Below are positions 1-64,000 of a stretch of 64,000 nucleotides of DNA, one piece after another. The translations under genes and the position numbers were made by a program. Under the pieces are notes generated by a model. That model was not told the origin of the DNA. It saw nothing but the letters and a program-made list of their open reading frames with translations, and made no database searches. Source of the stretch: Thermoanaerobaculia bacterium (GTDB lineage: Bacteria; Acidobacteriota; Thermoanaerobaculia; UBA5066); the NCBI GenBank assembly GCA_963816185.1, contig CAWFJJ010000028.1, positions 448,001 to 512,000 of the forward strand, read 5' to 3'. Position 1 is the first letter of the stretch, and the number at the start of each line of letters is the position of its first letter.

Positions 1-1
1 G

Positions 2-262
2 CCCTTCGTCGCGATGGCGAATCTCGTGAGCGACGACGGCTCCGGGAAAGGGACGGTGCCGGAGCTGGTGCAGAGTGATGCCACGCCGGAGCGTGTCGCG
101 GCCGAAGCGGCCGCCTATCTGGACGACCCGGCCCGCTCGGCGAGTACACGCGCGCGCCTCGCGCGCGGGCTCGAGGAGCTCGGGCCGCCCGGCGCGCCGG
201 GCCGCACGGCGGACGCTCTCGTGGCCGCGCTCGCGGCTGCTGCCTCGGAGAGTCCCGCGTGA
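2..262 (+). CDS. lpxB: Lipid-A-disaccharide synthase, C-terminal fragment (5' end outside window)
   Basis: Reads PFVAMANLV...VPELVQSDATPERVA, the LpxB C-terminal xxNL...VPEL.Q...TP pattern; directly upstream of an MsbA-like gene. Confidence 0.75.
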   Translation, partial: PFVAMANLVSDDGSGKGTVPELVQSDATPERVAAEAAAYLDDPARSASTRARLARGLEELGPPGAPGRTADALVAALAAAASESPA

Positions 263-2160
263 GCGATTTCCGGCGGCTCCTCCGTATCTTCCGGCCGCAC
301 CGGTCCGCGGCTCTCGCCGCGATCCTCGCCATGCTGGGCGTCGCCGTGTTCACGGGCCTCGTGACGTATCTGTTCGGCCCGCTTTTCGATCAGGTCCTCA
401 CGCCCGAAGCGCGGACCGCCGTGATGTCCCATGCCGGCGCCGCGCCCGGCCTCGGGTCGGTGGTCGGCGAGAAGTCCGTCGTGAGGCGGACGGCCGTCGC
501 GAAGGCTCTCGACGCGGGACTCGCTTCCGTCGAAGCGGCGCTCGGCGCCACGGAGAAGACGCGCGCCTTCGTCCTGCCTCTTCTCCTCCTCGCTGCGTTC
601 GTCCTCAAGAACCTCTGCGCCTTCGTCGCCGAGTACCGGTTCAACGCGGTCGGGCTCGCGTTCGTGAGGGACCTGAGGAAGACGCTCTACGAGAAAGTCC
701 TCGGCCAGTCCGGAGCGTTCTTCGCGCGCCACCCGTCAGGCGATCTCATCGCGCGGGTGACGGGCGACGTCGACCGCGTTCAGAGCCTGTTCGGGACCGA
801 TCTCGCGGATCTCGTCCAGTCCCTCGCGACGCTCGCGGTCCTCCTCGTCGTCGTCGTCTCGCTCTCGCCCCAGCTCACGCTCGTCGCCCTCCTCATCACG
901 CCCGCGATCGTCGTGCCGGTCGTCGTCATCGCGAAGCGTCTCCGCGCCCTCTCGCGGTCGGCGCGCGAGCGGATGGGGGACCTCACGGGCGTCCTTTCCG
1001 AGACCATCCGGGGTGCGCGCGTCGTCCAGGCCTACGGCGCCGAGCGCTGGGAGACCGAGCGGTTCTCCGAGGTCAACGAGCGCACGTTCCGTCTCGCGCG
1101 CAAGGGGGCGCGCGTCATGGCGTTTTCGTCGCCCCTCGTCGAGACGGCTTCGGTCCTGGCGTTCCTCCTCCTCCTCGCCTATGCGACGACGCGGATCGCG
1201 GCGGGCAAGATGACGCTCGGCACGTTCATCTCGTACGGCGTGGGACTCGCGATGATGTACCAGCCCTTCAAGCGCGCGACGCGCACGAATCTCGCTCTCC
1301 AGCAGGCTCTGGCTTCCGCTCGCCGGCTCTTCGAGGTGCTCGACGCACCGAACGACGTCCTCGACCGGCCCGGTGCCCGACCGATCGCCGGCTTTTCCCG
1401 CGAGATTCTCTTCGAGGGGGTCTCCTTCGCTTACGGCGACGGCGAGCTCGTCCTCGACGGCGTGGACCTCGCGCTTCGCCGCGGCTCGGTGACCGCCCTC
1501 GTCGGCCCTTCCGGCGCCGGAAAATCCACGCTCGCCGCGCTTCTCCCGCGCTTCATGGATCCGACGGCCGGCCGCGTCACCCTCGACGGGGTCGACCTTC
1601 GTGACGTGACGCTCGCCTCGCTTCGGGCGCACATCGGTCTCGTGACCCAGGACGTCGTCCTCTTCGACGAGACCGTGCGGCGCAACGTCGCCTACGGCCG
1701 TCCCGACGTGGCCGAGACGGACGTCCGCGACGCCCTCGCCGCCGCGAACGCCCTCGCGTTCGTCGACGCGCTTCCCGACGGTCTCGACACGCGGGTGGGG
1801 GAGGGCGGCGCGCGCCTCTCGGGCGGCCAGCGCCAGCGCCTCGCGATCGCGCGCGCGATCCTCAAGGACCCGCCCATCCTCGTCCTCGACGAGGCGACGT
1901 CGGCGCTCGACGCCGAGAGCGAGCGGGCCGTGCAGGAGGCCCTCGAGCGCCTCATGGCCGGGCGCACCGTTCTCGTCATCGCGCACCGACTCTCCACCGT
2001 GCGCCGAGCCGACCAGCTCGTCGTGCTCGACGCGGGCCGAATCGTGGAGCGCGGCCGGCACGCGGACCTCCTCGCGGCCGGAGGGTTGTATCGTCGCCTC
2101 CACGATCTGCAGGTTTTCGAGCCGGCGCGCGAGACGGCGGCGGCGGGGAGCGACGGATGA
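259..2160 (+). CDS. msbA: ABC transporter permease/ATPase, lipid A flippase MsbA-like
   Basis: TM domain followed by Walker A GPSGAGKS, signature LSGGQRQR and Walker B ILVLDEATS; follows lpxB with a GTGA overlap. Confidence 0.8.
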   Translation: MSDFRRLLRIFRPHRSAALAAILAMLGVAVFTGLVTYLFGPLFDQVLTPEARTAVMSHAGAAPGLGSVVGEKSVVRRTAVAKALDAGLASVEAALGATEKTRAFVLPLLLLAAFVLKNLCAFVAEYRFNAVGLAFVRDLRKTLYEKVLGQSGAFFARHPSGDLIARVTGDVDRVQSLFGTDLADLVQSLATLAVLLVVVVSLSPQLTLVALLITPAIVVPVVVIAKRLRALSRSARERMGDLTGVLSETIRGARVVQAYGAERWETERFSEVNERTFRLARKGARVMAFSSPLVETASVLAFLLLLAYATTRIAAGKMTLGTFISYGVGLAMMYQPFKRATRTNLALQQALASARRLFEVLDAPNDVLDRPGARPIAGFSREILFEGVSFAYGDGELVLDGVDLALRRGSVTALVGPSGAGKSTLAALLPRFMDPTAGRVTLDGVDLRDVTLASLRAHIGLVTQDVVLFDETVRRNVAYGRPDVAETDVRDALAAANALAFVDALPDGLDTRVGEGGARLSGGQRQRLAIARAILKDPPILVLDEATSALDAESERAVQEALERLMAGRTVLVIAHRLSTVRRADQLVVLDAGRIVERGRHADLLAAGGLYRRLHDLQVFEPARETAAAGSDG

Positions 2161-3035
2161 AATCCATGACCGGATTCGGCCGCGCAGCCGGCACGTTGCC
2201 GGACGGCACGGAGGCGAACGTCGTCGTGCGCGGCGTGAACCACCGCTTCCTGGACGTTGCCGTGAAGCTCCGCGACGAGTACGCCTCGGCCGAACCGGCC
2301 ATCCGAAAGGCCGTGGCGGCGGTCGCGTCGCGCGGGCACGTGGACGTCCTCGTCCGGACGACGCGGCCTGCGGGGGCAGCGGGAGCCGCCCGCTTCGACA
2401 TGGAACTGGCGGAGCGTTACGCGAGGATCTGGAAAGAGGATTCTTCGAACAGAGGATTGCCCGGTGAGCTCTCTCCGCGCGACCTCCTCAGTCTGCCGGG
2501 CGTCGTCCGGCAGGAAGAGGCCGCGCCGGGCGAGGGCACCTTCGAAGAAATCTTCGTTGCTCTGGTCGAAAAGGCGCTCGCCGACTTCGACGAGAGCCGG
2601 TCGCGGGAAGGCGCCGCTCTCGCTCTTACCTTCGAAGAAATCCTCAAAAAGATCGAGGGTGGAGTGACACGGCTCGACGCGGAACGAGTCGGCATATCGG
2701 AACGCATTCAAAGCAGCCTCAAAGAGCGCATCGCGAAGCTGGCGGCCGGCGTCCCGCTCGACGAGGCGCGCCTGGCGCAGGAGGTCGCGCAGCTCGCCGA
2801 CCGCGCCGACATCACGGAGGAGATCGACCGCCTGAAGACGCATGTCGTCGAGGTCCGGCGCCTGCTCGCTTCGCCGGGGCCCGTGGGGCGGCGCCTCGAC
2901 CATCTCGCACAGGAGCTCCACCGCGAGGTCAACACCTCCGGCTCGAAGGTGAGGGAGGCCGGCGCGACGAAGCTGGTCCTCGACCTGAAATCCGACCTCG
3001 AGACCTTCAAGGAACAGGTCCAGAACGTCGAATGA
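2157..3035 (+). CDS. yicC: YicC/YloC family endoribonuclease
   Basis: MKSMTGFGR start, NHRFLD, DITEEIDRL, GRRLD..QE..RE.NT, and EQVQNVE end; upstream of gmk. Confidence 0.9.
   Translation: MKSMTGFGRAAGTLPDGTEANVVVRGVNHRFLDVAVKLRDEYASAEPAIRKAVAAVASRGHVDVLVRTTRPAGAAGAARFDMELAERYARIWKEDSSNRGLPGELSPRDLLSLPGVVRQEEAAPGEGTFEEIFVALVEKALADFDESRSREGAALALTFEEILKKIEGGVTRLDAERVGISERIQSSLKERIAKLAAGVPLDEARLAQEVAQLADRADITEEIDRLKTHVVEVRRLLASPGPVGRRLDHLAQELHREVNTSGSKVREAGATKLVLDLKSDLETFKEQVQNVE
2436..2645. repeat. Paired-arm motif cluster inside yicC
   Basis: Left-type core TTCTTCGAA at 2441; right-type ACCTTCGAAGAAATC with cores at 2541 and 2631. Confidence 0.55.
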
Positions 3036-3045
3036 GAGGCGCGCG

Positions 3046-3669
3046 ATGAGCCGCGGCGATCTTTTCATCGTCTCCTCGCCTTCGGGAGCGGGCAAGACGA
3101 CGCTCATCCACCGGGTGCTCGAAGATCCGCGCATCGGCGGCTCGCTGCACTTCTCGGTGTCGCACACGACGCGGGCGCCGCGGGCGGGCGAGCGCGACGG
3201 GGTCGAGTATCACTTCGTGGACGAGGCCGGCTTCCGCGCCATCGAGGAAAGAGGCGGGTTCCTCGAGTGGGCCGTCGTCCACGGGAACCTCTACGGCACG
3301 TCGCGGGCGGAAGTCGAGCCGCGCCTCGAGAAAGGCCTCGACGTCCTCCTCGACATCGACGTCCAGGGTGCGCGACAAGTGCGCTCTCACGTGCCCGACG
3401 CCGTGAAGGTGATCGTCTTCCCCCCGTCTCGCGAGGTTCTCGAGGCGCGCCTCAAGGCCCGGGCCTCCGACGCTCCGGACGTCGTCCGGCGCCGGCTCGC
3501 GGCGGCCCGCAAGGAGATGGAAGAGTGGGGCGAATACGACTATGCGATAATCAACGAGGATCTGGAGGCCGCGGTGGACGAGCTTCGCTCGATCCTCGTG
3601 GCGCGGCGGGCGGGGAAAAGCCGCCGGCGTGAGCGCCTCGAATCGATCCTCAGGAGCTTCGCGCCCTGA
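3046..3669 (+). CDS. gmk: Guanylate kinase
   Basis: SPSGAGKTT, SVSHTTRAPRAGERDGVEYHF, HGNLYGT, LDIDVQGA. Confidence 0.95.
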   Translation: MSRGDLFIVSSPSGAGKTTLIHRVLEDPRIGGSLHFSVSHTTRAPRAGERDGVEYHFVDEAGFRAIEERGGFLEWAVVHGNLYGTSRAEVEPRLEKGLDVLLDIDVQGARQVRSHVPDAVKVIVFPPSREVLEARLKARASDAPDVVRRRLAAARKEMEEWGEYDYAIINEDLEAAVDELRSILVARRAGKSRRRERLESILRSFAP

Positions 3670-3692
3670 ATCTCACGGAGGACACTCTCTTC

Positions 3693-3923
3693 ATGTCGCA
3701 GCTTCCGCCGAACGTCGAGTCGAAGTTCCGCCTCGTCCACATCGCCGCCCGGCGCGCCGAGCAGCTCGTCCAGGGCGCGCGCCCGAAGATCGAGAGCAAG
3801 CACGCAAAGGTCACGCGCATCGCGCTTCAGGAAGTGAACGCCGATCTCGTGCGCTGGCAGCTCGCGTCGCCCGAACCGGTCGTGGAAGAGACTCCGACCG
3901 TCGACCTGCTTCCCACCGAGTGA
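3693..3923 (+). CDS. rpoZ: RNA polymerase omega subunit
   Basis: SKFRLVHIAARRAEQL, IALQEV; follows gmk; GGAGG RBS upstream. Confidence 0.9.
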   Translation: MSQLPPNVESKFRLVHIAARRAEQLVQGARPKIESKHAKVTRIALQEVNADLVRWQLASPEPVVEETPTVDLLPTE

Positions 3924-3930
3924 TCTCCGG

Positions 3931-4869
3931 GTGACCCCCGCGCGGCCTGGCCATGGCTCCGACGCGCTGAGGGAAACCCTCGCCTACTACCGCGACCTGG
4001 GGGTGGCAGAACTCTATCTGACGCGATCTCCTGGTCATGCGGCGTCCGAAGAGCACGAGGAGAAGGAGATTTCTGCGAATGTGAATCAGGCGGAGGGCAA
4101 TGCCGCGGCAGGATCCGCAGCGGCGGCGCACGCCGCACCGGCGTCCTTATTCACCTTCGAAGAAAACGCGCCCTATCACGGCGCTTCTAGGACCGCTCGA
4201 AGCGGGCCGCCCGCGCCAGGCGCCTCTTCCACCTTCGAAGAAAATGCTCCGTACCCCGCTACTTCGAAGTCAGCCGGAAACGCGAGCGCTTTGGAGCTGA
4301 AGTCTCTAGCAAGAATCGTCTCCTCCTGCGTCACGTGCCGCCTGTGCAAAACCCGCAAGCAGACGGTCTTTTCGGACGGGTCGCCCGATGCCCGGATCAT
4401 GTTCATCGGGGAGGCGCCCGGGGCCGACGAGGACCGGCAGGGCGTGCCGTTCGTCGGCCGTGCGGGGCAGCTCCTGACGAGAATGATCGAGGACGGCATG
4501 GGCCTCCCGCGCAGGTCCGTCTATATCGCGAACGTGCTGAAGTGCCGGCCCCCCGACAACCGGAACCCGGAGCCGGACGAGATCGCTTCGTGCCGCGGCT
4601 ATCTGGAACGGCAGATCGACCTCGTGAAGCCCGAGGTGATCGTCGCGCTCGGCAAGTTCGCGGCGCAGTTCCTCCTCGGGACCGAGGAAGGCATCATGCG
4701 TCTGCGCGGGAAGTGGGGAAGCTACCGCGGGATTCCGGTGATGCCCACGTTTCACCCCTCGTTCCTTCTGAGGCAGCCTGCCCAGAAGAAGGAAGCGTGG
4801 GAGGATCTCCTCGCCGTTCTTTCGAGGCTCGGAATCGATCCTCCGGCTCGAAGGGGAAAAGCGACGTGA
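3931..4869 (+). CDS. Uracil-DNA glycosylase family 4 with long low-complexity N-terminal linker
   Basis: C..C.LC..R cluster ligands, [32 protein letters not shown]. Confidence 0.9.
4066..4245. repeat. Paired-arm motif cluster inside the udg linker
   Basis: GAGATTTCTGCGAATGTGAAT (core 4071); TATTCACCTTCGAAGAAAA (core 4156); CCACCTTCGAAGAAAAT (core 4234). Confidence 0.65.
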
Positions 4870-5525
4870 ACCTTCGCCTTCGTCATGTCCTCCTCGCCGT
4901 CGGCGTTGCCGCCGCGATCGCGGCTGCGGCTGTGCTCCTGACGAGCCACGCCGCCAGGCCTGCCAGGCCCGCCCGGACGGCGCCGCCGCCCGCCGACACA
5001 CGCGGGCTCGACGCGTCTGGCCGGACCAAGGCCGAGCGCCTCGCGGTCGAGGAAGCGCTCGCCCAATTCAAGAAGGACGGGCTCCTCCTCCGGTCCGCAG
5101 AGGACGGCGACGCGGCGGAATCCGACGAGCGACGGGACCTCGAGGCCGTCTACGGGAGCTACCACCCTTTCTTCGTCCGCGGGGACCTCGACGGCGACGG
5201 ACGATTGGACTTCGCGCAGGCCTTCGTGGAAAAGGGGTCGAGCGGTCCCTGGTTCCACGTGGCGGTCTTCTTCGGCACCGCGGACGGCGCTTTCCAGAAG
5301 CCTCTCTGGGTCGAGCGCGCGATCTCTCTGTCGACGGGCGACCTGACGATCGACCGTTCGCTCCTCGTCGTGACGCCCGACCTCGCGCTCGATCCGACAC
5401 GCCGTTGGCGCTGGGAGGCCGGCGAGAAGCGCTTCGTCGACGCCGACGAGGATTCCGGGCGCGAGCCGCCCGACGAGGACGCGCCCGACGAGACCCCCGA
5501 CCAGAAACCGAGGACGCGCGTCTGA
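4866..5525 (+). CDS. Hypothetical membrane-anchored/secreted protein with FG-GAP-like GDLDGDGRLD motif
   Basis: GTG at 4866 overlaps the udg stop and is in frame with ORF 4335..5525; N-terminal hydrophobic segment. Confidence 0.6.
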   Translation: MNLRLRHVLLAVGVAAAIAAAAVLLTSHAARPARPARTAPPPADTRGLDASGRTKAERLAVEEALAQFKKDGLLLRSAEDGDAAESDERRDLEAVYGSYHPFFVRGDLDGDGRLDFAQAFVEKGSSGPWFHVAVFFGTADGAFQKPLWVERAISLSTGDLTIDRSLLVVTPDLALDPTRRWRWEAGEKRFVDADEDSGREPPDEDAPDETPDQKPRTRV

Positions 5526-7924
5526 CGCGCGTCGCGCTTCTCCTTCCCAACCGTTTCCCCGGGCTGCCGAGCTACCGGGTGCCGGAGGACGTCGGGCCGC
5601 TGGTGCCTGGCGCGCGCGTGGCCGCGCCGTTCGGAAGCGCGCTCGCGACCGGCCTCGTGGTCTCGCTGGACCCTCCGCCCGCGCCCGAAGGCACGGTGGA
5701 GCGGGACGTCGTCGCGGCGTTCGACGACACGCCTTTTCTTCCGGAGCGGCTCGTCAGCGTTCTCGTGCGCGCCGCCGCGTATTATCTCGTCCCGCCGGGC
5801 GAGATCCTGCGGTCCGCGGTTCCCGCGCGCCTCCTCGCGGCCTCCGAAGCGGTCTACGTGCCCACCGGGAGGGCCGTCGGCGCCTCGGCGGAAGGTGTCA
5901 CGGGGAAGATCCTCGGCATGCTTCTCGAAGCGGGGGAGGCACGCCTTCCCGAGCTCGCGGAGCGCGTCGGACGAAAGGGCCTCGCTTCGGCGCTCAAGCA
6001 GCTCCTCGCCGACGGCCTCGTGAGGATCCGTTCCGAAAAGCTGCGGGCCGCCGCCGCTCCCTCGGATCGAGCGTGGGTCGCGCGGCCCGCGCCGGCAGAC
6101 CACCCCGCGCTCGCGCGTTCTTCGAAGCGGCGCGCGCTTCACGCACATCTCCTCGCGCTGGCCCGGCCCGCGTCCAGCGAGGAGCTGCGGGCCGCGGGAG
6201 CCTCGCCTTCCGTCCTCGCAGCCCTCGAGAAGGCAGGGCTCGTCTCCCGCGTCGAGATCGAGCGCCGCGCGGATCTCGCGCGGCATGTCGGCGCGTTCTC
6301 CGCAGATCGCAGGCCGATCCCCACTCCCGCACAGCGCACGGCGATCGAAGCGATCTCCGGGAGCGTCCGCGCAGGAGGCTCCCGGGAATTTCTCCTCGAC
6401 GGCGTCACCGGAAGCGGAAAGACCGAGGTTTACCTCGCCGCCCTGGAGGCCGCCCGGGAGGCGGGCCGGCGCGGGATCCTCCTCGTGCCCGAGATCGCGC
6501 TCGCGCCGGCGCTCGTGCGGCGGCTCGTCGCGCGCTTCGGCGACCGGATCTCGCTCCTCCACAGCGGCCTGTCCGACGGCGAGCGGGCGGCGGAGTGGGA
6601 GCGCGCGCGCCGCGGAGACGTGGACGCGGTCGTAGGGCCGCGTTCGGCGGTCTTCGCGCCGCTGCCGGATCTCGGCCTCGTCGTCCTCGACGAAGCGCAC
6701 GACGCCGCTTACAAACAGGGTGAGTCACCGCGATATGACGCGCGCGCCGTGGCGCGCGTCCGAGCTCACGAAGAGGACGCCACGCTCGTTTTCGGCTCGG
6801 CGACGCCGTCGATGGAGCTGGAGCGCGCCGCCCGCGAAGGCCGCCTCCCGCGCCTCGCCTTGCCGGAAAGGCCGGGCGCCCGGCCCCGCGCGACGGTCGA
6901 AGTCGTCGATCTCAGAAACGAGACCGCGCGCGAGGGGGATCACGGGCGAATCCTCTTCGCATCACGGACGGCGGAGATCCTCTCGAAGTGCTTCGAAAGG
7001 GGAGAGCAGGCGATCCTCCTTCTCAACCGGCGCGGGTTTTCGCCGAGCTTGCTCTGCCGGGCGTGCGGCGAGGACTTCCGGTGCGCGAACTGCTCGGTGG
7101 CGCGCACGTACCACCGGCGTCACGAGAGGCTGCTCTGCCACTACTGCGGCAACGAAATCGCCCGACCTGCGGCGTGTCCGTCGTGCGGGTCCGGGGTTCT
7201 CATGCCGATCGGCTTCGGGACCGAGCGCCTGGCCGAACGCTTCGAGGAGCGCTTCCCCGGTATTCCCTACGCCGTCCTGGACCGTGACGCAGCCGCACGC
7301 CGCGGCGGCGCCGCGGGCGTGCTCATGGACTTCGAGGCCGGACGCTCGCAGGCGCTCCTCGGCACGCAGATGGTCGCCAAGGGCCACGACTTTCCGAACG
7401 CGACGGCGCTTGCCGTGCTGGATGCGGACGCGCTTCTCTCCTTTCCCGACTTCCGCGCAGCGGAGCGGACGTTCCAGCTCGTCACTCAGGCCGCGGGGCG
7501 CGTGGGCCGAGGCGACCGGCCCGGCACCGTCGCCGTGCAGACGGCCCGGCCGGACCACGAGGCGATCCGCGCCGCCGTGAGCCAGGATCATCCGTCGTTC
7601 GCGGACGCCGAGCTGCGCTTTCGGAAGGCGTTCCGCTATCCGCCGTACACGCGTCTCCTCCTCGCGCTCTTCGCCCACGCCGACCTTTCGAAAGCGCACG
7701 CGGCCGCGGGAGCGGCGTTCAGGGCGCTCGCCTCCGCCGAAGTCGCGCGGGAGATCCGCATCCTCGGGCCCGCCCCGGCCCCGATCGAGAGGCTGAAAGG
7801 CGTCTGGCGCTACCACCTTCTCGTCAAGGCCGAGCGCCGCGAGGCGATCGCGGAAGCCGGGCATTTCCTCGCGGCGCTGCCGGACCCCCCGCGCCTCGAC
7901 ATCGACCCGCAGAACCTGCTCTAG
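5522..7924 (+). CDS. priA: Primosomal protein N' (replication restart helicase)
   Basis: GVTGSGKTEVY, LVPEIAL, DEAHD, NRRGF, four CxxC pairs, GTQMVAKGHDF, DIDP end. Start is inferred at CTG 5522. Confidence 0.93.
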   Translation: MTRVALLLPNRFPGLPSYRVPEDVGPLVPGARVAAPFGSALATGLVVSLDPPPAPEGTVERDVVAAFDDTPFLPERLVSVLVRAAAYYLVPPGEILRSAVPARLLAASEAVYVPTGRAVGASAEGVTGKILGMLLEAGEARLPELAERVGRKGLASALKQLLADGLVRIRSEKLRAAAAPSDRAWVARPAPADHPALARSSKRRALHAHLLALARPASSEELRAAGASPSVLAALEKAGLVSRVEIERRADLARHVGAFSADRRPIPTPAQRTAIEAISGSVRAGGSREFLLDGVTGSGKTEVYLAALEAAREAGRRGILLVPEIALAPALVRRLVARFGDRISLLHSGLSDGERAAEWERARRGDVDAVVGPRSAVFAPLPDLGLVVLDEAHDAAYKQGESPRYDARAVARVRAHEEDATLVFGSATPSMELERAAREGRLPRLALPERPGARPRATVEVVDLRNETAREGDHGRILFASRTAEILSKCFERGEQAILLLNRRGFSPSLLCRACGEDFRCANCSVARTYHRRHERLLCHYCGNEIARPAACPSCGSGVLMPIGFGTERLAERFEERFPGIPYAVLDRDAAARRGGAAGVLMDFEAGRSQALLGTQMVAKGHDFPNATALAVLDADALLSFPDFRAAERTFQLVTQAAGRVGRGDRPGTVAVQTARPDHEAIRAAVSQDHPSFADAELRFRKAFRYPPYTRLLLALFAHADLSKAHAAAGAAFRALASAEVAREIRILGPAPAPIERLKGVWRYHLLVKAERREAIAEAGHFLAALPDPPRLDIDPQNLL

Positions 7925-8859
7925 CGGCGGATCTCGAGGACGAGATAGGGGTTCAGGGCCGTGCCGGCAATCCACGTGAAGCCGGGTACGGACATCAGCG
8001 CGAAGAAGGCCTTCATCGGGGAACCGAAAAGGTGGCCGTACCAGTGCGCGCCAACCTGGTTGAAGCGCAGACGGCGATGAGGCGACCGAACGGAGACACG
8101 GTACGCGGGCTCGAGGGATCTCGCGAGCGCGGCGATCTCCCTCACTTTCGGAAGAAATCCTTCGAAGGGCGAATGCCATCGCGCTCCACCGGCGCTCGGG
8201 CCGTGCCAGAAGTCGATGGGGAAGGCGCCGTTCGGGAAGTCGAGGTAGAGGACGCCGCCGGGCGCGAGGACTCGAACGAGGCCGGCCACGAAAGCGGTGC
8301 GTCGCGCGTCACGGTCGGCGAGCGGAGCCACCTCGTAGAGTCCAGGGCCCCCACGCTCGTCGACGCCGATATGTTCGAGAACGCCCGAGCAGACCACTGC
8401 GTCGAAGCAGCCATCGGGAAAGGGAAGGCGGAGCCCGTCCGCGACGACGAGACGGTCCCGGCGCTCTCTGGTGCGCCATTGCCACTTGCGGAAGGCTGAG
8501 AGGTCGTGTCCCCAGGCTTCGAAGCCTGCTTCCGAAAGAAGGTCGATCGCCTCGCCGTTCCCGCAGCCCGAGTCGAGAACGCGCCGTGCGCTCGTCGAAC
8601 GCAGGAGCGGCAGGTAGTAGTCCTCGATCCGCCGACCCGCGTTCTCGTTCTCGTATCCGCGACGTGCCTCGTCGGAGAGGGACGCAGGGTCCGGGTGGTC
8701 GTCGAAGTACTGCCGCCCGGAAAAATCGGCGATCCCGTCGTCGACGGGAAACGCGCGACCGCACGACGCGCACGTCAATGCGGTCGCGGAGGCGGAGAGC
8801 GCGCCATGGCAGGCAGGGCACACCAGGTCCACGCGCGCAACGGCCCTGCTGTCTTTCAT
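7921..8859 (-). CDS. Class I SAM-dependent methyltransferase with N-terminal Trm112-like zinc knuckle
   Basis: LVCPACH...CASCGRAFPVDDGI, VLDSGCGNG, LPFPDGCFDAV, VLEHI, VLAPGG. Confidence 0.8.
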   Translation of the reverse strand: MKDSRAVARVDLVCPACHGALSASATALTCASCGRAFPVDDGIADFSGRQYFDDHPDPASLSDEARRGYENENAGRRIEDYYLPLLRSTSARRVLDSGCGNGEAIDLLSEAGFEAWGHDLSAFRKWQWRTRERRDRLVVADGLRLPFPDGCFDAVVCSGVLEHIGVDERGGPGLYEVAPLADRDARRTAFVAGLVRVLAPGGVLYLDFPNGAFPIDFWHGPSAGGARWHSPFEGFLPKVREIAALARSLEPAYRVSVRSPHRRLRFNQVGAHWYGHLFGSPMKAFFALMSVPGFTWIAGTALNPYLVLEIRR

Positions 8860-8919
8860 TCTCAGAAATCTCTCTTCGGAGCTTGACCCGGGAGAGCCGC
8901 GCTGTCGAGCGACCTCCCG

Positions 8920-8986
8920 TCCCCTCTGTTACAGTCTCCAAGTGGCGAACGAAGCCCAGTTCGAAGCGCCGATCCAGCGCGTGCGG
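8920..8986 (+). repeat. Direct repeat copy 1 (67 bp): duplicate of the accA promoter and first 15 codons
   Basis: Identical to 10240..10306 except at 8940/8941; offset is exactly 1320 bp. Confidence 0.95.
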
Positions 8987-8992
8987 AGGTGA
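8942..8992 (+). pseudogene. 16-codon accA 5' remnant (MANEAQFEAPIQRVRR*)
   Basis: GTG..TGA mini-ORF matching the first 16 residues of the AccA ORF at 10262. Confidence 0.7.
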
Positions 8993-9017
8993 CGATCGCG
9001 CCCATGGCCTTGGACGA

Positions 9018-10325
9018 ATGACGGAAAGCCAGCCAAAAAGATGGCGGCTGGCAATCTTCGCCGTGGCCTTCGCAGTCCGTATCGGCGCGATCGGTTTTCA
9101 CGGCCCCGAGGAAGTTGTCTTCGGTGACGGACGCGACTATCTCGCGACGGCGAGTCACCTGTGCCGGGAACACGCATATCCGGATCGCGGGAGTCTTCCG
9201 TTCTTTCGCGCGCCGCTCCTTCCTTTCTTCATCTCGGCGACGACGTTGTGTCACCCGGAGCGCGTCGTTTCGGTCAAGGTGGCGCTTGCCGCGTGCGATT
9301 CGGGCACCGCGCTCATCATCGGCGAGATCGCCTTCCTTCTCTTCGGGTCGTCCGGGGCGGCAACAGTTGCAGCTCTTCTCGCAGCCCTTGATCCGTTCTT
9401 CGTCTTAAGCGTCGGTGACGTCAGGACTGAACCACTCTTCATGTTCTTCCTGACCGTGGCGATTTGGTGCTTCCTTCGAGCACTTCGCGGCGGCAAGGCC
9501 GTGAGCGCTCTGCTCTGCGGGGCCGCATTCGCGCTCGCTTCGCTCACGCGGCCCGCCGGGCTCGCGGCGCTCACGTTCGCCGGCATCACGTTACTGTTCT
9601 CCCGAGGAATCAGAAGGATGCGGTGGAAGGACGCGGGGGCGCTCGGGGTCGGAGCAGCGATCGCGTTGCTCCCGTGGATCACGCGCAATGCGCTGCGCTA
9701 CCACGAGCTGATCGTCGTGAACGACGCCGCGGGCTTCAGCTTCTGGCGTGGCTCGCACCCCGAGATGGATCGCATCGCGCGCATCCGGGACGCCGCGGAG
9801 TATCGTCGCGCGGCTCTCGCATTCGAGACCGTGTTGACCCCAGCAGTCGCGCGCACGATCGCGACGCCTGGTCGGTCACCGCAAGAACGAAGCCGCGCGT
9901 GGTTCGCCGCGGGGCTCGAGAACGTGAGTCAGGACCCGGCGGAGGCGATGCGATTCGCATGTCAGAAGGCCTGGCGGTATTGGCGCCCCTGGGTCAATCC
10001 TCAGGAGCACGGAAGGGCTGCCATTGCGGGCAGCGCGGTCCTTAACATTCTGCTTTATGGCCTTGCCGCGATTGGTCTCGCCCGCTACTGGGAGCGAGAT
10101 CGATTCGTCACCGGCTGGGTCATCGGCTACTTTCTCGTCATCTGGCTTGCTCACGTCCCGCATCAGGTCGTCATGCGATTTCGGATCCCCTTCACGGATC
10201 CGCTGATGGTCGCGTTCGCTGCAAGCGCCGTGATTCACTTCCCCTCTGTTACAGTCTCCGGGTGGCGAACGAAGCCCAGTTCGAAGCGCCGATCCAGCGC
10301 GTGCGGCGACGGCTCGAAGAGCTGA
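9018..10325 (+). CDS. Polytopic membrane glycosyltransferase, GT-C fold (ArnT/PMT-like)
   Basis: FGDGRDY, FRAPLLPF, RTEPLFMF, LTRP, PWITRN, MRFRIP motifs and many TM helices; 3' end overlaps accA. Confidence 0.75.
   Translation: MTESQPKRWRLAIFAVAFAVRIGAIGFHGPEEVVFGDGRDYLATASHLCREHAYPDRGSLPFFRAPLLPFFISATTLCHPERVVSVKVALAACDSGTALIIGEIAFLLFGSSGAATVAALLAALDPFFVLSVGDVRTEPLFMFFLTVAIWCFLRALRGGKAVSALLCGAAFALASLTRPAGLAALTFAGITLLFSRGIRRMRWKDAGALGVGAAIALLPWITRNALRYHELIVVNDAAGFSFWRGSHPEMDRIARIRDAAEYRRAALAFETVLTPAVARTIATPGRSPQERSRAWFAAGLENVSQDPAEAMRFACQKAWRYWRPWVNPQEHGRAAIAGSAVLNILLYGLAAIGLARYWERDRFVTGWVIGYFLVIWLAHVPHQVVMRFRIPFTDPLMVAFAASAVIHFPSVTVSGWRTKPSSKRRSSACGDGSKS
10240..10306 (+). repeat. Direct repeat copy 2 (67 bp), containing the true accA start
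   Basis: Partner of 8920..8986. Confidence 0.95.
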
Positions 10326-11212
10326 AGAGCTTCGCGGAGAGCCCCGCGCGCACCCGGGAGGTCGAGAAGCTCGAGGAGAAGCTCAGGAAGCTCTCCCGCG
10401 AGATCTACGAGAATCTCACGCCCTGGCAGAAGACCCTCGTGGCTCGGCACCCGAACCGGCCGTTCACGCTCGACTACGTGCGCATCCTCGTCCGGGATTT
10501 CGTGGAATGGCACGGCGACCGGTCCTTCGCGGACGATCCGTCGATCGTCGCAGGGTTCGGGTTTCTCGGCGCGCGTGCGGTGGCCGTCATCGGACACCAG
10601 AAGGGCCGCGACACGCGGGAGAAAATCCGACGCAATTTCGGGATGCCGCGCCCCGAAGGCTACCGTAAGGCGCTCCGGGTGATGAAGCTCGCCGAGAAGT
10701 TCCGCAAGCCCGTCCTCTCGTTCATCGACACGCCGGGCGCTTTCCCCGGCCTGGAAAGCGAGGAGCGCGGCGTCGCCGAAGCGATCGCCCGGAATCTCCT
10801 CGAGATGTCGGCGCTTCGCACCCCGATCGTGGTGACGGTCATCGGCGAGGGCGGCTCCGGCGGGGCGCTCGGCATCGGCATCGGCGACGTCGTCCTCATG
10901 CTCGAGCACTCGGTCTACTCCGTGATCTCGCCCGAGGGCTGCGCCGCGATTCTCTGGAAGGATCAGGCCCGCGCCCAGGAGGCGGCCGAAGCGATGCGGC
11001 TGACAGCCGCGGATTGCAGGGCGCTGGGCGTGATCGACGAGGTGCTGCCAGAGCCTCCGGGCGGAGCGCATGCAGACCCTGTCGCGACCATCGATACGGT
11101 CGGCCGGGCGATCGACGAACGGCTGGAGCGCCTCACGAGCCTTCCCATCGAGACGCTCCTCGAGGCGCGCTACGCGAAATTCCGCGCCATGGGAGCCTGG
11201 GAGAGCGCGTGA
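10262..11212 (+). CDS. accA: Acetyl-CoA carboxylase carboxyltransferase alpha subunit
   Basis: ARHPNRP, GHQKGRD, FGMPRPEGYRKA, GEGGSGGAL, YSVISPEGCAAILW. Confidence 0.96.
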   Translation: MANEAQFEAPIQRVRRRLEELKSFAESPARTREVEKLEEKLRKLSREIYENLTPWQKTLVARHPNRPFTLDYVRILVRDFVEWHGDRSFADDPSIVAGFGFLGARAVAVIGHQKGRDTREKIRRNFGMPRPEGYRKALRVMKLAEKFRKPVLSFIDTPGAFPGLESEERGVAEAIARNLLEMSALRTPIVVTVIGEGGSGGALGIGIGDVVLMLEHSVYSVISPEGCAAILWKDQARAQEAAEAMRLTAADCRALGVIDEVLPEPPGGAHADPVATIDTVGRAIDERLERLTSLPIETLLEARYAKFRAMGAWESA

Positions 11213-12969
11213 ACGCCCGGGCGCGCACGCCGCGTCTCGTGCGGCGCCAACTTCGGCCCCAGCATCCCGACGCGGCGGGTCGTCTCTGCCGGGAGCTCGG
11301 ACTGCCCGCGGCCGCGGCGCGCGTCCTGGTCGCGCGCGGGTTTGAGGACGTCGAATCCGCGCGCACCCATCTCTCTCCGGCGGCGGACGCGCTTCACGAC
11401 CCTTTCGCGATGGCAGGCCTGCCGGCCGCCGTCGAGCGCCTCGCTTCGACCGCCCGGCGCGGCGGGCGCGTCGTCGTCTTCGGCGATTACGACTGCGACG
11501 GCGTGGGCGCGCTCGCGATTCTCGCGACCGCCCTCGGAAAGCTGGGCGCCGACGTGCGCCCCTTCATCCCGCATCGGCTGCACGACGGCTACGGCCTTCG
11601 TGCCTCGACTCTCCGGCGGGCGCTCGAGCAGCACGATCCGGAGGGAATCGTGACGGTGGACTGCGGCATCACGGCCGTGGACACCGTCGCCGAGGCCACC
11701 GGGCGCGGCGTCTACGTCGTCGTCACCGATCATCACCTGCCTCCGGCCGCGCTCCCGGAAGGCGCGGTGCTCGTGGACCCGAAGCTGCCGGGCTGCCGTT
11801 ACCCCTTCAAGGAGCTGTGCGGCGCCGGTCTCGCCTGGAAGCTGGCCGAAGCCCTCTTCATTCACTCGGGCGAGCGCGTCGGAATGAACGGCCCGGCCCG
11901 CCGCCGCTGGCTCGCCTCTCTCGCGAAGATCGCGGCGCTCTCGACGGTCGCCGACATGGTGCCGCTCACGGGAGAGAACCGTGTCCTCGTCGCATGGGGC
12001 CTCGCGGGCCTCGCGGATCCTCGCGCTCCCGGGCTCGCCGCTCTTCTCCGACGCGCCGGAGTTCCCGCCGGGCGCGCTCCCTCGACGCGCGAGGTCGCCT
12101 TCCGGATCGCGCCCCGCCTCAACGCCATGGGGCGCCTCGACCACGCGGCTCGAGCTTTCGAGCTCCTGACGACCTCCGATGCCGCGCGGGCGGAGGTTCT
12201 CGCAAACGAGATCGACGCCGCGAACGACGAACGGCGCGCGGTGCAGGAGCGCGTCGTCGACGCCGTCCTGAGCCGGCTCGCCGGCCGCTTCGACCCGGCT
12301 CGGGACGCCATCGTCGTGGAAGCGGGGGAGGCGGCGGACGGCTGGCACCGCGGCGTGCTCGGGATCGCGGCCTCGCGCGTCGCGAAGGAGCTGGCACGCC
12401 CCGCTCTCCTTCTTGCCCGCGAGGGGGACGTCGTGTCGGGGAGCGGGCGCACACACGGAAGGACGCCTCTCTTCGCGCGGCTCGCGCCCGTGGCGAAGCG
12501 TTACACGTCCGAGTTCGGCGGTCACGCCGCCGCGCTCGGCCTCACTCTTCCCGCGGCTTCCTTCGAGGCTTTCCGCGACGACTTGCGGACGGCTTTCGCC
12601 GAGGCGCGGGACGAAGACGAGTGGGTCGAAGAGCTGATCGTCGATACGGACGTGGAGGCGCCCGAGGCCGACGATTCCCTCGCGCACGCGCTGGCACGGC
12701 TCGAGCCGCACGGGCAGGAGAATCCGAAGCCGCTTCTTCGCTTTCAGGGGATGGAGTGGGACGGCCGCGGCCGGGCCGTCGGCGAGCGGGGGCTGCGCGT
12801 CTCGCTCTCGTCGAACGGGCGGCGCATGGATGCCGTGGGCTGGACGCTCGCCGACATCCCGCCCGCCGCCCGCGCCGGCCGAGTGGACGTGGCCGGGAAT
12901 CTCGCGATCGACTCGTACACGGGACGGCCCGCCCTCACGATCGTCGACCTCTTGCCGGTTGCAGGATGA
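11209..12969 (+). CDS. recJ: Single-stranded-DNA exonuclease RecJ (DHH family)
   Basis: GDYDCDG, TVDCGI, TDHH, PRLNAMGRL, GSGR, FGGHAAA; GTG start overlaps the accA stop. Confidence 0.9.
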   Translation: MNARARTPRLVRRQLRPQHPDAAGRLCRELGLPAAAARVLVARGFEDVESARTHLSPAADALHDPFAMAGLPAAVERLASTARRGGRVVVFGDYDCDGVGALAILATALGKLGADVRPFIPHRLHDGYGLRASTLRRALEQHDPEGIVTVDCGITAVDTVAEATGRGVYVVVTDHHLPPAALPEGAVLVDPKLPGCRYPFKELCGAGLAWKLAEALFIHSGERVGMNGPARRRWLASLAKIAALSTVADMVPLTGENRVLVAWGLAGLADPRAPGLAALLRRAGVPAGRAPSTREVAFRIAPRLNAMGRLDHAARAFELLTTSDAARAEVLANEIDAANDERRAVQERVVDAVLSRLAGRFDPARDAIVVEAGEAADGWHRGVLGIAASRVAKELARPALLLAREGDVVSGSGRTHGRTPLFARLAPVAKRYTSEFGGHAAALGLTLPAASFEAFRDDLRTAFAEARDEDEWVEELIVDTDVEAPEADDSLAHALARLEPHGQENPKPLLRFQGMEWDGRGRAVGERGLRVSLSSNGRRMDAVGWTLADIPPAARAGRVDVAGNLAIDSYTGRPALTIVDLLPVAG

Positions 12970-14984
12970 GGCCCCCCCGGCGGATCGCCCGAGCGTCGGT
13001 CGCGGCCGCCGCGGCCGCGTTCACGCTTGCCGTCCTCCTCTCGTACCGAAAGCCCGGCGCCCGCACGGAGGGCGCCCGCGACCCCGTGGCCGAGACACTG
13101 CTCCGCGAAGCCGGCGGCAAGCGCGACACGATGCGCTTCCGGGACTTCCAGTACGACGAGACCCGTGCTTCCGAAGGCCGTTACCGCGTGCGCGCGTCCG
13201 AGGCGGTGAAGTTCGAGGAGAAGGGAGAGAAGCTCTTTCGACTCAAGGATGTCGTCTTCGAGTCACAGGAGGGCGGCGGAGCGCCGGTCGTGTCCGTACG
13301 GGCTCCACGTGCGGAGCTCGTCGAGGGATCGCGTGCCTTCCGCGTCTTCGACGACGTGCGGATCGAGGGCGAGGATACGAGCGTGAGAGCGTCCTCGTTC
13401 CGATACGAGCCCGCGCAGCGAGTCCTCGCCTCGGAAGGCGCCGTGGCCGCGCTCCGTGCGGGCCTCGTCGCGCACGCCGCCTCGGGCCGGCTCGACGTGC
13501 GCGACGGACGCCTCATGCTCGACGGGGAGGCGCGCCTGCGAGGGCGAGAGCAGGGCGGGCGCGCCTTCGACCTCGCCGCTCCACACGTGGTCCTCTCACG
13601 GAACGGGAAGATGGAGGCGGCGGGCGGCATCATCCTGAAGACGGATCGTTTCGTTCTCCGGAGCGATGCCGTGTCCCGGCTCGAAGAGGCGGGCGGGAGC
13701 CTCCTGAAGGCCATGTCGAATGCGTTCCTTCTCGTGCTTCGGGACGACGACCATCCTCCGGCGGCGCTCACCGCGCAGGGGAATGTTCTCGAGATGAAGG
13801 TCGATGCTCACGGACAGCCCGCTACGCTCGCGGCGGAAGGCCTTGGGGACGTTCCTGCGCGTCTCGATCTCGGACCCACGGCTGAGGCGGGGGCCCGGCG
13901 CGCCCGTGCACCCCGTTTCTCGGGACGATTCGAGAACGGGCGCTTTCGCGAGCTCGACGTGCCCGCGCACCTCGATGCCGCCGAAACCAGCCGTGCCGGG
14001 GGCCCGCCCGGGTCCGGCTTGCGAACGCTCGTGGCAGGCTTCGCGCGCGTTCTCTTCCAGGATGACGGGCGCTCGATCGACACGGCGACGTTCGAGAACG
14101 GAGTGGAAGCGGCGGACGGTACGCGGGCGGTTCTGCGAGCGCCGCACGGGACCCTGCGGGGGCGCGACGAGACCGCCGTCTTCTCAGGTGAGGCGAACGT
14201 TCCCGCCCGTTACCGCGACGAACGGGGCGCGATCGCAGCCCGAGCGCTCTCGTGGAATGCCCGCGAGGAACGCCTGGACGCCGCAGGGTCCGTGAAAACG
14301 TCGTACCTGCCGGTGGCCGGACGTCCCGGCCTTCTGGGCGGTGACGGGAAGAGCCCGTTCTTTTCGGAGTCCGACACCTTGCTTTTCCTCAACCGGGCCG
14401 AGAAGCTCAGCCTCCGCGGCTCCGTCCGCGCGTGGCAGAACGAGAACGTCCTGCGTTGCGGGAGCCTCGAGGTGGACGACGCGGCGAAGACGCTGAGGGC
14501 AGAACAAAAAGTGCAGGCGTTCTTCCGGCGCGAGACGACGCCCGTGAAAGGGACCCGGCCGCCGCCCGGCGAACACGCGGGTGAGACCGTGAACGCAACG
14601 GGTGACGTTCTCATCCACCGCGAGGAGGACCGCTCCGTCCGTCTCGAAGGGCATGCGACGATGACGTCCGGAACGTGGACGATGAGCTCCGACGTCACGG
14701 ATATCCGCCTCGCGCCGGACCGCGCCATCGAGTACACCGAGGCGCGGGGAGCCGTCGTCGTGGAGGACCGCGCGCAGCACAGGCGCGGCGAGGGCTCGAA
14801 GGCGATCTGGCGGCCCCAGACCGAGGCCGTCACGCTCGAGGGAACGCCGGCGACCGCGCTGGATGGAAAGGGAAACCGCTCGACGGGCGCGGTCCTGACG
14901 TTCCGGCAGGGACGCTCCGAGGTGGACGTGGAGACGGACCGGTCGGTGCCGACCGAGACCATCCTCAAGCCGGAGGGCTCGTGA
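12966..14984 (+). CDS. LptC/LptA (OstA-like) LPS transport periplasmic bridge protein
   Basis: N-terminal TM anchor, repeated beta-jellyroll-like segments, C-terminal LptA-like unit; immediately upstream of lptB. Confidence 0.7.
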
Positions 14985-15718
14985 ACGCGACCGGGCCGGT
15001 CCTCGACGCGCAGAACCTCTCCAAAGCCTATCGGGGACGCACCGTGGTCAACGGCGTGTCGATCCTCGTCACGGCGGGAGAAGTCGTGGGTCTCCTCGGT
15101 CCGAACGGAGCGGGAAAGACCACGACATTCTCGATCGTCGTCGGGCTCGTCGAACCTGATGCCGGCTCGGTCCTTCTCGACGGGCAGGACATCACGACCC
15201 TTCCGATGTACCGCAGGGCGAGGCGCGGCCTCGGCTATCTCCCTCAGGAAGCGTCGATCTTCCGCAAGATGACCGCCCTCGAGAACCTGGTCGCGATTCT
15301 CGAGACTCTTCCCGGGAACCGAGCGGCGCGCGAGGAGACCGCCCGGGGCCTTCTCGACCGCTTCAATCTCTCGCACCTCGCCCATGCCGTGGCCGACACT
15401 CTTTCGGGAGGAGAGCGGCGCCGGCTCGAGATCGCGCGGGCCTTGACGCTGTCGCCCCGCATCATGCTCCTCGACGAGCCTTTCGCCGGCATCGACCCGA
15501 TCACCGTGCTCGACGTCCAGCACGTGATCCGGGACCTCGCGGCCGCCGGGATCGGAGTCCTCATCACCGACCACAACGTGCGGGATACGCTCGCGATCGT
15601 GGACCGCGGCTACATCATCCACACGGGCGCCATCTTCCGGGCAGGCTCTCCCGCCGAGCTCTCCTCGGACCCCGAAGTGCGCCGCGTCTATCTCGGCGAA
15701 CGCTTCCGGCTCGACTGA
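14981..15718 (+). CDS. lptB: LPS export ABC transporter ATP-binding protein
   Basis: [57 protein letters not shown]. Confidence 0.95.
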
Positions 15719-15779
15719 GCGCCGAGGCGCGGGGCTAGAATCAACACGGCCCCCGGCTGACGGGAGCTCCGGTAAAACA

Positions 15780-17420
15780 TTGGGACTCGAACAGAAACTC
15801 TCGCTGAGGCTCTCGCAGCGGCTCGTCATGACGCCGACGTTGCAGCAGGCCATCAAGCTGCTGCAAATGACGCGCCTCGAGCTGCAGGACGTCGTGAACC
15901 AGGAGCTCGTCTCGAACCCGGTGCTCGAAGAGCAGGACCCCGAGAGCCCCGGCACGCCCGACGAGGATTCCGGCGCCGCCGAGACGCGCGAGCGAGAGCT
16001 CGCCGAGACGCCCGGCACAGGGCCCGGGAGCGCCGACGCCGGACCCGAGGAGGTCGAGGCCGTGCCGGAACCTGCCGCCGCAGGGGCTCCCGAGGCGGCC
16101 GCTCCCGAACCGGTCATCGAGGCGCCGTCCGAGACCCTGCAGGACGCGCTCGGGGACATCGATCTCGAGGCTTATTTCGGCGACTACATGGACTCGACCG
16201 CGACGGCGCCCCGGATGAGCGAGCAGGCCGAGGAGTTCTCGCTCGAGAATCGGGCCGATGCGCCGCCCGGCCTGGAAGCGCATCTCACGGAGCAGCTCGG
16301 CGTCTCGGACGCGCCTCCCGGCATACGGGCGGCCTGCGGATTCTTGATCGGAAATGTGGATCCCAACGGTTGCCTGCGGGTGACGCTCGACGAAGTGTGC
16401 GCCGCGGTACCTTGCGCGATGGAGACGGCCGAGAAGGCCCTCGCGCTCCTCCAGTCGTTCGACCCGTGCGGAGTCGGCGGGCGCGATCTCGCGGAGATCC
16501 TCCTCCTGCAGGCACGGGCGGCGAACATCGCGACGCCCCTTCTCGTGGAGCTCGTCACGCACCGTTTTGCGGAGCTCGGCTCGAAGCCCGCGGCCCTTCT
16601 CGCCCGGCAGATGAACGTGCCCGTCGAGGAGATCCAGCAGGCGCTGGACTGGATCCGAAGACTCGACCCGAAGCCCGGACGCGCGTACGACTCGTCCCGA
16701 ACGATCTACGTGGAGCCCGATGTGGCCGTCGTGAAGGTCGAAGACGAGTACATCGTCCTGTTCAACGACGACGGACTGCCGCGGCTGCGCGTTTCGGCGC
16801 TCTACCGGCGCATGCTGCTCGCGCGGGACGGCGCCCTCGACGGGGAGGGGAAGAGCTACCTCAGGGAGAAGATGCGCGCCGCGCAATGGCTCCTGAAGAG
16901 CCTCGACCAGAGAAAGCGCACGATCGTGCGCGTCGCCGAGTCGATCGTGAAGAAACAGCACGAGTTCTTCGACTACGGCGTCGCCTACCTCAAGCCCCTC
17001 GTCCTCCGCGACGTCGCCGAGGACATCGGCATGCACGAGTCGACCGTCTCGCGCGTCGTCTCGAACAAGTGGATGGCGACGCCGAGAGGCCTCGTCCCGA
17101 TGAAGTTCTTCTTCCACTCGGCGATCGCCTCGTCGATGGGGGAGGACGTGTCCTCCCTCGCCGTGAAAGGCAAGATCCGGAGCCTGGTCGAATCAGAGGA
17201 TCCCGCGCACCCGCTCTCGGACGCGCGCCTTGCCGAGCTGCTCTTGCGCGACGGAATTCGCATCGCGCGCCGCACGGTGGCGAAGTATCGTGAGGAGCTG
17301 CGCATTCCCGCGAGCTCGATCCGCCGCGTCGGCGAGCCTCTGCCCGTAGCCGAGGAGCACGAGGCGGAGCCCGAGCCGGCCGACGAGCCGCTCCCGGACG
17401 GCCCGCAGGAGGAATCATGA
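15780..17420 (+). CDS. rpoN: RNA polymerase sigma-54 factor
   Basis: MTPTLQQAIKLLQ, HESTVSR, RpoN box ARRTVAKYRE. Confidence 0.96.
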   Translation: MGLEQKLSLRLSQRLVMTPTLQQAIKLLQMTRLELQDVVNQELVSNPVLEEQDPESPGTPDEDSGAAETRERELAETPGTGPGSADAGPEEVEAVPEPAAAGAPEAAAPEPVIEAPSETLQDALGDIDLEAYFGDYMDSTATAPRMSEQAEEFSLENRADAPPGLEAHLTEQLGVSDAPPGIRAACGFLIGNVDPNGCLRVTLDEVCAAVPCAMETAEKALALLQSFDPCGVGGRDLAEILLLQARAANIATPLLVELVTHRFAELGSKPAALLARQMNVPVEEIQQALDWIRRLDPKPGRAYDSSRTIYVEPDVAVVKVEDEYIVLFNDDGLPRLRVSALYRRMLLARDGALDGEGKSYLREKMRAAQWLLKSLDQRKRTIVRVAESIVKKQHEFFDYGVAYLKPLVLRDVAEDIGMHESTVSRVVSNKWMATPRGLVPMKFFFHSAIASSMGEDVSSLAVKGKIRSLVESEDPAHPLSDARLAELLLRDGIRIARRTVAKYREELRIPASSIRRVGEPLPVAEEHEAEPEPADEPLPDGPQEES

Positions 17421-17953
17421 AGACGACTTTCACGGCTCGGCACATCCGGCTCCACCCGCGCCTGCGCGACATCGTCCATACGAAGCTCGCGAAGCTCGAG
17501 CGCGTGCTGCCAGGTCGCGCCGAGGCGCGCGTCGTGGTCACCGGAGGCCGCAAGGACGTCGGGGTCGAAGTCACCGTCGCCGGACGCCGTGGCACGCTGA
17601 CCGCGTCCGCGCGCGCGGCGGACCAGCCGAGCGCCGCGCAGGACGTCATGGACCGGGTCGCCGCTCAAGTGGTCAAGACGAACACGAAGGTGAAGGGCGT
17701 GAAGAAGCGGATGCCGTCCGCGGTGCGGAGCCCCGCGGTCTGGCCCGCCGAGCAGAGCGCGGAGCCTGGGATGGCCGTCGAGCCGCGGCGCGAGACGTTC
17801 GCCCCTCGCGCGATGTTCGAGGAAGACGCCCTCACCGCGTTCGCGGCCTCGCGTCGCGAGGTCCTCGTTTTCCGCGATCCGGCGTTCGACAACGCCATTC
17901 GCTTCCTTTATCGCCGCCGCGACGGGACCCTCGGGCTGGTCGTCCCCGAGTAG
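17417..17953 (+). CDS. hpf: Ribosome hibernation promoting factor (long HPF, divergent)
   Basis: Position after rpoN; KLAKLER; C-terminal M..E.A....VFR....LYRRRDG.LGLV.P. Confidence 0.7.
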   Translation: MKTTFTARHIRLHPRLRDIVHTKLAKLERVLPGRAEARVVVTGGRKDVGVEVTVAGRRGTLTASARAADQPSAAQDVMDRVAAQVVKTNTKVKGVKKRMPSAVRSPAVWPAEQSAEPGMAVEPRRETFAPRAMFEEDALTAFAASRREVLVFRDPAFDNAIRFLYRRRDGTLGLVVPE

Positions 17954-17956
17954 ATC

Positions 17957-18979
17957 ATGCAAGACCAGGCTGGCACGAAGCCTTCGCTGCACGCTGGCGA
18001 CTTGCAGTCGACCGCTCTTGCGTCCCTCGGCCTCAAGCTCGTCGCGGGACACAAGGGCCTCGACCGACCCATCGAGTGGCCGCGCGTGCAGAAGCCCGGC
18101 CTCGCGATCGCCGGTTTCACGGACTACGTGAAGGCGAACCGCGTCCAGATTCTCGGCGAGAGCGAGTTCGCTTTCCTGAAGACTCTTCCGGCGGGAATCA
18201 TGCGCGAGCGCCTCGATGCGTTCACGGCGCTTCCGATGGCCTGTGTCGTGGTCACGAAGGGAATCGACCCCGGTCCGGTCCTCACGAACTTCTGCCGCCG
18301 GCGCCGCGTCCCGCTCTTCGTGACGGCGCGCATGACGAGCATCGTCATCGAGGCCCTGGCCGCATTTCTCGAGGAGTCGCTCGCGCCGCGCGCGACTCTC
18401 CACGGCGTCCTCCTCGAGGTCGGCGGCCTCGGGACGCTCCTCCTCGGCGAGTCGGGCGTCGGCAAGAGCGAGTGCGCCCTCGCCCTCGTCCAACGCGGAC
18501 ACCGGCTCGTGGCAGACGACCTCGTCGTCATCCAGCGCTTCCCGAACGACGTCCTCATCGGCTCCTCGTCCGGGCTCATCCGCCATCACATGGAGCTGCG
18601 CGGCCTCGGCATCGTGAACGTTCCCATGCTCTTCGGCGTCGCGGCCGTCCTCGAGAGGCACACCGTCGAGTTCGTCATTCAGCTGACCGACTGGGATTCG
18701 CAGCAGAAGATCGACCGCCTCGGGCTGGACGAGGAGTTCGAGGACATCCTCGGAGTCGCCGTGCCGCGCGTGAAGATGCCGGTCGCGACGGGGCGAGACG
18801 TCGCTCTCCTCGTGGAGATCGCGGCCCGAAATCAGCTCCTCAAGCGGCGCGGCTTCAACGCGGCGCGCGAGATCGCCGCGAAAGTGCACGACGAGATCGC
18901 CCGGAAGGCCGCGTCCGATCGCTTCACGATCGCGAGGCGGACCCGACGAAAGATCTCCGCGCGCGAGAGGGCGCGGTGA
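17957..18979 (+). CDS. hprK: HPr kinase/phosphorylase
   Basis: PGLAIAG, LHGVLLEV.G, GESGVGKSECAL, HRLVADD, ELRGLGIVN, AARN. Confidence 0.95.
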   Translation: MQDQAGTKPSLHAGDLQSTALASLGLKLVAGHKGLDRPIEWPRVQKPGLAIAGFTDYVKANRVQILGESEFAFLKTLPAGIMRERLDAFTALPMACVVVTKGIDPGPVLTNFCRRRRVPLFVTARMTSIVIEALAAFLEESLAPRATLHGVLLEVGGLGTLLLGESGVGKSECALALVQRGHRLVADDLVVIQRFPNDVLIGSSSGLIRHHMELRGLGIVNVPMLFGVAAVLERHTVEFVIQLTDWDSQQKIDRLGLDEEFEDILGVAVPRVKMPVATGRDVALLVEIAARNQLLKRRGFNAAREIAAKVHDEIARKAASDRFTIARRTRRKISARERAR

Positions 18980-19845
18980 CGGGAAGCGCGACGCGCCTCG
19001 TCGTCGCCACGGGACTATCCGGCTCCGGGAAGTCGCTCGTCGCTCACGCCCTCGAGGACATCGGCTACACGACGGTCGACAATCTCCCGCTCTCGCTGCT
19101 CGAGGAGTTCGCCGGAGGGGTCGCCGCGGGCCGCATGCCGCGGCAGAAGAATGCCGTCATCCTCGATGTGCGCAATCCGGACTTTGCGGAGCATTTTCCC
19201 GGGCTCCTCGAGAAGCTTCGCCAGCGCCTTCCGATCACGGTGCTCTTTCTCGACTGCGAGGACCGCGCGCTCCTGAACCGTTTCTCGGCGACACGCAGAC
19301 CGCACCCGCTCGCGGACGGGCGCTCTCTCGGCGAAGCCGTCGCCTTCGAGAGACGCCTCCTGGCCGAGGTGAAGGCGCGGTCCGACCTCGTGATCGACAC
19401 GACGGCGATGACGGTGCACGAGCTCCGGGCTGCGGTCGCGCAGCACTTCCGCGATCCGGGAGATCCCGGCGTTCTCGCCGTGTCGCTCGTCTCCTTCGGC
19501 TTCAAGCACGGATATCCCGCCGCCCTCGACCTGTGCTTCGACGTGCGTTTTCTCGCGAATCCGCATTTCGACGCGCGCCTGAGGTCTCGAACGGGCCGCG
19601 ACGGAGAGGTCGCACGCTTCATCGAAGCGGGAGAGCAGACCGCGCCGTTCTACGCGCACCTCAAGGAGTTTCTCGGCTTCTGCCTTCCGAACTACCGCAG
19701 CGAGAACCGCGCCTATCTCACGATCGGGATCGGGTGCACCGGAGGCCGGCACCGGTCGGTCTACGTCGCCGAGCGCCTCGCGCGGGATCTCGCCGCGATG
19801 GGCTATCCGGTGCGCGTCTCGCATCGGGACGAGGCGCTCGACTGA
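18976..19845 (+). CDS. rapZ: RNase adapter RapZ (YvcJ/YhbJ family)
   Basis: TGLSGSGKS, VDNLP, TRRPHPL, SFGFKHG, DVRFL.NP, IGCTGGRHRSV. Confidence 0.93.
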   Translation: MTGSATRLVVATGLSGSGKSLVAHALEDIGYTTVDNLPLSLLEEFAGGVAAGRMPRQKNAVILDVRNPDFAEHFPGLLEKLRQRLPITVLFLDCEDRALLNRFSATRRPHPLADGRSLGEAVAFERRLLAEVKARSDLVIDTTAMTVHELRAAVAQHFRDPGDPGVLAVSLVSFGFKHGYPAALDLCFDVRFLANPHFDARLRSRTGRDGEVARFIEAGEQTAPFYAHLKEFLGFCLPNYRSENRAYLTIGIGCTGGRHRSVYVAERLARDLAAMGYPVRVSHRDEALD

Positions 19846-19847
19846 GG

Positions 19848-20294
19848 ATGAAGACGCCGGCCGGCCCCGTCGTGGGCCTCCTCCTCCTGTCGCACGGACC
19901 GCTCGCGAACGCGCTCCGCGAGACGGTGCACATGCTCGAACCCGAGGAGCCGGACGACCTCGGCGCCCTGTCGCTCGCATGGGACGAGTCGCCCGAGTCG
20001 GCGAGCCGCCGCCTCGAGAAGGCGATCTCCGAAGCCAACGGCGGGAAAGGCGTCGTGCTGCTGACGGACATGTTCGGCGGCACACCCTCGAACCTGGCGC
20101 TCGCGTTCCTCGAGCCCGGAACGATCGAGATCGTCTCGGGGATCAACCTTCCGATGGTCGTGAAGGCGCGCGCCCTCGCGCGCGAAGGCAAGAGCCCGCG
20201 CGAGATCGCGCACACGCTCGTCGAGCGCGGGCGCCGCGCCATCGTGGCGGCCGCCGAGCTCGTGGACGGCCCCCACGGGGGGCCTCATCGGTGA
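19848..20294 (+). CDS. PTS EIIA component, mannose/fructose family
   Basis: LLSHG, LTDMFGGTPSN, GINLPM. Confidence 0.88.
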   Translation: MKTPAGPVVGLLLLSHGPLANALRETVHMLEPEEPDDLGALSLAWDESPESASRRLEKAISEANGGKGVVLLTDMFGGTPSNLALAFLEPGTIEIVSGINLPMVVKARALAREGKSPREIAHTLVERGRRAIVAAAELVDGPHGGPHR

Positions 20295-20560
20295 AGGAGG
20301 AGACCCTCACGCTCAAGAACCGGCTCGGCCTGCACGCGCGCGCCGCGGCAAAGCTCGTCCATGCCGCTTCCTCGTTCGACGCGAAGGTCTCCCTCTCGCG
20401 GGACGGCGAGGAAGTGGACGGCAAGAGCATCCTGGGCCTCTTGCTTCTCGCGGCCGGCAAGGGCACGCCGCTCCACGTGCGCGTAGAGGGAAGCGACGAG
20501 GAGCAGGCTCTCGCGGCCCTCCGCGACCTCGTGGACCGCAAGTTCGACGAGGCGGATTAG
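20291..20560 (+). CDS. ptsH: Phosphocarrier protein HPr
   Basis: GLHARAAAK (His15), DGKSILGLL (Ser46), KFDE end. Confidence 0.92.
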   Translation: MKEETLTLKNRLGLHARAAAKLVHAASSFDAKVSLSRDGEEVDGKSILGLLLLAAGKGTPLHVRVEGSDEEQALAALRDLVDRKFDEAD

Positions 20561-20600
20561 GAAGGGGGCGAATCCTCCTGACCCTCGTTACAATAGGAAG

Positions 20601-22367
20601 GTGAAGCGTTCCCTATCGCTGACAGGAATTCCCGTGTCGCCCGGCGTCGCCATCGGGCGTGCCGTGCTCTGGGTCTCGCGAGAGGACTCCGCGCCGAAGC
20701 GGACTCTCGAGGCGGAGGAGATCGGGCCCGAGATCGAGCGGTTCCGCCGGGCGGCCGAGGCGGCGGTCCACGAGATCGAGTCCATGGCCCGCCACGTGAA
20801 AGACAGCCTTGGCGCCGAGTACGCCGGGATCTTCCAGGCGCACGCCTTGTTCCTGAAGGACCACGCCTTTCTCGGACCGATCGAGCGCCGAATCGTGCAC
20901 GAGAAAGTCAATGCGGAATGGGCGGTCGCCGAAACGACGGCCGACCTGTCCGCGCGCTTCCGGGGCCTGCCCGACGAGAACTTCGCGCATAGCGCGGCCG
21001 ATATCGACGATGTGGCGCGGACCCTGAAGAAACATCTCGGCGGAGAAGAGTACTCGCGCTTGAGGATGGAGGACCTCGTGGGAGAGGCGATCGTGCTCGT
21101 GGCGGACGAGCTCACGCCGTCCGACGCCGTGCGCATCCCACGCGACCGCGTCGTCGGGTTCGTGACGGAGCGCGGCGGACGCACGTCCCACGCCGCGATC
21201 CTCGCGCGCTCCTTCGGAATTCCCGCGGTCGTCGGCGTGCCGCGGCTCCTCGCGGAAGTCGGGGAGGGCGACCGCGTCGTGGTCGACGGCCGGGACGGTC
21301 TCGTCTGGCGCGAGCCGTCCGAGAGCGTCGTCGCGTTCTTCCGCGAGCGCCGCGACCAGGAGGCGCGCCACGAGCGGTCGCTCAAGGAGCGAAGCCACGA
21401 CGCCATCACCCGCACGCACGACGGCGCCGAGGTTTTCGTGCGCGCGAACATCGAGCTCGCGAACGAAATCAGTGACGTTCTGGAATACGGGGCCGACGGG
21501 GTTGGCCTGTTCCGATCGGAGTTTCTCTACCTTTCCAAGGCGGGAGACGAGTTTCCCTCGGAAGAAGAGCAGTCGCTTGTCTATCAACAAGTCCTCGCCG
21601 GGCTCGCGCCCCGCCTCGTCGTGATCCGGACGTACGACCTCGGCGGCAAAAAAGGGGCCCGGCATCTCGTCGGGCCCGGCGAGGTCAATCCGGTTCTCGG
21701 TCTTCGGGGCGTGCGCTTGTGCATCGCGCGGCCGGAGATGTTCTCCACGCAGCTCCGTGCCCTGCTGGCCGCCGCCTCCTCAGGCAACCTCCGCATCCTC
21801 GTCCCGATGGTCTCGAGCGTCGAGGAGATACGCCGAGTGCGCGTTCTCCTGAAGGAGGCCCGGCAGGACGTGCTCGAGCGAGGCATCGCCGTTCCCGACG
21901 ACATCCCGCTCGGAGCGATGATCGAGGTTCCCTCTGCCGCGATGATCGCCGACCTGCTCGCACCCGAGGTGGACTTCCTCGCTCTCGGGACGAACGATCT
22001 CATCCAGTACACGCTCGCCGTGGACCGTGCGAACGAGACGGTCTCGAACCTGTTCCGGCCGACGCACCCCGCGGTGCTGCGCCTCGTGGCACGGGTCGCC
22101 GACGCGGCGCTGAGCGCCGAGAAGCCGCTCTCCGTGTGCGGTGAGATGGCGGCGGACCCCGCCCTCGTCCTCCTGTTTCTCGGCCTCGGCATTCGGGAGT
22201 TCTCGATGGGGCCGCGCACGGTCCCGGTGGTGAAGGAGTTCCTGCGCGGCATTTCCACCCGGGACGCCGAGCGCGTCGCCCGCGCCGCGCTCTCCATGTC
22301 GACCGCGGACGAGGTCTCGTCGTTCCTCGCCCAGGAGCTGGGCGACCTCACCATGGTGCGTGCTTGA
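20601..22367 (+). CDS. ptsI: PEP-protein phosphotransferase (PTS enzyme I)
   Basis: GGRTSHAAILARS, GVGLFRSEF, RTYDLGG, MIEVP, GTNDLIQY, VCGEMA. Confidence 0.95.
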   Translation: MKRSLSLTGIPVSPGVAIGRAVLWVSREDSAPKRTLEAEEIGPEIERFRRAAEAAVHEIESMARHVKDSLGAEYAGIFQAHALFLKDHAFLGPIERRIVHEKVNAEWAVAETTADLSARFRGLPDENFAHSAADIDDVARTLKKHLGGEEYSRLRMEDLVGEAIVLVADELTPSDAVRIPRDRVVGFVTERGGRTSHAAILARSFGIPAVVGVPRLLAEVGEGDRVVVDGRDGLVWREPSESVVAFFRERRDQEARHERSLKERSHDAITRTHDGAEVFVRANIELANEISDVLEYGADGVGLFRSEFLYLSKAGDEFPSEEEQSLVYQQVLAGLAPRLVVIRTYDLGGKKGARHLVGPGEVNPVLGLRGVRLCIARPEMFSTQLRALLAAASSGNLRILVPMVSSVEEIRRVRVLLKEARQDVLERGIAVPDDIPLGAMIEVPSAAMIADLLAPEVDFLALGTNDLIQYTLAVDRANETVSNLFRPTHPAVLRLVARVADAALSAEKPLSVCGEMAADPALVLLFLGLGIREFSMGPRTVPVVKEFLRGISTRDAERVARAALSMSTADEVSSFLAQELGDLTMVRA

Positions 22368-22747
22368 AAAAGCCCTTGGGAGTCGGCCGCCCGCGGATCG
22401 TTCCGAAGCCGTGGGGCGAGGAGCGCATCTTCGCCGAAACGGGGCGCTACGCCGGCAAGCTGATCCTCATCCGGGCCGGCGAGTCGCTCTCGTACCAGTA
22501 CCACGTTCGAAAGGAAGAGACCGTTCACGTCCTCGAGGGAACCCTCGGACTCGAGGTCGAGAGAGCCGGGGAGAAAGCCGACCTCCGCCTCGTTCCCGGA
22601 GAGACGTTTCACGTGGACCCCGGGACCCGACACCGGATGTACGCGGCCGAAGCCGACTGCCTCGTCGTCGAGGTCTCGACGCCGGAGCTCGACGACGTGG
22701 TCCGGCTCGCCGACCGTTACGGGCGGGAAGGAACATCGACGCCATGA
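22364..22747 (+). CDS. Cupin domain protein (mannose-6-phosphate isomerase-like)
   Basis: KPWGEE, LSYQYH..KEET, PGTRHR, EVSTPELDDVVRL.D.YGR. Confidence 0.85.
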   Translation: MKKPLGVGRPRIVPKPWGEERIFAETGRYAGKLILIRAGESLSYQYHVRKEETVHVLEGTLGLEVERAGEKADLRLVPGETFHVDPGTRHRMYAAEADCLVVEVSTPELDDVVRLADRYGREGTSTP

Positions 22748-23466
22748 ATCGAACCGTGCGTGAGACGTTGATCTCGGTCGCGGCCGTCGCCACCCTCGCT
22801 CTCGCGGCCAGCGCCGCGCAGGACCCGGCGCTCTCGGGCATGGCCCCCGAACCCACTCCCGCCTCCGCAACGTCTCACACTCCGGTCCCGACCGCGGCCG
22901 CGAGCACCCTTTCCGGAGGGAGGGCCGAGACGCCGGGAACGAGACGTGGAAGCTCGCTTGCGGACGTCGTGAAGCTCTCCAGGGAAGCGCGTAAGGGTCA
23001 GCCGCCGAAGAAATCCCTTGGAACGATCACGAACGACAACCTGAGAAAGGGCGGCTCGCCGACACCGACTCCCAAGGGGGCGGCAGCCAAGAGTCCTTCG
23101 GGCAAGGCCGCCGGGAAGGAGGGCCCGACGGCGGTTCCCTCGCCGAACGCCACCCCTTACGTCGCTCGCGACGACAAGGGGCGAAGTGAAGCCGACTGGA
23201 GGAGCCTCGTGGAGCACGCGAAAGCGGCCGTCGATTACGGCGAAGTGCGCGTGCGCGAGCTGGACACGAAGGCGAAGCAGCTCGAGAACGACTTCTACGC
23301 GATGAGCGACGGCAACAGGCGCGACGCCGTGGTCAAGCCTGCCTGGGACAAGGCGCGCGAAGACCTCGCGAAGGCTCGTCAGGAGCTCGAGGACGCCCGC
23401 AAGGCCTTCGACGACCTCTCCGAGGAGGCTCGCAAGTCGAACACGCCTCCGGGCTGGCTGCGGTAG
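22744..23466 (+). CDS. Hypothetical secreted protein with C-terminal coiled coil
   Basis: Signal-peptide-like N-terminus, low-complexity linker, helical C-terminus ending PPGWLR; ATG overlaps the cupin stop. Confidence 0.65.
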   Translation: MNRTVRETLISVAAVATLALAASAAQDPALSGMAPEPTPASATSHTPVPTAAASTLSGGRAETPGTRRGSSLADVVKLSREARKGQPPKKSLGTITNDNLRKGGSPTPTPKGAAAKSPSGKAAGKEGPTAVPSPNATPYVARDDKGRSEADWRSLVEHAKAAVDYGEVRVRELDTKAKQLENDFYAMSDGNRRDAVVKPAWDKAREDLAKARQELEDARKAFDDLSEEARKSNTPPGWLR

Positions 23467-23487
23467 GAAACGGGAGAGGGACCGAAT

Positions 23488-23700
23488 GAATTTTCTTAGA
23501 AAGGGTGAGGGAGAAGGTGTCCGCACGAGGCGGGGGCGTACTTCGTGCGCCGGCGTCACCCGAGCCCTATTCATTTTCTAAGCAAAATCTTTCTCTTTTC
23601 GAACCCTTGTGTTAGGAGCTCTTGTGCCGCTGGGCTGTGTCCCGCCAGTGAGTCGCGGCCGCGGCCTCTTTCCTCTCGTACCCTTCTAAGAATCTTCTCT
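23488..23700. repeat. Paired-arm motif cluster, intergenic upstream of miaB
   Basis: ATTTTCTTAGAAAGGGTGA (core 23493); CCCTATTCATTTTCTAAGCAAAATCT (core 23576); CCCTTCTAAGAATCT (core 23684). Confidence 0.8.
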
Positions 23701-23724
23701 TTCTCCTCCTGCTAAGCTCGCAAG

Positions 23725-25152
23725 GTGAGCGTACCCCCGTCCCGCAGCCCGGCCCGAAGCGTCTTCGTCGAGACGTGGGGCTGCCAGATGAACGTCCTCG
23801 ACGGGCGGCGCTTCGTCGGACTCCTCGCTCGCGAAGGATTTTCCGAAGCGACATCTCCCGAGGAAGCAGACGTCATCCTCCTGAACACGTGCTCGGTTCG
23901 CGACAAGGCCGAGCAGAAAGTTTACGACCGGCTCGGGCGCCTCGCGAAGATCAAGCGCGAACGCCCGGAAACTGTGCTCGGCGTCTGCGGCTGCGTCGCG
24001 CAGCAGGAAGGGGAGAGGCTCCTCGAACGCCTGTCGCAGGTCGACTTCGTGCTCGGGACGGGACGCATCGAGGCCCTGCCGGCGGTCCTGCGCCGCGTCG
24101 AGGAGGAGGACGACAGGCCCTGCGAGACGGGCTTCGACCCGGACGAGGTCGTCTACACGCCCGCTGCGATCGCACGCTCGGTGCCGTACCGCGCCGCGAT
24201 CACGGTCATCGAGGGCTGCAACAAGAACTGCACGTTCTGCGTCGTTCCGCGCACGCGCGGGCGCGAGCGCAATCGCCGGCTTCGCGACATCGTGGACGAG
24301 TCCCGCCGCCTGCTCGGCGAGGGAGCCCTGGAGATCGAGCTCCTCGGACAGACCGTGAACGCGTTCCGTGATCCGGAAACCGGCGAGGACCTCGCGGACC
24401 TTCTCCGCGCGGTCGGTGCGCTGCCGGGACTTCGGCGCCTGCGCTTCGTGACGTCCCACCCGCGGAATTTCTCCGCCCGCCTCACCGCGGCGATGGCAGA
24501 CACTCCCGCGGTCGTCCCCGCCTTGCACCTGCCGGTCCAGTCCGGCTCCGACGCGGTGCTGCGCCGCATGAAGCGCCAGTACACGCGCGCGGAATATCTC
24601 GACCTCGTGGCGTCGCTTCGCGACGCCATCCCGGACCTTGCGCTCTCGACCGACGTCATCGTGGGCTTCCCGGGCGAGACGGACGACGACTTCGCGGCGA
24701 CGCTCTCTCTGCTCGAAGAGGTGAGATTCGCCGGCGTCTTCTCCTTCACGTATTCGCCTCGGCCCCGAACTGCCGCGCTCCACTGGGAACACGATGTCAC
24801 GCCGGGAAAGGCATCCGGCCGGCTTGCGCGGCTCATGTCCATTCAGCAGGAGATCCAGAGGCAGTTGAACCGCGAGATGGAGGGACGAACGCTGGACGTG
24901 CTCGTCGAGGGTCTCGACAGAAAGAGGCTCTTCAGCTCGGGCCGCTCCCGCTGCAACCGCGTCGTGAACATCGCGGGGGAGTCCGCGCTGCAGCCGGGCA
25001 CTCTCGTGAACGTACGAATCGAGCGGGGATTTCCGAATTCTCTGCTCGGAAGGATTAAGAGAATCGAAGAGAGAGATTTTCTTAGAAAGCCTTCGCATGA
25101 GCGGCCGTCCCAATGCGGCGAGGCCGGTTCGGTTCTCCCGGGCACCTTCTAA
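23725..25152 (+). CDS. miaB: tRNA-i6A37 methylthiotransferase
   Basis: TWGCQMN, NTCSVR.KAE, GCVAQ, radical SAM CNKNCTFC, LHLPVQSGS, TRAM domain. Confidence 0.94.
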   Translation: MSVPPSRSPARSVFVETWGCQMNVLDGRRFVGLLAREGFSEATSPEEADVILLNTCSVRDKAEQKVYDRLGRLAKIKRERPETVLGVCGCVAQQEGERLLERLSQVDFVLGTGRIEALPAVLRRVEEEDDRPCETGFDPDEVVYTPAAIARSVPYRAAITVIEGCNKNCTFCVVPRTRGRERNRRLRDIVDESRRLLGEGALEIELLGQTVNAFRDPETGEDLADLLRAVGALPGLRRLRFVTSHPRNFSARLTAAMADTPAVVPALHLPVQSGSDAVLRRMKRQYTRAEYLDLVASLRDAIPDLALSTDVIVGFPGETDDDFAATLSLLEEVRFAGVFSFTYSPRPRTAALHWEHDVTPGKASGRLARLMSIQQEIQRQLNREMEGRTLDVLVEGLDRKRLFSSGRSRCNRVVNIAGESALQPGTLVNVRIERGFPNSLLGRIKRIEERDFLRKPSHERPSQCGEAGSVLPGTF

Positions 25153-25161
25153 GAAATCCTC
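25071..25161. repeat. Paired-arm motif at the miaB 3' end; supplies the stop codon
   Basis: GAGATTTTCTTAGAAAG (core 25079) ... CACCTTCTAAGAAATCC (core 25147). Confidence 0.85.
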
Positions 25162-25294
25162 GGTTGTCTCCTTCTGGAAATCTCCTGTAATTCGTTCTAA
25201 AACAAGAAGTTAATGGCATGAGAAGGCTCATGGATCAAGGGCTCTTCCTTGCTTTATCCCGGTTTCCTCCCTAGATTGATAACGGAGAAGTCGT

Positions 25295-25780
25295 GTGAGC
25301 ATCAAGATGGACGTGAAAGCGCTGATCGTCGACCCGATCGCAAACATGCCGGTCGTGATCTTGCGCGACGAGGAAGAGAAGAATTTCCTGCCGATCTGGG
25401 TTGGAGTCTTCGAGGCAAACGCCATCGCGCTTCAGATGGAAGGCGTCACCACGCCCCGGCCGATGACTCACGATCTCTTGAAGAATCTCATCATACAGAT
25501 CGAGGGCGACGTGCAGCGAGTCGTCATCAACAGCCTCAAGGAAAACACGTTCTACGCCCAGATCCACCTCAGGGTCGCCAACAAGGACGTCCTCGTCGAC
25601 AGCCGGCCGTCGGATGCGATCGCACTGGCTCTCCGGCTCCAGGCGCCCGTCTTCGTCGAGGAGGCCGTCCTCGAGATGAGCCGGAACGGAGAAGACACCG
25701 CGGAAGCACAGAACGCGGAGCGCCTGAGAAAATGGCTCGAGGAAGCGGATCCGGACACTCTCGGCAAATACAGGATGTGA
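25295..25780 (+). CDS. Bifunctional nuclease family protein (DUF151)
   Basis: LPIWVG.FEA.AI, RPMTHDL, DSRPSDAIALA. Confidence 0.9.
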   Translation: MSIKMDVKALIVDPIANMPVVILRDEEEKNFLPIWVGVFEANAIALQMEGVTTPRPMTHDLLKNLIIQIEGDVQRVVINSLKENTFYAQIHLRVANKDVLVDSRPSDAIALALRLQAPVFVEEAVLEMSRNGEDTAEAQNAERLRKWLEEADPDTLGKYRM

Positions 25781-25852
25781 TTTTCGCCGCGGGACGAACG
25801 ATTCGTCCTTGAAGCCTCCGCGCCCCCTCCGTATCATTCGCGTCGCCGGCGC

Positions 25853-26614
25853 ATGATCATCACTGTTGCAAATCAGAAAGGCGGTGTGGGGAAGACCACG
25901 ACCGCGATCAACCTTGCCGCGGCGCTTGCGCAAAAGGGTCTCCGGACTCTCCTCATCGACCTCGATCCCCAGGGCAACTCGACGATGTCCTTTCTGGATC
26001 GCAAGGACGTGGAAAAGTCGATGTACGAGGTGCTCACGGATCCGAGCGCGTCGTTCTTCGACATCGTCAAAGAGACGAGCGTCCCGAAGCTCACGATCGC
26101 GCCCGCGCGCATCTCGCTCGCGAAGGTGGAGTCGAAGCTCCTCGGTGAGCTCGACGGGCATTTTCGGCTCAAGGACAAGCTTCAGGTCGTGCGAGAATCG
26201 GGAGAGTACGACGCGATCCTCATCGACACACCGCCTACGCTCGGCATGATCACGGTGAACGCGCTCGTCGCCTCGACACACATCCTGATCCCGATTCAAT
26301 CCTCTTATTTCGCACTCGAAGGCACCGACGACCTCCTCGAGACGATCGAGAAGATCAAGAACCGGCCCAATCCGAACCTCCAGATCTTGGGCGTCGTGAT
26401 CACGCTTCACGACAAGCGCACGACGCTCGGAAAAGACATCCAGAGTCAGATCAACCAGGTCTTCAAAGACAAGCTCTTCAAGACGACGATCTCGAAGTCC
26501 ATTCGGCTGGAGGAATCGCCGGCGTATCGAGAATCCATCTTCACATTCGCTCCGCGCTCGTCAGGCGCGCTCGAGTACTACAGCCTGACTGAGGAGATCC
26601 TGTCCCGTGTCTAA
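25853..26614 (+). CDS. parA: ParA/Soj family ATPase
   Basis: NQKGGVGKTTTA deviant Walker A, DLDPQGN, IDTPP.LG, NAL.A. Confidence 0.9.
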   Translation: MIITVANQKGGVGKTTTAINLAAALAQKGLRTLLIDLDPQGNSTMSFLDRKDVEKSMYEVLTDPSASFFDIVKETSVPKLTIAPARISLAKVESKLLGELDGHFRLKDKLQVVRESGEYDAILIDTPPTLGMITVNALVASTHILIPIQSSYFALEGTDDLLETIEKIKNRPNPNLQILGVVITLHDKRTTLGKDIQSQINQVFKDKLFKTTISKSIRLEESPAYRESIFTFAPRSSGALEYYSLTEEILSRV

Positions 26615-27503
26615 GCGCCGCGGTCTGCCGGAAACTTCGCGCATGCGTCACGACTCGCACTTCGTCGAGCAGCTCGTCCGCGCGGACGAGCTGCCGGTCG
26701 GACGTCGCATTCCGATCCACCTCATCGAGGCGAATCCCGATCAGCCGCGCAGCACGATGGGAGACCTTGCGGACCTGACGAGATCGATCGTGGATAAAGG
26801 CGTCCTCGAGCCGATCCTCGTGCGTCCCCGCGGTGACGGACGCTTCACGATCATCTCCGGCGAACGGCGCTTTCGCGCCGCGCTCGACGCGGGTCTCCCG
26901 GAAATTCCGTGCATCGAGATGGACGTCGCCGACAATGAGCTGCTCGAGATCGCGCTCGTCGAGAATCTCCAGCGCAGGGACCTGAGCCCTTTCGAGGAGG
27001 CCGACGGATATAGAGCTCTTCAGGAACGCCACGGATACACGCACGAACAGATCGCAGACGCCGTGGGGAAGTCGCGCGTGACGATCACCGAAGCGCTCTC
27101 CATCGCGCGGCTCCCCGAACGCGTGCAGGTTGAATGTCGGCGCGCCGACATCGGATCGCGGTCCTTCCTCCTCGAGCTCGGAAGACTCAAGGACGAAGAC
27201 CTCATGCTCGCCGCGGTCGTGGCGATGGCGAGCGGTGAGACCTTGAGCCGCGACGTCCTGCGGGAAGCGAAGAAGGACGCGCGCCGCGGCACGAGCTCGA
27301 AGCTAGGCGGAATGAAGAGGGCGTACACACTCGATTTCGCTCCGGAGGACAAGCGCTACAAGGTCAGCCTTGTTCTCAAGGGCCGCCTCCACAAGAAGGA
27401 CGAAATCCTCGAAGCGATCCGCGATGTCGCGCGCCGAATCGAAGCGGGGGACATCGACCTCGAGGCACAGGGTCGATTCGTGAAGGCGAAAGCAAAGAAG
27501 TAG
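26607..27503 (+). CDS. ParB/Spo0J/Noc family CTPase with divergent HTH
   Basis: NPDQPR, GVLEPILVR, SGERRFRA, ALVENLQRRDL, HTH THEQIADAVGKSR. Confidence 0.9.
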   Translation: MSKRRGLPETSRMRHDSHFVEQLVRADELPVGRRIPIHLIEANPDQPRSTMGDLADLTRSIVDKGVLEPILVRPRGDGRFTIISGERRFRAALDAGLPEIPCIEMDVADNELLEIALVENLQRRDLSPFEEADGYRALQERHGYTHEQIADAVGKSRVTITEALSIARLPERVQVECRRADIGSRSFLLELGRLKDEDLMLAAVVAMASGETLSRDVLREAKKDARRGTSSKLGGMKRAYTLDFAPEDKRYKVSLVLKGRLHKKDEILEAIRDVARRIEAGDIDLEAQGRFVKAKAKK

Positions 27504-27589
27504 AGACGCCCGCTCGGAGCGCTCCTCTCCGCGCGCAGGGAAGCCTCCTTCTCGACCGCCCTCATTTCGTTAGGCACGGGCTCTCCAGA

Positions 27590-27617
27590 ATTTAACATAA
27601 TAAATATTATCGGACGT
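27590..27617 (-). other. dif site (XerC/XerD recombination site)
   Basis: Minus strand reads ACGTCCGATAA TATTTA TTATGTTAAAT: an 11-6-11 layout whose right arm equals the E. coli XerD arm. It is a very AT-rich intergenic island in GC-rich DNA. Confidence 0.88.
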
Positions 27618-27688
27618 TGCGCATTGGCGCTGGAATCGGCCCGAAAAGAGCACAAGAGAATCTTCTTCTTCGTCTTACCATCGGTTCC

Positions 27689-29992
27689 GTGTTGCGGCGC
27701 GTGGATCGCTACGTCTTCCGCGAGGTTCTGGCGCCCACGTTCGTGGGCTTCCTCGCGTACACGGGCTTCATGGCCGTCCGGGGTCTCGTGCAGTTCTCGG
27801 AGCTGCTCGTGCAGAGCGAGCAGCCGTTCGTCGAGGCCGGCCTCGTCGTCGCCCTCTCGCTCCCGCACATCGTCGTCCTCACGCTTCCCATCGCGTTTCT
27901 CCTGGGGCTCCTCATCGGAATCGGACGGCTTTCAGCCGACTCCGAGCTGACCGCCCTTCGCGCCTCGGGCGTCGACCTGCTGTCCCTTTACAGACCGATC
28001 GCAATCCTCGCGGTCGCGATCGGCGCCGCGACGCTCGCGCTGATGCTCGGCGTCGTCCCGAGGACGAACCATCTCCTCTATGCGATGAAGCTCCGCCTCT
28101 CCAGCTTCGCGTTCGCCCAGCGCATCCAGCCGGGCGTCTTCAGCCCCGAGATCGCCGGATTCAGGGTTTACGCCGAGGGAGCTTCGCCCGACCGCCGGGA
28201 GCTCACGGGCCTCATCATCTCGGATCGCTCCAGCCCCGAGGGCGAAAGGCTGACGCTCGCAAAGCGAGGCTGGCTGGAGCTGGAGGAGGACCAGGGCCGG
28301 CTCTGGCTGCGCGTCGAGGACGCCGAGACCCATCACATGCAGGCGGGCGGCGCCCGATACGACATCACGTCCTTCTCGGAGCACCGCATGGTCCTCCAGG
28401 ACAACGGCCCGACCGGCGGCGTCACGGAAAAGCAGATCCGCGAGCAAACGCTGCGCGAGCTTCTCGAACGCGCCGCTGCCCGTACACGCCGGCCGGAGGA
28501 CCGCAGGCTCGCGCTCACGGAGGTCCACAAGAAGTTCGCTCTGCCGTCGGCGTGTCTCGTCTTCGGCCTCATCGGGCTGCCCCTCGGCATCGTCAACCGG
28601 CGCGGAGGGCGCGCGGCCGGGTTCGCCGTGTCCGTCGCGATCGTGCTTCTCTACTACGCCCTTCTCGCCACGGGCGAAGCGCGGGCGATCGAAGGCCGAA
28701 TGTCGCCGGCTCTCGCCATGTGGCTGCCAAACCTCATCCTTCTGGCGTTCGGCGCTTTCGCACTCGACCGCGTGCGGCGTGACAAGGAGATCTTCTCCTT
28801 TCCCATGAGCGCCGCCGCACCCGTCGCCGCGACCGCGACGCCGGCGTCCGGCCAGGCGCCCGTGGCCGAAAAGGGCCCGGGCCTCCCGGCCCGACGGGCT
28901 CCGTTTCCGGGCCTTCTCCTCATCGACCGCTACGTCGCACGGCGATTTCTCGGCACATTCGCCCTCGTCGTGACCTCGATCGCGACGCTCTACGTGCTGA
29001 TCGACTACCTCGAGATCTCCGACGACATCGCCCGCCATCGACCCCCGACGACTCTCATCCTGCGTTACTACCAGGCCTTCCTGTCTCCGATCATCCTAGA
29101 CATCGTGCCGTTCGCGTTTCTCGTGGCCGCGCTCGTGACCATCGCGAGCCTCGTACGCTCCGGCGAGACGACCGCACTTCTCGCGCACGGGGTCTCTCTC
29201 TATCGAACCACGGCTCCCCTTCTCGTGCTCGCCGTGGCGGCCGGAGCCGGACTCTTCGTTTTCGCCGAGCGCGTCGTTCCGGCGGCGGCTTCGGAATCCG
29301 ACCGAATCCGGTTCCTGCTCAAGGGACAGAAGCCTCCTCTCAGCGGGGCCGGCGGGGCCTGGTTCCGAGGCGACGGAGGACGCTTTCTCGCGGCGGACGC
29401 ATACGATCCCGCCTCTCGCGTCGCGAGCGGCGTCACGGTGCTTCAAATCGACCCCGCGAGATGGAGGCTCGTCTCACGCCACGACGCGACCCGGGCGCGC
29501 GTCGTGCCGGGCAAGGGCCTTCTCGCGGAAAGCGGTTGGATCCGGACGTTCTCGCCGGGCAACGTTCTGGCCATCCGGCGCGACGATCCGTTTTTGATCG
29601 AGGCGCCGGAGGCCGCCGCCGGCTTTGCCGCCGGACGGGCCGACCCGCGTCAAATGACGTTCCGTGAGCTCTCGCACTTCATCGACGTCCGTCGCAGGGC
29701 CGGGGCCGACACGGCGGCTCTTGCGACGGGTCTCCACCAGAAGACCGCGGTGGCGGCGTCCTCTCTTCTTCTCACGCTCATCGGACTCCCCTTCGCGTTC
29801 GCGTACGGAAAGCGCGGGGCCGTGGCGGGAGTCGGCGTCGCGCTTTTCCTCGGCCTGACGTATCTGTTCCTCTCCGCGCTTCTCGTCTCGTTCGGGCAGC
29901 AGGGCGCGATCCCGCCTTTCCTCGCTGCATGGGCCCCGAACATCTTCTTCGGTCTCGGCGCAGCGTGGGGATTGCTTGGAGTGAGAACGTAG
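27689..29992 (+). CDS. Fused LptF-LptG LPS export permease
   Basis: Two YjgP/YjgQ units, each beginning DRYV, with RLSADSELTALRASG and RSGETTALLAHG, and each ending AMWLPN / AAWAPN. Confidence 0.88.
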   Translation: MLRRVDRYVFREVLAPTFVGFLAYTGFMAVRGLVQFSELLVQSEQPFVEAGLVVALSLPHIVVLTLPIAFLLGLLIGIGRLSADSELTALRASGVDLLSLYRPIAILAVAIGAATLALMLGVVPRTNHLLYAMKLRLSSFAFAQRIQPGVFSPEIAGFRVYAEGASPDRRELTGLIISDRSSPEGERLTLAKRGWLELEEDQGRLWLRVEDAETHHMQAGGARYDITSFSEHRMVLQDNGPTGGVTEKQIREQTLRELLERAAARTRRPEDRRLALTEVHKKFALPSACLVFGLIGLPLGIVNRRGGRAAGFAVSVAIVLLYYALLATGEARAIEGRMSPALAMWLPNLILLAFGAFALDRVRRDKEIFSFPMSAAAPVAATATPASGQAPVAEKGPGLPARRAPFPGLLLIDRYVARRFLGTFALVVTSIATLYVLIDYLEISDDIARHRPPTTLILRYYQAFLSPIILDIVPFAFLVAALVTIASLVRSGETTALLAHGVSLYRTTAPLLVLAVAAGAGLFVFAERVVPAAASESDRIRFLLKGQKPPLSGAGGAWFRGDGGRFLAADAYDPASRVASGVTVLQIDPARWRLVSRHDATRARVVPGKGLLAESGWIRTFSPGNVLAIRRDDPFLIEAPEAAAGFAAGRADPRQMTFRELSHFIDVRRRAGADTAALATGLHQKTAVAASSLLLTLIGLPFAFAYGKRGAVAGVGVALFLGLTYLFLSALLVSFGQQGAIPPFLAAWAPNIFFGLGAAWGLLGVRT

Positions 29993-30010
29993 GAACAATT
30001 AGGAAGATAG

Positions 30011-30165
30011 GAGAAAGAGAAGACAGAGATTTTCTTAGAAGGTGCCCGTGCCGGGATGAACTGGCCGCGCCGCGCCGACAAGGCGGCCCGCGCCCCAACG
30101 CGGCCGGCGCTGGATGGGCGTTCCCCCTGCCCTATTACCTTCTAGGAAATCATCCTCTTTCTCTT
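30011..30165. repeat. Paired-arm motif between convergent lptFG and ahcY
   Basis: GAGATTTTCTTAGAAGGT (core 30032) ... CCCTATTACCTTCTAGGAAATC (core 30140), with complementary GA-rich and TC-rich flanks. Confidence 0.85.
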
Positions 30166-30177
30166 CGGTCTCCCGTC

Positions 30178-31545
<1,368 letters not shown>

Positions 31546-31569
31546 TCAGGAAACATCAGTCAGCGAGCG

Positions 31570-32652
31570 TCAATCAGAGTGTCGGGTCCGAAGAGGACCC
31601 TTCTTCGAATGGTGAATAGGGCTGGGCGCCGCCGGGGCCTTGCTCGTCGGAGCCGGGCTTGCCGAAATCTCTTTCCTTCTAAGAAGATCTCTCGTGGTCT
31701 CTCGTCTTCGTCCGCCGTCCCGGACGGCGTCGACGATGTACGTGGCAAGAGCGACCTCCCCGGAGACCGTGGAGACCCGGTAGGGAGCAAATGCCGAGAA
31801 GCGCGCATCGGCGAAGCCTGCGCGCCCGAGGCCGCCGCGAATGGTCTCGCGCGGCAGTCCGAGGTGCTGCGCGCCGGTCACGGCGCGCAGCGCACGCAGG
31901 CCGTGGGGCTCGAGCTCGACGAGGACCACGCGACCGCCCGGCTTCATCGTGCGCCCGAGCTCCGCGAGCGCGTCCGCCGGCCGGACGAGATGCCGGAGAA
32001 GGTGAAACGCGAAGATCGCGTCGAACGCTCCGTCGTCGAACGGCAGCTTCTCGGCGCGCGCGCGCCGCACCGTCACGTTCGCCGCGCCTGCGCGCCGGAG
32101 CTTCGCCCGCGCGAGGCGGACCATGCGTTCGCTCGCGTCTACGGCTTCGACCGTCTCCGCCACGCCGGCAAGCGTGAGGGTCAGAAGTCCCGTGCCGCAG
32201 CCGACGTCGGCGACCCGGAGGCCGCGCGGCACGAGCCTGAGGAGCGCCGCCTCGCGAACTCCCGGCGAATAGAACGGGCCCTGAAACCGGTCCCACTCTC
32301 CCGCGACCGCGTCGAAGCTCACGTCCGGAAGCGCCGTGGCACGCTCTTCGAGGACGTCCCTCAGCCGCTCGTCGTCGGACCGAAACGCAGGATCCGTGAC
32401 GGCCGAAGCCACCGACAGCCAGAGCTTCCGCCCGTCACCCGTCGCCGCGTAACGCTCGGACCCGGTCGTACGGCGCGTTTCGACGAGACCGGCGCGCCTC
32501 AGCACGGCGAGGTGGTTCGAGACGCGCGATTGAGCCGCCCCGAGGATCCGCTGGATCTCCCGAACGTGCAGCTCCTCGCCGGCGAGAAGCCGAACCGCCC
32601 GTAGGCGCAACGGGTCGGCGAGGGCGGACAGGGCGACCGTGGACTCCAGCAC
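31570..32652 (-). CDS. ArsR-HTH plus SAM-methyltransferase-fold regulator (SahR-like)
   Basis: LADPLRLR, QSRVSNHL.VLR.AGLV, ADVGCGTG, HLG; located between metK and ahcY. Confidence 0.85.
   Translation of the reverse strand: MLESTVALSALADPLRLRAVRLLAGEELHVREIQRILGAAQSRVSNHLAVLRRAGLVETRRTTGSERYAATGDGRKLWLSVASAVTDPAFRSDDERLRDVLEERATALPDVSFDAVAGEWDRFQGPFYSPGVREAALLRLVPRGLRVADVGCGTGLLTLTLAGVAETVEAVDASERMVRLARAKLRRAGAANVTVRRARAEKLPFDDGAFDAIFAFHLLRHLVRPADALAELGRTMKPGGRVVLVELEPHGLRALRAVTGAQHLGLPRETIRGGLGRAGFADARFSAFAPYRVSTVSGEVALATYIVDAVRDGGRRRETTRDLLRRKEISASPAPTSKAPAAPSPIHHSKKGPLRTRHSD
31598..31693. repeat. Paired-arm motif in the 3' end of the sahR-like gene
   Basis: TTCTTCGAATGGTGAATAGGG (core 31601) ... 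CCTTCTAAGAAGATCTCTC (core 31677). Confidence 0.75.
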
Positions 32653-32669
32653 CGCGAGACCATATCACA

Positions 32670-32689
32670 TGATCACGTTTGTCTGATAT
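32670..32689 (-). promoter_or_regulatory. Putative SahR-type operator (ATCA-N8-TGAT)
   Basis: Minus strand ATATCAGACAAACGTGATCA, ending 17 nt upstream of the regulator start codon. Confidence 0.6.
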
Positions 32690-32718
32690 TAAGACGGGGA
32701 AAGAGTTGCTTCCTATAT

Positions 32719-32834
32719 TCGGGGCTGCTGATGCAGCCCCGATAGTAGAAAATTTTCTTCCCGAATGGCCGATGTCAAGGGCGCGCTTCGCGCGCCGCGC
32801 AGCGGTCGGAGACCCTTGACATCGGTCATTCGGG
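32719..32834. repeat. Two hairpins: perfect 10-bp stem (32719-32742) and 22-bp inverted repeat (32760-32781 / 32813-32834)
   Basis: TCGGGGCTGC-tgat-GCAGCCCCGA; CCCGAATGGCCGATGTCAAGGG ... CCCTTGACATCGGTCATTCGGG with 1 mismatch. Confidence 0.85.
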
Positions 32835-32880
32835 GGAAAACGCCTACCTCGAGATGCCGCGAGCCGCAGGCTCTCCCGAG

Positions 32881-32915
32881 CCCTATTTTCTTTCTAAGAA
32901 GAATCTCTTCTTTTC
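32881..32915. repeat. Right arm of the paired motif downstream of metK
   Basis: CCCTATTTTCTTTCTAAGAAGAATCTC (core 32892). Confidence 0.7.
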
Positions 32916-34082
32916 TCAGGCCGTCGCCGGCACCGCCGCGCGGAAGGCGGCCGCCAGAGACTCTGCCTTGTCAGTGCGCTCCCACGTGAACTCCGGGAGA
33001 CGGCGGCCGAAATGGCCGTACGCCGCGGTCTTCTTGAAGATGGGGCGACGCAGGTCGAGCGCGTCGATGATGCCTTTCGGCGTGAGCTTGAAGTGCTCGC
33101 GCACGAGCTTCGAGAGCGCCGCCGGATCGACATTCGAGGTCCCGAACGTCTCGACGAGGACCGACACGGGATCTGCCACGCCGATCGCGTAGGCGAGCTG
33201 GACTTCCACCTTGTCCGCCAGGCCGGCGGCCACGAGGTTCTTCGCGATGTAGCGCGCCATGTAAGAGGCGGAGCGGTCCACCTTCGTGGCGTCCTTGCCC
33301 GAGAAAGCGCCGCCGCCGTGGCGCCCGAAGCCCCCGTACGTGTCGACGATGATCTTGCGGCCCGTCAGTCCGGTGTCGCCCTGAGGCCCTCCTACGACGA
33401 AGCGGCCCGTCGGATTGATGTGGAACTTCGTGTTGTCGTCGAGGAGGGCCGCGGGCATGACCGGCCGGATGATCTCCTCACGCACGGCCTCGCGCAGCTC
33501 GGGCGTGGGAACCGTCTCCGCGTGCTGCGTCGAGATGACCACGGCTTCCACACGTACGGGCCGATCGCCTTCGTATTCGACCGTGACCTGGCTCTTGCCG
33601 TCGGGGCGTAGCCACTCGAGGGTCTTCGACTTGCGGGCCTCGGCGAGGCGCATCGTCAGCTTGTGCGCGAGCGTGATCGGAAGAGGCATGAACTCCTCGG
33701 TCTCCCGCACGGCGAGCCCGAACATGAGGCCCTGATCGCCTGCGCCGCCGGTATCGACCCCCATGGCGATGTCCGGTGATTGCTTGTCGATCGTCGAGAT
33801 GACGGCGCACGTCTCGTAGTCGAATCCGTATTTCGCTCGGGTATAGCCGACGTCGCGGATCGTCTCGCGCACGATGCCCGGGATGTCCACGTACGTCTTC
33901 GTCGTGATCTCACCCGCGATCAGCGCGAGGCCCGTCGTGACGAGCGTCTCGCACGCGACCCGCCCGAGGGGATCGTCCTTGAGGATCGCGTCGAGGATCG
34001 CGTCCGAGATCTGGTCGGCGATCTTGTCCGGGTGGCCTTCCGTGACCGATTCCGACGTGAAGAGACTGCGGTTCTTTGCCAT
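32916..34082 (-). CDS. metK: S-adenosylmethionine synthetase
   Basis: [35 protein letters not shown]. Confidence 0.97.
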
Positions 34083-34145
34083 GGTTCTACGCTCCGAGAG
34101 CCGCTCTGCGGCGAAGCGCGGAGTTTAGCAGGGCGGGCGATCCCC

Positions 34146-34781
34146 TCAAGGGCGAAAGATCAGGAAACGCGTCGTGCCGTAACGCCGGTGGCCCGCCGGG
34201 GCGAGCCCAAAAGGGCAAAGGACCTTGTCGTCCCCCCGCTCGTGAAAGAGCCAGCCTCCCGAGCGCACGAGCGGGATCAGACGCTGAAGGTCGGATTCGG
34301 AGGATTCGGAATCTTCTTTGAAAGGAGGATCGTGGAAGACGACGTCGAATCCGGTCTCGCCGCGGCGGGTGTGATCCTCTGCAAATTTCTTAGAAGGTAA
34401 GAGGTCTGCGGCGCTGCGCTCGACGCGAGCCGCCTGCGGCGCGCCGCGACCCTCGTGCTCTTCTACATCTGAAGAGAATCTCTCTACGGACATCACCTCT
34501 ATGCGAGATGTCTCCCCCGCACCGAGCCGTTCCACGTTCCCCCTCAAGACTCTCGCGACGGCACGATCCACCTCGACGAACGTGGCGTGCGCGGCGCCCC
34601 GCGAAAGCGCCTCCAGGCCGTAGGCTCCGGAGCCCGCGCACGCGTCGAGCACTCTGGCGCCGACGACCGCCTCCCCGAGGATGTCGAACGCCGCCTTGCG
34701 CGTGAGCTCGGTCGTCGGGCGGATACCCGCCGGAATCGCCAGCTTTCGTCCGCGCCAGATGCCGGCGGTGACGCGCACCAA
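34146..34781 (-). CDS. rsmD: 16S rRNA m2G966 methyltransferase RsmD family, with internal insertion
   Basis: RVTAGIWRGRKL, RPT, LDACAGSGAYGLEALSRGA, FDVVFHDPPF, RYGTT. Confidence 0.85.
   Translation of the reverse strand: MVRVTAGIWRGRKLAIPAGIRPTTELTRKAAFDILGEAVVGARVLDACAGSGAYGLEALSRGAAHATFVEVDRAVARVLRGNVERLGAGETSRIEVMSVERFSSDVEEHEGRGAPQAARVERSAADLLPSKKFAEDHTRRGETGFDVVFHDPPFKEDSESSESDLQRLIPLVRSGGWLFHERGDDKVLCPFGLAPAGHRRYGTTRFLIFRP
34310..34485. repeat. Paired-arm motif cluster inside rsmD
   Basis: TTCTTTGAAAGG (core 34314); AATTTCTTAGAAGGTAAGAGG (core 34387); degenerate right arm TCTGAAGAGAATCTCTC near 34468. Confidence 0.65.
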
Positions 34782-34783
34782 CC

Positions 34784-35527
34784 TCAGCGCCTCGCGGCGG
34801 GCGAAGGCATTGGAGGCCGCGAACCGGCGACGGCCGGATCCTCGAAGAGGCGCGGGATGTCGCCGCGATACACGAAGATCCCCAGCTTGTGGCTCCCCTC
34901 CTCGCCGCTTGCGTCGAGCTCCTCCAGCTCGAAGTCGTGATCCAGAGCGTCGTCGTGGACGACGCGGTACCAGACGCCGTCGGCCCGTCTCCGAAGGAAA
35001 GAGCCGTCCCTGAGGGCGCTCGTGTCCCACTTCGTCTCGGCGAGATCCTGCTTCTCGAACCGCGACCGGAGGTCCTCGAGCGCTCCCCGCGCTCTCCCAA
35101 CCGCCAGCGGCAGCGACGTGAGATCGTCATACTTGTAGATGCGCGAGCCTCCGGCCGGATCCGCGACCTCGATCTTGATGCGCCGCGCCTGCGCATCTCC
35201 GAGGGCCGACCGGCTCGGGTCCTCGACGTCGCTCGCGCGTACGGCCAGAGCCTCGAGACAAACCCTCCGCACCAGGGCGATCTCCTCAGGCGAGATCGCC
35301 TTGCGATCGACGATCCGCTCGGTGCGGTATCCGCGGACCCTCACGAGCGTCCCGTCGTCGAAGAGCGCCACGCGCTCCATCCCGATGCCCTGCCGGGACT
35401 CGAGCGCCGCGATGAGATGAGGATCGCGCTTCTCCGGCGTCGGCGTCGGAAGAGCCGTCGGTGTCGGTGCGGGCGACGGAGAGGGAGCCGCCGCCAACAG
35501 CACCGCGAGGAGCACGGACCCGGTCAT
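34784..35527 (-). CDS. Hypothetical secreted protein
   Basis: Signal-peptide-like start followed by a Pro/Thr linker; translationally coupled to the upstream gene. Confidence 0.6.
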   Translation of the reverse strand: MTGSVLLAVLLAAAPSPSPAPTPTALPTPTPEKRDPHLIAALESRQGIGMERVALFDDGTLVRVRGYRTERIVDRKAISPEEIALVRRVCLEALAVRASDVEDPSRSALGDAQARRIKIEVADPAGGSRIYKYDDLTSLPLAVGRARGALEDLRSRFEKQDLAETKWDTSALRDGSFLRRRADGVWYRVVHDDALDHDFELEELDASGEEGSHKLGIFVYRGDIPRLFEDPAVAGSRPPMPSPAARR

Positions 35528-36495
35528 CGGACTTCCGCTTCTGCGGCGCGCCTCAAGGCTTTCGGGAAGTTCAGCCGGGAGGCGACAGCCGCGCGCTCGA
35601 CCGCGGTCAGCGGCGCGAGGAGGCGTCTCCAGGAGATTTCTGCTTTCGGACGCTCGGGCTCCTGGCGGTGCGCGTCGAGAAATGCCGGAGCAGAGCGAGA
35701 GGTGGTTTTTTTCTTTGAAGGTGAGTGGGGGATCGTCCAGCCGGGGAGCACGTCGCCAAAGAGTTCGAGCTCAGCCGCGAGCCCGAGCGAGCGGTCCCAA
35801 TACCCTTCTAAGAAAATCTCCTCGAATCCCCTGCGCATTCGGTCGCCGGAAAGAGCTGCGAACGAACCTGCGGCACGCGCCTTCTTGAGGGCTTTCCCGA
35901 ATTCCCCGTCCCACGCGAAACCCAGCCTCACGGCATATCTCACGGCCCGATAGGCGCGCGTCGGGTCGTCGACCAGGGAGTTCGGGTGAAGGAGCCGGAG
36001 CGTCTTGGACGAGAGATCCCTGCGGCCGCCGAACGGATCGAGGACCGTTCCCGTCAGGCCGCGCTTACCCACCCGCCGGGCCATGGCATTGATCGTGAAG
36101 TCGCGGCGGCTGAGATCCTCCTCGATCGTGGTCGTGCCCGTGACGACGGGCAGGCTCGCGGGCGCCGGATACTCCTCGCGGCGCGTCGCGGCGACGTCCA
36201 CGCGCAAGCCGCCGGGCGCCCGGAGCCTCGCCGTGCCGAACCGCGCATGCGATTTCTCGAGCGTCCAGCCGGGCAGGGCTCCGAGACGCGTCGCGAGCTC
36301 GAGAGCGGTCGCGGCGGCCGCCTCCACGGCGAGATCCACGTCCTGAAGCGGGCGGCCGAGGAGCATGTCGCGCAGCGCCCCTCCGACGAACCACAACCCC
36401 ACCTCACGCCGGTCCGCGATTTCACCCACGCGCACGAGCTGGGCGGCGACCTCCTCGGCGGCGAACGCGAGCGCGAGCTCGTCCTCGGCGGTCAT
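35524..36495 (-). CDS. tRNA nucleotidyltransferase / poly(A) polymerase family protein
   Basis: VGGALRD, DVD, FGT, DLSRRDFTINAMA, DPFGG..DL, DDPTR..RA.RYA.R. Confidence 0.88.
   Translation of the reverse strand: MTAEDELALAFAAEEVAAQLVRVGEIADRREVGLWFVGGALRDMLLGRPLQDVDLAVEAAAATALELATRLGALPGWTLEKSHARFGTARLRAPGGLRVDVAATRREEYPAPASLPVVTGTTTIEEDLSRRDFTINAMARRVGKRGLTGTVLDPFGGRRDLSSKTLRLLHPNSLVDDPTRAYRAVRYAVRLGFAWDGEFGKALKKARAAGSFAALSGDRMRRGFEEIFLEGYWDRSLGLAAELELFGDVLPGWTIPHSPSKKKTTSRSAPAFLDAHRQEPERPKAEISWRRLLAPLTAVERAAVASRLNFPKALRRAAEAEVR
35706..35823. repeat. Paired-arm motif inside the nucleotidyltransferase gene
   Basis: TTTTTTCTTTGAAGGTGAGTGGGG (core 35711) ... CCCTTCTAAGAAAATCTC (core 35806). 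Confidence 0.8.
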
Positions 36496-39400
36496 GAAGA
36501 GGCCGCGTAGGAATATCGGACGGAGTTCGGGCCCAGAAGAGTCTCCATCGAGACGGTGAACTCGGGCGTCGGTCGCACCCACAGGTCGCGACGGATCTTG
36601 TGCCGTGCGACGAACTGGCCCGGGCGCCGCTCCTCAAGCGAGACGGGTACCGAGCCCGGATACCTTCTCAGTATCCTCTCGAGCGTCTCCTCATCGAAAG
36701 TCTCGAAGTTCGGAGGGACGATCAGGACCTCCTTCGCGCCCTGCTCCTTGAGTCCCTCGAGAGGCTGGATCTCGCGCGCGATGATCTCGATCGGCATACC
36801 GGCGGCTTCGTTCTCCGACGGATCGTGCGTCGCGCCGCCGGGCGCCATCGCGAGGCGAACCGTTCCGGTGACGAGCACGGGCCGGCCCGGCGCGAGCCAA
36901 GACCCTACCCGCTCGAGAAGGCCCGCGAAGACGGTCACCGGCACGGAGCCCGTGAGGTCCTCGACGATGGCCTTCGCCATCATCTTCCCCTCGTTCTGGC
37001 CCTTCTTGATCTGGCTTTTCTTCACCGTCCCGACGAGCCCGACGAGCTTCACCTGCGCGTCGAGGCGCTCGCGCAGCGTTTCGCACGTCACGTCGCCGAA
37101 CATCCGGATCTCGTCCTCGAAGCGTGCGAGGGGATGGCCCGTGATGTAGAAGCCGAGCGTCTCTTTCTCGTAGCGGATCTTCTCGTCGACGCTCCATTCC
37201 GGTTTGTCGGGAAATTGATCCTCGACCCGCGTTTCCTTCGGAACGTCGAAGAGGAGAGCCTGGCTCGACGACGCGGCCTCGCGGGCGTCGGCCGCCACGT
37301 CGATCGCATGGTCGAGACCGTCGAGAAACGCGGCTCGGCTCTTTCCGAGGGAGTCGAAGCAGCCCGACTTGATCAGCGCCTCGATGACCCTCCTGTTGTT
37401 CAGGCGAAGGTCGACGCGCGAGCAGAAATCCGTCATGGACTTGAACGGGCCGTCGCCCGCGCGCGCCGCGAGGACGGAGGCGACGGCGCCCTCCCCCACC
37501 CCCTTCACGGCTCCGAGACCGAACCGAATGGCGGATCCGTCCGGCGTGAACGAGAGGTCCGACGCGTTGACGTCCGGCGGCAGCACGGGAATCTTCATGT
37601 CGCGGCAGGTGTTCACGTACTTCACGACGTCGTCCGAGCTGCCCGAGTTGGCGGTGAGCGTGGCCGCGAGGAACTCCACCGGGTGGTGCACCTTCATCCA
37701 GGCCGTTCGGTACGCGAGAAGCGCATAGACGACCGAGTGCGACTTGTTGAAGCCGTAGCGGCCGAAAGGCAGGATGAGCGCCCACAGCTCCTCGGCCTTT
37801 CTCTTGGGCGTCCCGTTCGCGACCGCCTTCTTGATGAACTTGTCGCCTTCGGCCTTGAGAAGCGCCTCGTCCTTCTTCCCGATTGCCTTTCGGAGCTTGT
37901 CCGCCTCGCCGGGCGAGTAGCCGGCCACGGCGCGCGCCGCGAGCATGACCTGCTCCTGATAGACGAGGACGCCGTACGTGTCCTTGAGGATCGGCTCGAG
38001 CTGCGGCAGGGGGTACTCGAACTTCGTCCCGCGGCGACGCTGGATGTAGACCTCGACGGTCCCGGCGTCGAGCGCACCGGGCCGATAGAGCGCGTTGAGC
38101 GCGGCGAGGTCGTCGAACACCTCGGGTCTCACCCGGCGGAGCAGGTCGCGCATGCCCGACGACTCGAACTGGAAGACTCCGTCCGTGCGCCCGTCCGCAA
38201 AAAGCCGGTAGACCTCGGGATCGTCGAGCGGAATGGTGCTCAAGTCGGGGCGCTTTCCCGTTTTCTTCGCGACGAAGCGCAGGGCGTCGTCGAGGATCGT
38301 CAGCGTGATCAGGCCGAGGAAGTCCATCTTGAGAAGGCCCATCCGATCGACCGACTTCATCTCGAACTGGGTCGTGATCTCGTCGTTGCTGTTGCGGTAG
38401 AGCGGGAGGTACTCGACGAGCGGCTTCGGGGCGATCAGGATCCCTGCCGCGTGGACCCCCGCGTGGCGGGATACGCCTTCGAGCCGTTCGCCCAGGTCGA
38501 AGAGGCGGCGATAGGTCTCGTTACCCCTCAGGGCTTCCGCCAGCTCCTTCACGTCGCGCCGCGCCTCGGCGAGCATCGTCGGCTTGCCCGGATTCGCGGG
38601 GATCAGCGAGCAAAGCCGGTTCACCTCGGCGAGCGGGACGTCGAGGACCCGGCCCACGTCGCGAATGACGGCCCGCGCCTTCATCGAGTTGAACGTGATG
38701 ATCTGGCCGACGTTCTCGCGCCCGTACTTTCCCCGCACGTATTCGATGACCTCGCCGCGGCGGCGCTCGCAGAGGTCGACGTCGATGTCGGGCATCGAGA
38801 TGCGGTCCGGGTTCAGGAATCGCTCGAAGAGGAGGTCGTACGCGAGCGGGTCGACGTCCGTGATCGCGAGCGCGTACGCGACGAGCGAGCCCGCCGCGCT
38901 CCCCCGGCCCGGGCCCACCGGAATTCCCTCGTCCTTCGCGTACTTGATGAAATCCCAGACGATCAGAAAATAGCTCGAGAGGCCCATCTTGCGGATGACC
39001 GAGAGCTCCCACGCCAGCCGCTCGTCGTATTCGTGCCGGGACTTCTTCGCGGTTCCGCTCTCGAACGCCGCGCGCTGGGGTTCGAGCCGCCGATCCAGCC
39101 CCTCCTTTGCGAGGTCCTCGAGATACGCCTCCGGCGTGCGGTCGCCTCCGGGGACGGGAAACGTCGGGATCTTGAGTCCCGTGTCCAGGATGACGCTGGG
39201 CGTGACGCGCTCGGCGATGGCGGCGGTGTTCTTCACGGCTTCGAGCGTGAGCGGGCGGAACACGTCGCTCATCTCCTCGGGGTTCTTCACGTAGAACTCC
39301 GAGTTGTAGAACTTCATCCGCTTCGTGTCGTTGAGGGTCTTTCCCATCCCGATACACAGAAGGACGTCCTGCGCGGCCGCGTCGTCGCGCGTCAGGTAGT

Positions 39401-40037
39401 GCGCGTCGTTCGTCGCGACCGGCGGAATACCGGTTTCCGAGGAAAGCCGCAGCAGGTCCGGCAGGATCTGCCGCTGCTCGGGGAGGCCGTGATCCATGAT
39501 CTCGATGAAGTAGCGATCCTTGCCGAAGAGGTCGCGATACCTGAGGGCCGTCTTCTTCGCGCCCTCGTAATCACCCATCCGGAGTCGCTTCGAGACCTCC
39601 GAGTTCAGGCACCCCGAGAGCGCGATGATTCCCTCGTGATACCTCTCGAGAAGCTCCCAGTCCATACGCGGCTTGTAATAGAAGCCTGTGAGGAACGCCT
39701 CGGACACGAGCCGCGTCAGGTTCCGATAGCCGTCCGGCGTCTCGACGAGCAGCGTCAGGTGATAGTTGTTCCCTTCGCCGTCGAACGTCCTCACGTTTTC
39801 GCGGTCGAAGCGCGATCCGGGGGCGATGTACGCCTCGACTCCGACGATGGGTTTGACTCCCGCCTCGAGCGCGGAGCTCTGGAGCTCGTACGCCCCGAAC
39901 ATGTTCCCGTGGTCCGTGACCGCCACGGCGTCCATCCCGGACGCTTTCACCTGCCTGATCAGGTCCTTGAGCCGGTTCGCGCCGTCGAGGAGGGAGTACT
40001 GGGTGTGGAGGTGAAGGTGGACGAAGTCGCCGGGCAT
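36492..40037 (-). CDS. dnaE: DNA polymerase III alpha subunit
   Basis: HLHLHTQYSLLDG, TDHGN, GPGRGSAAGS, SMPDIDVD, YGFNKSH, OB fold. Confidence 0.97.
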   Translation of the reverse strand: MPGDFVHLHLHTQYSLLDGANRLKDLIRQVKASGMDAVAVTDHGNMFGAYELQSSALEAGVKPIVGVEAYIAPGSRFDRENVRTFDGEGNNYHLTLLVETPDGYRNLTRLVSEAFLTGFYYKPRMDWELLERYHEGIIALSGCLNSEVSKRLRMGDYEGAKKTALRYRDLFGKDRYFIEIMDHGLPEQRQILPDLLRLSSETGIPPVATNDAHYLTRDDAAAQDVLLCIGMGKTLNDTKRMKFYNSEFYVKNPEEMSDVFRPLTLEAVKNTAAIAERVTPSVILDTGLKIPTFPVPGGDRTPEAYLEDLAKEGLDRRLEPQRAAFESGTAKKSRHEYDERLAWELSVIRKMGLSSYFLIVWDFIKYAKDEGIPVGPGRGSAAGSLVAYALAITDVDPLAYDLLFERFLNPDRISMPDIDVDLCERRRGEVIEYVRGKYGRENVGQIITFNSMKARAVIRDVGRVLDVPLAEVNRLCSLIPANPGKPTMLAEARRDVKELAEALRGNETYRRLFDLGERLEGVSRHAGVHAAGILIAPKPLVEYLPLYRNSNDEITTQFEMKSVDRMGLLKMDFLGLITLTILDDALRFVAKKTGKRPDLSTIPLDDPEVYRLFADGRTDGVFQFESSGMRDLLRRVRPEVFDDLAALNALYRPGALDAGTVEVYIQRRRGTKFEYPLPQLEPILKDTYGVLVYQEQVMLAARAVAGYSPGEADKLRKAIGKKDEALLKAEGDKFIKKAVANGTPKRKAEELWALILPFGRYGFNKSHSVVYALLAYRTAWMKVHHPVEFLAATLTANSGSSDDVVKYVNTCRDMKIPVLPPDVNASDLSFTPDGSAIRFGLGAVKGVGEGAVASVLAARAGDGPFKSMTDFCSRVDLRLNNRRVIEALIKSGCFDSLGKSRAAFLDGLDHAIDVAADAREAASSSQALLFDVPKETRVEDQFPDKPEWSVDEKIRYEKETLGFYITGHPLARFEDEIRMFGDVTCETLRERLDAQVKLVGLVGTVKKSQIKKGQNEGKMMAKAIVEDLTGSVPVTVFAGLLERVGSWLAPGRPVLVTGTVRLAMAPGGATHDPSENEAAGMPIEIIAREIQPLEGLKEQGAKEVLIVPPNFETFDEETLERILRRYPGSVPVSLEERRPGQFVARHKIRRDLWVRPTPEFTVSMETLLGPNSVRYSYAASS

Positions 40038-40083
40038 CCGGCCAGCGATTGTAGCGTCCGCGCGCGCGACCTCCCGGAAGTCT

Positions 40084-40308
40084 TCACGCGACTCCGTCTC
40101 GTCCGCGTGTCGGACCGAGCTGACGGAGAAGCAGAAAGGCGGCAGGGATCGTCGTCAGAACGCCGAAGGCCAGCAAGGCAGCCCCGAGCCGGTGCCGGTT
40201 GCGGGAGCGAAGCTTCTCGGCCACGAGGAGCCCGATCCCGGCGCCGAGAGCGGCGCGCGTCGCGACGATGAAACCAAACTGAGGAAGGGACAGGTCGAGC
40301 CTCTTCAC
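40084..40308 (-). CDS. Small hypothetical membrane protein
   Basis: GTG preceded by AGGAGG; two hydrophobic segments (TRAALGAGIGLL; GVLTTIP). Confidence 0.6.
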   Translation of the reverse strand: MKRLDLSLPQFGFIVATRAALGAGIGLLVAEKLRSRNRHRLGAALLAFGVLTTIPAAFLLLRQLGPTRGRDGVA

Positions 40309-40593
40309 GGCATCCTCCTGGCCGGACATATCCGAGCTGGCGCACCAGGAACGCGTCCTGCGGGCCTCATCTCGGCACCCTCGAGCAACGTGTGGCGAAC
40401 TGACTCAGGCGGCGATGGAGCATCTGCATCACGGCGGGAGAGACGCAAACTCGGGGCCGCCTGATCTCGGCGCTCCAGACGAGTTCCACCGAGCGTGTCG
40501 CCTCGTCTTGCCGCTCACGCGCCTGGCTCCTATATTGGTATTACGCGCCGCTCCACGTTACCCCCCGCGCGGCGGCGCGGGCGGAGGGATGAC

Positions 40594-43500
40594 ATGGAGC
40601 GCTCCGAGGCGGGCCTGCTCGAGAGGGCGGTCGAGGTGCCCTCCTCATTTGCCGACGCCCTTCGCGTTCTGCCCGCGGACGGCACCTCTTCTCCCGAGCC
40701 CGGCGCCGCCCTTGCTCTGGTCGCTGCGGCCGAGCGCGCCCTCGCCGGAGAGACCGTAGCGGCCGAAACGTGGCACCGGTACCTGGACGCAACCCGCCAC
40801 CGCGAGTTCCTGCTCGCGTTGCCCGACGCAGCCGCTCGCACACGTTGGGCCGAGTCCACCTTCGGCGCGATCCGGGCCTCCGGGTATTCACTGGCAACGC
40901 TCCTCTCCCAGCGCGTCGCCGCCCACCCGGACAGAGTTTTCCTCCAGGCATCCCCCCGCCCCGAAGCGCCGCGCTGGACATACGCCCAGATCGAGCGTCG
41001 CCTCCGAGGGATGGCAGCCGCCCTCGCCTCCCTCGGCGAAGGTCCGCCTCGCGTGGCGATCGTGGCGGAGAACAGCCTCGACTCCGCTTGCTGCGACCTC
41101 GCCTGCCTCGTCCATGGCATCTTCGTCGCGCCTCTCGCACCTCATCTTCACGGCTCGGAGCTGACGTCGCTCCTCCCGCGCCTCGGCGCCAACCTCGTCC
41201 TCGTCGACACGGCCGATCAGCTCGCGAAGGTGGAATCCGTCGCGGCGCGGCTCTCGAGCCCCGTTCGTCCCGTTCTCCTCGATGCGGCCGCCCGTCTGAA
41301 GCGCGGGACCGCCGCCGTTCTCGGCGAGGAGGTCGGGAAGATGGGAGGAGAGGAGACGGACGAAGCGCTCCGTGACCTCCGTCCTTTCGGCCTCGATGAG
41401 GAGGCGACGGTCCTTTTCACATCAGGAAGCACGGGAGCCCAGAAGGGATTCGCCTTTTCGCCCTTCAATCTGCTCACGAAACGGTTCGCGCGAGCCGCGG
41501 CTCTTCCATTCGTCGGCGAAGGGGAGGTGCTTCTCTGTTACCTGCCGCTCTACCACACGTTCGGACGGTATCTGGAGCTGCTCGGCACGCTCTTCTGGGG
41601 CGGAACGTACGTCTTCGCGGGGAACCCTTCTCTGGAAACGCTCCTGGTCGGCCTGCGCCAGGTACGCCCCACGGGGCTGGTCAGCATTCCCGCCAGATGG
41701 GAACAGCTTCACGAACGCTGCCGGAAGCGGCTGGGAGCCACGGCCGGGCCGGAGGAGGAGGCGTCGGCCGTGCGGGAAGTAACGGGCGGGCGCCTCTCCT
41801 GGGGGCTGTCGGCGGCCGGCTTTCTGGATCCCGCGGTCTTTCGCTTCTTCGAGCGCAGCGGCGTCGCTCTTTGCAGCGGCTTCGGCATGACGGAGGCCAC
41901 CGGAGGCATCACGATGACGCCGCCCGGTCTCTACGAGGACGGGACCGTCGGAGTCCCGCTCCCGGGGATCCGCGTGCGGTTGGGCGAGGACGGGGAGCTT
42001 CTCATCGCCGGCCCGTATGTCGCCCGCGACATCGACGAGCCGGACCACGGCCGGCGCCGGGGAGCGATGGATCGGAAGCGGCGACATCTTTCGCGTTCGG
42101 CCGAGCGGCTTCCTCGAGATCGTCGACCGCGTCAAGGACATCTACAAGAACAGCCGGGGCCAAACGGTGGCCCCGAGGCGCGTGGAGCAGCTCTTCGAAG
42201 GGGTTCCCGGCATCCGGCGGACGTTTCTCGCAGGCGACGGGCGCGACGACAACGTCCTGCTGATCGTGCCGGACCCGGAGGCTCCGCTCCTCGCCGAGCT
42301 CACCTCCGAGGAAGAACGGCAGGCCTACTTCGCGCGGATCGTGGCCGAGGCGAACCTGGACCTGGCGCCGCACGAACGTGTCGTCGGGTTCTCCATCCTC
42401 GACCGCGACTTCTCCCTGGAGCGGGGCGAGCTGACGCCGAAGCAAAGCTACAAGCGCAAAGCGATCGAGCAGAGCTTCCGGGAACTCCTCGCGTCGCTCT
42501 ATCGCGGCAATGCCGTGCAGCTCGAGGGCAGGGACCTGCAGGTCCGCGTGCCGCGTTGGCTGCATCGCGATCTCGGAATCCTGGAGGGAGACCTCGTCCT
42601 CGGAGAGGACGCTCTCGAAGATCGTCGGCGAGGTCTCACGCTGACCCTCCGCCGGACGGAGGGCACGAACACCGTTCGCGTCGGCGATCTGGAGTACTTC
42701 GTCCGGGGCAGCCTCCTCGACTTCGGTCTTCTCGCCCACCAGCCGCTCCTCTGGCTCGGCAACACATCACTGGCGGCCTTCTGTCCGGTGAAAGAGGGAT
42801 GGGACCTGCCGATCGGCGCCTTCTCGCTCCGCGTGCGGCTGCCGGCTTACGGACGCCCGCCTGCGGGTGTCGCCGTTCCCGGACGGATCTCGTCGCCGGA
42901 GCTCGCGACCTTTCACCAGACCATCTGCGATGCGCTCTTCGGAGGGCGCGAAGAGTCTTTGCGAGCCGTCGCCGATCTCGAGGAGCGGCTCTCGAACGCG
43001 GACGCGATGACGGCGGTGGCGCTGAGACGGCGGCTCGAGGCGCTGGCCCGCCACCCTTCGGCCGAGGTTCGGTGCGAGGCGTTCCGTATTCTCGTCCTCG
43101 ACGACCCGGCCCCAGGTACCGCGTCCGAAATGGAGAGCTTCCTCGACTCGGGACTTCCGTTCCTTTCGGCGGAGAGCGTCGAGAAGATCGCGCAAGCCGG
43201 CCTGCCGGGGGAAAGGCTGGCCGTTCTGCGCCGGCGGCTGCACGGTTATCGAACCGGTCTTCCGCGTCCTCTTCCGGCCCTGCAGGCGGACCTGCTTTCC
43301 GACGTCTTCAACCTTCTCGTGCGTCACATCCGCAGGCACCGCGAGGACTACGTCGCGGTTCGCTCCGAGCTGGCCCGCTGGGCTCTGGAAGAGACGGACT
43401 CCGTCGTGGCCCGCACGGCGGCACGGTTGCTGGACGAGCTTTCGGAGTGGTACCAGAGAGGCCTCCCGTCGCGCGCGTCGTTCAAGGCGTCGCTCGCGTT

Positions 43501-45187
43501 CCACGAAGGGCTCGTTTCCGGTGAGCGCGAGCGAATCGAGCGGCTTTTCGACGAGACGGGATTCCTGGAGGAGTCCCTGGAGCTGGCGTGCGGCGAGACC
43601 CTGACGCCGGACGATCTCAGCGCCGGCGGGATCTGGATCGCTCCTGTGGCCAAAGTGCGACAGCATCAGCTCTACCGCGCCGGCATCAACATGCGATCGG
43701 GCCGGCATCACGACCTGCTGCTGATCGTCGGCGACGACCTGGACCTCCAGGCGGTCCGCCAGACGAAGCTCTGGATGGAGGCTCTGGCCTGCCCGGCGCA
43801 GGGAGAGCCCGTGGTGCCCGTCTTCGGGTGCTTCCGCCCGACACTCGGAGCCCTATCCGTGGGCTGGATCGACGAGCCGACGCTTGCCATCCGGCTCTGG
43901 GAGCTGGCGCGACCCGAGCACGAAGGCGGACGAAGCGTGGCGGGATGGCGAACCCTTTTCGTGAGGGCCCTCGCGGCCTTCTTCTCGGCCTGGGAGGCGA
44001 GCGGGCGGCGGCTCGTGCCCGGCGCCGTCTCGCCCGCGAACGTCGTCGTGCCCGGAGACGATTTTCGCGAGGGGACCGTTCTCCTCTCGCTCGCCGGGCA
44101 CCGGCCTTACGAAGGGCCCTGGTCGCTCGTCGGCCCGATGGCCTGGAACTTCTTCGAGGAGACGTTCGCCCTCTACCCGCGGTCGAGCGCGACGCTCCGG
44201 CGTGGCTGGATCGCCGACGCCTGCGTGGAGGCGCTCGGGCTGGAAGGCGCACGCGAGTTCCTCGGAGATCTCCTGCGCACGCCGCCCAAGGACGCTCCGG
44301 AGGCTGCTCCCGACGCGCTCTTCGAGGAGCTGGCTGCCGAAAAGCAATGGCTCGATTCCGCGTTCCATCCGCCGCTGGCTCTTCTCTCGGCCGTCCAACG
44401 GTTCGCGGCGTGGGAGGCTCTCGAGCCCGAGGCCCCGCTCTCCGCCCGAGAGGCGATGGTCCGCGGGCTGGAGCGCGTCTACCGTCTGGACCGCTTTCCG
44501 GAGATCGTCCGCTACCACCTTCACCGGGAGACGACGTTCGCCCGGGCGGACCTCCCCGCGCGGGAGGCGTTCGACGCCCTTCTCATCGCGATGTTCCGAC
44601 GGCCGGGCGTCTGGCCCGCACAGATGGTCGAGCTGGCCGAAGTTCAGGCCTCGCTTCGAAGCGCCGAGGAGCGCCTCGCGTTCGGCCGTCTGGTCTTCCC
44701 CGACTCCGCTCCGGACAAGGACGTGGCGCTTGCGGCCGTGGGCGAGGGAGGTCGGCACCTCGTCGCCACGACCCACACGGTCGACCGCACCGGGGCACGT
44801 TATACCGTGAGAGATCCGCACGATCCGGCCGAGCTCGGGCGTCTGGTTCAGCTCCTGGTGAGATCCGGCGTTCCCCGCGCCTACTCCGAAGGCCACCGCC
44901 ATCTCGTGGCCCTGGACACGCAAGAGCGCGTCGTCGCAGGCGTCGCGTACTCCTTCCTCCCTGGCGCCGCGGCACAGCTCGACGGGGTCGCCGTCACCCC
45001 GGCGCTGCGAGGCCGAGGTCTGTCGTCCGCTCTTCTCAACGACCTCTGCGCGAGATTGAGCGGACTCGGCGTGAATGTTCTGACGCGGCACCTCGCGTTC
45101 CGCGACATCCCCCTGGGCCGCGCCTGGCTGTATGACAGGCGCTGGCGTTGCCTCGTCCGGCCGTGCCGGACGCTTCCGGAGGCATGA
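40594..45187 (+). CDS. Long-chain acyl-CoA ligase (AMP-binding) fused to an unknown middle region and a C-terminal GNAT domain; frameshift near 42050
   Basis: Frame A has FTSGSTGAQKG and GFGMTEA. Frame B continues with SGD, IVDRVKDIYKN and GELTPK, and ends with the acetyl-CoA motif VTPALRGRGLS. Confidence 0.75.
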
Positions 45188-45401
45188 GCGGGCGCGCTCG
45201 TGTGTCCCGGCACACGCGAGACACGGAGGAGACCGCCGGAGACACACGCCGAGACGTCTCGAGGTCTTGGCGCCGGGGCGGCGCGCGGGTTTCGCGGCCC
45301 GCCCGAGCGGAATGGGGCTTGCGTAGACCATGGTCCGGCGGACGAGAAAAGGAGAATGTCGGACGGTCACATACACTGGCCCGGCACGAACAATCCATTT
45401 C

Positions 45402-47957
45402 ATGAATCGCATTTCCCGAATCGCCTTCTCGAGCGTGCTCCTCGTCGCTTCGGCGAGAGCGCGGGCCCTGGATCCGTCAAAGTCCATCGCCCAATACGGG
45501 CTCGATGCGTGGGCCACGCGAGACGGGCTGCCGCAGAATTCGGTTGCGGCGCTCCTCCAGACCCGCAACGGTTATCTGTGGATGGGTACGGAGGAAGGGC
45601 TGGTGCGCTTCGACGGCGTGCGCTTCACGGTCTTCAGCACCCGCAACACGCCCGCGTTTCGCCAGAACAGGATCGAGGCGCTCGCGGAAGGCAGCGACGG
45701 GAGCCTCTGGATCGGAACGGTGGACGGCTTGCTCCGAAAACGCGGGGACGAATTCACGTCCTATGGCGTCGCCGACGGCCTGCCGAACGAGACGATCTTG
45801 GCGTTGCTCGCGGATCCGGACGGATCGCTATGGATCGGAACGCAGCGAGGCGGCCTCGCGTGCTGGAAGGACGAGCGCTTCGTTTCCGTTCTTTCCCGCG
45901 AGCAGGGACTGCCCAGCGACATGGTGACCGCGTTGGCGCGCTCGCGCGACGGCTCTCTCTGGGTGGGCACGGACGACGGGCTGGCGTGCGTACGAGAGGG
46001 CCGCATCGTCTCGCGGACGACGACGAGCGACGGACTGCCCGCGAACCGCGTGAACGACGTCGTGGAAGGACGCGACGGCGAGATCTGGGCGGCCACGTCG
46101 GGAGGCCTCGCCCTCCTTTCCCGAGGTCGCGTCACCGTCGTCACGAAGAGCAAGGAGTTCTCGAGCATCAATGCTCTGTGTCTGGACCGTGGCGGAACGC
46201 TCTGGACAGGCACGAGCCGAGGACTAAGCCGCGTTCGGGGCGGCGCCGTCCAACCGTTCGGCGGGGCCGGCGGACCTCCGCACGGAGTCGTCGTGGTCTG
46301 CCTTCTCGAGGATCACGAGGGAAACCTCTGGATCGGCACGGACGGCGACGGCTTGCTGCGACTGCGCGACGCCCCGATCGTCACGTACGGAAAACGCGAC
46401 GGCCTCACGAAGGATTACGTTTACGCCGTCCTCGAGGATCCTCACGGGATCGTCTGGGTCGGCACGCGCGGGGGCGGACTGGGACGACTTCGGGACGGGG
46501 ACGTGTCGGTGTTGACGACACGCGAGGGGCTTCCCCACGACGTGGTCTCGGCGCTGGCACAGGGGAGGGACGGCGCGCTCTGGGTCGGGACGGCCGGCGG
46601 CGGGATCGCGCGTCTGAAGGACGGACGCGTGAGGGTCTATGCGAAGAAAGACGGGCTCTCCTCGAATCTGATCCGTGTGCTTCTCGAGGATCGGCACGGC
46701 GCCCTCTGGATCGGGACCAGCGGCGGAGGGCTCGATCGGCTCGAGCAGGGGCGCGTCACGTCCTTCTCCGAGGCGGACGGCCTCGCGGGCGACACGGTCG
46801 TGGATCTCTGCGAGAGCCGTGACGGCTCGCTCTGGGTCGGGACGACGACCGGGATCTCGCGCTTTCAGGATGGAACCTTCACGTCGTTCGGCGAGAAGGA
46901 AGGCCTGTCCTACGCCGTCCGGGCGCTCAAGGCGGATCCCGACGGAACGCTCTGGATCGGAACGTCGGGCGGAGGCCTTTTCAGGATGCGCGGGGGGCGA
47001 CTCTCCTCGGTGACGGCGCGGCAGGGGCTCTACGACGACGTCGTGTTCGCGATCCTCGACGACGGCGCAGGCAACCTCTGGATGAGCTGCAACCGAGGCA
47101 TCTTCCGGGTCGCACGGCAGGAGCTCGAAGACTTCTTCGCCGGCAAGAGATCTGCCGTGACCTCCGCCGCGTACGGCGAGGCCGACGGCATGAAATCGGC
47201 CGAGTGCAACGGCGGCTTTCAACCGTCGGCCTGGAGAGGGCGTGACGGCCGGCTGTGGTTCGCGACGATTCGCGGCGTCGCCGTCGTCGATCCGAAAGCA
47301 ATCCGGGTCAACCGCGAGCCGCCTCCCGTGGTGCTCGAAAGAATCATCGTGGACGGCCGCAACCTCGGCGCCACGGCGGGACAGCCCTTCCCCCCGGGAA
47401 GCCGGTCGATCGAGCTCGATTACGCTGGTTTGTCTTTCGTCTCCTCCGAGAGGATGCGCTTCAAGTACCGCCTCGAAGGGGTCGACTCCGACTGGGTGGA
47501 TGCGGGCCAGCGCCGGACCGCGTATTACACGAAGCTGTCGCCTGGCCGGTACGTCTTCCGCGTGATCGCCAGCAACAGCGACGGAGTCTGGAACGAGACG
47601 GGAGCGTCGCTCCCTTTCTCGGTCCGACCGTTCTTCTGGCAGACGCTCTGGTTCTACGCACTCTGCGCGGCCTTCGTGCTGCTCGTGGCCGCCGCGGCCT
47701 TCCAGTTCCGCGTCCGCAGCCTGCGCCTGAGGGAAGAAGACCTGAAACGGCGCGTCGCCGAGGAGATCGCGCGCGTCCGCGTCCTGAGCGGACTCCTGCC
47801 CATTTGCGCCTGGTGCAAGAAGGTCCGCGACGACGCCGGGTATTGGAAGCAGATTGAGGCCTACATCCGCGATCACACGGAGGCACAGTTCACGCACGGC
47901 ATCTGCCCGGACTGTGAGAAGACTTTCCACCAGGAGCTCGGGACCGAGAAACCCTAG
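45402..47957 (+). CDS. Periplasmic beta-propeller (Reg_prop) + Y_Y_Y sensor with TM helix and short Cys4 cytoplasmic tail
   Basis: Many D.DG.LWIGT.GGL repeats, YTKLSPGRYVFRV, PFFWQT.WF TM segment, then LPICAWCKK...HGICPDC. Confidence 0.88.
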   Translation: MNRISRIAFSSVLLVASARARALDPSKSIAQYGLDAWATRDGLPQNSVAALLQTRNGYLWMGTEEGLVRFDGVRFTVFSTRNTPAFRQNRIEALAEGSDGSLWIGTVDGLLRKRGDEFTSYGVADGLPNETILALLADPDGSLWIGTQRGGLACWKDERFVSVLSREQGLPSDMVTALARSRDGSLWVGTDDGLACVREGRIVSRTTTSDGLPANRVNDVVEGRDGEIWAATSGGLALLSRGRVTVVTKSKEFSSINALCLDRGGTLWTGTSRGLSRVRGGAVQPFGGAGGPPHGVVVVCLLEDHEGNLWIGTDGDGLLRLRDAPIVTYGKRDGLTKDYVYAVLEDPHGIVWVGTRGGGLGRLRDGDVSVLTTREGLPHDVVSALAQGRDGALWVGTAGGGIARLKDGRVRVYAKKDGLSSNLIRVLLEDRHGALWIGTSGGGLDRLEQGRVTSFSEADGLAGDTVVDLCESRDGSLWVGTTTGISRFQDGTFTSFGEKEGLSYAVRALKADPDGTLWIGTSGGGLFRMRGGRLSSVTARQGLYDDVVFAILDDGAGNLWMSCNRGIFRVARQELEDFFAGKRSAVTSAAYGEADGMKSAECNGGFQPSAWRGRDGRLWFATIRGVAVVDPKAIRVNREPPPVVLERIIVDGRNLGATAGQPFPPGSRSIELDYAGLSFVSSERMRFKYRLEGVDSDWVDAGQRRTAYYTKLSPGRYVFRVIASNSDGVWNETGASLPFSVRPFFWQTLWFYALCAAFVLLVAAAAFQFRVRSLRLREEDLKRRVAEEIARVRVLSGLLPICAWCKKVRDDAGYWKQIEAYIRDHTEAQFTHGICPDCEKTFHQELGTEKP

Positions 47958-48075
47958 AGCGAGCCCCCTCAACGCGATGGACTTGTTCTATTCCTGCGCC
48001 GTCGATTCCTCGGGCCTCGGGGCAGGGGCCGCGGGAATCGTGGGCGTCCGGGTTGGAAGCGTTACACGGCCGGCC

Positions 48076-48090
48076 CGGCAGGCAGCTTGC
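48076..48090 (+). promoter_or_regulatory. Possible sigma-54 -24/-12 promoter
   Basis: CGGCAGGCAGCTTGC has correct GG-N10-GC spacing, 12 nt before the GTG at 48103. Confidence 0.4.
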
Positions 48091-48102
48091 GTGCGGCCAC
48101 GC

Positions 48103-48507
48103 GTGTCCAAGGCCCAGGATTGCGATGTGCTCGTCGTGGACGACGACCGGGCCCTCCGAGAGGGTCTCATCGAGCTTTTCCGGATGGAGGGAATCTCGGC
48201 CCGAGGAGCCGCGAACGGCCTCGAGGCGCTTTCGTTCCTGAGCAAGGGGCTCAGGCCTCGGGTGATCCTCCTCGATCTCGACATGCCGGCGCTTAACGGA
48301 TGGGGCGTCGTCGAGGGTCTCTCGCGCAACGCCGACTTCTCCGAGATCCCGCTCCTGATCATGTCGGGCATCGTGGCCGAGGAACGGGCTCCACTCCGGA
48401 AGGGTGACCTCGGGTTCTTCCGCAAGCCGCTCAACTTCGACGGCGTCCTGACCCGGATTCGTCCGGTTGTTTCGGGCGGGAACGGTCGCAGAAACCCGGC
48501 GTCGTGA
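48103..48507 (+). CDS. Single-domain response regulator (receiver)
   Basis: VLVVDDD, ILLDLDMP..NG, MSG, KP. Confidence 0.8.
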   Translation: MSKAQDCDVLVVDDDRALREGLIELFRMEGISARGAANGLEALSFLSKGLRPRVILLDLDMPALNGWGVVEGLSRNADFSEIPLLIMSGIVAEERAPLRKGDLGFFRKPLNFDGVLTRIRPVVSGGNGRRNPAS

Positions 48508-48515
48508 GCGGGTGA

Positions 48516-49928
48516 TCACCGGCCGCTGCGCCGCCCTCGCCTGATCGAGAAGAGCGCCGAGGTTGCCGCGAAAATGGCCGCTGCGGCATAGGTCCAGCGA
48601 AGCCCGGCGGAGAAGGCCGATGCGTCCGAGGGCCCGAGCTCCGGGACCTTGAGGACGTTCGCCGGAACGGCGGCATAAAGAACCGCCCCCGCGGCGGCGA
48701 CACCGAGGACCATCCCGACACTGCGCGAGGTGCCGAGGAGGCTCGACACGACGCCGAGGTGCTCGCGTGGCGCGGATCCCATCACCGCGCTGTTGTTCGG
48801 CGACTGGAAAGTCCCGGTCCCGACGCCGAACAGGGCGAGGCCGAGAACCACGGGCAGGGTCCCGCCGTCCTCCGGCCTCGCGGCGAACAGAAGGCAGGCC
48901 AACGCGCAAACGGAGCTGCCGCCTGCCGCGAGAGTCACGGTTCCGATCCGGTCCGACAGCGCGCCCGCGAAGGGCGCAACGGCGAAGACGGTGAGCGGGA
49001 AAGCCGTCAGGACGAGGCCGACGCGCGCCGGCCCCTCGTGAAGGACCCGGGAGAGAAAGAACGGCGTCACGAAGACGACGACGTACTGGGCCATGAAGTT
49101 CAGCACGGCGGCGAGACACCCGAGGCCGAGCGGGGCGCTCCGGAAGAGATGAAGGTCGAGGAGAGGTTGTGCCGCTCGGCGCTCGATCGCGACGAACGCG
49201 CTGCCGAGGAGAACGGCGGCGGCGAGAAGCGCGGCCGCGACGGCGTCGACCCCGTTTTGCTGGATGCGGTTGACGGAGAAGAGAAACATCGAGAGCGCGC
49301 CCAGGATGGTGAGCGCGCCCGGCGCGTCGATCCGCCCGGGCTCGCCCCGGAGGTTCGGCAGGACGCGCCGCGCGAACGCAAAGGCGGCGAGCCCGACCGG
49401 GAGGTTCACGAGAAAGACCGCGCGCCAGCCGAACGCCCCCGCGAGAAAGCCTCCGAGGCTGGGTCCCACGGCGAGGCCGACGGAGATGCTGCCGGCGAAG
49501 AGACCGATGACGCGCCCCCGGTCGGCAGCCGGATACGTCCCGGTCAGGATGGCGAGCGGGACCGACGAGATCATTCCGGCCGCAAGACCCTGCAAGCCCC
49601 GGAACCCCACGAGCGCGTGCAGGCTCGGGGCCGCCGCGCAGAGAGCCGATGCCGCCACGAAACCGAGCAGGCCGAGGAGAAACACGCGCCGGTAGCCCCA
49701 GAGATCCCCCAACCTCCCGAAGAAGAGAACGAGGCTTCCCGCGGTCACGAGGTAGAGCATCGGCACCCACTGCGCCTCCGCGAGGCTCGCGGAGAAGGAC
49801 TTTGCGATCCCGGGAAGGACGACGTTGACGATGCTCGCGTCGATCGGGCCGAGGATCGTGCCGAGCATGACGGCGGCGAGGATCTCGCGCCGACGGGACG
49901 GGTCGGGCTCGGCCATCTCGGGTTTCAC
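48516..49928 (-). CDS. MFS drug:H+ antiporter (DHA2-like)
   Basis: D.SIVNV.LP, GRLGDLWGYRR, WRAVFLVNLPVG, FQSPNNSAVMG. Confidence 0.88.
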   Translation of the reverse strand: MKPEMAEPDPSRRREILAAVMLGTILGPIDASIVNVVLPGIAKSFSASLAEAQWVPMLYLVTAGSLVLFFGRLGDLWGYRRVFLLGLLGFVAASALCAAAPSLHALVGFRGLQGLAAGMISSVPLAILTGTYPAADRGRVIGLFAGSISVGLAVGPSLGGFLAGAFGWRAVFLVNLPVGLAAFAFARRVLPNLRGEPGRIDAPGALTILGALSMFLFSVNRIQQNGVDAVAAALLAAAVLLGSAFVAIERRAAQPLLDLHLFRSAPLGLGCLAAVLNFMAQYVVVFVTPFFLSRVLHEGPARVGLVLTAFPLTVFAVAPFAGALSDRIGTVTLAAGGSSVCALACLLFAARPEDGGTLPVVLGLALFGVGTGTFQSPNNSAVMGSAPREHLGVVSSLLGTSRSVGMVLGVAAAGAVLYAAVPANVLKVPELGPSDASAFSAGLRWTYAAAAIFAATSALFSIRRGRRSGR

Positions 49929-50003
49929 GCAAATCCTCCGCCGGAGATCATCTCCGAGAATCGCGGCCCGCCGCGGACGAGACCTTCGCAGTCTCTTTTG
50001 GTC

Positions 50004-51764
50004 CTACGCCTCGACGGCAGCGTTCCCGAACCCGGCCCGGACGATCTCGTAGCGTTCTCTGATGAGGGTCGCGAGTTCGCCGTTGACGTCGGGCGTCTCG
50101 CCGAGCCGGTATCGTTCTTCCACGTGCGCGACCTGCGAGGCCAGGAAACGGTCCCCGAACACGTCCGAAATCCAGCGCGAGAAGTCGCCGCGCCCGAGAT
50201 GACCCTCGAGAAGAGACGCGGGAGCGGCCGAAAGAATCGTCGCGAGCTCCTTCAGCGTGCGCGCCCGAGCACGTGCGCCTTCCGGCCCCGCGAAGACGAA
50301 GGCCTTCTCGTCGGGCACCGGCACATCGACGTACTTCGTCCGATGTCTGACGTGCGGCGTGCGCCGAGGCGCCAGTCGAATACGGGAGAGCTCGCCCGCC
50401 ATTTCTCCCGTGACCGGGAGGAGAGCCGCTTCCCCGGGCCCGAGACTTCCCAGCAGCGCTCGCCATTCCGCGGTGTCTGCGGCGAGATCGCCGAGCAGAG
50501 CACGAAGCTGATCGATCTCGCGCGAATCCGATTCCCGCGTCACGATCACGAAGTCGCTCGCCCGAAGTATCGAGGGATCGAGACCCGAGAGTCGGTAGGA
50601 CACCAGGGTATAGCCGGCCAGGTCCATGTCGAGGAGACCGGCGGCGTCCGGCCCGTGAAGGAAGTAGTGCGCCTCGTCGACGACGATCCGGTGCGGAACC
50701 CCGGTTTGCCGCCTCAAGCTCGCGAGGGACGGGAGAGCGGCTCGCATGTACTCGAACTTCTCGGCGTGAGGGAGGAGCGAGAGATCGACGACGACGCTGA
50801 CGTCGGGATAGCGAAGCGCGGCGACGAGCTCGTGCGGCTTCGGCGGCGGGTTCTCGCCTCCCAGGATCAGAACCCCGGGCAGCGCCTCCAGGGAACGATA
50901 GTCGCCTTCGGGGTCGAGAACACAGACCGAGTAACGGGCCTGGATGAGCTGCTCCGTCAGCAGTCCGGCGATCCACGATTTTCCCGAGCGCGGTTCTCCG
51001 CCGATGAGGAAGTTTCTTCCCCGGAGAGCCAAGTGGAGAGGGCTCCCGTCCGGCGTCCATCCCAGGAGGATCTGGCGGCGGCCGGGGTGAGGGATCGGTA
51101 GCCGCGCGCTCCGCACGACCTGGCGGACATACGCGGCGACGTCGCTCGGGCCGCTGCCTTCGACGACGGCGTCGGCAACGGCTTTGAGCCAGCCGCTCCC
51201 CCACGCCACGGCCGCGCCGACCTCGCACGCTCTCAGCATCTCGTGGTCGTTCTCCGCATCCCCGATCGCGAGCGCGTTGTGCAGGGAAAGGCGCTGCGTG
51301 TAAAGCGCTTCGTGAAGGCCGGTCGCCTTGCTCACGGCCTGAGGGAGAACCATCGCCCGCCCCCGGTTGAAAACGATGGCGAGCGGGAGCTCCAGCTCTC
51401 TGATGACTGCAAGAAGGGCGGAGGCGGCATCGGCGCTCGCCTCGACGACGCACTCCCCCGCGAGAAACGCGATCTTGCGGCGTTCGAGCTCCTCGCGAAA
51501 ATGCGCGGGCGGCGGCTCCGCGAGAAGCCGGGAGACACCCGCCTCGGGGAAGGCGAGGACCGCCCCGTTTTCCGCGACGACGGCGTCCACGAACCTCAGG
51601 TCCCCGGCAAGGCGCCTGAGCTCGCCCAGAATCCGGCCCGTCACCAGGATGACCTTGATACCGGTGGCCCGTGTCTCTGCGATCGCCGCGCGCATTTCCG
51701 GGCCCAGCACGCCCCGGACGGCGATCGTCCCGTCGTAGTCGAGCGCCAGCGCCGTGAGTCTCAC
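50004..51764 (-). CDS. HAD-IIB (Cof/SPP-like) hydrolase fused to P-loop ATPase and small C-terminal domain
   Basis: ALDYDGT, LVTGR, ENG, K, GDAEND; then GEPRSGKS, DPEGDY, IVVDEAH; tail GDFSRWI.DV. Confidence 0.82.
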   Translation of the reverse strand: MRLTALALDYDGTIAVRGVLGPEMRAAIAETRATGIKVILVTGRILGELRRLAGDLRFVDAVVAENGAVLAFPEAGVSRLLAEPPPAHFREELERRKIAFLAGECVVEASADAASALLAVIRELELPLAIVFNRGRAMVLPQAVSKATGLHEALYTQRLSLHNALAIGDAENDHEMLRACEVGAAVAWGSGWLKAVADAVVEGSGPSDVAAYVRQVVRSARLPIPHPGRRQILLGWTPDGSPLHLALRGRNFLIGGEPRSGKSWIAGLLTEQLIQARYSVCVLDPEGDYRSLEALPGVLILGGENPPPKPHELVAALRYPDVSVVVDLSLLPHAEKFEYMRAALPSLASLRRQTGVPHRIVVDEAHYFLHGPDAAGLLDMDLAGYTLVSYRLSGLDPSILRASDFVIVTRESDSREIDQLRALLGDLAADTAEWRALLGSLGPGEAALLPVTGEMAGELSRIRLAPRRTPHVRHRTKYVDVPVPDEKAFVFAGPEGARARARTLKELATILSAAPASLLEGHLGRGDFSRWISDVFGDRFLASQVAHVEERYRLGETPDVNGELATLIRERYEIVRAGFGNAAVEA

Positions 51765-52423
51765 GTCCTGCTGAGGAGCAAGGCTCTCGAGGATCGCCTC
51801 TCGAGGATGGCGCACACCTCTTCGTCGGTTGTCTGTGGGAAAGTCTCGTAGAAGCGTCCTACGGCGTCGAAGGGCTCCTCCTCGAGGACGCAAACCACCT
51901 CGTCCGCGCATGCGGCGAGCTTCTGGACAGTCGAGGGCGGCGCCACCGGCACGGCCACGACGACGCGCGCCGGTCCCAGCTTACCGAGAGCCTTAACTGC
52001 CGCGAGCATCGTCGAGCCCGTCGCGAGGCCGTCATCGACGAGCAGAACGATCGTTCCGCGTGGATCGATCGGATCGAGCCCGTGCCGGTAGCGCCGCTCG
52101 CGGCGCTCGAGCTCGCGTCGCTCGTGGGCGGTCACCCCTTCGATGACAGGCCAGGAGAGACCGAAGTATTTGACCACTTCATCGTTGAGGATCCTGACGC
52201 CGCCGCTCGCGACGGCGCCGAACGCCAGCTCCTCGTGGCCGGGCACTCCGAGTTTGCGCACCAGGAACGCGTCGAGGGGCGCGACGAGCGCTTCGGCCAC
52301 CTCAGCGGCGACGGGGACTCCGCCCCTGGGCAGAGCGAGAACGAGGACGTCGGGACGAGTTCGGTATGCAGCGAGGCGGGCCGCGAGCTGTTTGCCGGCG
52401 TCGATTCGGTCCTTGAACCTCAT
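51761..52423 (-). CDS. Phosphoribosyltransferase family protein
   Basis: F.DR.DAG, LPRGGVPV, VRKLGVPG.EE, LVDDGLATGST. Confidence 0.88.
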   Translation of the reverse strand: MRFKDRIDAGKQLAARLAAYRTRPDVLVLALPRGGVPVAAEVAEALVAPLDAFLVRKLGVPGHEELAFGAVASGGVRILNDEVVKYFGLSWPVIEGVTAHERRELERRERRYRHGLDPIDPRGTIVLLVDDGLATGSTMLAAVKALGKLGPARVVVAVPVAPPSTVQKLAACADEVVCVLEEEPFDAVGRFYETFPQTTDEEVCAILERRSSRALLLSRT

Positions 52424-52518
52424 CTCGGCACCCAAGGACAACGTGGGGCGGGCCGCCGCATGCGGCGATGACGCATCTGCATCAGCCCGTCGCCGATCCC
52501 GGCGTAGAGTCGAGACAG

Positions 52519-52764
52519 ATGGGCTTCGAGCATTTCGAGCACGGAGCCGACGTCGGCGTCCGGGGTTACGGCGCCACGCCGGAGCAGGCGTTCGAGGAAG
52601 CTGCTTCGGCGCTCTTCTCTCTCGTCGCGGCCCAGGCCTTCGGCGAACGGTACGATTCCGCCCGGCACTCGAGCACCGTGGAGCCGAAAGGCGCCACCTT
52701 CACGGCGCTGAAGGTGGCGGCCGAGAAGGGCGAGTGGGTCGCCCAATGTGTCGTGGATGTCTGA
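52519..52764 (+). CDS. Archease, short form with internal deletion (81 aa)
   Basis: FEHFEHGADVG, EPKGATF, VVDV C-terminus; upstream of rtcB. Confidence 0.75.
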   Translation: MGFEHFEHGADVGVRGYGATPEQAFEEAASALFSLVAAQAFGERYDSARHSSTVEPKGATFTALKVAAEKGEWVAQCVVDV

Positions 52765-52779
52765 GAAGGGCGCGAGGTC

Positions 52780-54208
52780 ATGCCCGCTTCCCCGCTTTTC
52801 GAGATCGAGCCGAACGTCTGGGAGCTTCCGAGAACGGGCCGCATGCGCGTCCCCGGTCGAATCTACGCGAGCCGCGAGCTGATCGACGCGCTCGACGAGA
52901 AAGTGGGCGAGCAGCTCGGGAACGTGGCGACCCTTCCCGGCATCGTCGGCTCGGCCTGGGCGATGCCGGACGCCCACTGGGGGTACGGCTTTCCGATCGG
53001 CGGCGTGGCCGCCTTCGATCCCGAGCAGGGAGGGATCGTCTCGGCCGGGGGCGTCGGCTTCGACATCTCGTGCGGCGTGAGGACGTACACGACGGGCCTC
53101 ATGGAGACGGGGCTCCGCAGCCGTCTCGAAACCCTTGCGCACGATCTCTACCGCGCCGTGCCGGCGGGCGTCGGCTCGGAGGGCGCTCTCCACCTCTCGA
53201 TCGATGAGCTGGATGAGGTCATGCGCCGCGGTGCGCACTGGGCCGTGGAGAGAGGATATGGCGAAGCCGAGGAGCTTTCGCACGTCGAGGAGAACGGAAC
53301 GGTTGCGGGGGCCGACCCGGGCAAAGTCAGCCGGCGCGCGAAGGAGCGTCAGCTTCGCGAGGTCGGAACGCTGGGTTCCGGGAATCACTACCTCGAGCTT
53401 CAGGTCGTGGACGGGATCTTCGACGCCGCGGCCGCCCGTTCGTTCCATCTCGAAGAGGGACAGCTCCTCGTCGCGATCCACTGCGGCTCGCGCGGGCTCG
53501 GCCACCAGGTCGGCACGGACTACATGCAGGTTCTCGGCAAGGCCGCGCCCCGTTACGGCATCGAGCTCCCCGACCGCGAGCTGGCCTGCGCGCCGATCCG
53601 CTCGCCCGAAGGGCAGGACTACCTCGGCGCCATGCGCGCGGCGATCAACTGCGCTCTGGCGAACCGGCAGGTGATCGGCTCCCGTTCGCCGGGTCTTCGC
53701 CCGCCGCGTCCCGGAGGCGCGACTTCGCCTCCTCTACGACGTCTCGCACAACACGTGCAAGGAGGAGACGCACGCCGTTGGCGGGCGGCCCAGGCGCCTC
53801 TTCGTCCATCGCAAGGGGGCGACACGCGCCTTCGGGCCTGGCCATCCCGATCTTCCTGCCGAATACGCGGCGGTCGGTCAGCCCGTCCTGATCGGCGGAA
53901 CGATGGGGACGTATTCGTTCGTGCTGGCCGGAACGACCGAGAGCGAAACGCGGGCCTTCAGCTCCTCCTGCCACGGAGCCGGCCGGCGGATGAGCCGCAT
54001 GAAGGCGAAGAAGGAGTGGCGCGGCAACGAGCTCATCCGGGAGCTCGGGGAGCGCGGCATCCTCATCAAGGCGCATTCCGCCTCGGGCGCCGCCGAGGAG
54101 GCGCCGGGAGCCTACAAGGACGTCGAGGAGGTCGCGAAGGTGGCGGAGGACGCCGGCCTTTCGAGGCGAGTCGCCCGGCTCCGCCCCGTCGCCTGCGTCA
54201 AGGGCTGA
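52780..54208 (+). CDS. rtcB: RtcB RNA ligase; frameshift near 53683
   Basis: MPDAHWGYGFPIGG, GFDISCG, GTLGSGNHY, HCGSRG; second frame has DVSHN, HRKGAT, SCHGAGR, EEAPGAYKD. Confidence 0.88.
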
Positions 54209-54356
54209 CCCGAGCCGCTCCCGGGAGCGCTCCGACGCCGTGGTCGAGAACGTGTCGCAACGTTAGACAAACGTCCCCCTGTGCACTTACCCGAGTCCAG
54301 AGCCGGACTCTCCAGGAACAGGGTACCGGCGGAGCTCTATTTGAAAAGGAGAGTAT

Positions 54357-56333
54357 ATGGTTAAGAAGTATTCACTTCTCATCCTCGCGCTCGGAGCCGG
54401 TCTTCTCCTTTCCTGGCTTCCGGGCGGCGCCGCCGGCCCGACGGGGTGGACCGTCATCGCCTGGAACAACCTCGGCATGCACTGCCTCGACGCCGACTTC
54501 AGCACCTTCGCGATTCTCCCGCCCTACAACACGATCCAGGCCCAGGTGATCGACGCGACCGGCCGCCGGGTCACCGACCCGACCGCGGTCTCCCTCACGT
54601 ACGAAGCGGTCGCGGATCCCTCCGGGTCGATCAACCGAACGTCCGCCGGGAAGACCAATTTCTGGACGAACGTGATGAACCTTTTCAATTTTTCGCTCCC
54701 CGCCGACACCGGATTGGTCGGAAAGAAGATGCCCGGGACGGCCAACGCACCCCAGCCGATGGGGTGGGACGGGACGCTCCAGTGGTGGATCGCCGAAGGG
54801 ATTCCGCTCACGCCGTACGACGACGCCGGCGCGAAGAACACCTACCCGATGATGAAGGTCGCCGCCAGGAACCCGTCCGGGTCGATCGTCGCGTCGACCA
54901 ACATCGTGCTTCCCGTATCCGACGAGATGGAATGCAGCGCCTGCCACTCCTCCGGCTCTGCACTCGCCGCGAGACCGTTCGGCGGCTGGGTCTACAACGC
55001 CAACGCGCAGCTCGACTACCGCTTCAACATCCTGCGGCTCCATGACGACTTGCAGAAGTCGAACACGACTTTCACGGCGGCGCTCGCGAAGCTCGGTTAC
55101 AACGCCGCCGGTCTCGAGGCGACCGCAAACGGCGGCAAGGCGATCCTCTGCGCAAGCTGCCACCGCTCCGAAGCCCTCGCCGGGAGCGGGATCGCCGGAA
55201 TTCCTCCTCTCACGCAATCGATCCACGCGATGCACGCGTCGGTCATCGACCCGACCAACCACCTTCCCCTCGATTCGACCTTGAACCGCTCGGCGTGCTA
55301 CCGCTGTCACCCCGGATCCGTCACGAAGTGCCTCCGCGGGGCGATGGGGAGCGCGGTGGCCCCGGACGGCACGGCGCTCATGCAGTGCCAGAGCTGTCAC
55401 GGACTGATGAGCGCCGTCGGCGCCGCGGGGCGGACGGGCTGGCTGCAGGAGCCGGCGTGCCAGGAGTGCCACACGGGCTCGGCAACCGTCAACAGCGGCC
55501 AGATACGCTACACATCGGTCTTCGACTCTAACGGAAGTCCGCGCGTTCCGGCCAGCACGCTTTTCGCCACGAACCCCGATACACCCGTTGCCGGAATCTC
55601 TCTCTATCGCTTCTCGACAGGCCACGGCGGGCTCCAGTGCGCCGCCTGCCATGGCTCGACGCACGCCGAGTACCCGTCGTCCCACGTAAACGACAACCTC
55701 CAGAGCATGGCGCTCCAGGGGCACGCCGGGACCCTCTCCGAGTGCTCCACGTGCCACAACGCGAGCGTGCCGTCCACGATGAACGGCGGCCCGCACGGCC
55801 TGCACCCGCTCGGATCGAGCTGGGTGAACGCCCACGGCGACATCGCAAGCTCGAACCGATCCTCATGTCAGGCGTGTCATGGGACCGACTACCGTGGCAC
55901 CGTCCTCTCCCGGGCCTTCACGAACCGTAGCTTCTCGACCGAGCACGGGACCGTCCGGCTCGCCGCGGGGACACAGGTCGGTTGCTACTCATGCCACAAC
56001 GGTCCCTCCGGCGAAGGAAGTCCGCCGTCCGTCTCGCCGACGCCGACCCCGACGCGCACTCCGACGCCGGGTCAGACTCCCTCGCCGACTCCCGTCGGAA
56101 CGCCCAGGATGACGCCCACGCCGACCCCCACGCGCACCCCGACGCCGGGTCAGACTCCCTCGCAGACTCCCGTCGGCACGCCCAGGGCGACGCCTACCCC
56201 GACCCCAATCCCGACCCCAAGCGCCACACCGACGGCATCGCCGTCACGGACGCGGACGCCGAGCCCGACGCCCACACCGACCCGCCGTTCGATTGTCGAT
56301 GACGATGAGGCCATAACGCCTCGGCGCACATAG
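54357..56333 (+). CDS. Secreted multiheme c-type cytochrome (9 CxxCH) with Pro/Thr-rich tail
   Basis: Signal peptide, WNNLGMHC, and CSACH, CASCH, CYRCH, CQSCH, CQECH, CAACH, CSTCH, CQACH, CYSCH. Confidence 0.9.
56037..56192 (+). repeat. Tandem repeat, 2 x 78 bp, encoding [16 protein letters not shown](P/Q)TPVGTPRxT
   Basis: Units start at 56037 and 56115. Confidence 0.85.
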
Positions 56334-56363
56334 AGGTCAGGCCGGCAAATCGAAATCAAAGGT

Positions 56364-56393
56364 GGGCGGACGCGCCCGAAAGCGCGTCCGCCC
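56364..56393 (-). terminator. Intrinsic terminator hairpin between convergent genes
   Basis: GGGCGGACGCGC-ccgaaa-GCGCGTCCGCCC, a 12-bp stem with a T-rich run following on the minus strand. Confidence 0.7.
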
Positions 56394-56441
56394 GAGATCA
56401 CGGCGCCGGAGCAGCCTGGCGCCGCGATCGATGGGATGCCC

Positions 56442-57956
56442 TCAGCGCGGGACCACGGCGGTCGAATCGTTCGTCGCGTTGTCGATGACAGAGGCTGACG
56501 CGGTGAACGCCCCGCCCTTCGTGGGCGTCGAGAGCCTGATGCGCGCGTCGCAGACGTCGCCTCCCGCCAGCTCGTGCCCGATGTCGTTGATCTGGGCCAT
56601 CCCGAGAGGGTCGAGGTGGACCTTCCGGGACCCCAGCTCGGAGCCGTCGGCCGCAACCATCGACATGTCCACGTCGAGCGGCTCCTCGGTCGCGTTCGCG
56701 AGCGTGAGGTTCGTCCGGAAGTGCGCATCCTCGTGCACGCCCGCCAGGAACCGAGCCCGGTCGTCTGTAATGAGGTCGTTCCGGCCGGCGGCCTCGAGGT
56801 CCTGGCCGAAGTGGCCGTCCCCGTTCGGGGTCATCGTCCGGCTCCTGATGACGAGCGTCGGAACGTTCGACGTGATCCTCACGGCACCGAAATCGTCCGC
56901 GACCCCGAAGAAGGAGCCGACGATGTCGTTGAGCGTGACCGTCGCTCCCGCCGCGAGATGAAGCGTTCCCTCGGAGCCCTGCCGTCCGTCGCGGTCATGG
57001 CCCAGGAACTTGATGTTTACGGTCGCGTCGGCCGTACCCATGTTGGAGAGAGTCACGTCCGTCGTGAAGAAGCTTCCGTCCAGACCGGATTTGTGCGCGG
57101 ACGACGGCAGCATCCACGTGTTCGTCGTGGAGACGGTCGCGGCCGACGCCGGGCCCCACTCCACGTCTACCCGCGAGGCATCGATCGATCCGTCCCCCTG
57201 AGACAACCCGTTGACCTCCACGAGTGCGCCGACCGCCAATACGCCGTCCTCCTGATCGATGCGAGTGGATGCCGTCACGTGCACCGTCGTCCCCGCCACC
57301 ATCCAGTCGCCGACGAAACCGGGGGTCGACGCCAGGGCCTGTACGGCGCCGCGAATCTCGACCTTCTGTCCGGCGCTCTGCGCCACACCGAGCTTGACCT
57401 CGATCTCGCTGGCGTCGATCGAGCCGTCCGAGCGCGTCGTACCGTGGACCTCGACGAAGTCCCCGACGATGAGGGCTGCGTCCTCCTGATTGATTCGCGT
57501 CATCGCCGTCACGTGGATCGTCTTGCCGCCGACGTTCCAGTCACCCACGATCCCGCCGGGCGGCAGGCTCTGGATGAGGCCACGGAACTCCGTTTCTCCC
57601 GGGTTGGGGGGCGGGGTGGGGGTGGGCGTCGGGGTGGGCCCGGGCCCCGGACCCGATGACGCGCGCTTGACCTCGATGCGCAGCGCGTCGACGGAGCCGT
57701 CCATCCGGAGATTCCCCCGCACCTCGACGACCGCACCCATCGCGATCGCGCCGTCTTCCTGGTCGAACCGCGTGAGCGCCGTCACGTGAACCGTCGTACC
57801 GGCCACTCCCCAGTCGCCGAGGAGCCCTCCGGATGGAAGACTCAGAATGGTGCCCGTGAACTCGAACGAGGCTTGGTCACCGTCGTCGGCCACCGCAGCG
57901 AAAGGAACGAGAACGAGAAGAAACGTGAAAAGTAAAGACAAGGATTTCGCCCTCAT
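56442..57956 (-). CDS. Secreted protein with three DUF5666-like repeats and a C-terminal beta-rich domain
   Basis: Three ~65-aa units (G.I..L......W.V.G..V.V...T......G..VEV.G....DGS.DA..IEV); C-terminal FRTNL...ASVIDN.T.D. Confidence 0.75.
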   Translation of the reverse strand: MRAKSLSLLFTFLLVLVPFAAVADDGDQASFEFTGTILSLPSGGLLGDWGVAGTTVHVTALTRFDQEDGAIAMGAVVEVRGNLRMDGSVDALRIEVKRASSGPGPGPTPTPTPTPPPNPGETEFRGLIQSLPPGGIVGDWNVGGKTIHVTAMTRINQEDAALIVGDFVEVHGTTRSDGSIDASEIEVKLGVAQSAGQKVEIRGAVQALASTPGFVGDWMVAGTTVHVTASTRIDQEDGVLAVGALVEVNGLSQGDGSIDASRVDVEWGPASAATVSTTNTWMLPSSAHKSGLDGSFFTTDVTLSNMGTADATVNIKFLGHDRDGRQGSEGTLHLAAGATVTLNDIVGSFFGVADDFGAVRITSNVPTLVIRSRTMTPNGDGHFGQDLEAAGRNDLITDDRARFLAGVHEDAHFRTNLTLANATEEPLDVDMSMVAADGSELGSRKVHLDPLGMAQINDIGHELAGGDVCDARIRLSTPTKGGAFTASASVIDNATNDSTAVVPR

Positions 57957-58081
57957 ATGACCCCCTGCGCACCCCTCCTTGCTTTAATGGAGCCGCAGCT
58001 TTTCGAAGGGCGCTCTCACGAAGGGCCGCGGCAGTCGTTCGATCGCCGGGCGGTATCGTGACCTTCGAGCAAGCACACGTC

Positions 58082-58097
58082 TGTGCGCCGCTTCACA
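58082..58097. promoter_or_regulatory. CRP/FNR-family-like box
   Basis: TGTGC-GCCGCT-TCACA matches 9/10 of TGTGA-N6-TCACA; upstream of the DUF5666 gene. Confidence 0.35.
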
Positions 58098-58235
58098 ACT
58101 TTGTCTGCAGAACGCACAGTCGGTGAGGTAGTTCACGGAAGAGGCCGGCTCTCGGCCCTCCGTATTCCGCTTAGACCTTCATCCACGAGACGCGGGAGGG
58201 CATGCGTCCACGCCGTTCAGCGCCCGCGACGACGA

Positions 58236-58451
58236 CTACGCTTTGCCGAGGATGGTCGTCGCCCGTTCCGTCATGTGCGGGAACAGGTCTGACGGGACCG
58301 CGTGGCCCGACGTGCTCACGACGTAGCGGGCGCAGCCTTCCTTGTCCGCCATGCAGAAGGAGTCTTTCATCGCCTGCGACGTCGAAGGCATGTTGTCCAT
58401 CTTGTCGTTGAAGAACTGGCACTTCTCGATCTTCTCGCACGCTGACATCAT
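58236..58451 (-). CDS. Small Cys-rich hypothetical protein
   Basis: AAGGAG RBS; C-x5-C-x-FF ... FC ... CAR ... VP.DLFP. Confidence 0.65.
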   Translation of the reverse strand: MMSACEKIEKCQFFNDKMDNMPSTSQAMKDSFCMADKEGCARYVVSTSGHAVPSDLFPHMTERATTILGKA

Positions 58452-58631
58452 GGTCTCCTTGTCAAACGATATAGACATGTGGTTATCAATTGTTACGGAG
58501 TACGCGACGGGAGTGAGGGTGCTACGGGGGTGTTCCTCGTCAGGCTACCTCACGTGCGACCTCCCGAGCCCGCGGGCCACCATTCGTGTTCTGCGAGGCC
58601 TTGACGGGCGCCGGCGCATGTGAGAGGTTAC

Positions 58632-58645
58632 CTACCACTCGGTAG
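58632..58645. promoter_or_regulatory. Putative TetR operator palindrome
   Basis: CTACC-ACTC-GGTAG, 16 nt before the tetR ATG; TTGACG -35-like hexamer at 58601. Confidence 0.55.
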
Positions 58646-58661
58646 TACCTTCTAGTCACGA

Positions 58662-59331
58662 ATGACCGCGCCTCACGACACCGCCGTCTCCCGCTCCCGC
58701 CGTGTGTCCGCGCGGACGCTCCCGGCGCGCGAGCGGCTCTTGGCCACCGCCTCAGAGCTGTTTACCTGCCGCGGTTACGCGGCTACGTCGGTCCGCGAGA
58801 TCGTCGCCGGAGCGGGCGTGACCAAGCCGATCCTCTACCACCACTTCGGGAGCAAGGAAGGAATCTTCCTGGAGCTGGTCGGACGCCTCGAGCGCGAGAT
58901 GGAAGAGCGGCTCGAAGCCGCTCGCCTCGAGCCCGGCACGCCTCTCCAGAGGATCCGGGCGATCTGCCAGAACCTCTACTCCATCGTGAGCGGGCACGAG
59001 CCGGAGGTTCGACTCCTCTACGCGATCTACTACGGCCCCCCAGGGGACGCCGGAGGTAGACATCGAGGCGCTTCCCCACCGGGTGGAGGCGGCGCTCGCC
59101 GAAGCCGTTCGCGAAGGGATGGCGTGCGGCGAGATTCGCCGGGGCGACGTCCGCTACACGACCCTCGCCATCCAGGGCTCGCTCGTCACCGCGATCGAGT
59201 GCCACATTGCCGAACGGGAGCCGTCGATCGGCCCCGACGGGCTCGACCGCCTTCTCGACGTCATCCTGCGCGGCGTGGCCGCGCCTGCCCGCACCTCACG
59301 CTCGCGCATCACGAAGGAAACCGCACAATGA
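58662..59331 (+). CDS. TetR/AcrR family regulator; frameshift in C-run 59036-59041
   Basis: GYAATSVREI...AGVTKP.LYHHFGSKEG; C-terminal half lies in ORF 59083..59331. Confidence 0.8.
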
Positions 59332-60455
59332 AGATTCTCCGGCTCCTCCTTGCTCTCGCCCCGCTCTCCGCCGCTGTTCTCACCGGCTGCTCCGGCAAGG
59401 GAAGCGGAAGCACCTCGACCGCTCCGCAGAAGATGGCCGTCGAGGCGGCGCCGTCTCCGTCGGGACGTTGCGGCAGACGATCGCCGTGGTCGGCACGCTC
59501 GAGCCGAAATGGCAAGCCGAGGTGAAGGCCGAGTACAGCGGGGTCGTGGCCGAGGTGCTCGTCCCGGAGTGGACGCGCGTGAAAAAGGGGGACGTCCTTC
59601 TCCGGTTCGACGCGCGCGAGGCCGAGGCGGTCGCCGCCTCCGCCCGCGCGTCGCTTCCAGGCCGAGGTGGCCGTCACGCGGGCCACCCGAGAGAGCGAGC
59701 GGACCGAGAAGCTGAAGGAGGCGGGCCTCGCCACGCAGCAGCAGGTCGACGAGGCCCGCACCGCCGCCGAGGCGGCGCAGGCGACCGCCGGCGCCGCGCG
59801 CGCCCAGAAGGACGTGGCCGAGACGCGGCTCGGCAAGACGGTCCTGCGCGCGCCGCTGGACGGCGTCGTGGCGTCCCGGTGGGTCAACCCCGGCGACTTC
59901 GTCCAGAACATGGGATCGGACAACACGATGTTCCGCATCGTGGATAACCGGCTCCTGGACCTCACCGTCGCGGTCCCCTCCTCGAGGCTTTCCGACGTCC
60001 GGGTGGGCCAGCCGCTCACCTTCGCGACCGATGCCGTGCCCGGCAGAACGTTCGAGGGGCACGTGCGGTTCGTGAACCCCGCCGCCGACGTCGCGAGCCG
60101 CACGGTCAAGGTCTTCGTCGAGGTTCCGAACACGCGGGGACGCTCCGCTCCGGGCTCTTCGTCAAGGGAGAGATCGTCACAGGTGAGCGTGCGAACGTCC
60201 TGACCGCACCGCGCACGGCGATCCTCTCGTGGGACCTCGCGCAGAAGCAGGCCGTCCTTTACGCGCTCGAGGGCGAGATCGCGAGGAAGCGGACGGTGAC
60301 GACCGGCGCGACCTCCGGCGACCAGGTCGAGATCGTCTCCGGCCTCGCGGTGGGCGACCGCGTCGTGACGCGCGGCGGCTTCAACCTGCGCGACGGCGAC
60401 TCGGTCGAGGTCGTCCGGCCCGAAGCCTCCCGCCTCCGACACCAAGAGGTCCTGA
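59328..60455 (+). CDS. RND periplasmic adaptor (membrane fusion lipoprotein); several frameshifts
   Basis: Lipobox LTGC, VKKGDVL, LRAPLDGVV, F.G.V.FVNP, GLAVGDRVV found in successive frames; breaks near 59452, 59657 and 60140. Confidence 0.75.
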
Positions 60456-63400
60456 TGTTCCTCTCGAACCTCTCCATCAAGCGGCCCGTCTTCGCGACCG
60501 TCCTGATCCTCGCCCTGCTGACGCTGGGGCTCTTCTCCTACCGGCGCCTCGCGGTCGACATGTTCCCCGACATCGAGTTCCCCGTCGTCTCGATCACGAC
60601 CGAGCTTCCCGGCGCCTCGCCCGAGAGCGTCGAGCGCGAGGTGACGCGGCGCATCGAGGAGGCGGTCAACCCGATCCCGGGCGTCAAGCACGTCAGCTCC
60701 GACTCGCGCGAGGGGCTTTCCTCGGTGATCGTGGAGTTCGAGCTGAACGTCAAGGTGAACGACGCCTCGCAGGACGCGCGGGCGCGCATCACCGCCATCC
60801 GCCGCGAGCTCCCGGAGGCGATGAAGGACCCCGTCATCCAGAAGATGGACATCGGCGGGATGCCGATCGTCTCGCTCGCCGTCCGCTCCACGACGCTGGG
60901 GCCGAGGGAGCTCTCCACGCTCGTCGAGCGCCGGGTCAAGAGGCGCCTCGAGAACGTACCGGGCGTCGGCAAGGTGATGCTCGTCGGCGCGAGCAAGCGC
61001 GAGGTCAACGTCCTCCTGGATCCCTCGAGGCTCGAGGCCCTCGGGATGGGAGTGGACGAAGTCATCGCCGGCCTCTCATCCGAGAATGTCAACACGCCGC
61101 TCGGCCGGATCAATCGGGGAGACACCGAGGTGCCGCTCCGCGTCTCCGGCAAGGCCGAGGATGTCGCGGACTTCCAGAGGATGGTCATCGCGAGCAAGGG
61201 GGGGCACGCCGTCACCCTCGGCGAAGTCGGGACGATCGTGGACGGCATCGAGGAGCCCCGCTCCCTCGCGCTCGTAAACGGCGTCCCGTCCGTCGCCCTC
61301 AACATCCTCAAGCAGAGAAAGACGAACACCGTGGGTGTCGTCGACGCGGTAAAGAAGGAGATCGGGAAGCTCGAGACGGAGCTGCCCGCCGGCACCGACA
61401 TCGCGCTCGTGCGCGACGCCTCGCTCATGATCCGCGAGTCGGTCGAAGACGTGAGGACCACGCTGATCCTGGGCGGCTTCCTCACCGTGCTGATCGTCTT
61501 CTGCTTCCTGAACTCCTGGCGGTCCACGGTCATCACGGGGCTCACGCTCCCGATCTCCGTCATCTCCTCGTTCATCGCCATGTACTTCCTCGGAATGACG
61601 CTGAACGTGATGACGCTGATGGCTCTCTCGCTCGCGATCGGTCTCCTGATCGACGACGCCATCGTCGTCCGCGAGAACATCGTGAGGCATCTCGAGCGCG
61701 GCGCCGACCACTTCACCGCGGCGCGCGAGGGGACCGCCGAGATCGGCCTTGCCGTCCTCTCCACATCGCTCTCCATCGTCGCCGTCTTCGTGCCGGTGGC
61801 CTTCATGAAGGGGATCATCGGGCGCTTTTTCTTCCAGTTCGGCATCACGGTCACGTGGGCCGTCCTGATCTCGCTGTTCGTCTCCTTCACGCTCGACCCG
61901 ATGCTCTCCTCCCGCTGGGTCGACCCGGACATCGAGCGGAAGACGAACCGCCACGCGGTCGCGCGGGTCCTCGACCGCTTCAACGCCTGGTTCGACCGGA
62001 TGGCGGACCGGTACAAGCTCGTCATCGGCTGGGCGCTCGATCACCGCCGGACCGTTCTCCTTTCCGCCGCCGCGGCCTTCGCGGTCGGCCTGGCCCTTTT
62101 CGGGCTGCTCCAGGCCGAGTTCATGCCCCCCTTCGACAAGGGCGAGTTCCTCGTCCGCTTCAGGACGGCACCGGATGCGTCGCTCGCGGAGACGCGCGGC
62201 CGCCTCGAGGAGGCGCTGAAGCGGATCCGCGCGCTCCCCGAGGTGGCTCACACCTACGCCACGATCGGCGCGGCCGAGAACGAGACGGTGCGTGACGCGA
62301 CGATCTTCGTGAAGCTGAAGGAGCAAAGGGAGCGCAAACGAAAACAGAACGCGGTGATGCCCGACGTGCGCTGGCGACTCGGCGGGATCGCCGGGATCAT
62401 CCCCTCGGTCGAGGAAGATCCGGACAGCATGCAGAAGCCGATGCAGGTCCTCATCAAGGGAGAGGAGATCCCGCGCCTGAAGGAGTACGCCGCCGAGCTG
62501 AAGGCGAAGCTGCGGAAGATCCCGGGCATCGTCGACCTCGACGCGACCCTCGAGCAGGACCTGCCGGAGTACCGCCTCGAGGTGGACCGCGAGCGCTCGC
62601 GCGACGTGGGGATCTCCACCGATGCGATCGTCCGCACCGTCTCGGCGCTCGTCGGCGGCCAGATCGTCTCCACGTGGGACGACGAGGCGGGCGAATCGGT
62701 CAACGTTCGCGTCCGGCTTCCGGAAGCGCAGAGGCGTGACGTCACGCAGGTCGGTGACCTCAGGCTCGCGGTCGCCTCGCGAGGCCGGGGGCTGGTCCCG
62801 ATCGGCGACCTCGTCAAGACGCAGCGCGCCCTCTCCCCCTCGGAAATCACGCGGCGCGATCTGTCGCGCCAGGTCGTCGTCTCCTCGAACCTCGACCGCC
62901 TGCCGCTCGGCACAGCCGGAGAGAAGTCGATGGAGGCCGCCGGCACGCTGAAGATGGCGCCCGGCTACCGGGCCGTGATGGGGGGCGACACCGAATGGAT
63001 GATCGAGTCGTTCGGCTACATGGCCGAGGCGCTCGTCCTGGCCATCATCTTCGTCTACCTGATCCTCGCGGCGCAGTTCGAGAGCTTCATCGACCCGCTC
63101 TCGATCATGCTCTCGCTCCCCCTCTCGATCGTCGGGATGGCGGGAGCGCTCCTCCTGACGGGCGACACCGTGAACATCATGTCGCTCATCGGGCTGATCC
63201 TCCTGATGGGGCTCGTCACGAAGAACGCGATCCTCCTCGTCGACCGGGCCAAGACGCTGAGGAAAGGAGGAATGGACCGCCGCGAAGCTCTCATCTCAGC
63301 CGGACGGACACGCCTTCGCCCGATTCTGATGACGACGCTCGCGATGATCTTCGGCATGCTCCCGCTCGCCCTGGCCATCGGGCAGGGTGCCGAGATGCGC

Positions 63401-63574
63401 GCCCCGATGGCCCGCGCGGTCGTCGGCGGGCTGATCACCTCCACGATCCTCACCCTCATCGTCATCCCCGTCGTCTACACGTTTTTCGACGACCTCGCCG
63501 GCCTCATCCACCGGCGGTGGGCGAAGGCGAGCGCCGTCCAGACGAACCACCTCTCCGTCGACGCGGCTGCCCGG
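60455..63574 (+). CDS. RND efflux permease (AcrB/HAE1 family); no stop before the TolC-like region
   Basis: SIKRPVFA, GASPE.VE, IGLLIDDAIVVREN, GLVTKNAILLVD, RLRPILMTT, LTLIVIPVVY. Confidence 0.92.
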
Positions 63575-64000
63575 GTGAGCCAGGCGGCGCGAGAGCTGAA
63601 GGTCCCCGGAACGCTCGCCGTCCTTCTGGCCGCCCTCCTTCCGGGCGTCGCGCGTTCCGAAACGATGCAGACCGCCGTATCCGCGCCGTCCGGGACAGGC
63701 GTCGTCCTGACGCTCGACGAGGCGCTCAGCCTCGCCGCTTCGCAGGGACGCGACGTGGCCAAGGCGCACGAGTATCAGACCTGGGTGCGGGGGAAATACG
63801 TCGAGGAGCGCGCCGCCGCGCTTCCCGACGTGTCGCTCGTCGCCTCCTACAACCGGCAGTGGGACGAGAGCCTCAAGGCCTTCTTCGGCGATTTCATCCC
63901 CCCTGCGCAGAACAACCGCTACGCCGAGGTGCAGCTCTCGCAGACCCTCTTCGCGTGGGGCAAGGTCGGGGCGGCGCTGCGCGCGGCGAAGGCCGGTATC
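63575..64000 (+). CDS. TolC-family outer membrane channel (partial), in frame with the RND permease
   Basis: Signal-like LAVLLAALLPGVARS, then LTLDEALSLA, AAALPDVSL, LSQTLFAWGK. Confidence 0.75.
   Translation, partial: MSQAARELKVPGTLAVLLAALLPGVARSETMQTAVSAPSGTGVVLTLDEALSLAASQGRDVAKAHEYQTWVRGKYVEERAAALPDVSLVASYNRQWDESLKAFFGDFIPPAQNNRYAEVQLSQTLFAWGKVGAALRAAKAGI

Follow-up and report, generated by a model that had tools for sequence, protein, structure and literature searches.

An asymmetric, AT-rich DNA word of ~25–30 bp, most often found as two inward-facing copies with arbitrary sequence between them, is scattered through the genome described here. Our best reading, on which we are evenly divided, is that the word is recognized by a protein, used in head-to-head pairs and kept by selection or by drive. 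Alignments of three genes (ispE, one of rimO/miaB type and one of CCA type) show that copies of the word (hereafter arms) were, on codon comparison, written in place on native codons while gene length changed little or not at all. The family is not a classical MITE, REPIN or RPE.

Arm sequence and abundance

The arm consists of a purine-rich tract, GAT, TTCTTnGAA and GG(T/G)GAAGAGGG. Copies were counted either as strict cores (exact TTCTWAGAA) or by position-weight matrix (PWM) scores in bits, arms of ≥20 bits forming the set used for pair order. Because some in-gene PWM pairs are chance matches to conserved peptides (GlmU, judged by eye, and a Ser/Thr-kinase family), strict-core counts are given beside PWM counts. 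The window, by which we mean the whole 64-kb stretch analysed, contains nine strict cores against 0.02 expected, a number reached in 0 of 100 shuffles, and the 5.09-Mb genome contains 337. Arm density in the genome is ~1 per 9–15 kb, with roughly 250 loci per genome. The 26-mer quoted in the initial annotation has no match at ≤3 mismatches and is an idealized consensus, and the inner flank quoted with it, GGTGAATAGGG, gives way to the genome-wide flank above.

In published full text the core sequence was met in eukaryotic contexts only, among the matches listed; among those listed for repeats or palindromes of Thermoanaerobaculia there was no such element, and it may be in print elsewhere.

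Arms in the window

All cores of the initial annotation were recovered at their positions. Exact cores start at 23493, 23684, 25079, 25147, 30032, 31677, 32892, 34387 and 35806, and cores with one mismatch at 23576, 30140, 31601, 34314, 35711, 2441, 2541, 2631, 4156 and 4234; two further sites, 4071 (TTCTGCGAA) and 34468 (TCTGAAGAG), are weak.

Pair 1 (23470–23600) is intergenic, 27 nt past the stop (23466) of a hypothetical gene, with its L core at 23493–23501 (TTCTTAGAA, 31.0 bits) and its R core at 23576–23584 (TTCTAAGCA, 27.9 bits); of 17 related loci, 13 have an orthologous intergenic stretch of 55–75 bp that lacks the element. An extra R arm (23684–23692, 28.0 bits) lies 33 nt upstream of the GTG of a miaB-like gene (23725–25152), whose 3' tail carries pair 2 (25079–25155; L 25079, 19.4 bits; R 25147, 24.7 bits), the R core containing the TAA stop (25150–25152). 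Pair 3 (30011–30165; L 30032, 25.3 bits; R 30140, TTCTAGGAA, 26.6 bits) occupies the gap between lptFG and ahcY, whose stops (29992 and 30178) converge. Of 21 related loci, 11 have both its arms and 10 have none or a remnant, and in run X4 a contig that probably belongs to a relative connects 29985 with 30182 (90% likeness). Pair 4 (31601–31685; L 31601, TTCTTCGAA, 14.0 bits; R 31677, 26.4 bits) is flanked by the arsR-methyltransferase gene and ahcY; the upstream ORF continues across the pair, gaining ~48 codons, and most relatives match residues 1–312 of 360 only.

A solo R arm (32892–32900, 32.0 bits) is found 16 nt past the metK stop. It adjoins a copy of a second repeat family (~32715–32840). 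On the minus strand, rsmD holds three arms (34314–34480) that bracket a hypervariable loop: 34314 (TTCTTTGAA, 17.9 bits), which overlies the DPPF-KE motif, 34387 (28.0 bits) and a degenerate copy at ~34468. A pair on the same strand (35711–35814) lies in the CCA/poly(A)-polymerase-type gene, where 35806 (33.9 bits) reads EEIFLEG and 35711 (24.9 bits) reads PHSPSKKK. The R arms at 2541 (15.6 bits) and 2631 (26.1 bits), spanning 2541–2639, are of the weaker TTCGAAGAA type, and the L partner proposed for them at 2441 scores <14 bits. An L-like arm at 4071 (19.9 bits) is followed by R arms at 4156 (24.5 bits) and 4234 (26.1 bits; 4071–4242), all intergenic by our gene calls. The R-like arm at 8859–8867 (TTCTCAGAA, 21.7 bits) is an addition to the initial list.

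A dif-like 28-mer is present at 27585–27612, as had been claimed, but the arm density around it is unexceptional, since 12% of 64-kb windows have at least nine cores (mean 4.4). The emptiness reported for 40–64 kb extends over 36–64 kb and is unremarkable at the arm density of this genome. Cores occur on 13 of 14 contigs >40 kb, at 0–11.7 per 100 kb; ori and ter cannot be placed because the assembly is not closed. Loci show no regular spacing along the chromosome and are over-dispersed (CV 1.23). The chromosome-organizing code first suggested is not supported.

Pair geometry and the DNA between the arms

Strict cores ≤400 bp apart are ordered LR 61, RL 4, LL 8 and RR 4 genome-wide, a 15:1 bias of L before R, and PWM arms of ≥20 bits give LR 189, RL 9, LL 33 and RR 33; 349 of 492 strong arms (71%) have a head-to-head partner. 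The rule that the left arm comes first holds for the window and genome-wide. Similarly, the core spacing of 68–108 bp initially given is correct for the window, whereas the genome-wide range is 45–250 bp with a sharp mode at 73–78 bp (20 of 61 strict LR pairs). The helical periodicity then envisaged is not seen, spacer lengths having no phasing at 10.5 bp (R = 0.06).

The ~35–240 bp between paired arms are arbitrary in sequence. That the spacers are unrelated is confirmed by BLAST, with any match in only 17 of 15,931 spacer pairs, and among 34 elements of 73–79 bp position-specific identity is absent beyond ~12 nt from the core. Agreement between partner cores extends to 8.13 of 9 positions, whereas identity is 0.45 in the inner flank (0.37 when shuffled) and 0.32 at the centre (0.32 when shuffled); neutral decay of a single master copy would not yield this uneven pattern. 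Spacers as captured genomic fragments were considered and rejected: 22 of 179 have another genomic match, and the strong matches trace to paralogues, duplicated contigs or the second repeat family. Small ORFs in the spacers and an SD-like reading of the L arm, both considered from sequence, were dropped, as the spacing does not suit them and coding on both strands would be required.

The consensus L and R arms are reverse complements, perfectly complementary over ~23 nt, and could act at the level of RNA: the purine-rich L arm would pair with the pyrimidine-rich R arm, the hairpin would terminate, stabilize or process mRNA, and the C/U-rich R arm might load Rho. Many intergenic copies do lie 10–40 nt past stop codons, and transcripts from either direction meet the purine-rich arm first. 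We nevertheless hold this explanation to be very improbable. True partner arms are only ~41% identical over the 14 nt of the inner flank, their likeness is that of random L/R combinations (z -0.8 to 1.0) with no compensatory changes, and folding of the spacers does not exceed that of shuffled sequences (mean z -0.28). Roughly one pair in two sits within a gene, at any relative position, and the intergenic regions that have pairs (divergent, tandem or convergent) keep to baseline proportions. An Rfam scan of the window matched no family at gathering score (one sub-threshold M23 match, 32600–32960), and a tRNA/tmRNA search of the window found none. A terminator or promoter was rejected as well, the flanking gene layouts (++44, --23, -+16, +-9) matching the baseline (1124/897/530/439); solo arms have no orientation bias relative to genes.

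Arms inside genes

By our own crude gene caller, on which all CDS and intergenic counts rest, 162 of 337 strict cores (48%) are in CDS and 175 are intergenic, in a genome that is ~15% intergenic. The indifference to gene boundaries proposed earlier is thus half true: coding DNA is freely used, but intergenic DNA is preferred. Placement in CDS was verified in ispE, the rimO/miaB-type gene, the CCA-type gene and rsmD. The codons of arms are AT-ending, against a GC3 of ~0.83.

The comparison bearing on origin covers the first three of these genes. ispE is 378 nt long in 20 of 22 full-length matches outside the genus and 384–408 nt within it, longer by 2–10 codons only, far below the length of two arms. 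Its L arm overlies TTC GAG GAG, and its R arm, ATT CAC CTT TCA AAG AAA ATC CCC, corresponds to ATC CAC CTC GAG AAG AGG ATC CCG elsewhere. The rimO/miaB-type gene measures 1335–1341 nt in all 28 full-length matches, drawn from 9 of 10 sampled genera; its L arm passes through the graded states CTC, CTG, TTG and TTA across the sister genus and the genus, and its R arm turns PAEVKEE into PFEEKSS at equal length. In the CCA-type gene the EEIFLEG (L) arm aligns without gaps to a native helix in eight outgroup genomes, its codons are A/T-ending across 12 species, and both arm peptides can be read in 11 of 12 other orthologues of the genus. In-gene arms thus arise through synonymous and tolerated amino-acid substitutions; other arms occupy intergenic DNA, which can expand. 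In rsmD the ARFSSKGEEG arm is kept in 14 of 19 orthologues and is accompanied by an insertion of variable length, the loop between the arms varying in length.

A word that has evolved in situ, essential genes included, has the look of a signal recognized by protein rather than of a jumping element. The protein-bound bipartite site proposed in the initial annotation is supported in part: arms act as a recognition sequence would, arising on native codons in three genes, using AT-ending codons and showing no compensatory change between partners. Under our favoured reading, each arm would be a half-site for a putative sequence-specific DNA-binding protein, which would engage two inward-facing arms and ignore the DNA between them. 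The words would be maintained by selection for binding or by molecular drive of the USS kind, and the putative complex may serve looping, recombination, uptake or topology. More tentatively, the arms may form a genus-wide bipartite code in which a dedicated protein reads inward-facing asymmetric half-sites 45–250 bp apart, and its benefit or drive rewrites codons of the essential ispE, rimO-type, rsmD and CCA-type genes.

Substitution in place is also how uptake signals arise. A word of the USS (Pasteurellaceae) or DUS (Neisseriaceae) type would bias natural transformation, alleles carrying it would spread by molecular drive, and pairs would be a by-product. We regard this as unlikely. USS and DUS occur at ~1 per kb, so the present word is ~10 times sparser; it is also longer, and a single-word uptake system does not predict 71% paired strong arms, a strong L-before-R rule or a 75-bp mode. 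Like USS and DUS, it is lineage-specific and over-represented, occurs in coding and non-coding DNA and arises by substitution (in three genes here), with a low-copy version in the sister genus; a stretch without copies, such as 36–64 kb of the window, would also fit. ComEC and ComEA-type domains are present, but they are near-universal (10–11 of 14 control genomes) and the genus is uncultured. The absence of gaps against homologues from motif-free genomes, a test that the present word passes in the genes compared, is the one by which USS were shown not to be insertions, in the sections of the USS study on which we draw (PMC1626085); the same sections describe USS and DUS as preferring non-coding DNA while having many coding copies, as present in relatives at genus or family level, and as including some closely spaced, oppositely oriented pairs (PMC1626085).

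Gain and loss across genomes

The motif is present in 26 of 26 genomes of the host genus and is rare or low-copy in one sister genus (7 of 8); a search found it in none of the 26 genomes sampled from eight further genera of the family, nor in 8 genomes of two other families. Within the genus the 23-mer has 17–105 copies per genome, a 6-fold range. Intergenic copies are heavily gained and lost between species as blocks of extra DNA; between genomes G000 and G003, the element is missing from the latter at 6 of 14 informative loci. At one locus followed through 26 genomes, 10 have overlapping stop and start codons, 5 near-exact excision-like junctions, 5 a partial and 6 a full element; TGA...ATGA repeats flank the insertion, and the junctions in relatives read TGATGA or TGAATGA. 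No target duplication was seen at a second clean filled/empty site. This block-wise coming and going looks like mobile DNA and, with the range in copy number, leaves room for a mobile or drive component. Orthologous arms are only 62–68% identical over 26 nt, and at one of three loci the spacer is as conserved as the arms (0.68 against 0.66), so the case for purifying selection on intergenic arms is not firm.

Metagenome (Logan) contigs break at arms, and none of them shows an inversion or excision that joins arms of this strain. Of the words sampled, the two RNA runs identified contain only 5–6%. A joint in X2 between 26001 and 30012 on opposite strands was set aside as looking like a repeat artefact.

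Such observations invite a non-autonomous mobile doublet of REPIN or MITE type, an L-spacer-R unit with purine and pyrimidine tracts moved by a transposase acting on the arms, whose interiors differ through age or DNA capture. The whole-block boundaries, the repeats around the one insertion, the copy number and the contig breaks would all suit it. It is improbable, however, on several grounds beyond the native codons under arms in three genes. In G021, a 23-mer L arm recurs almost unchanged at 20 loci (exactly at 14, one mismatch away at 6), yet the interiors of these loci are unrelated and their R arms degenerate or missing. A profile for RAYT (PF01797) had no match in G000 (94.9% complete), while the same search matched 6 of 14 control genomes, and neither a TnpB domain nor Y1/RAYT was found in G000. 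Among its IS110, IS630 and IS4 transposase genes, 9 of the 10 checked have no arm within 2.5 kb, the tenth (C12) having one R arm ~1.8 kb away. With unrelated spacers, no transposase of matching ends among those checked in G000 and no covariation of arms, the initial judgement that this is not a classical MITE or REP stands, and the common-ancestor spacers that would have made it a MITE were not found.

Comparison with known repeats

The closest geometrical counterparts are the REP doublets or REPINs of Pseudomonas and Enterobacteria and the BIMEs: all are lineage-specific, with hundreds of copies, inverted doublets of a preferred spacing (71 bp there, 75 bp here), a spacer less conserved than the ends and a mosaic association with other repeat modules. 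In the portions of PMC3116915 used here, 93% of REPIN doublets are inverted at a spacing of 71 bp and their spacers are less conserved than the REPs themselves, so that the initial premise that REP elements conserve their interior was not quite right. REPINs are, in the same portions, extragenic (14 of 1,067 16-mers overlap genes), form hairpins in which compensatory changes are common and have a RAYT alongside (PMC3116915). The present family departs from them in having 48% of strict cores in CDS, no covariation, no RAYT found and arms on native codons.

The terminal inverted arms and the presence/absence polymorphism between relatives recall MITEs and Correia elements. Those have a shared interior, a target-site duplication and a cognate transposase; here the interior is not shared, no consistent target-site duplication was seen and no cognate transposase was found in G000. 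Rickettsia palindromic elements (RPEs) likewise occur in frame within protein-coding genes as well as between genes, and are reported (Ogata et al. 2000) to be insertions of a whole conserved element that add residues. In our family only the arms are common to the copies, the rimO-type gene gains no length and ispE 2–10 codons, although rsmD does carry an insertion. For R. bellii, 526 RPEs, 53 of them in genes, are given in the part of PMC1458961 consulted.

A candidate protein-read word that tolerates positions inside genes is also reminiscent of matS, NBS, SBS and parS-type sites. These are single short palindromes with known reader proteins, confined to chromosome domains, whereas the present site is asymmetric, paired and spread over 13 of 14 contigs >40 kb.

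Significance

Interspersed bacterial repeats are usually filed either as mobile (REPIN, MITE, RPE) or as uptake signals (USS/DUS). The arm family joins the paired geometry of the former with the in situ, codon-rewriting origin of the latter, in an uncultured soil/sediment genus of Acidobacteriota for which neither class has been described. It matters for the annotation of these MAGs because arms break short-read contigs and ORFs run through the elements. If the bipartite code is true, it would constitute an undescribed chromosome-structuring or recombination/uptake system, combining REPIN-like geometry with USS-like evolution in situ. If a reader protein exists, the loci of each genome would be ready-made binding sites, a means of identifying the protein and of learning the role of a head-to-head site with a free spacer.

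The arm word and its pairing

The source genome (a Thermoanaerobaculia bacterium, G000; 5.09 Mb, 67% GC, 30 contigs, GC3 ~0.83) contains 337 copies of the core TTCTWAGAA, nine of them in the window against 0.02 expected. The window corresponds to G000:C28:448001–512000. Oriented on this core, the consensus of the AT-rich arm is a purine-rich tract, GAT, TTCTTAGAA and GG(T/G)GAAGAGGG, and its mirror image is CCCTCTTCACC, TTCTAAGAA, ATC and a pyrimidine-rich tract. In left arms, base 6 of the core is variable (A 201, C 93, T 21 and G 7), and the word is therefore the asymmetric TTCTTnGAA. The idealised 26-mer quoted in the initial annotation has no match within three mismatches. A PWM scan at a threshold of at least 22 bits recovered 569 arms, against 59 in the reversed genome. 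The proposed order of neighbouring arms, left and then right, was borne out genome-wide, by 189 to 9 in the PWM set and by 61 to 4 for exact cores. A partner was found for 349 of 492 strong arms. Pair spacing has a mode of 73–78 bp and a tail reaching ~250 bp.

The spacers are indeed unrelated, as had been claimed: alignment found any BLAST similarity in only 17 of 15,931 spacer pairs, each explained by contig duplication, gene paralogy or a second repeat family. Among 34 elements of 73–79 bp, the inner flank has a position-specific identity of 0.45, compared with 0.37 for shuffles, and at the centre both values are 0.32. Spacers fold no better than their shuffles, and true partners resemble each other no more than left and right arms combined at random, so no hairpin is maintained.

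Arms written into genes

On sequence comparison, the arms inside genes are the decisive result of this analysis. The ispE gene is 378 nt long in 20 of the 22 full-length matches outside the genus of the source genome and 384–408 nt within it. Its right arm, ATT CAC CTT TCA AAG AAA ATC CCC (IHLSKKIP), takes the exact position of ATC CAC CTC GAG AAG AGG ATC CCG in other genera, its left arm overlies TTC GAG GAG, and the 40 codons between the arms are native. The rimO/miaB-type gene is 1335–1341 nt long in all 28 full-length matches, from nine of ten sampled genera. Its left arm appears in graded states, from the outgroup GAC TTC GAG GAG through CTC, CTG and TTG to GAT TTC TTA GAA; at the right arm PFEEKSS stands in place of PAEVKEE at equal length, and the genus and its sister genus each have both states. 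For the CCA/poly(A)-polymerase-type gene, eight outgroup genomes have a native helix to which the left arm aligns without gaps (G013 and G018 are unpublished; the remaining six give the same result), and the A/T-ending codons of this arm (ATT, TTA, GAA, AGA and ATA) are kept across 12 species. A mixed case is rsmD, in which one arm, kept in 14 of 19 orthologues, is followed by a variable-length loop and another overlies DPPF-KE. In another genome, G021, the DNA directly beyond a near-identical 23-mer at 20 loci (14 exact and six with one mismatch) is unrelated, and the partner arms are degenerate or missing. Transposition of a block cannot place arms over native codons while leaving gene length nearly or wholly unchanged. 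The arm is read here as a sequence-specific word that arose in place and whose copies are employed in head-to-head pairs.

Several further genes deserve mention. One sister-genus genome (L189, G057:C84) has an additional ispE copy that belongs to the main-genus type and bears arms; this copy may reflect bin contamination or transfer. The CCA/poly(A)-polymerase-type gene (34784–36495 region) encodes 323 aa here, compared with an open reading frame of 424–466 aa in other families, and its stop is overlapped by a 247-aa ORF with no Pfam hits; the gene could be split or remodelled. The arsR-methyltransferase ORF extends for ~48 codons across the pair at 31601/31677 (window 31570–31716); most relatives align to residues 1–312 only, and some reach 351–360 because this arm is present in them too and is read in the same frame (PIHHSKKG). 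Two copies of a short direct repeat, CTGATTGAYGCT, lie between this pair and the ahcY start (window 31530–31580). A ComEA-like ORF (G000:C1:554596–555330) has an arm pair (554952/555090) between its two HHH_3 domains.

Placement and genome setting

Our own codon-usage gene calls put 175 of the 337 exact cores between genes, although intergenic DNA makes up ~15% of the genome; the remaining 162 lie in ORFs, where only stop-free frames are used. Pairs fall inside one gene in 87 of 179 cases, at any relative position, and the spread of intergenic pairs over tandem, divergent and convergent regions follows the baseline. Solo arms were searched for an orientation bias toward genes and have none. 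Such placement disfavours promoter, terminator and ribosome-binding-site roles.

The gene neighbourhood of the arms in the window runs from ptsI and a hypothetical gene through a miaB-like gene (23725–25152), parA and parB to lptFG (ending at 29992); on the minus strand it continues with ahcY, the arsR-methyltransferase fusion, metK, rsmD, an unassigned ORF, the CCA/poly(A)-polymerase-type gene and, last, dnaE. A dif-like 28-mer, one arm of which is exactly ATTATGTTAAAT, lies between parB and lptFG (27585–27612). As parAB is usually near oriC, it is unusual for it to adjoin a dif-like site; no switch in GC skew occurs within the window. The initial annotation had the arm loci densest around dif and proposed a candidate chromosome-organising code. 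The dif-like site is present, but the density of arms around it is unremarkable, 12% of 64-kb windows being equally core-rich. The organising role gained no support of its own: inter-locus spacing is over-dispersed and spacer length has no helical phasing.

Turnover between species and mobile elements

Allowing up to two mismatches, a 23-mer search word was found in all 26 genomes of the genus (17–105 copies) and in seven of eight genomes of one sister genus (1–5 copies), and in none of 26 genomes from eight other genera of the family; nor was the motif found in eight genomes drawn from two further families in the order. Turnover is evident at individual loci. At ahcY/lptFG, 11 of 21 related loci carry the two arms, the remainder having as little as 3 bp between stops or purine/pyrimidine remnants, and 13 of 17 hyp/miaB loci have a short conserved spacer and no element. 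The relative G003 (~85–90% nucleotide identity) lacks the element at six of 14 informative loci. At C28:525762, the 26 genomes have overlapping stop/start codons (10), TGA(n)ATGA junctions (5), partial elements (5) or full ones (6); the filled copies have locus-specific variants in common, e.g. TTCTAAGCA, which indicates a single origin followed by losses or recombination. A second polymorphic locus, beside the RNase P RNA gene, behaves in the same way. This class A RNA gene (265.8 bits; G000:C28:434483–434880, L105:584–981) is directly downstream of the element site, which in two relatives is occupied by the second repeat family instead. Orthologous arms are 62–68% identical over 26 nt, and orthologous spacers at three loci score 0.38, 0.47 and 0.68, where shuffling gives 0.44. 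Intergenic arms are thus moderately conserved, and at one locus they do not exceed the spacer in this respect.

A transposon had been offered as the alternative to a protein-bound site. Against it stand the unrelated spacers and, in G000, the lack of a transposase gene with matching ends among the ten checked. No consistent target duplication was seen at the loci examined. The intergenic blocks may still move as units. Neither a Y1/RAYT nor a TnpB domain was found in G000, where transposase hits are IS110-type (11), IS630-type (1) and IS4-type (1). Around nine of the ten transposase genes checked, 2.5 kb to either side is free of arms; the tenth (C12) has a single right arm ~1.8 kb off. One IS110-family element of ~1.47 kb, in six copies ~99% identical (G000:C25:393100–394560 and five other places), is probably active and is unrelated to the arms.

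The second repeat family (window 32715–32840; ~55 copies genome-wide, e.g. G000:C14:41700–41830) has an inverted repeat, CCCGAATGnCCGATGTCAAGGG ... CCCTTGACATCGGnCATTCGGG, around a 31-bp segment whose orientation differs between copies (flip/flop), then a GC hairpin, CGGCGGCTGCATCAGCAGCCGCCG, and CATATCAGAA. It often lies just inside a left arm, and one contig of the metagenome run X4 has an opposite-strand joint at 32751/32835.

Known families and interpretation

REPINs resemble the arms in doublet geometry and weakly conserved spacer but are extragenic, hairpin-forming and RAYT-linked (PMC3116915; see also PMC3337134). For DNA uptake sequences (USS/DUS), PMC1626085 reports a gap test against motif-free homologues showing that USSs are not insertions; the comparison of the genic arms above applies this same test. 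In situ origin and mixed coding and non-coding placement are common to USS/DUS and the arms, whereas pairing rule and density differ. Rickettsia palindromic elements (RPEs) are insertions of a conserved element, and differ from the arms in being inserted whole. Their intragenic placement (PMC1458961) is shared. Given these partial likenesses and differences, the arm family is filed outside all three, as a variant of its own among the interspersed words specific to a lineage.

The uneven conservation (core above flank above nothing), the lack of structural covariation and the lack of strand or gene polarity together indicate protein recognition, and point to each arm as a candidate protein-recognition site. 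The 15:1 orientation rule indicates a complex that would need two inward-facing arms. The words may be kept by selection for binding, or by a USS-like drive.

Follow-up and report, generated by a model that had tools for sequence, protein, structure and literature searches.

Why does a parA-parB pair, machinery normally reserved for the replication origin, lie directly beside a dif site, and which DNA sequence would its ParB recognize? The pair is located in a 64,000-nucleotide stretch of DNA (here called the window) from an acidobacterial assembly of 5.09 Mb that is 94.9% complete (G000). The initial annotation had proposed that it is a second, Ter-linked ParAB, that its parB stop is less than 90 bp from dif, and that its ParB targets the clustered TTCTTAGAA arms around dif. 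The features of the locus are given in Table 1. The gap between the parB2 stop and dif is 86 bp, and the parA2 and parB2 reading frames overlap by 8 bp. A search of window positions 20 to 38 kb at the Rfam gathering thresholds returned zero families.

Table 1. Coordinates of the features of the parA2-parB2 locus in the window
Feature	Position	Strand	Description
DUF151 bifunctional-nuclease-domain (BFN) gene	25295-25780	+	Pfam BFN_dom, E 6e-42
parA2	25853-26614	+	Soj-type ParA ATPase, 253 aa; Pfam AAA_31, E 1e-56
parB2	26607-27503	+	Full-length ParB paralogue, 298 aa; Pfam ParB_N and HTH_ParB
Candidate parS2	27135-27150	.	Perfect 16-bp palindrome TGTCGGCGCGCCGACA within parB2
dif	27590-27617	-	28-bp XerC/XerD-type chromosome dimer resolution site, ACGTCCGATAATATTTATTATGTTAAAT on the minus strand

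The cumulative GC skew of the genome is lowest around dnaA on contig C29 and highest at 400 to 470 kb of contig C28. Ten skewed 8-mers, trained outside positions 380 to 520 kb of C28, switch strand at ~467 to 475 kb of that contig, where dif is at 475.6 kb, and the orientation of housekeeping genes converges on dif. Based on GC skew, the skewed 8-mers, and converging gene orientation, we conclude that parA2-parB2 is at the replication terminus rather than near the origin, as the proposed Ter linkage had implied. In all 10 single-contig genomes, the distance from parB2 to dnaA is 42 to 58% of the chromosome. The predicted dif, which we take to resemble that of E. coli, consists of a pair of 11-bp arms separated by a 6-bp spacer and is positioned at the skew switch. 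It is the only dif in the whole assembly and is nearly invariant within the genus, and the genome encodes XerD, a second Xer recombinase, and FtsK with a gamma domain.

All 41 relatives encode ParB2, as do 150 of 151 genomes of the class and 118 of 201 genomes of the phylum (Acidobacteriota). The dif pattern has a match in 88 class genomes, lying <7 kb downstream of parB2 in 81 of them and <1.5 kb downstream in 73. The BFN gene is 5′ of parA2 in 20/20 class loci and 30/40 phylum loci; the DUF151-parA-parB-dif synteny, singled out at the outset as something to be checked, is thus kept in the class and in a large part of the phylum. The BFN gene is the conserved upstream neighbor, which need not imply membership in the system. 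A dif-like site also adjoins miaB-BFN in two of four ParB2-negative genomes, which suggests that dif linkage may partly reflect a frozen terminus neighborhood and not selection for a parAB2-dif association. Soil metatranscriptome contigs (3 runs from one study) include pieces from relatives that are 90 to 99% alike and cover BFN, parA2, and the 5′ end of parB2; they come from an RNA library with possible DNA carry-over, and the parts not covered are uninformative.

The genome also has a canonical origin system. Contig C29 carries dnaA, a parA1-parB1 pair (recognition helix GKDRTTVANALRLL), and a perfect parS, TGTTTCACGTGAAACA, with parA1-parB1 and parS 8 kb from dnaA, so the pair beside dif is indeed a second ParAB. 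Canonical parS occurs in this genome only at parA1 and on contig C25, and none is present at parB2. In the window, the best match to canonical parS (TGTTNCACGTGAAACA) has 3 mismatches, consistent with the earlier statement that the window holds no good parS.

ParA2 has the deviant Walker A motif KGGVGKTT (encoded at 25877 to 25900), shares 42% identity with ParA1 from the dnaA cluster, and has chromosomal ParA/Soj proteins as its closest relatives of solved structure. An extra DNA-binding domain was not found in ParA2 by Pfam or among its structural relatives. As expected of a cognate ParA, its gene is also well conserved beside parB: parA2 adjoins parB2 in 86 of 90 orthologous loci, with 52 to 97% identity. 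The 4 loci in which parA2 is missing are exactly the 4 in which ParB2 lacks an N-terminal GLP peptide (SKRRGLP..MRHDSHFV in the protein studied here), and both parA2 and the peptide are kept in the other 67 orthologues among those listed.

ParB2 has the architecture of a ParB family protein, namely, an N-terminal domain with a GERRxR nucleotide-binding box (ParB_N, PF02195, E 1e-25) and a central helix-turn-helix (HTH_ParB, PF17762, E 3e-14). Its GERR box, encoded at 26859 to 26870, is invariant in 34/34 aligned orthologues. The recognition helix, GKSRVTITEALSI (encoded at 27066 to 27104), belongs to an HTH that retains GKSR, but Thr-Glu replaces the canonical Ala-Asn and Ser replaces the helix Arg; T161 and E162 are likewise invariant in 34/34 aligned orthologues. 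The intact Walker A motif, the GERR CTPase box, and the noncanonical helix that had been read from the window therefore all stand, and the helix change is conserved. The NCBIfam model parB_part matches ParB2 above its cutoff, while nucleoid_noc gives 142 bits, far under its cutoff of 315, and ParB2 is not a Noc by this measure. In a phylogenetic tree, ParB2 proteins form a separate clade (SH-aLRT 100), and the tree broadly tracks family groupings. The AlphaFold2 model (mean pLDDT of 80.6) has a strand-strand-helix C-terminal domain at residues 240 to 280; a predicted complex of two C-terminal parts (residues 205 to 298) scored 0.34 versus a mark of 0.42, which speaks neither for nor against self-association. 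In the ESM Atlas, the clusters nearest to ParB2 are Acidobacteriota ParB proteins.

The best candidate for a ParB2 binding site is a palindrome of the form TGTCGGC-NN-GCCGACA. In the genome studied here, TGTCGGCGCGCCGACA is the sole copy in 5.09 Mb, and there are no 1-mismatch copies. It spans the parB2 codons for Cys-Arg-Arg-Ala-Asp, 439 bp before dif. A search for exact k-mers enriched around dif yielded no site; its hits were all repeats within coding sequence, one a tandem repeat of pentapeptide type and the other a propeller motif. With 2 mismatches, the palindrome has three copies <25 kb from dif, versus ~0.3 expected.

In relatives, the position of the palindrome alternates between coding and intergenic DNA. 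The site (≤1 mismatch) is present in 33 of 40 phylum loci: within parB2 in 18, upstream of parA2 in 8, and at or after the parB2 3′ end in 8 (one locus, L154, is counted under two positions). Orthologues with the intragenic site use the codons TGT CGG NNN GCC GAC in 40/40 cases. In contrast, the residues vary in orthologues without it, and Cys is encoded by TGT in only 4/21; synonymous codon choice is fixed only in orthologues that carry the palindrome. Of the 201 phylum genomes, 87 have the perfect site, and all but one of these carry ParB2; it is found in 86/118 ParB2-positive versus 1/83 ParB2-negative genomes (5/201 for a reversed control pattern), although these counts overstate independence because the genomes are kin. 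The perfect site is missing in 32 of the 118 ParB2-positive genomes, some of which carry 1-mismatch variants. The sites cluster in the terminus region: among the genomes with sites listed, the site is ≤55 kb from parB2 in 58/61, and one genome (G270) has five perfect sites, all inside 130 kb around parB2 on a 6.49-Mb chromosome. Proximity to the operon and shared occurrence with ParB2 are what a palindromic ParABS centromere would show, and the candidate shows both.

Taken together, we consider it probable that parA2-parB2 and the palindrome constitute a second, terminus-located ParABS-type system, separate from the origin-proximal parA1-parB1-parS. By analogy with canonical ParABS, ParB2 would bind this site, use CTP, spread, and interact with ParA2, and its cellular role may be proposed on the same grounds. 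ParB2 would be a CTP-dependent clamp-type ParB with Thr-Glu in its recognition helix that loads on the palindrome in its own gene and spreads to flanking DNA, including dif. Its N-terminal peptide would activate ParA2, which would act as a nucleoid-bound ATPase, and ParA2 would hold the single terminus complex at mid-nucleoid, the future division plane. Once the terminus has been replicated, ParA2 would separate the two copies in step with FtsK and XerCD at dif.

A broader proposal, to which we give slightly less than an even chance, is that Acidobacteriota have a dedicated terminus centromere with its own parS, and that this is the first ParABS that positions and separates the terminus and dif, not the origin. 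In a lineage that lacks ParA2, ParB would have become a multisite, matS-like organizer of a terminus domain of ~1 Mb. How the terminus is positioned, held, separated, and linked to division outside the enterobacteria is largely an open problem, and a second partition pair beside dif suggests active handling of the terminus. If the proposal is true, a ParB clamp and a ParA motor at dif would be a new solution in a major soil phylum that is almost without MinC; since MinC was found in just 1/201 phylum genomes, a comparison of its occurrence with that of ParB2 is uninformative. The proposal can be tested directly, given two proteins, a defined site of 16 bp, and variants in nature that have or lack ParA2.

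It is unlikely, but deserves some weight, that ParB2 is instead a MatP-like terminus organizer that condenses, bridges, or anchors the terminus, or that unloads SMC or gates FtsK/XerCD at dif, with ParA2 merely an accessory regulator. ParB2 stays beside dif in the family without parA2, which indicates that at least part of its role needs no partition ATPase. Genomes of this family have 5 to 12 one-mismatch sites each (0 to 2 for the control pattern), and 37 of the 46 near-sites are ≤0.5 Mb from parB2, spread over ~1 Mb around dif. These near-sites add some support to an analogy with MatP/matS that may hold for ParB2. The frequent intragenic position of the sites also fits, and MatP itself (PF06303) was not found in the assembly studied here. 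However, parA2 is tightly linked in most lineages, the lineages that bear it retain the N-terminal peptide that is lost jointly with it, and they have only 1 to 5 sites beside the operon, which is a centromere layout rather than a domain layout.

We regard it as improbable that the palindrome is a mere autoregulatory operator, with ParB2 or ParA2 as transcription factor of its own operon. In 8/40 phylum and 3/20 class loci the site precedes parA2, or parB2 in loci without parA2, by 46 to 757 bp, as an operator might, but at most loci it is in or after parB2. In one family the nearest site is 22 to 231 kb from parB2, some genomes have several copies over 53 to 130 kb, and many sites fall within unrelated long coding frames; the lack of an extra DNA-binding domain in ParA2 also argues against this reading.

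Even less credible is the idea that parA2-parB2 is a relic of a plasmid or of a dif-integrating element with no chromosomal role. Although dif is a known integration target and the GC content dips to 62% at 24 to 28 kb of the window versus about 68% in the flanks, there is a single dif with no second dif to form a flanking pair, the neighbors are housekeeping genes, the synteny extends over a phylum, and the ParB2 tree broadly tracks family groupings. Plasmid ParB proteins are ≤46% identical to ParB2 among the best 12 of 3,894 matching records, all of which are <60% identical.

The TTCTTAGAA arms, which the initial annotation took as the ParB target, are a genus-specific dispersed repeat, and we reject them as the ParB2 site. 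The window has 9 copies, all at 23493 to 35814, versus 0.06 expected from shuffles, and this cluster around dif (9 in 12.4 kb) is the densest in the genome. However, the genome as a whole has 337 copies, found on almost every large contig, with clusters of 7 to 8 copies elsewhere. The suggested co-occurrence of the motif with the synteny also fails beyond the genus, where it is present in 0/6 next-family, 0/20 class, and 2/40 phylum loci that all encode ParB2, while the DNA-reading residues of ParB2 are invariant across the phylum. Folding of one TTCTTAGAA pair gave an unremarkable z-score of -1.33. That ParB2 binds these arms as Noc-like or matS-like sites around dif is therefore scarcely tenable, and judged by sequence conservation TGTCGGC-NN-GCCGACA appears to be the better candidate.

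Compared with origin-proximal ParABS (Soj/ParA, Spo0J/ParB, parS), the terminus system has the same protein families and domain order, the GERR box, the GKSR motif, the deviant Walker A, and overlapping parA-parB genes. Its candidate site resembles canonical parS in being a 16-bp palindrome with outer TGT...ACA, in or beside parB. The differences are its location at the terminus beside dif rather than by oriC, an inner half-site of CGGC where canonical parS has TTCAC, Thr-Glu for Ala-Asn and Ser for the helix Arg in ParB2, and an N-terminal peptide of the form RRGLP..MRHDxHF where the canonical peptide is LGxGLxAL. One chromosome carries both this system and the canonical one.

The NBS sites of Noc in Bacillota are distributed over the whole chromosome apart from the terminus. 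Noc has no ParA partner, whereas ParB2 is usually paired with ParA2. Noc is described as a paralogue of ParB that acquired a different specificity by changes in its HTH (PMC7383237), and ParB2 is likewise a ParB paralogue with changed HTH residues. N178 is kept in Noc, which differs at residues 173 and 201 (PMC7383237); in ParB2, R173 is kept and the changes are at residues 177 and 178. ParB2 would offer a natural case in which ParB specificity shifted at positions distinct from the ones that part ParB from Noc.

Two further systems bear comparison. MatP/matS of enterobacteria marks the terminus around dif in a sequence-specific manner, as we propose for ParB2, and the roughly 5 to 12 near-sites over about 1 Mb in the family without parA2 are like matS. 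Unlike MatP, ParB2 has an unrelated fold, and most ParB2 lineages have 1 to 5 sites and a ParA ATPase. Vibrio chromosome 2 and the secondary replicons of Burkholderia have a second ParAB with its own parS variant that avoids cross-talk, and here too one cell has two ParAB pairs, the second having a candidate parS variant to itself. The difference is that each secondary-replicon system is located near the origin of a replicon distinct from the main chromosome, whereas parB2 is opposite dnaA on the same chromosome in 10/10 single-contig genomes.

The initial annotation described a ParA/ParB-like pair adjoining dif, with an altered ParB recognition helix and with no good parS in the window, and each part of that description is borne out (see the feature table). 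The parA2 and parB2 frames share 8 bp, and ParB2 scores 141 bits against the NCBIfam parB_part model (cut-off, 58) and falls below the noc cut-off (142 bits versus 315). All matches to canonical parS in the window have at least 3 mismatches. The site 3' of parB2, which we take to resemble E. coli dif, is single copy in the whole 5.09-Mb, 30-contig assembly, and other loci of this genome encode XerD, a second Xer recombinase, and FtsK with a gamma domain.

Features of the terminus region of contig C28 (the window spans C28:448001-512000; window coordinates unless the contig is named; BFN, bifunctional-nuclease-domain [DUF151] gene)
Feature	Position	Description
TTCTTAGAA arm cluster	23493-35814	9 arms in 12.4 kb, the densest cluster in the genome
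miaB-BFN-(parA2-parB2)-dif-lptFG	23725-29992	order kept phylum-wide round the terminus (loci L038-L057, L138-L181)
Low-GC stretch	24001-28000	miaB 3' end-BFN-parA2-parB2-dif; 62% GC versus 65-70% in the remainder of the window
parA2	25853-26614	253-aa ParA, KGGVGKTT; AAA_31, E 1e-56
parB2	26607-27503	298-aa ParB; ParB_N + HTH_ParB, GERR box, helix GKSRVTITEALSI
Candidate palindrome, perfect	27135-27150	inside parB2; sole perfect copy in the genome
dif-flanking blocks	27541-27640	genus-conserved short blocks on both sides of dif (loci L009-L030)
dif-like site	27590-27617	28 bp, 86 bp 3' of the parB2 stop
lptFG	27617-29992	LptF and LptG as one fused 791-aa frame, two LptF_LptG domains
Tandem 15-bp repeat CCCGACATCACGAAC	C28:515331-515540	just beyond the window; probably encodes a pentapeptide-type repeat protein

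Alignment suggests that the true LptFG start is the GTG at 27689, which would leave the gene clear of dif. One of the dif-flanking blocks is AT-rich (CCTnAT...AGGC) and lies ~30 to 45 nt before dif, and the other, TTGCGnATTGGC, follows it immediately; these are possibly accessory sequences or else the promoter of lptFG.

A separate, canonical pair is found on contig C29, where the gene order is recF-dnaN-dnaA-yidC-mnmE-mnmG-rsmG-parA1-parB1. The recognition helix of ParB1 is the canonical GKDRTTVANALRLL, and a perfect TGTTTCACGTGAAACA lies immediately 5' of parA1, with the sole other near-copy in the genome on contig C25. Cumulative GC skew has its minimum near dnaA, while on C28 it peaks at 400 to 470 kb and drops steadily beyond 500 kb. 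Ten strand-skewed 8-mers, drawn from a training set outside 380 to 520 kb so that this zone was held out, favor the plus strand in each of the nine 10-kb bins spanning 380 to 470 kb, then the minus strand across 470 to 510 kb (four bins); their cumulative maximum is at 467,143 on C28, versus 475,590 for dif. Pfam-supported genes to the left of dif (accA, recJ, lptB, rpoN, hprK, rapZ, ptsI, miaB, BFN, parA2, and parB2) are on the plus strand, and the minus strand carries those to the right past lptFG (ahcY, metK, and dnaE). This opposed orientation indicates housekeeping DNA converging on dif, and the region does not resemble a mobile element. In ten single-contig genomes, parB2 is separated from dnaA by 42 to 58% of the chromosome (47 to 53% in the five with exact lengths). 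Based on the canonical pair beside dnaA and mnmG and on the positions of the skew minimum and maximum, we conclude that the window holds, as had been proposed, a second, Ter-linked ParAB, at the terminus and not the origin.

This second system is widely conserved, although the genomes are related and hence are not independent samples. All 41 relatives have a ParB2 orthologue plus a separate canonical ParB, and ParB2 is present in 150 of 151 class genomes (E ≤ 1e-40). A phylum search at E ≤ 1e-36 matched 122 of 201 genomes, of which four core-only matches in family f35 are canonical ParB and were removed, leaving 118. Public relatives carry the labels Acidobacteriota or Thermoanaerobaculia; the counts take in unpublished genomes (G025, G030, G155, and G309), and no claim is made on those alone. 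Among 30 loci from the genus and sister family, 29 have dif 3' of parB2, and the exception stops at a contig edge. A match to the dif pattern is present in 88 class genomes; it is <7 kb 3' of parB2 on the same contig in 81 of these and <1.5 kb in 73, and the seven misses comprise four on other contigs (fragmented assemblies), one with no ParB2 match, one at a distance of 22 kb, and one match that is doubtful. The BFN-parA-parB-dif synteny that the initial annotation singled out for checking is thus retained: 20 class loci chosen for an adjacent dif have BFN (20) and miaB (18) upstream, lptFG downstream (19), and parA2 (18), and of 40 phylum loci, sampled regardless of dif at one or a few per family, 38 have parA2, 30 have BFN, and 21 have a dif-like site no more than 1.5 kb away. 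A dif in a fixed gene neighborhood is unusual. Since a dif-like site also follows BFN in 2 of 4 ParB2-negative genomes, the terminus neighborhood is itself conserved, with parAB2 perhaps lost from it.

In a tree of 34 ParB2 proteins (14 from genus, order, or class loci, the others from alternate entries among the 40 phylum loci) and 21 canonical ParBs (ParB1 and 20 of 37 non-ParB2 matches), the ParB2 proteins all fall on one side of a long branch (SH-aLRT, 100). Plasmid ParBs are ≤46% identical to ParB2 among the best 12 of 3894 matching records, and all records are <60%. Invariant in the 34 orthologues are G6, L7, and P8 of the N-terminal peptide, H18, GERR, ENxxR, R157, and T161-E162 of the recognition helix. 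Aligned with Caulobacter ParB, ParB2 keeps G170, K171, S172, and R173 but has Thr-Glu in place of A177-N178, and Ser at the position of canonical R181. Passages of PMC7383237 describe N178 as touching DNA and as conserved in ParB and Noc alike; the ParB2 change is therefore unlike the one that makes Noc. In the AlphaFold2 model of ParB2 (mean pLDDT, 80.6), the domains follow the usual order, the N-terminal peptide is disordered, and the C-terminal unit is strand-strand-helix. ParA2 and ParA1 share 42% identity, and the nearest solved relatives of ParA2 are chromosomal Soj/ParA.

The TTCTTAGAA arms (consensus about gatTTCTTAGAAggtgaagaggg), originally put forward as the ParB2 target, are not supported by the comparison. 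There are 337 copies across nearly all large contigs, with further clusters of 7 to 8. Most loci in the genus carry the arms, compared with 0 of 6, 0 of 20, and 2 of 40 loci from other families, so that outside the genus they do not co-occur with ParB2 except in those 2 of 40 phylum loci. They are not likely to be the ParB2 site; they are a dispersed repeat largely limited to the source genus. The arms tend to pair convergently (16 of 63 pairs are 74 to 76 nt apart, with variable GC-rich cores), and Rfam gave no match.

A screen for near-palindromes common to orthologous loci yielded a different candidate, TGTCGGC-NN-GCCGACA, which in the source genome has zero 1-mismatch copies and 30 scattered 2-mismatch copies. 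Of 201 phylum genomes, 87 contain the perfect palindrome, comprising 86 of the 118 that are ParB2-positive (it was not found in the other 32) versus 1 of the 83 that are ParB2-negative; a reversed control pattern is present in only 5 of the 201. Its position differs by lineage: within parB2, at Cys-Arg-x-Ala-Asp codons; 46 to 757 bp 5' of parA2 (or, in loci lacking parA2, of parB2); or at or after the parB2 3' end. All 40 orthologues that carry it in the gene read TGT CGG NNN GCC GAC; the remaining 31 have varied residues there, with 17 using TGC for Cys, 4 using TGT, and 10 lacking the Cys. Judged from its shifting position and from these codons, the palindrome is under selection at the level of DNA, not protein. 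Its location is specific to the terminus: a copy lies ≤55 kb from parB2 in 58 of the 61 genomes listed among the 87 with a perfect copy. Five parA2-positive single-contig genomes have one perfect copy each, 0 to 231 kb from parB2; G270 has five, all at 875 to 1005 kb of a 6.49-Mb chromosome with parB2 at 928 kb, and G316 has four inside 53 kb. Many distant copies are within long frames of coding-type codon GC, and some intergenic copies are extended to GA...TC.

The locus anatomy and the comparative pattern are direct observations, and the best-supported reading of them is that parA2-parB2 and the palindrome would constitute a terminus-located ParABS. We infer every biochemical and cellular step from canonical ParABS: ParB2 would load at the palindrome and spread over dif, ParA2 would hold the ParB2-terminus complex at mid-nucleoid, and sister termini would be separated by ParA2. 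Within the listings and abstract openings returned by a literature search, a terminus-located ParABS, a ParB adjoining dif, this system in Acidobacteria, and the sequence TGTCGGC-NN-GCCGACA are all undescribed, and the matched passages of a ParB-CTPase fold survey (PMC12704722) mention neither Acidobacteria nor a terminus ParB. MatP and MinC were not detectable in the source genome. MinC (PF03775) is found in only 1 of 201 phylum genomes searched, and its lack in the other 200, with or without ParB2, makes it nondiscriminating; Acidobacteriota does not seem to use Min for division-site placement.

The main rival is that ParB2 is a MatP-like terminus organizer. Four loci lack parA2 (two in family f14 and one each in f39 and f24), and the only 4 of 71 listed ParB2 orthologues without the N-terminal RRGLP...MRHDxHF peptide are exactly these, which points to the peptide as a putative ParA2 contact. 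In five single-contig f14 genomes (G095, G063, G060, G131, and G103), loss of parA2 and the peptide coincides with near-sites multiplied over ~1 Mb round dif: there are 12, 9, 9, 11, and 5 sites at ≤1 mismatch, the majority sharing the core GTCGGCCGGCCGAC, versus 0 to 2 for the control pattern, and 37 of 46 are ≤0.5 Mb from parB2, which itself is 42 to 53% of the chromosome from dnaA. A MatP-like role may be the derived state in f14, and the partition and MatP-like readings are compatible, not exclusive. The layout of the f14 near-sites is closer to that of matS than to that of parS.
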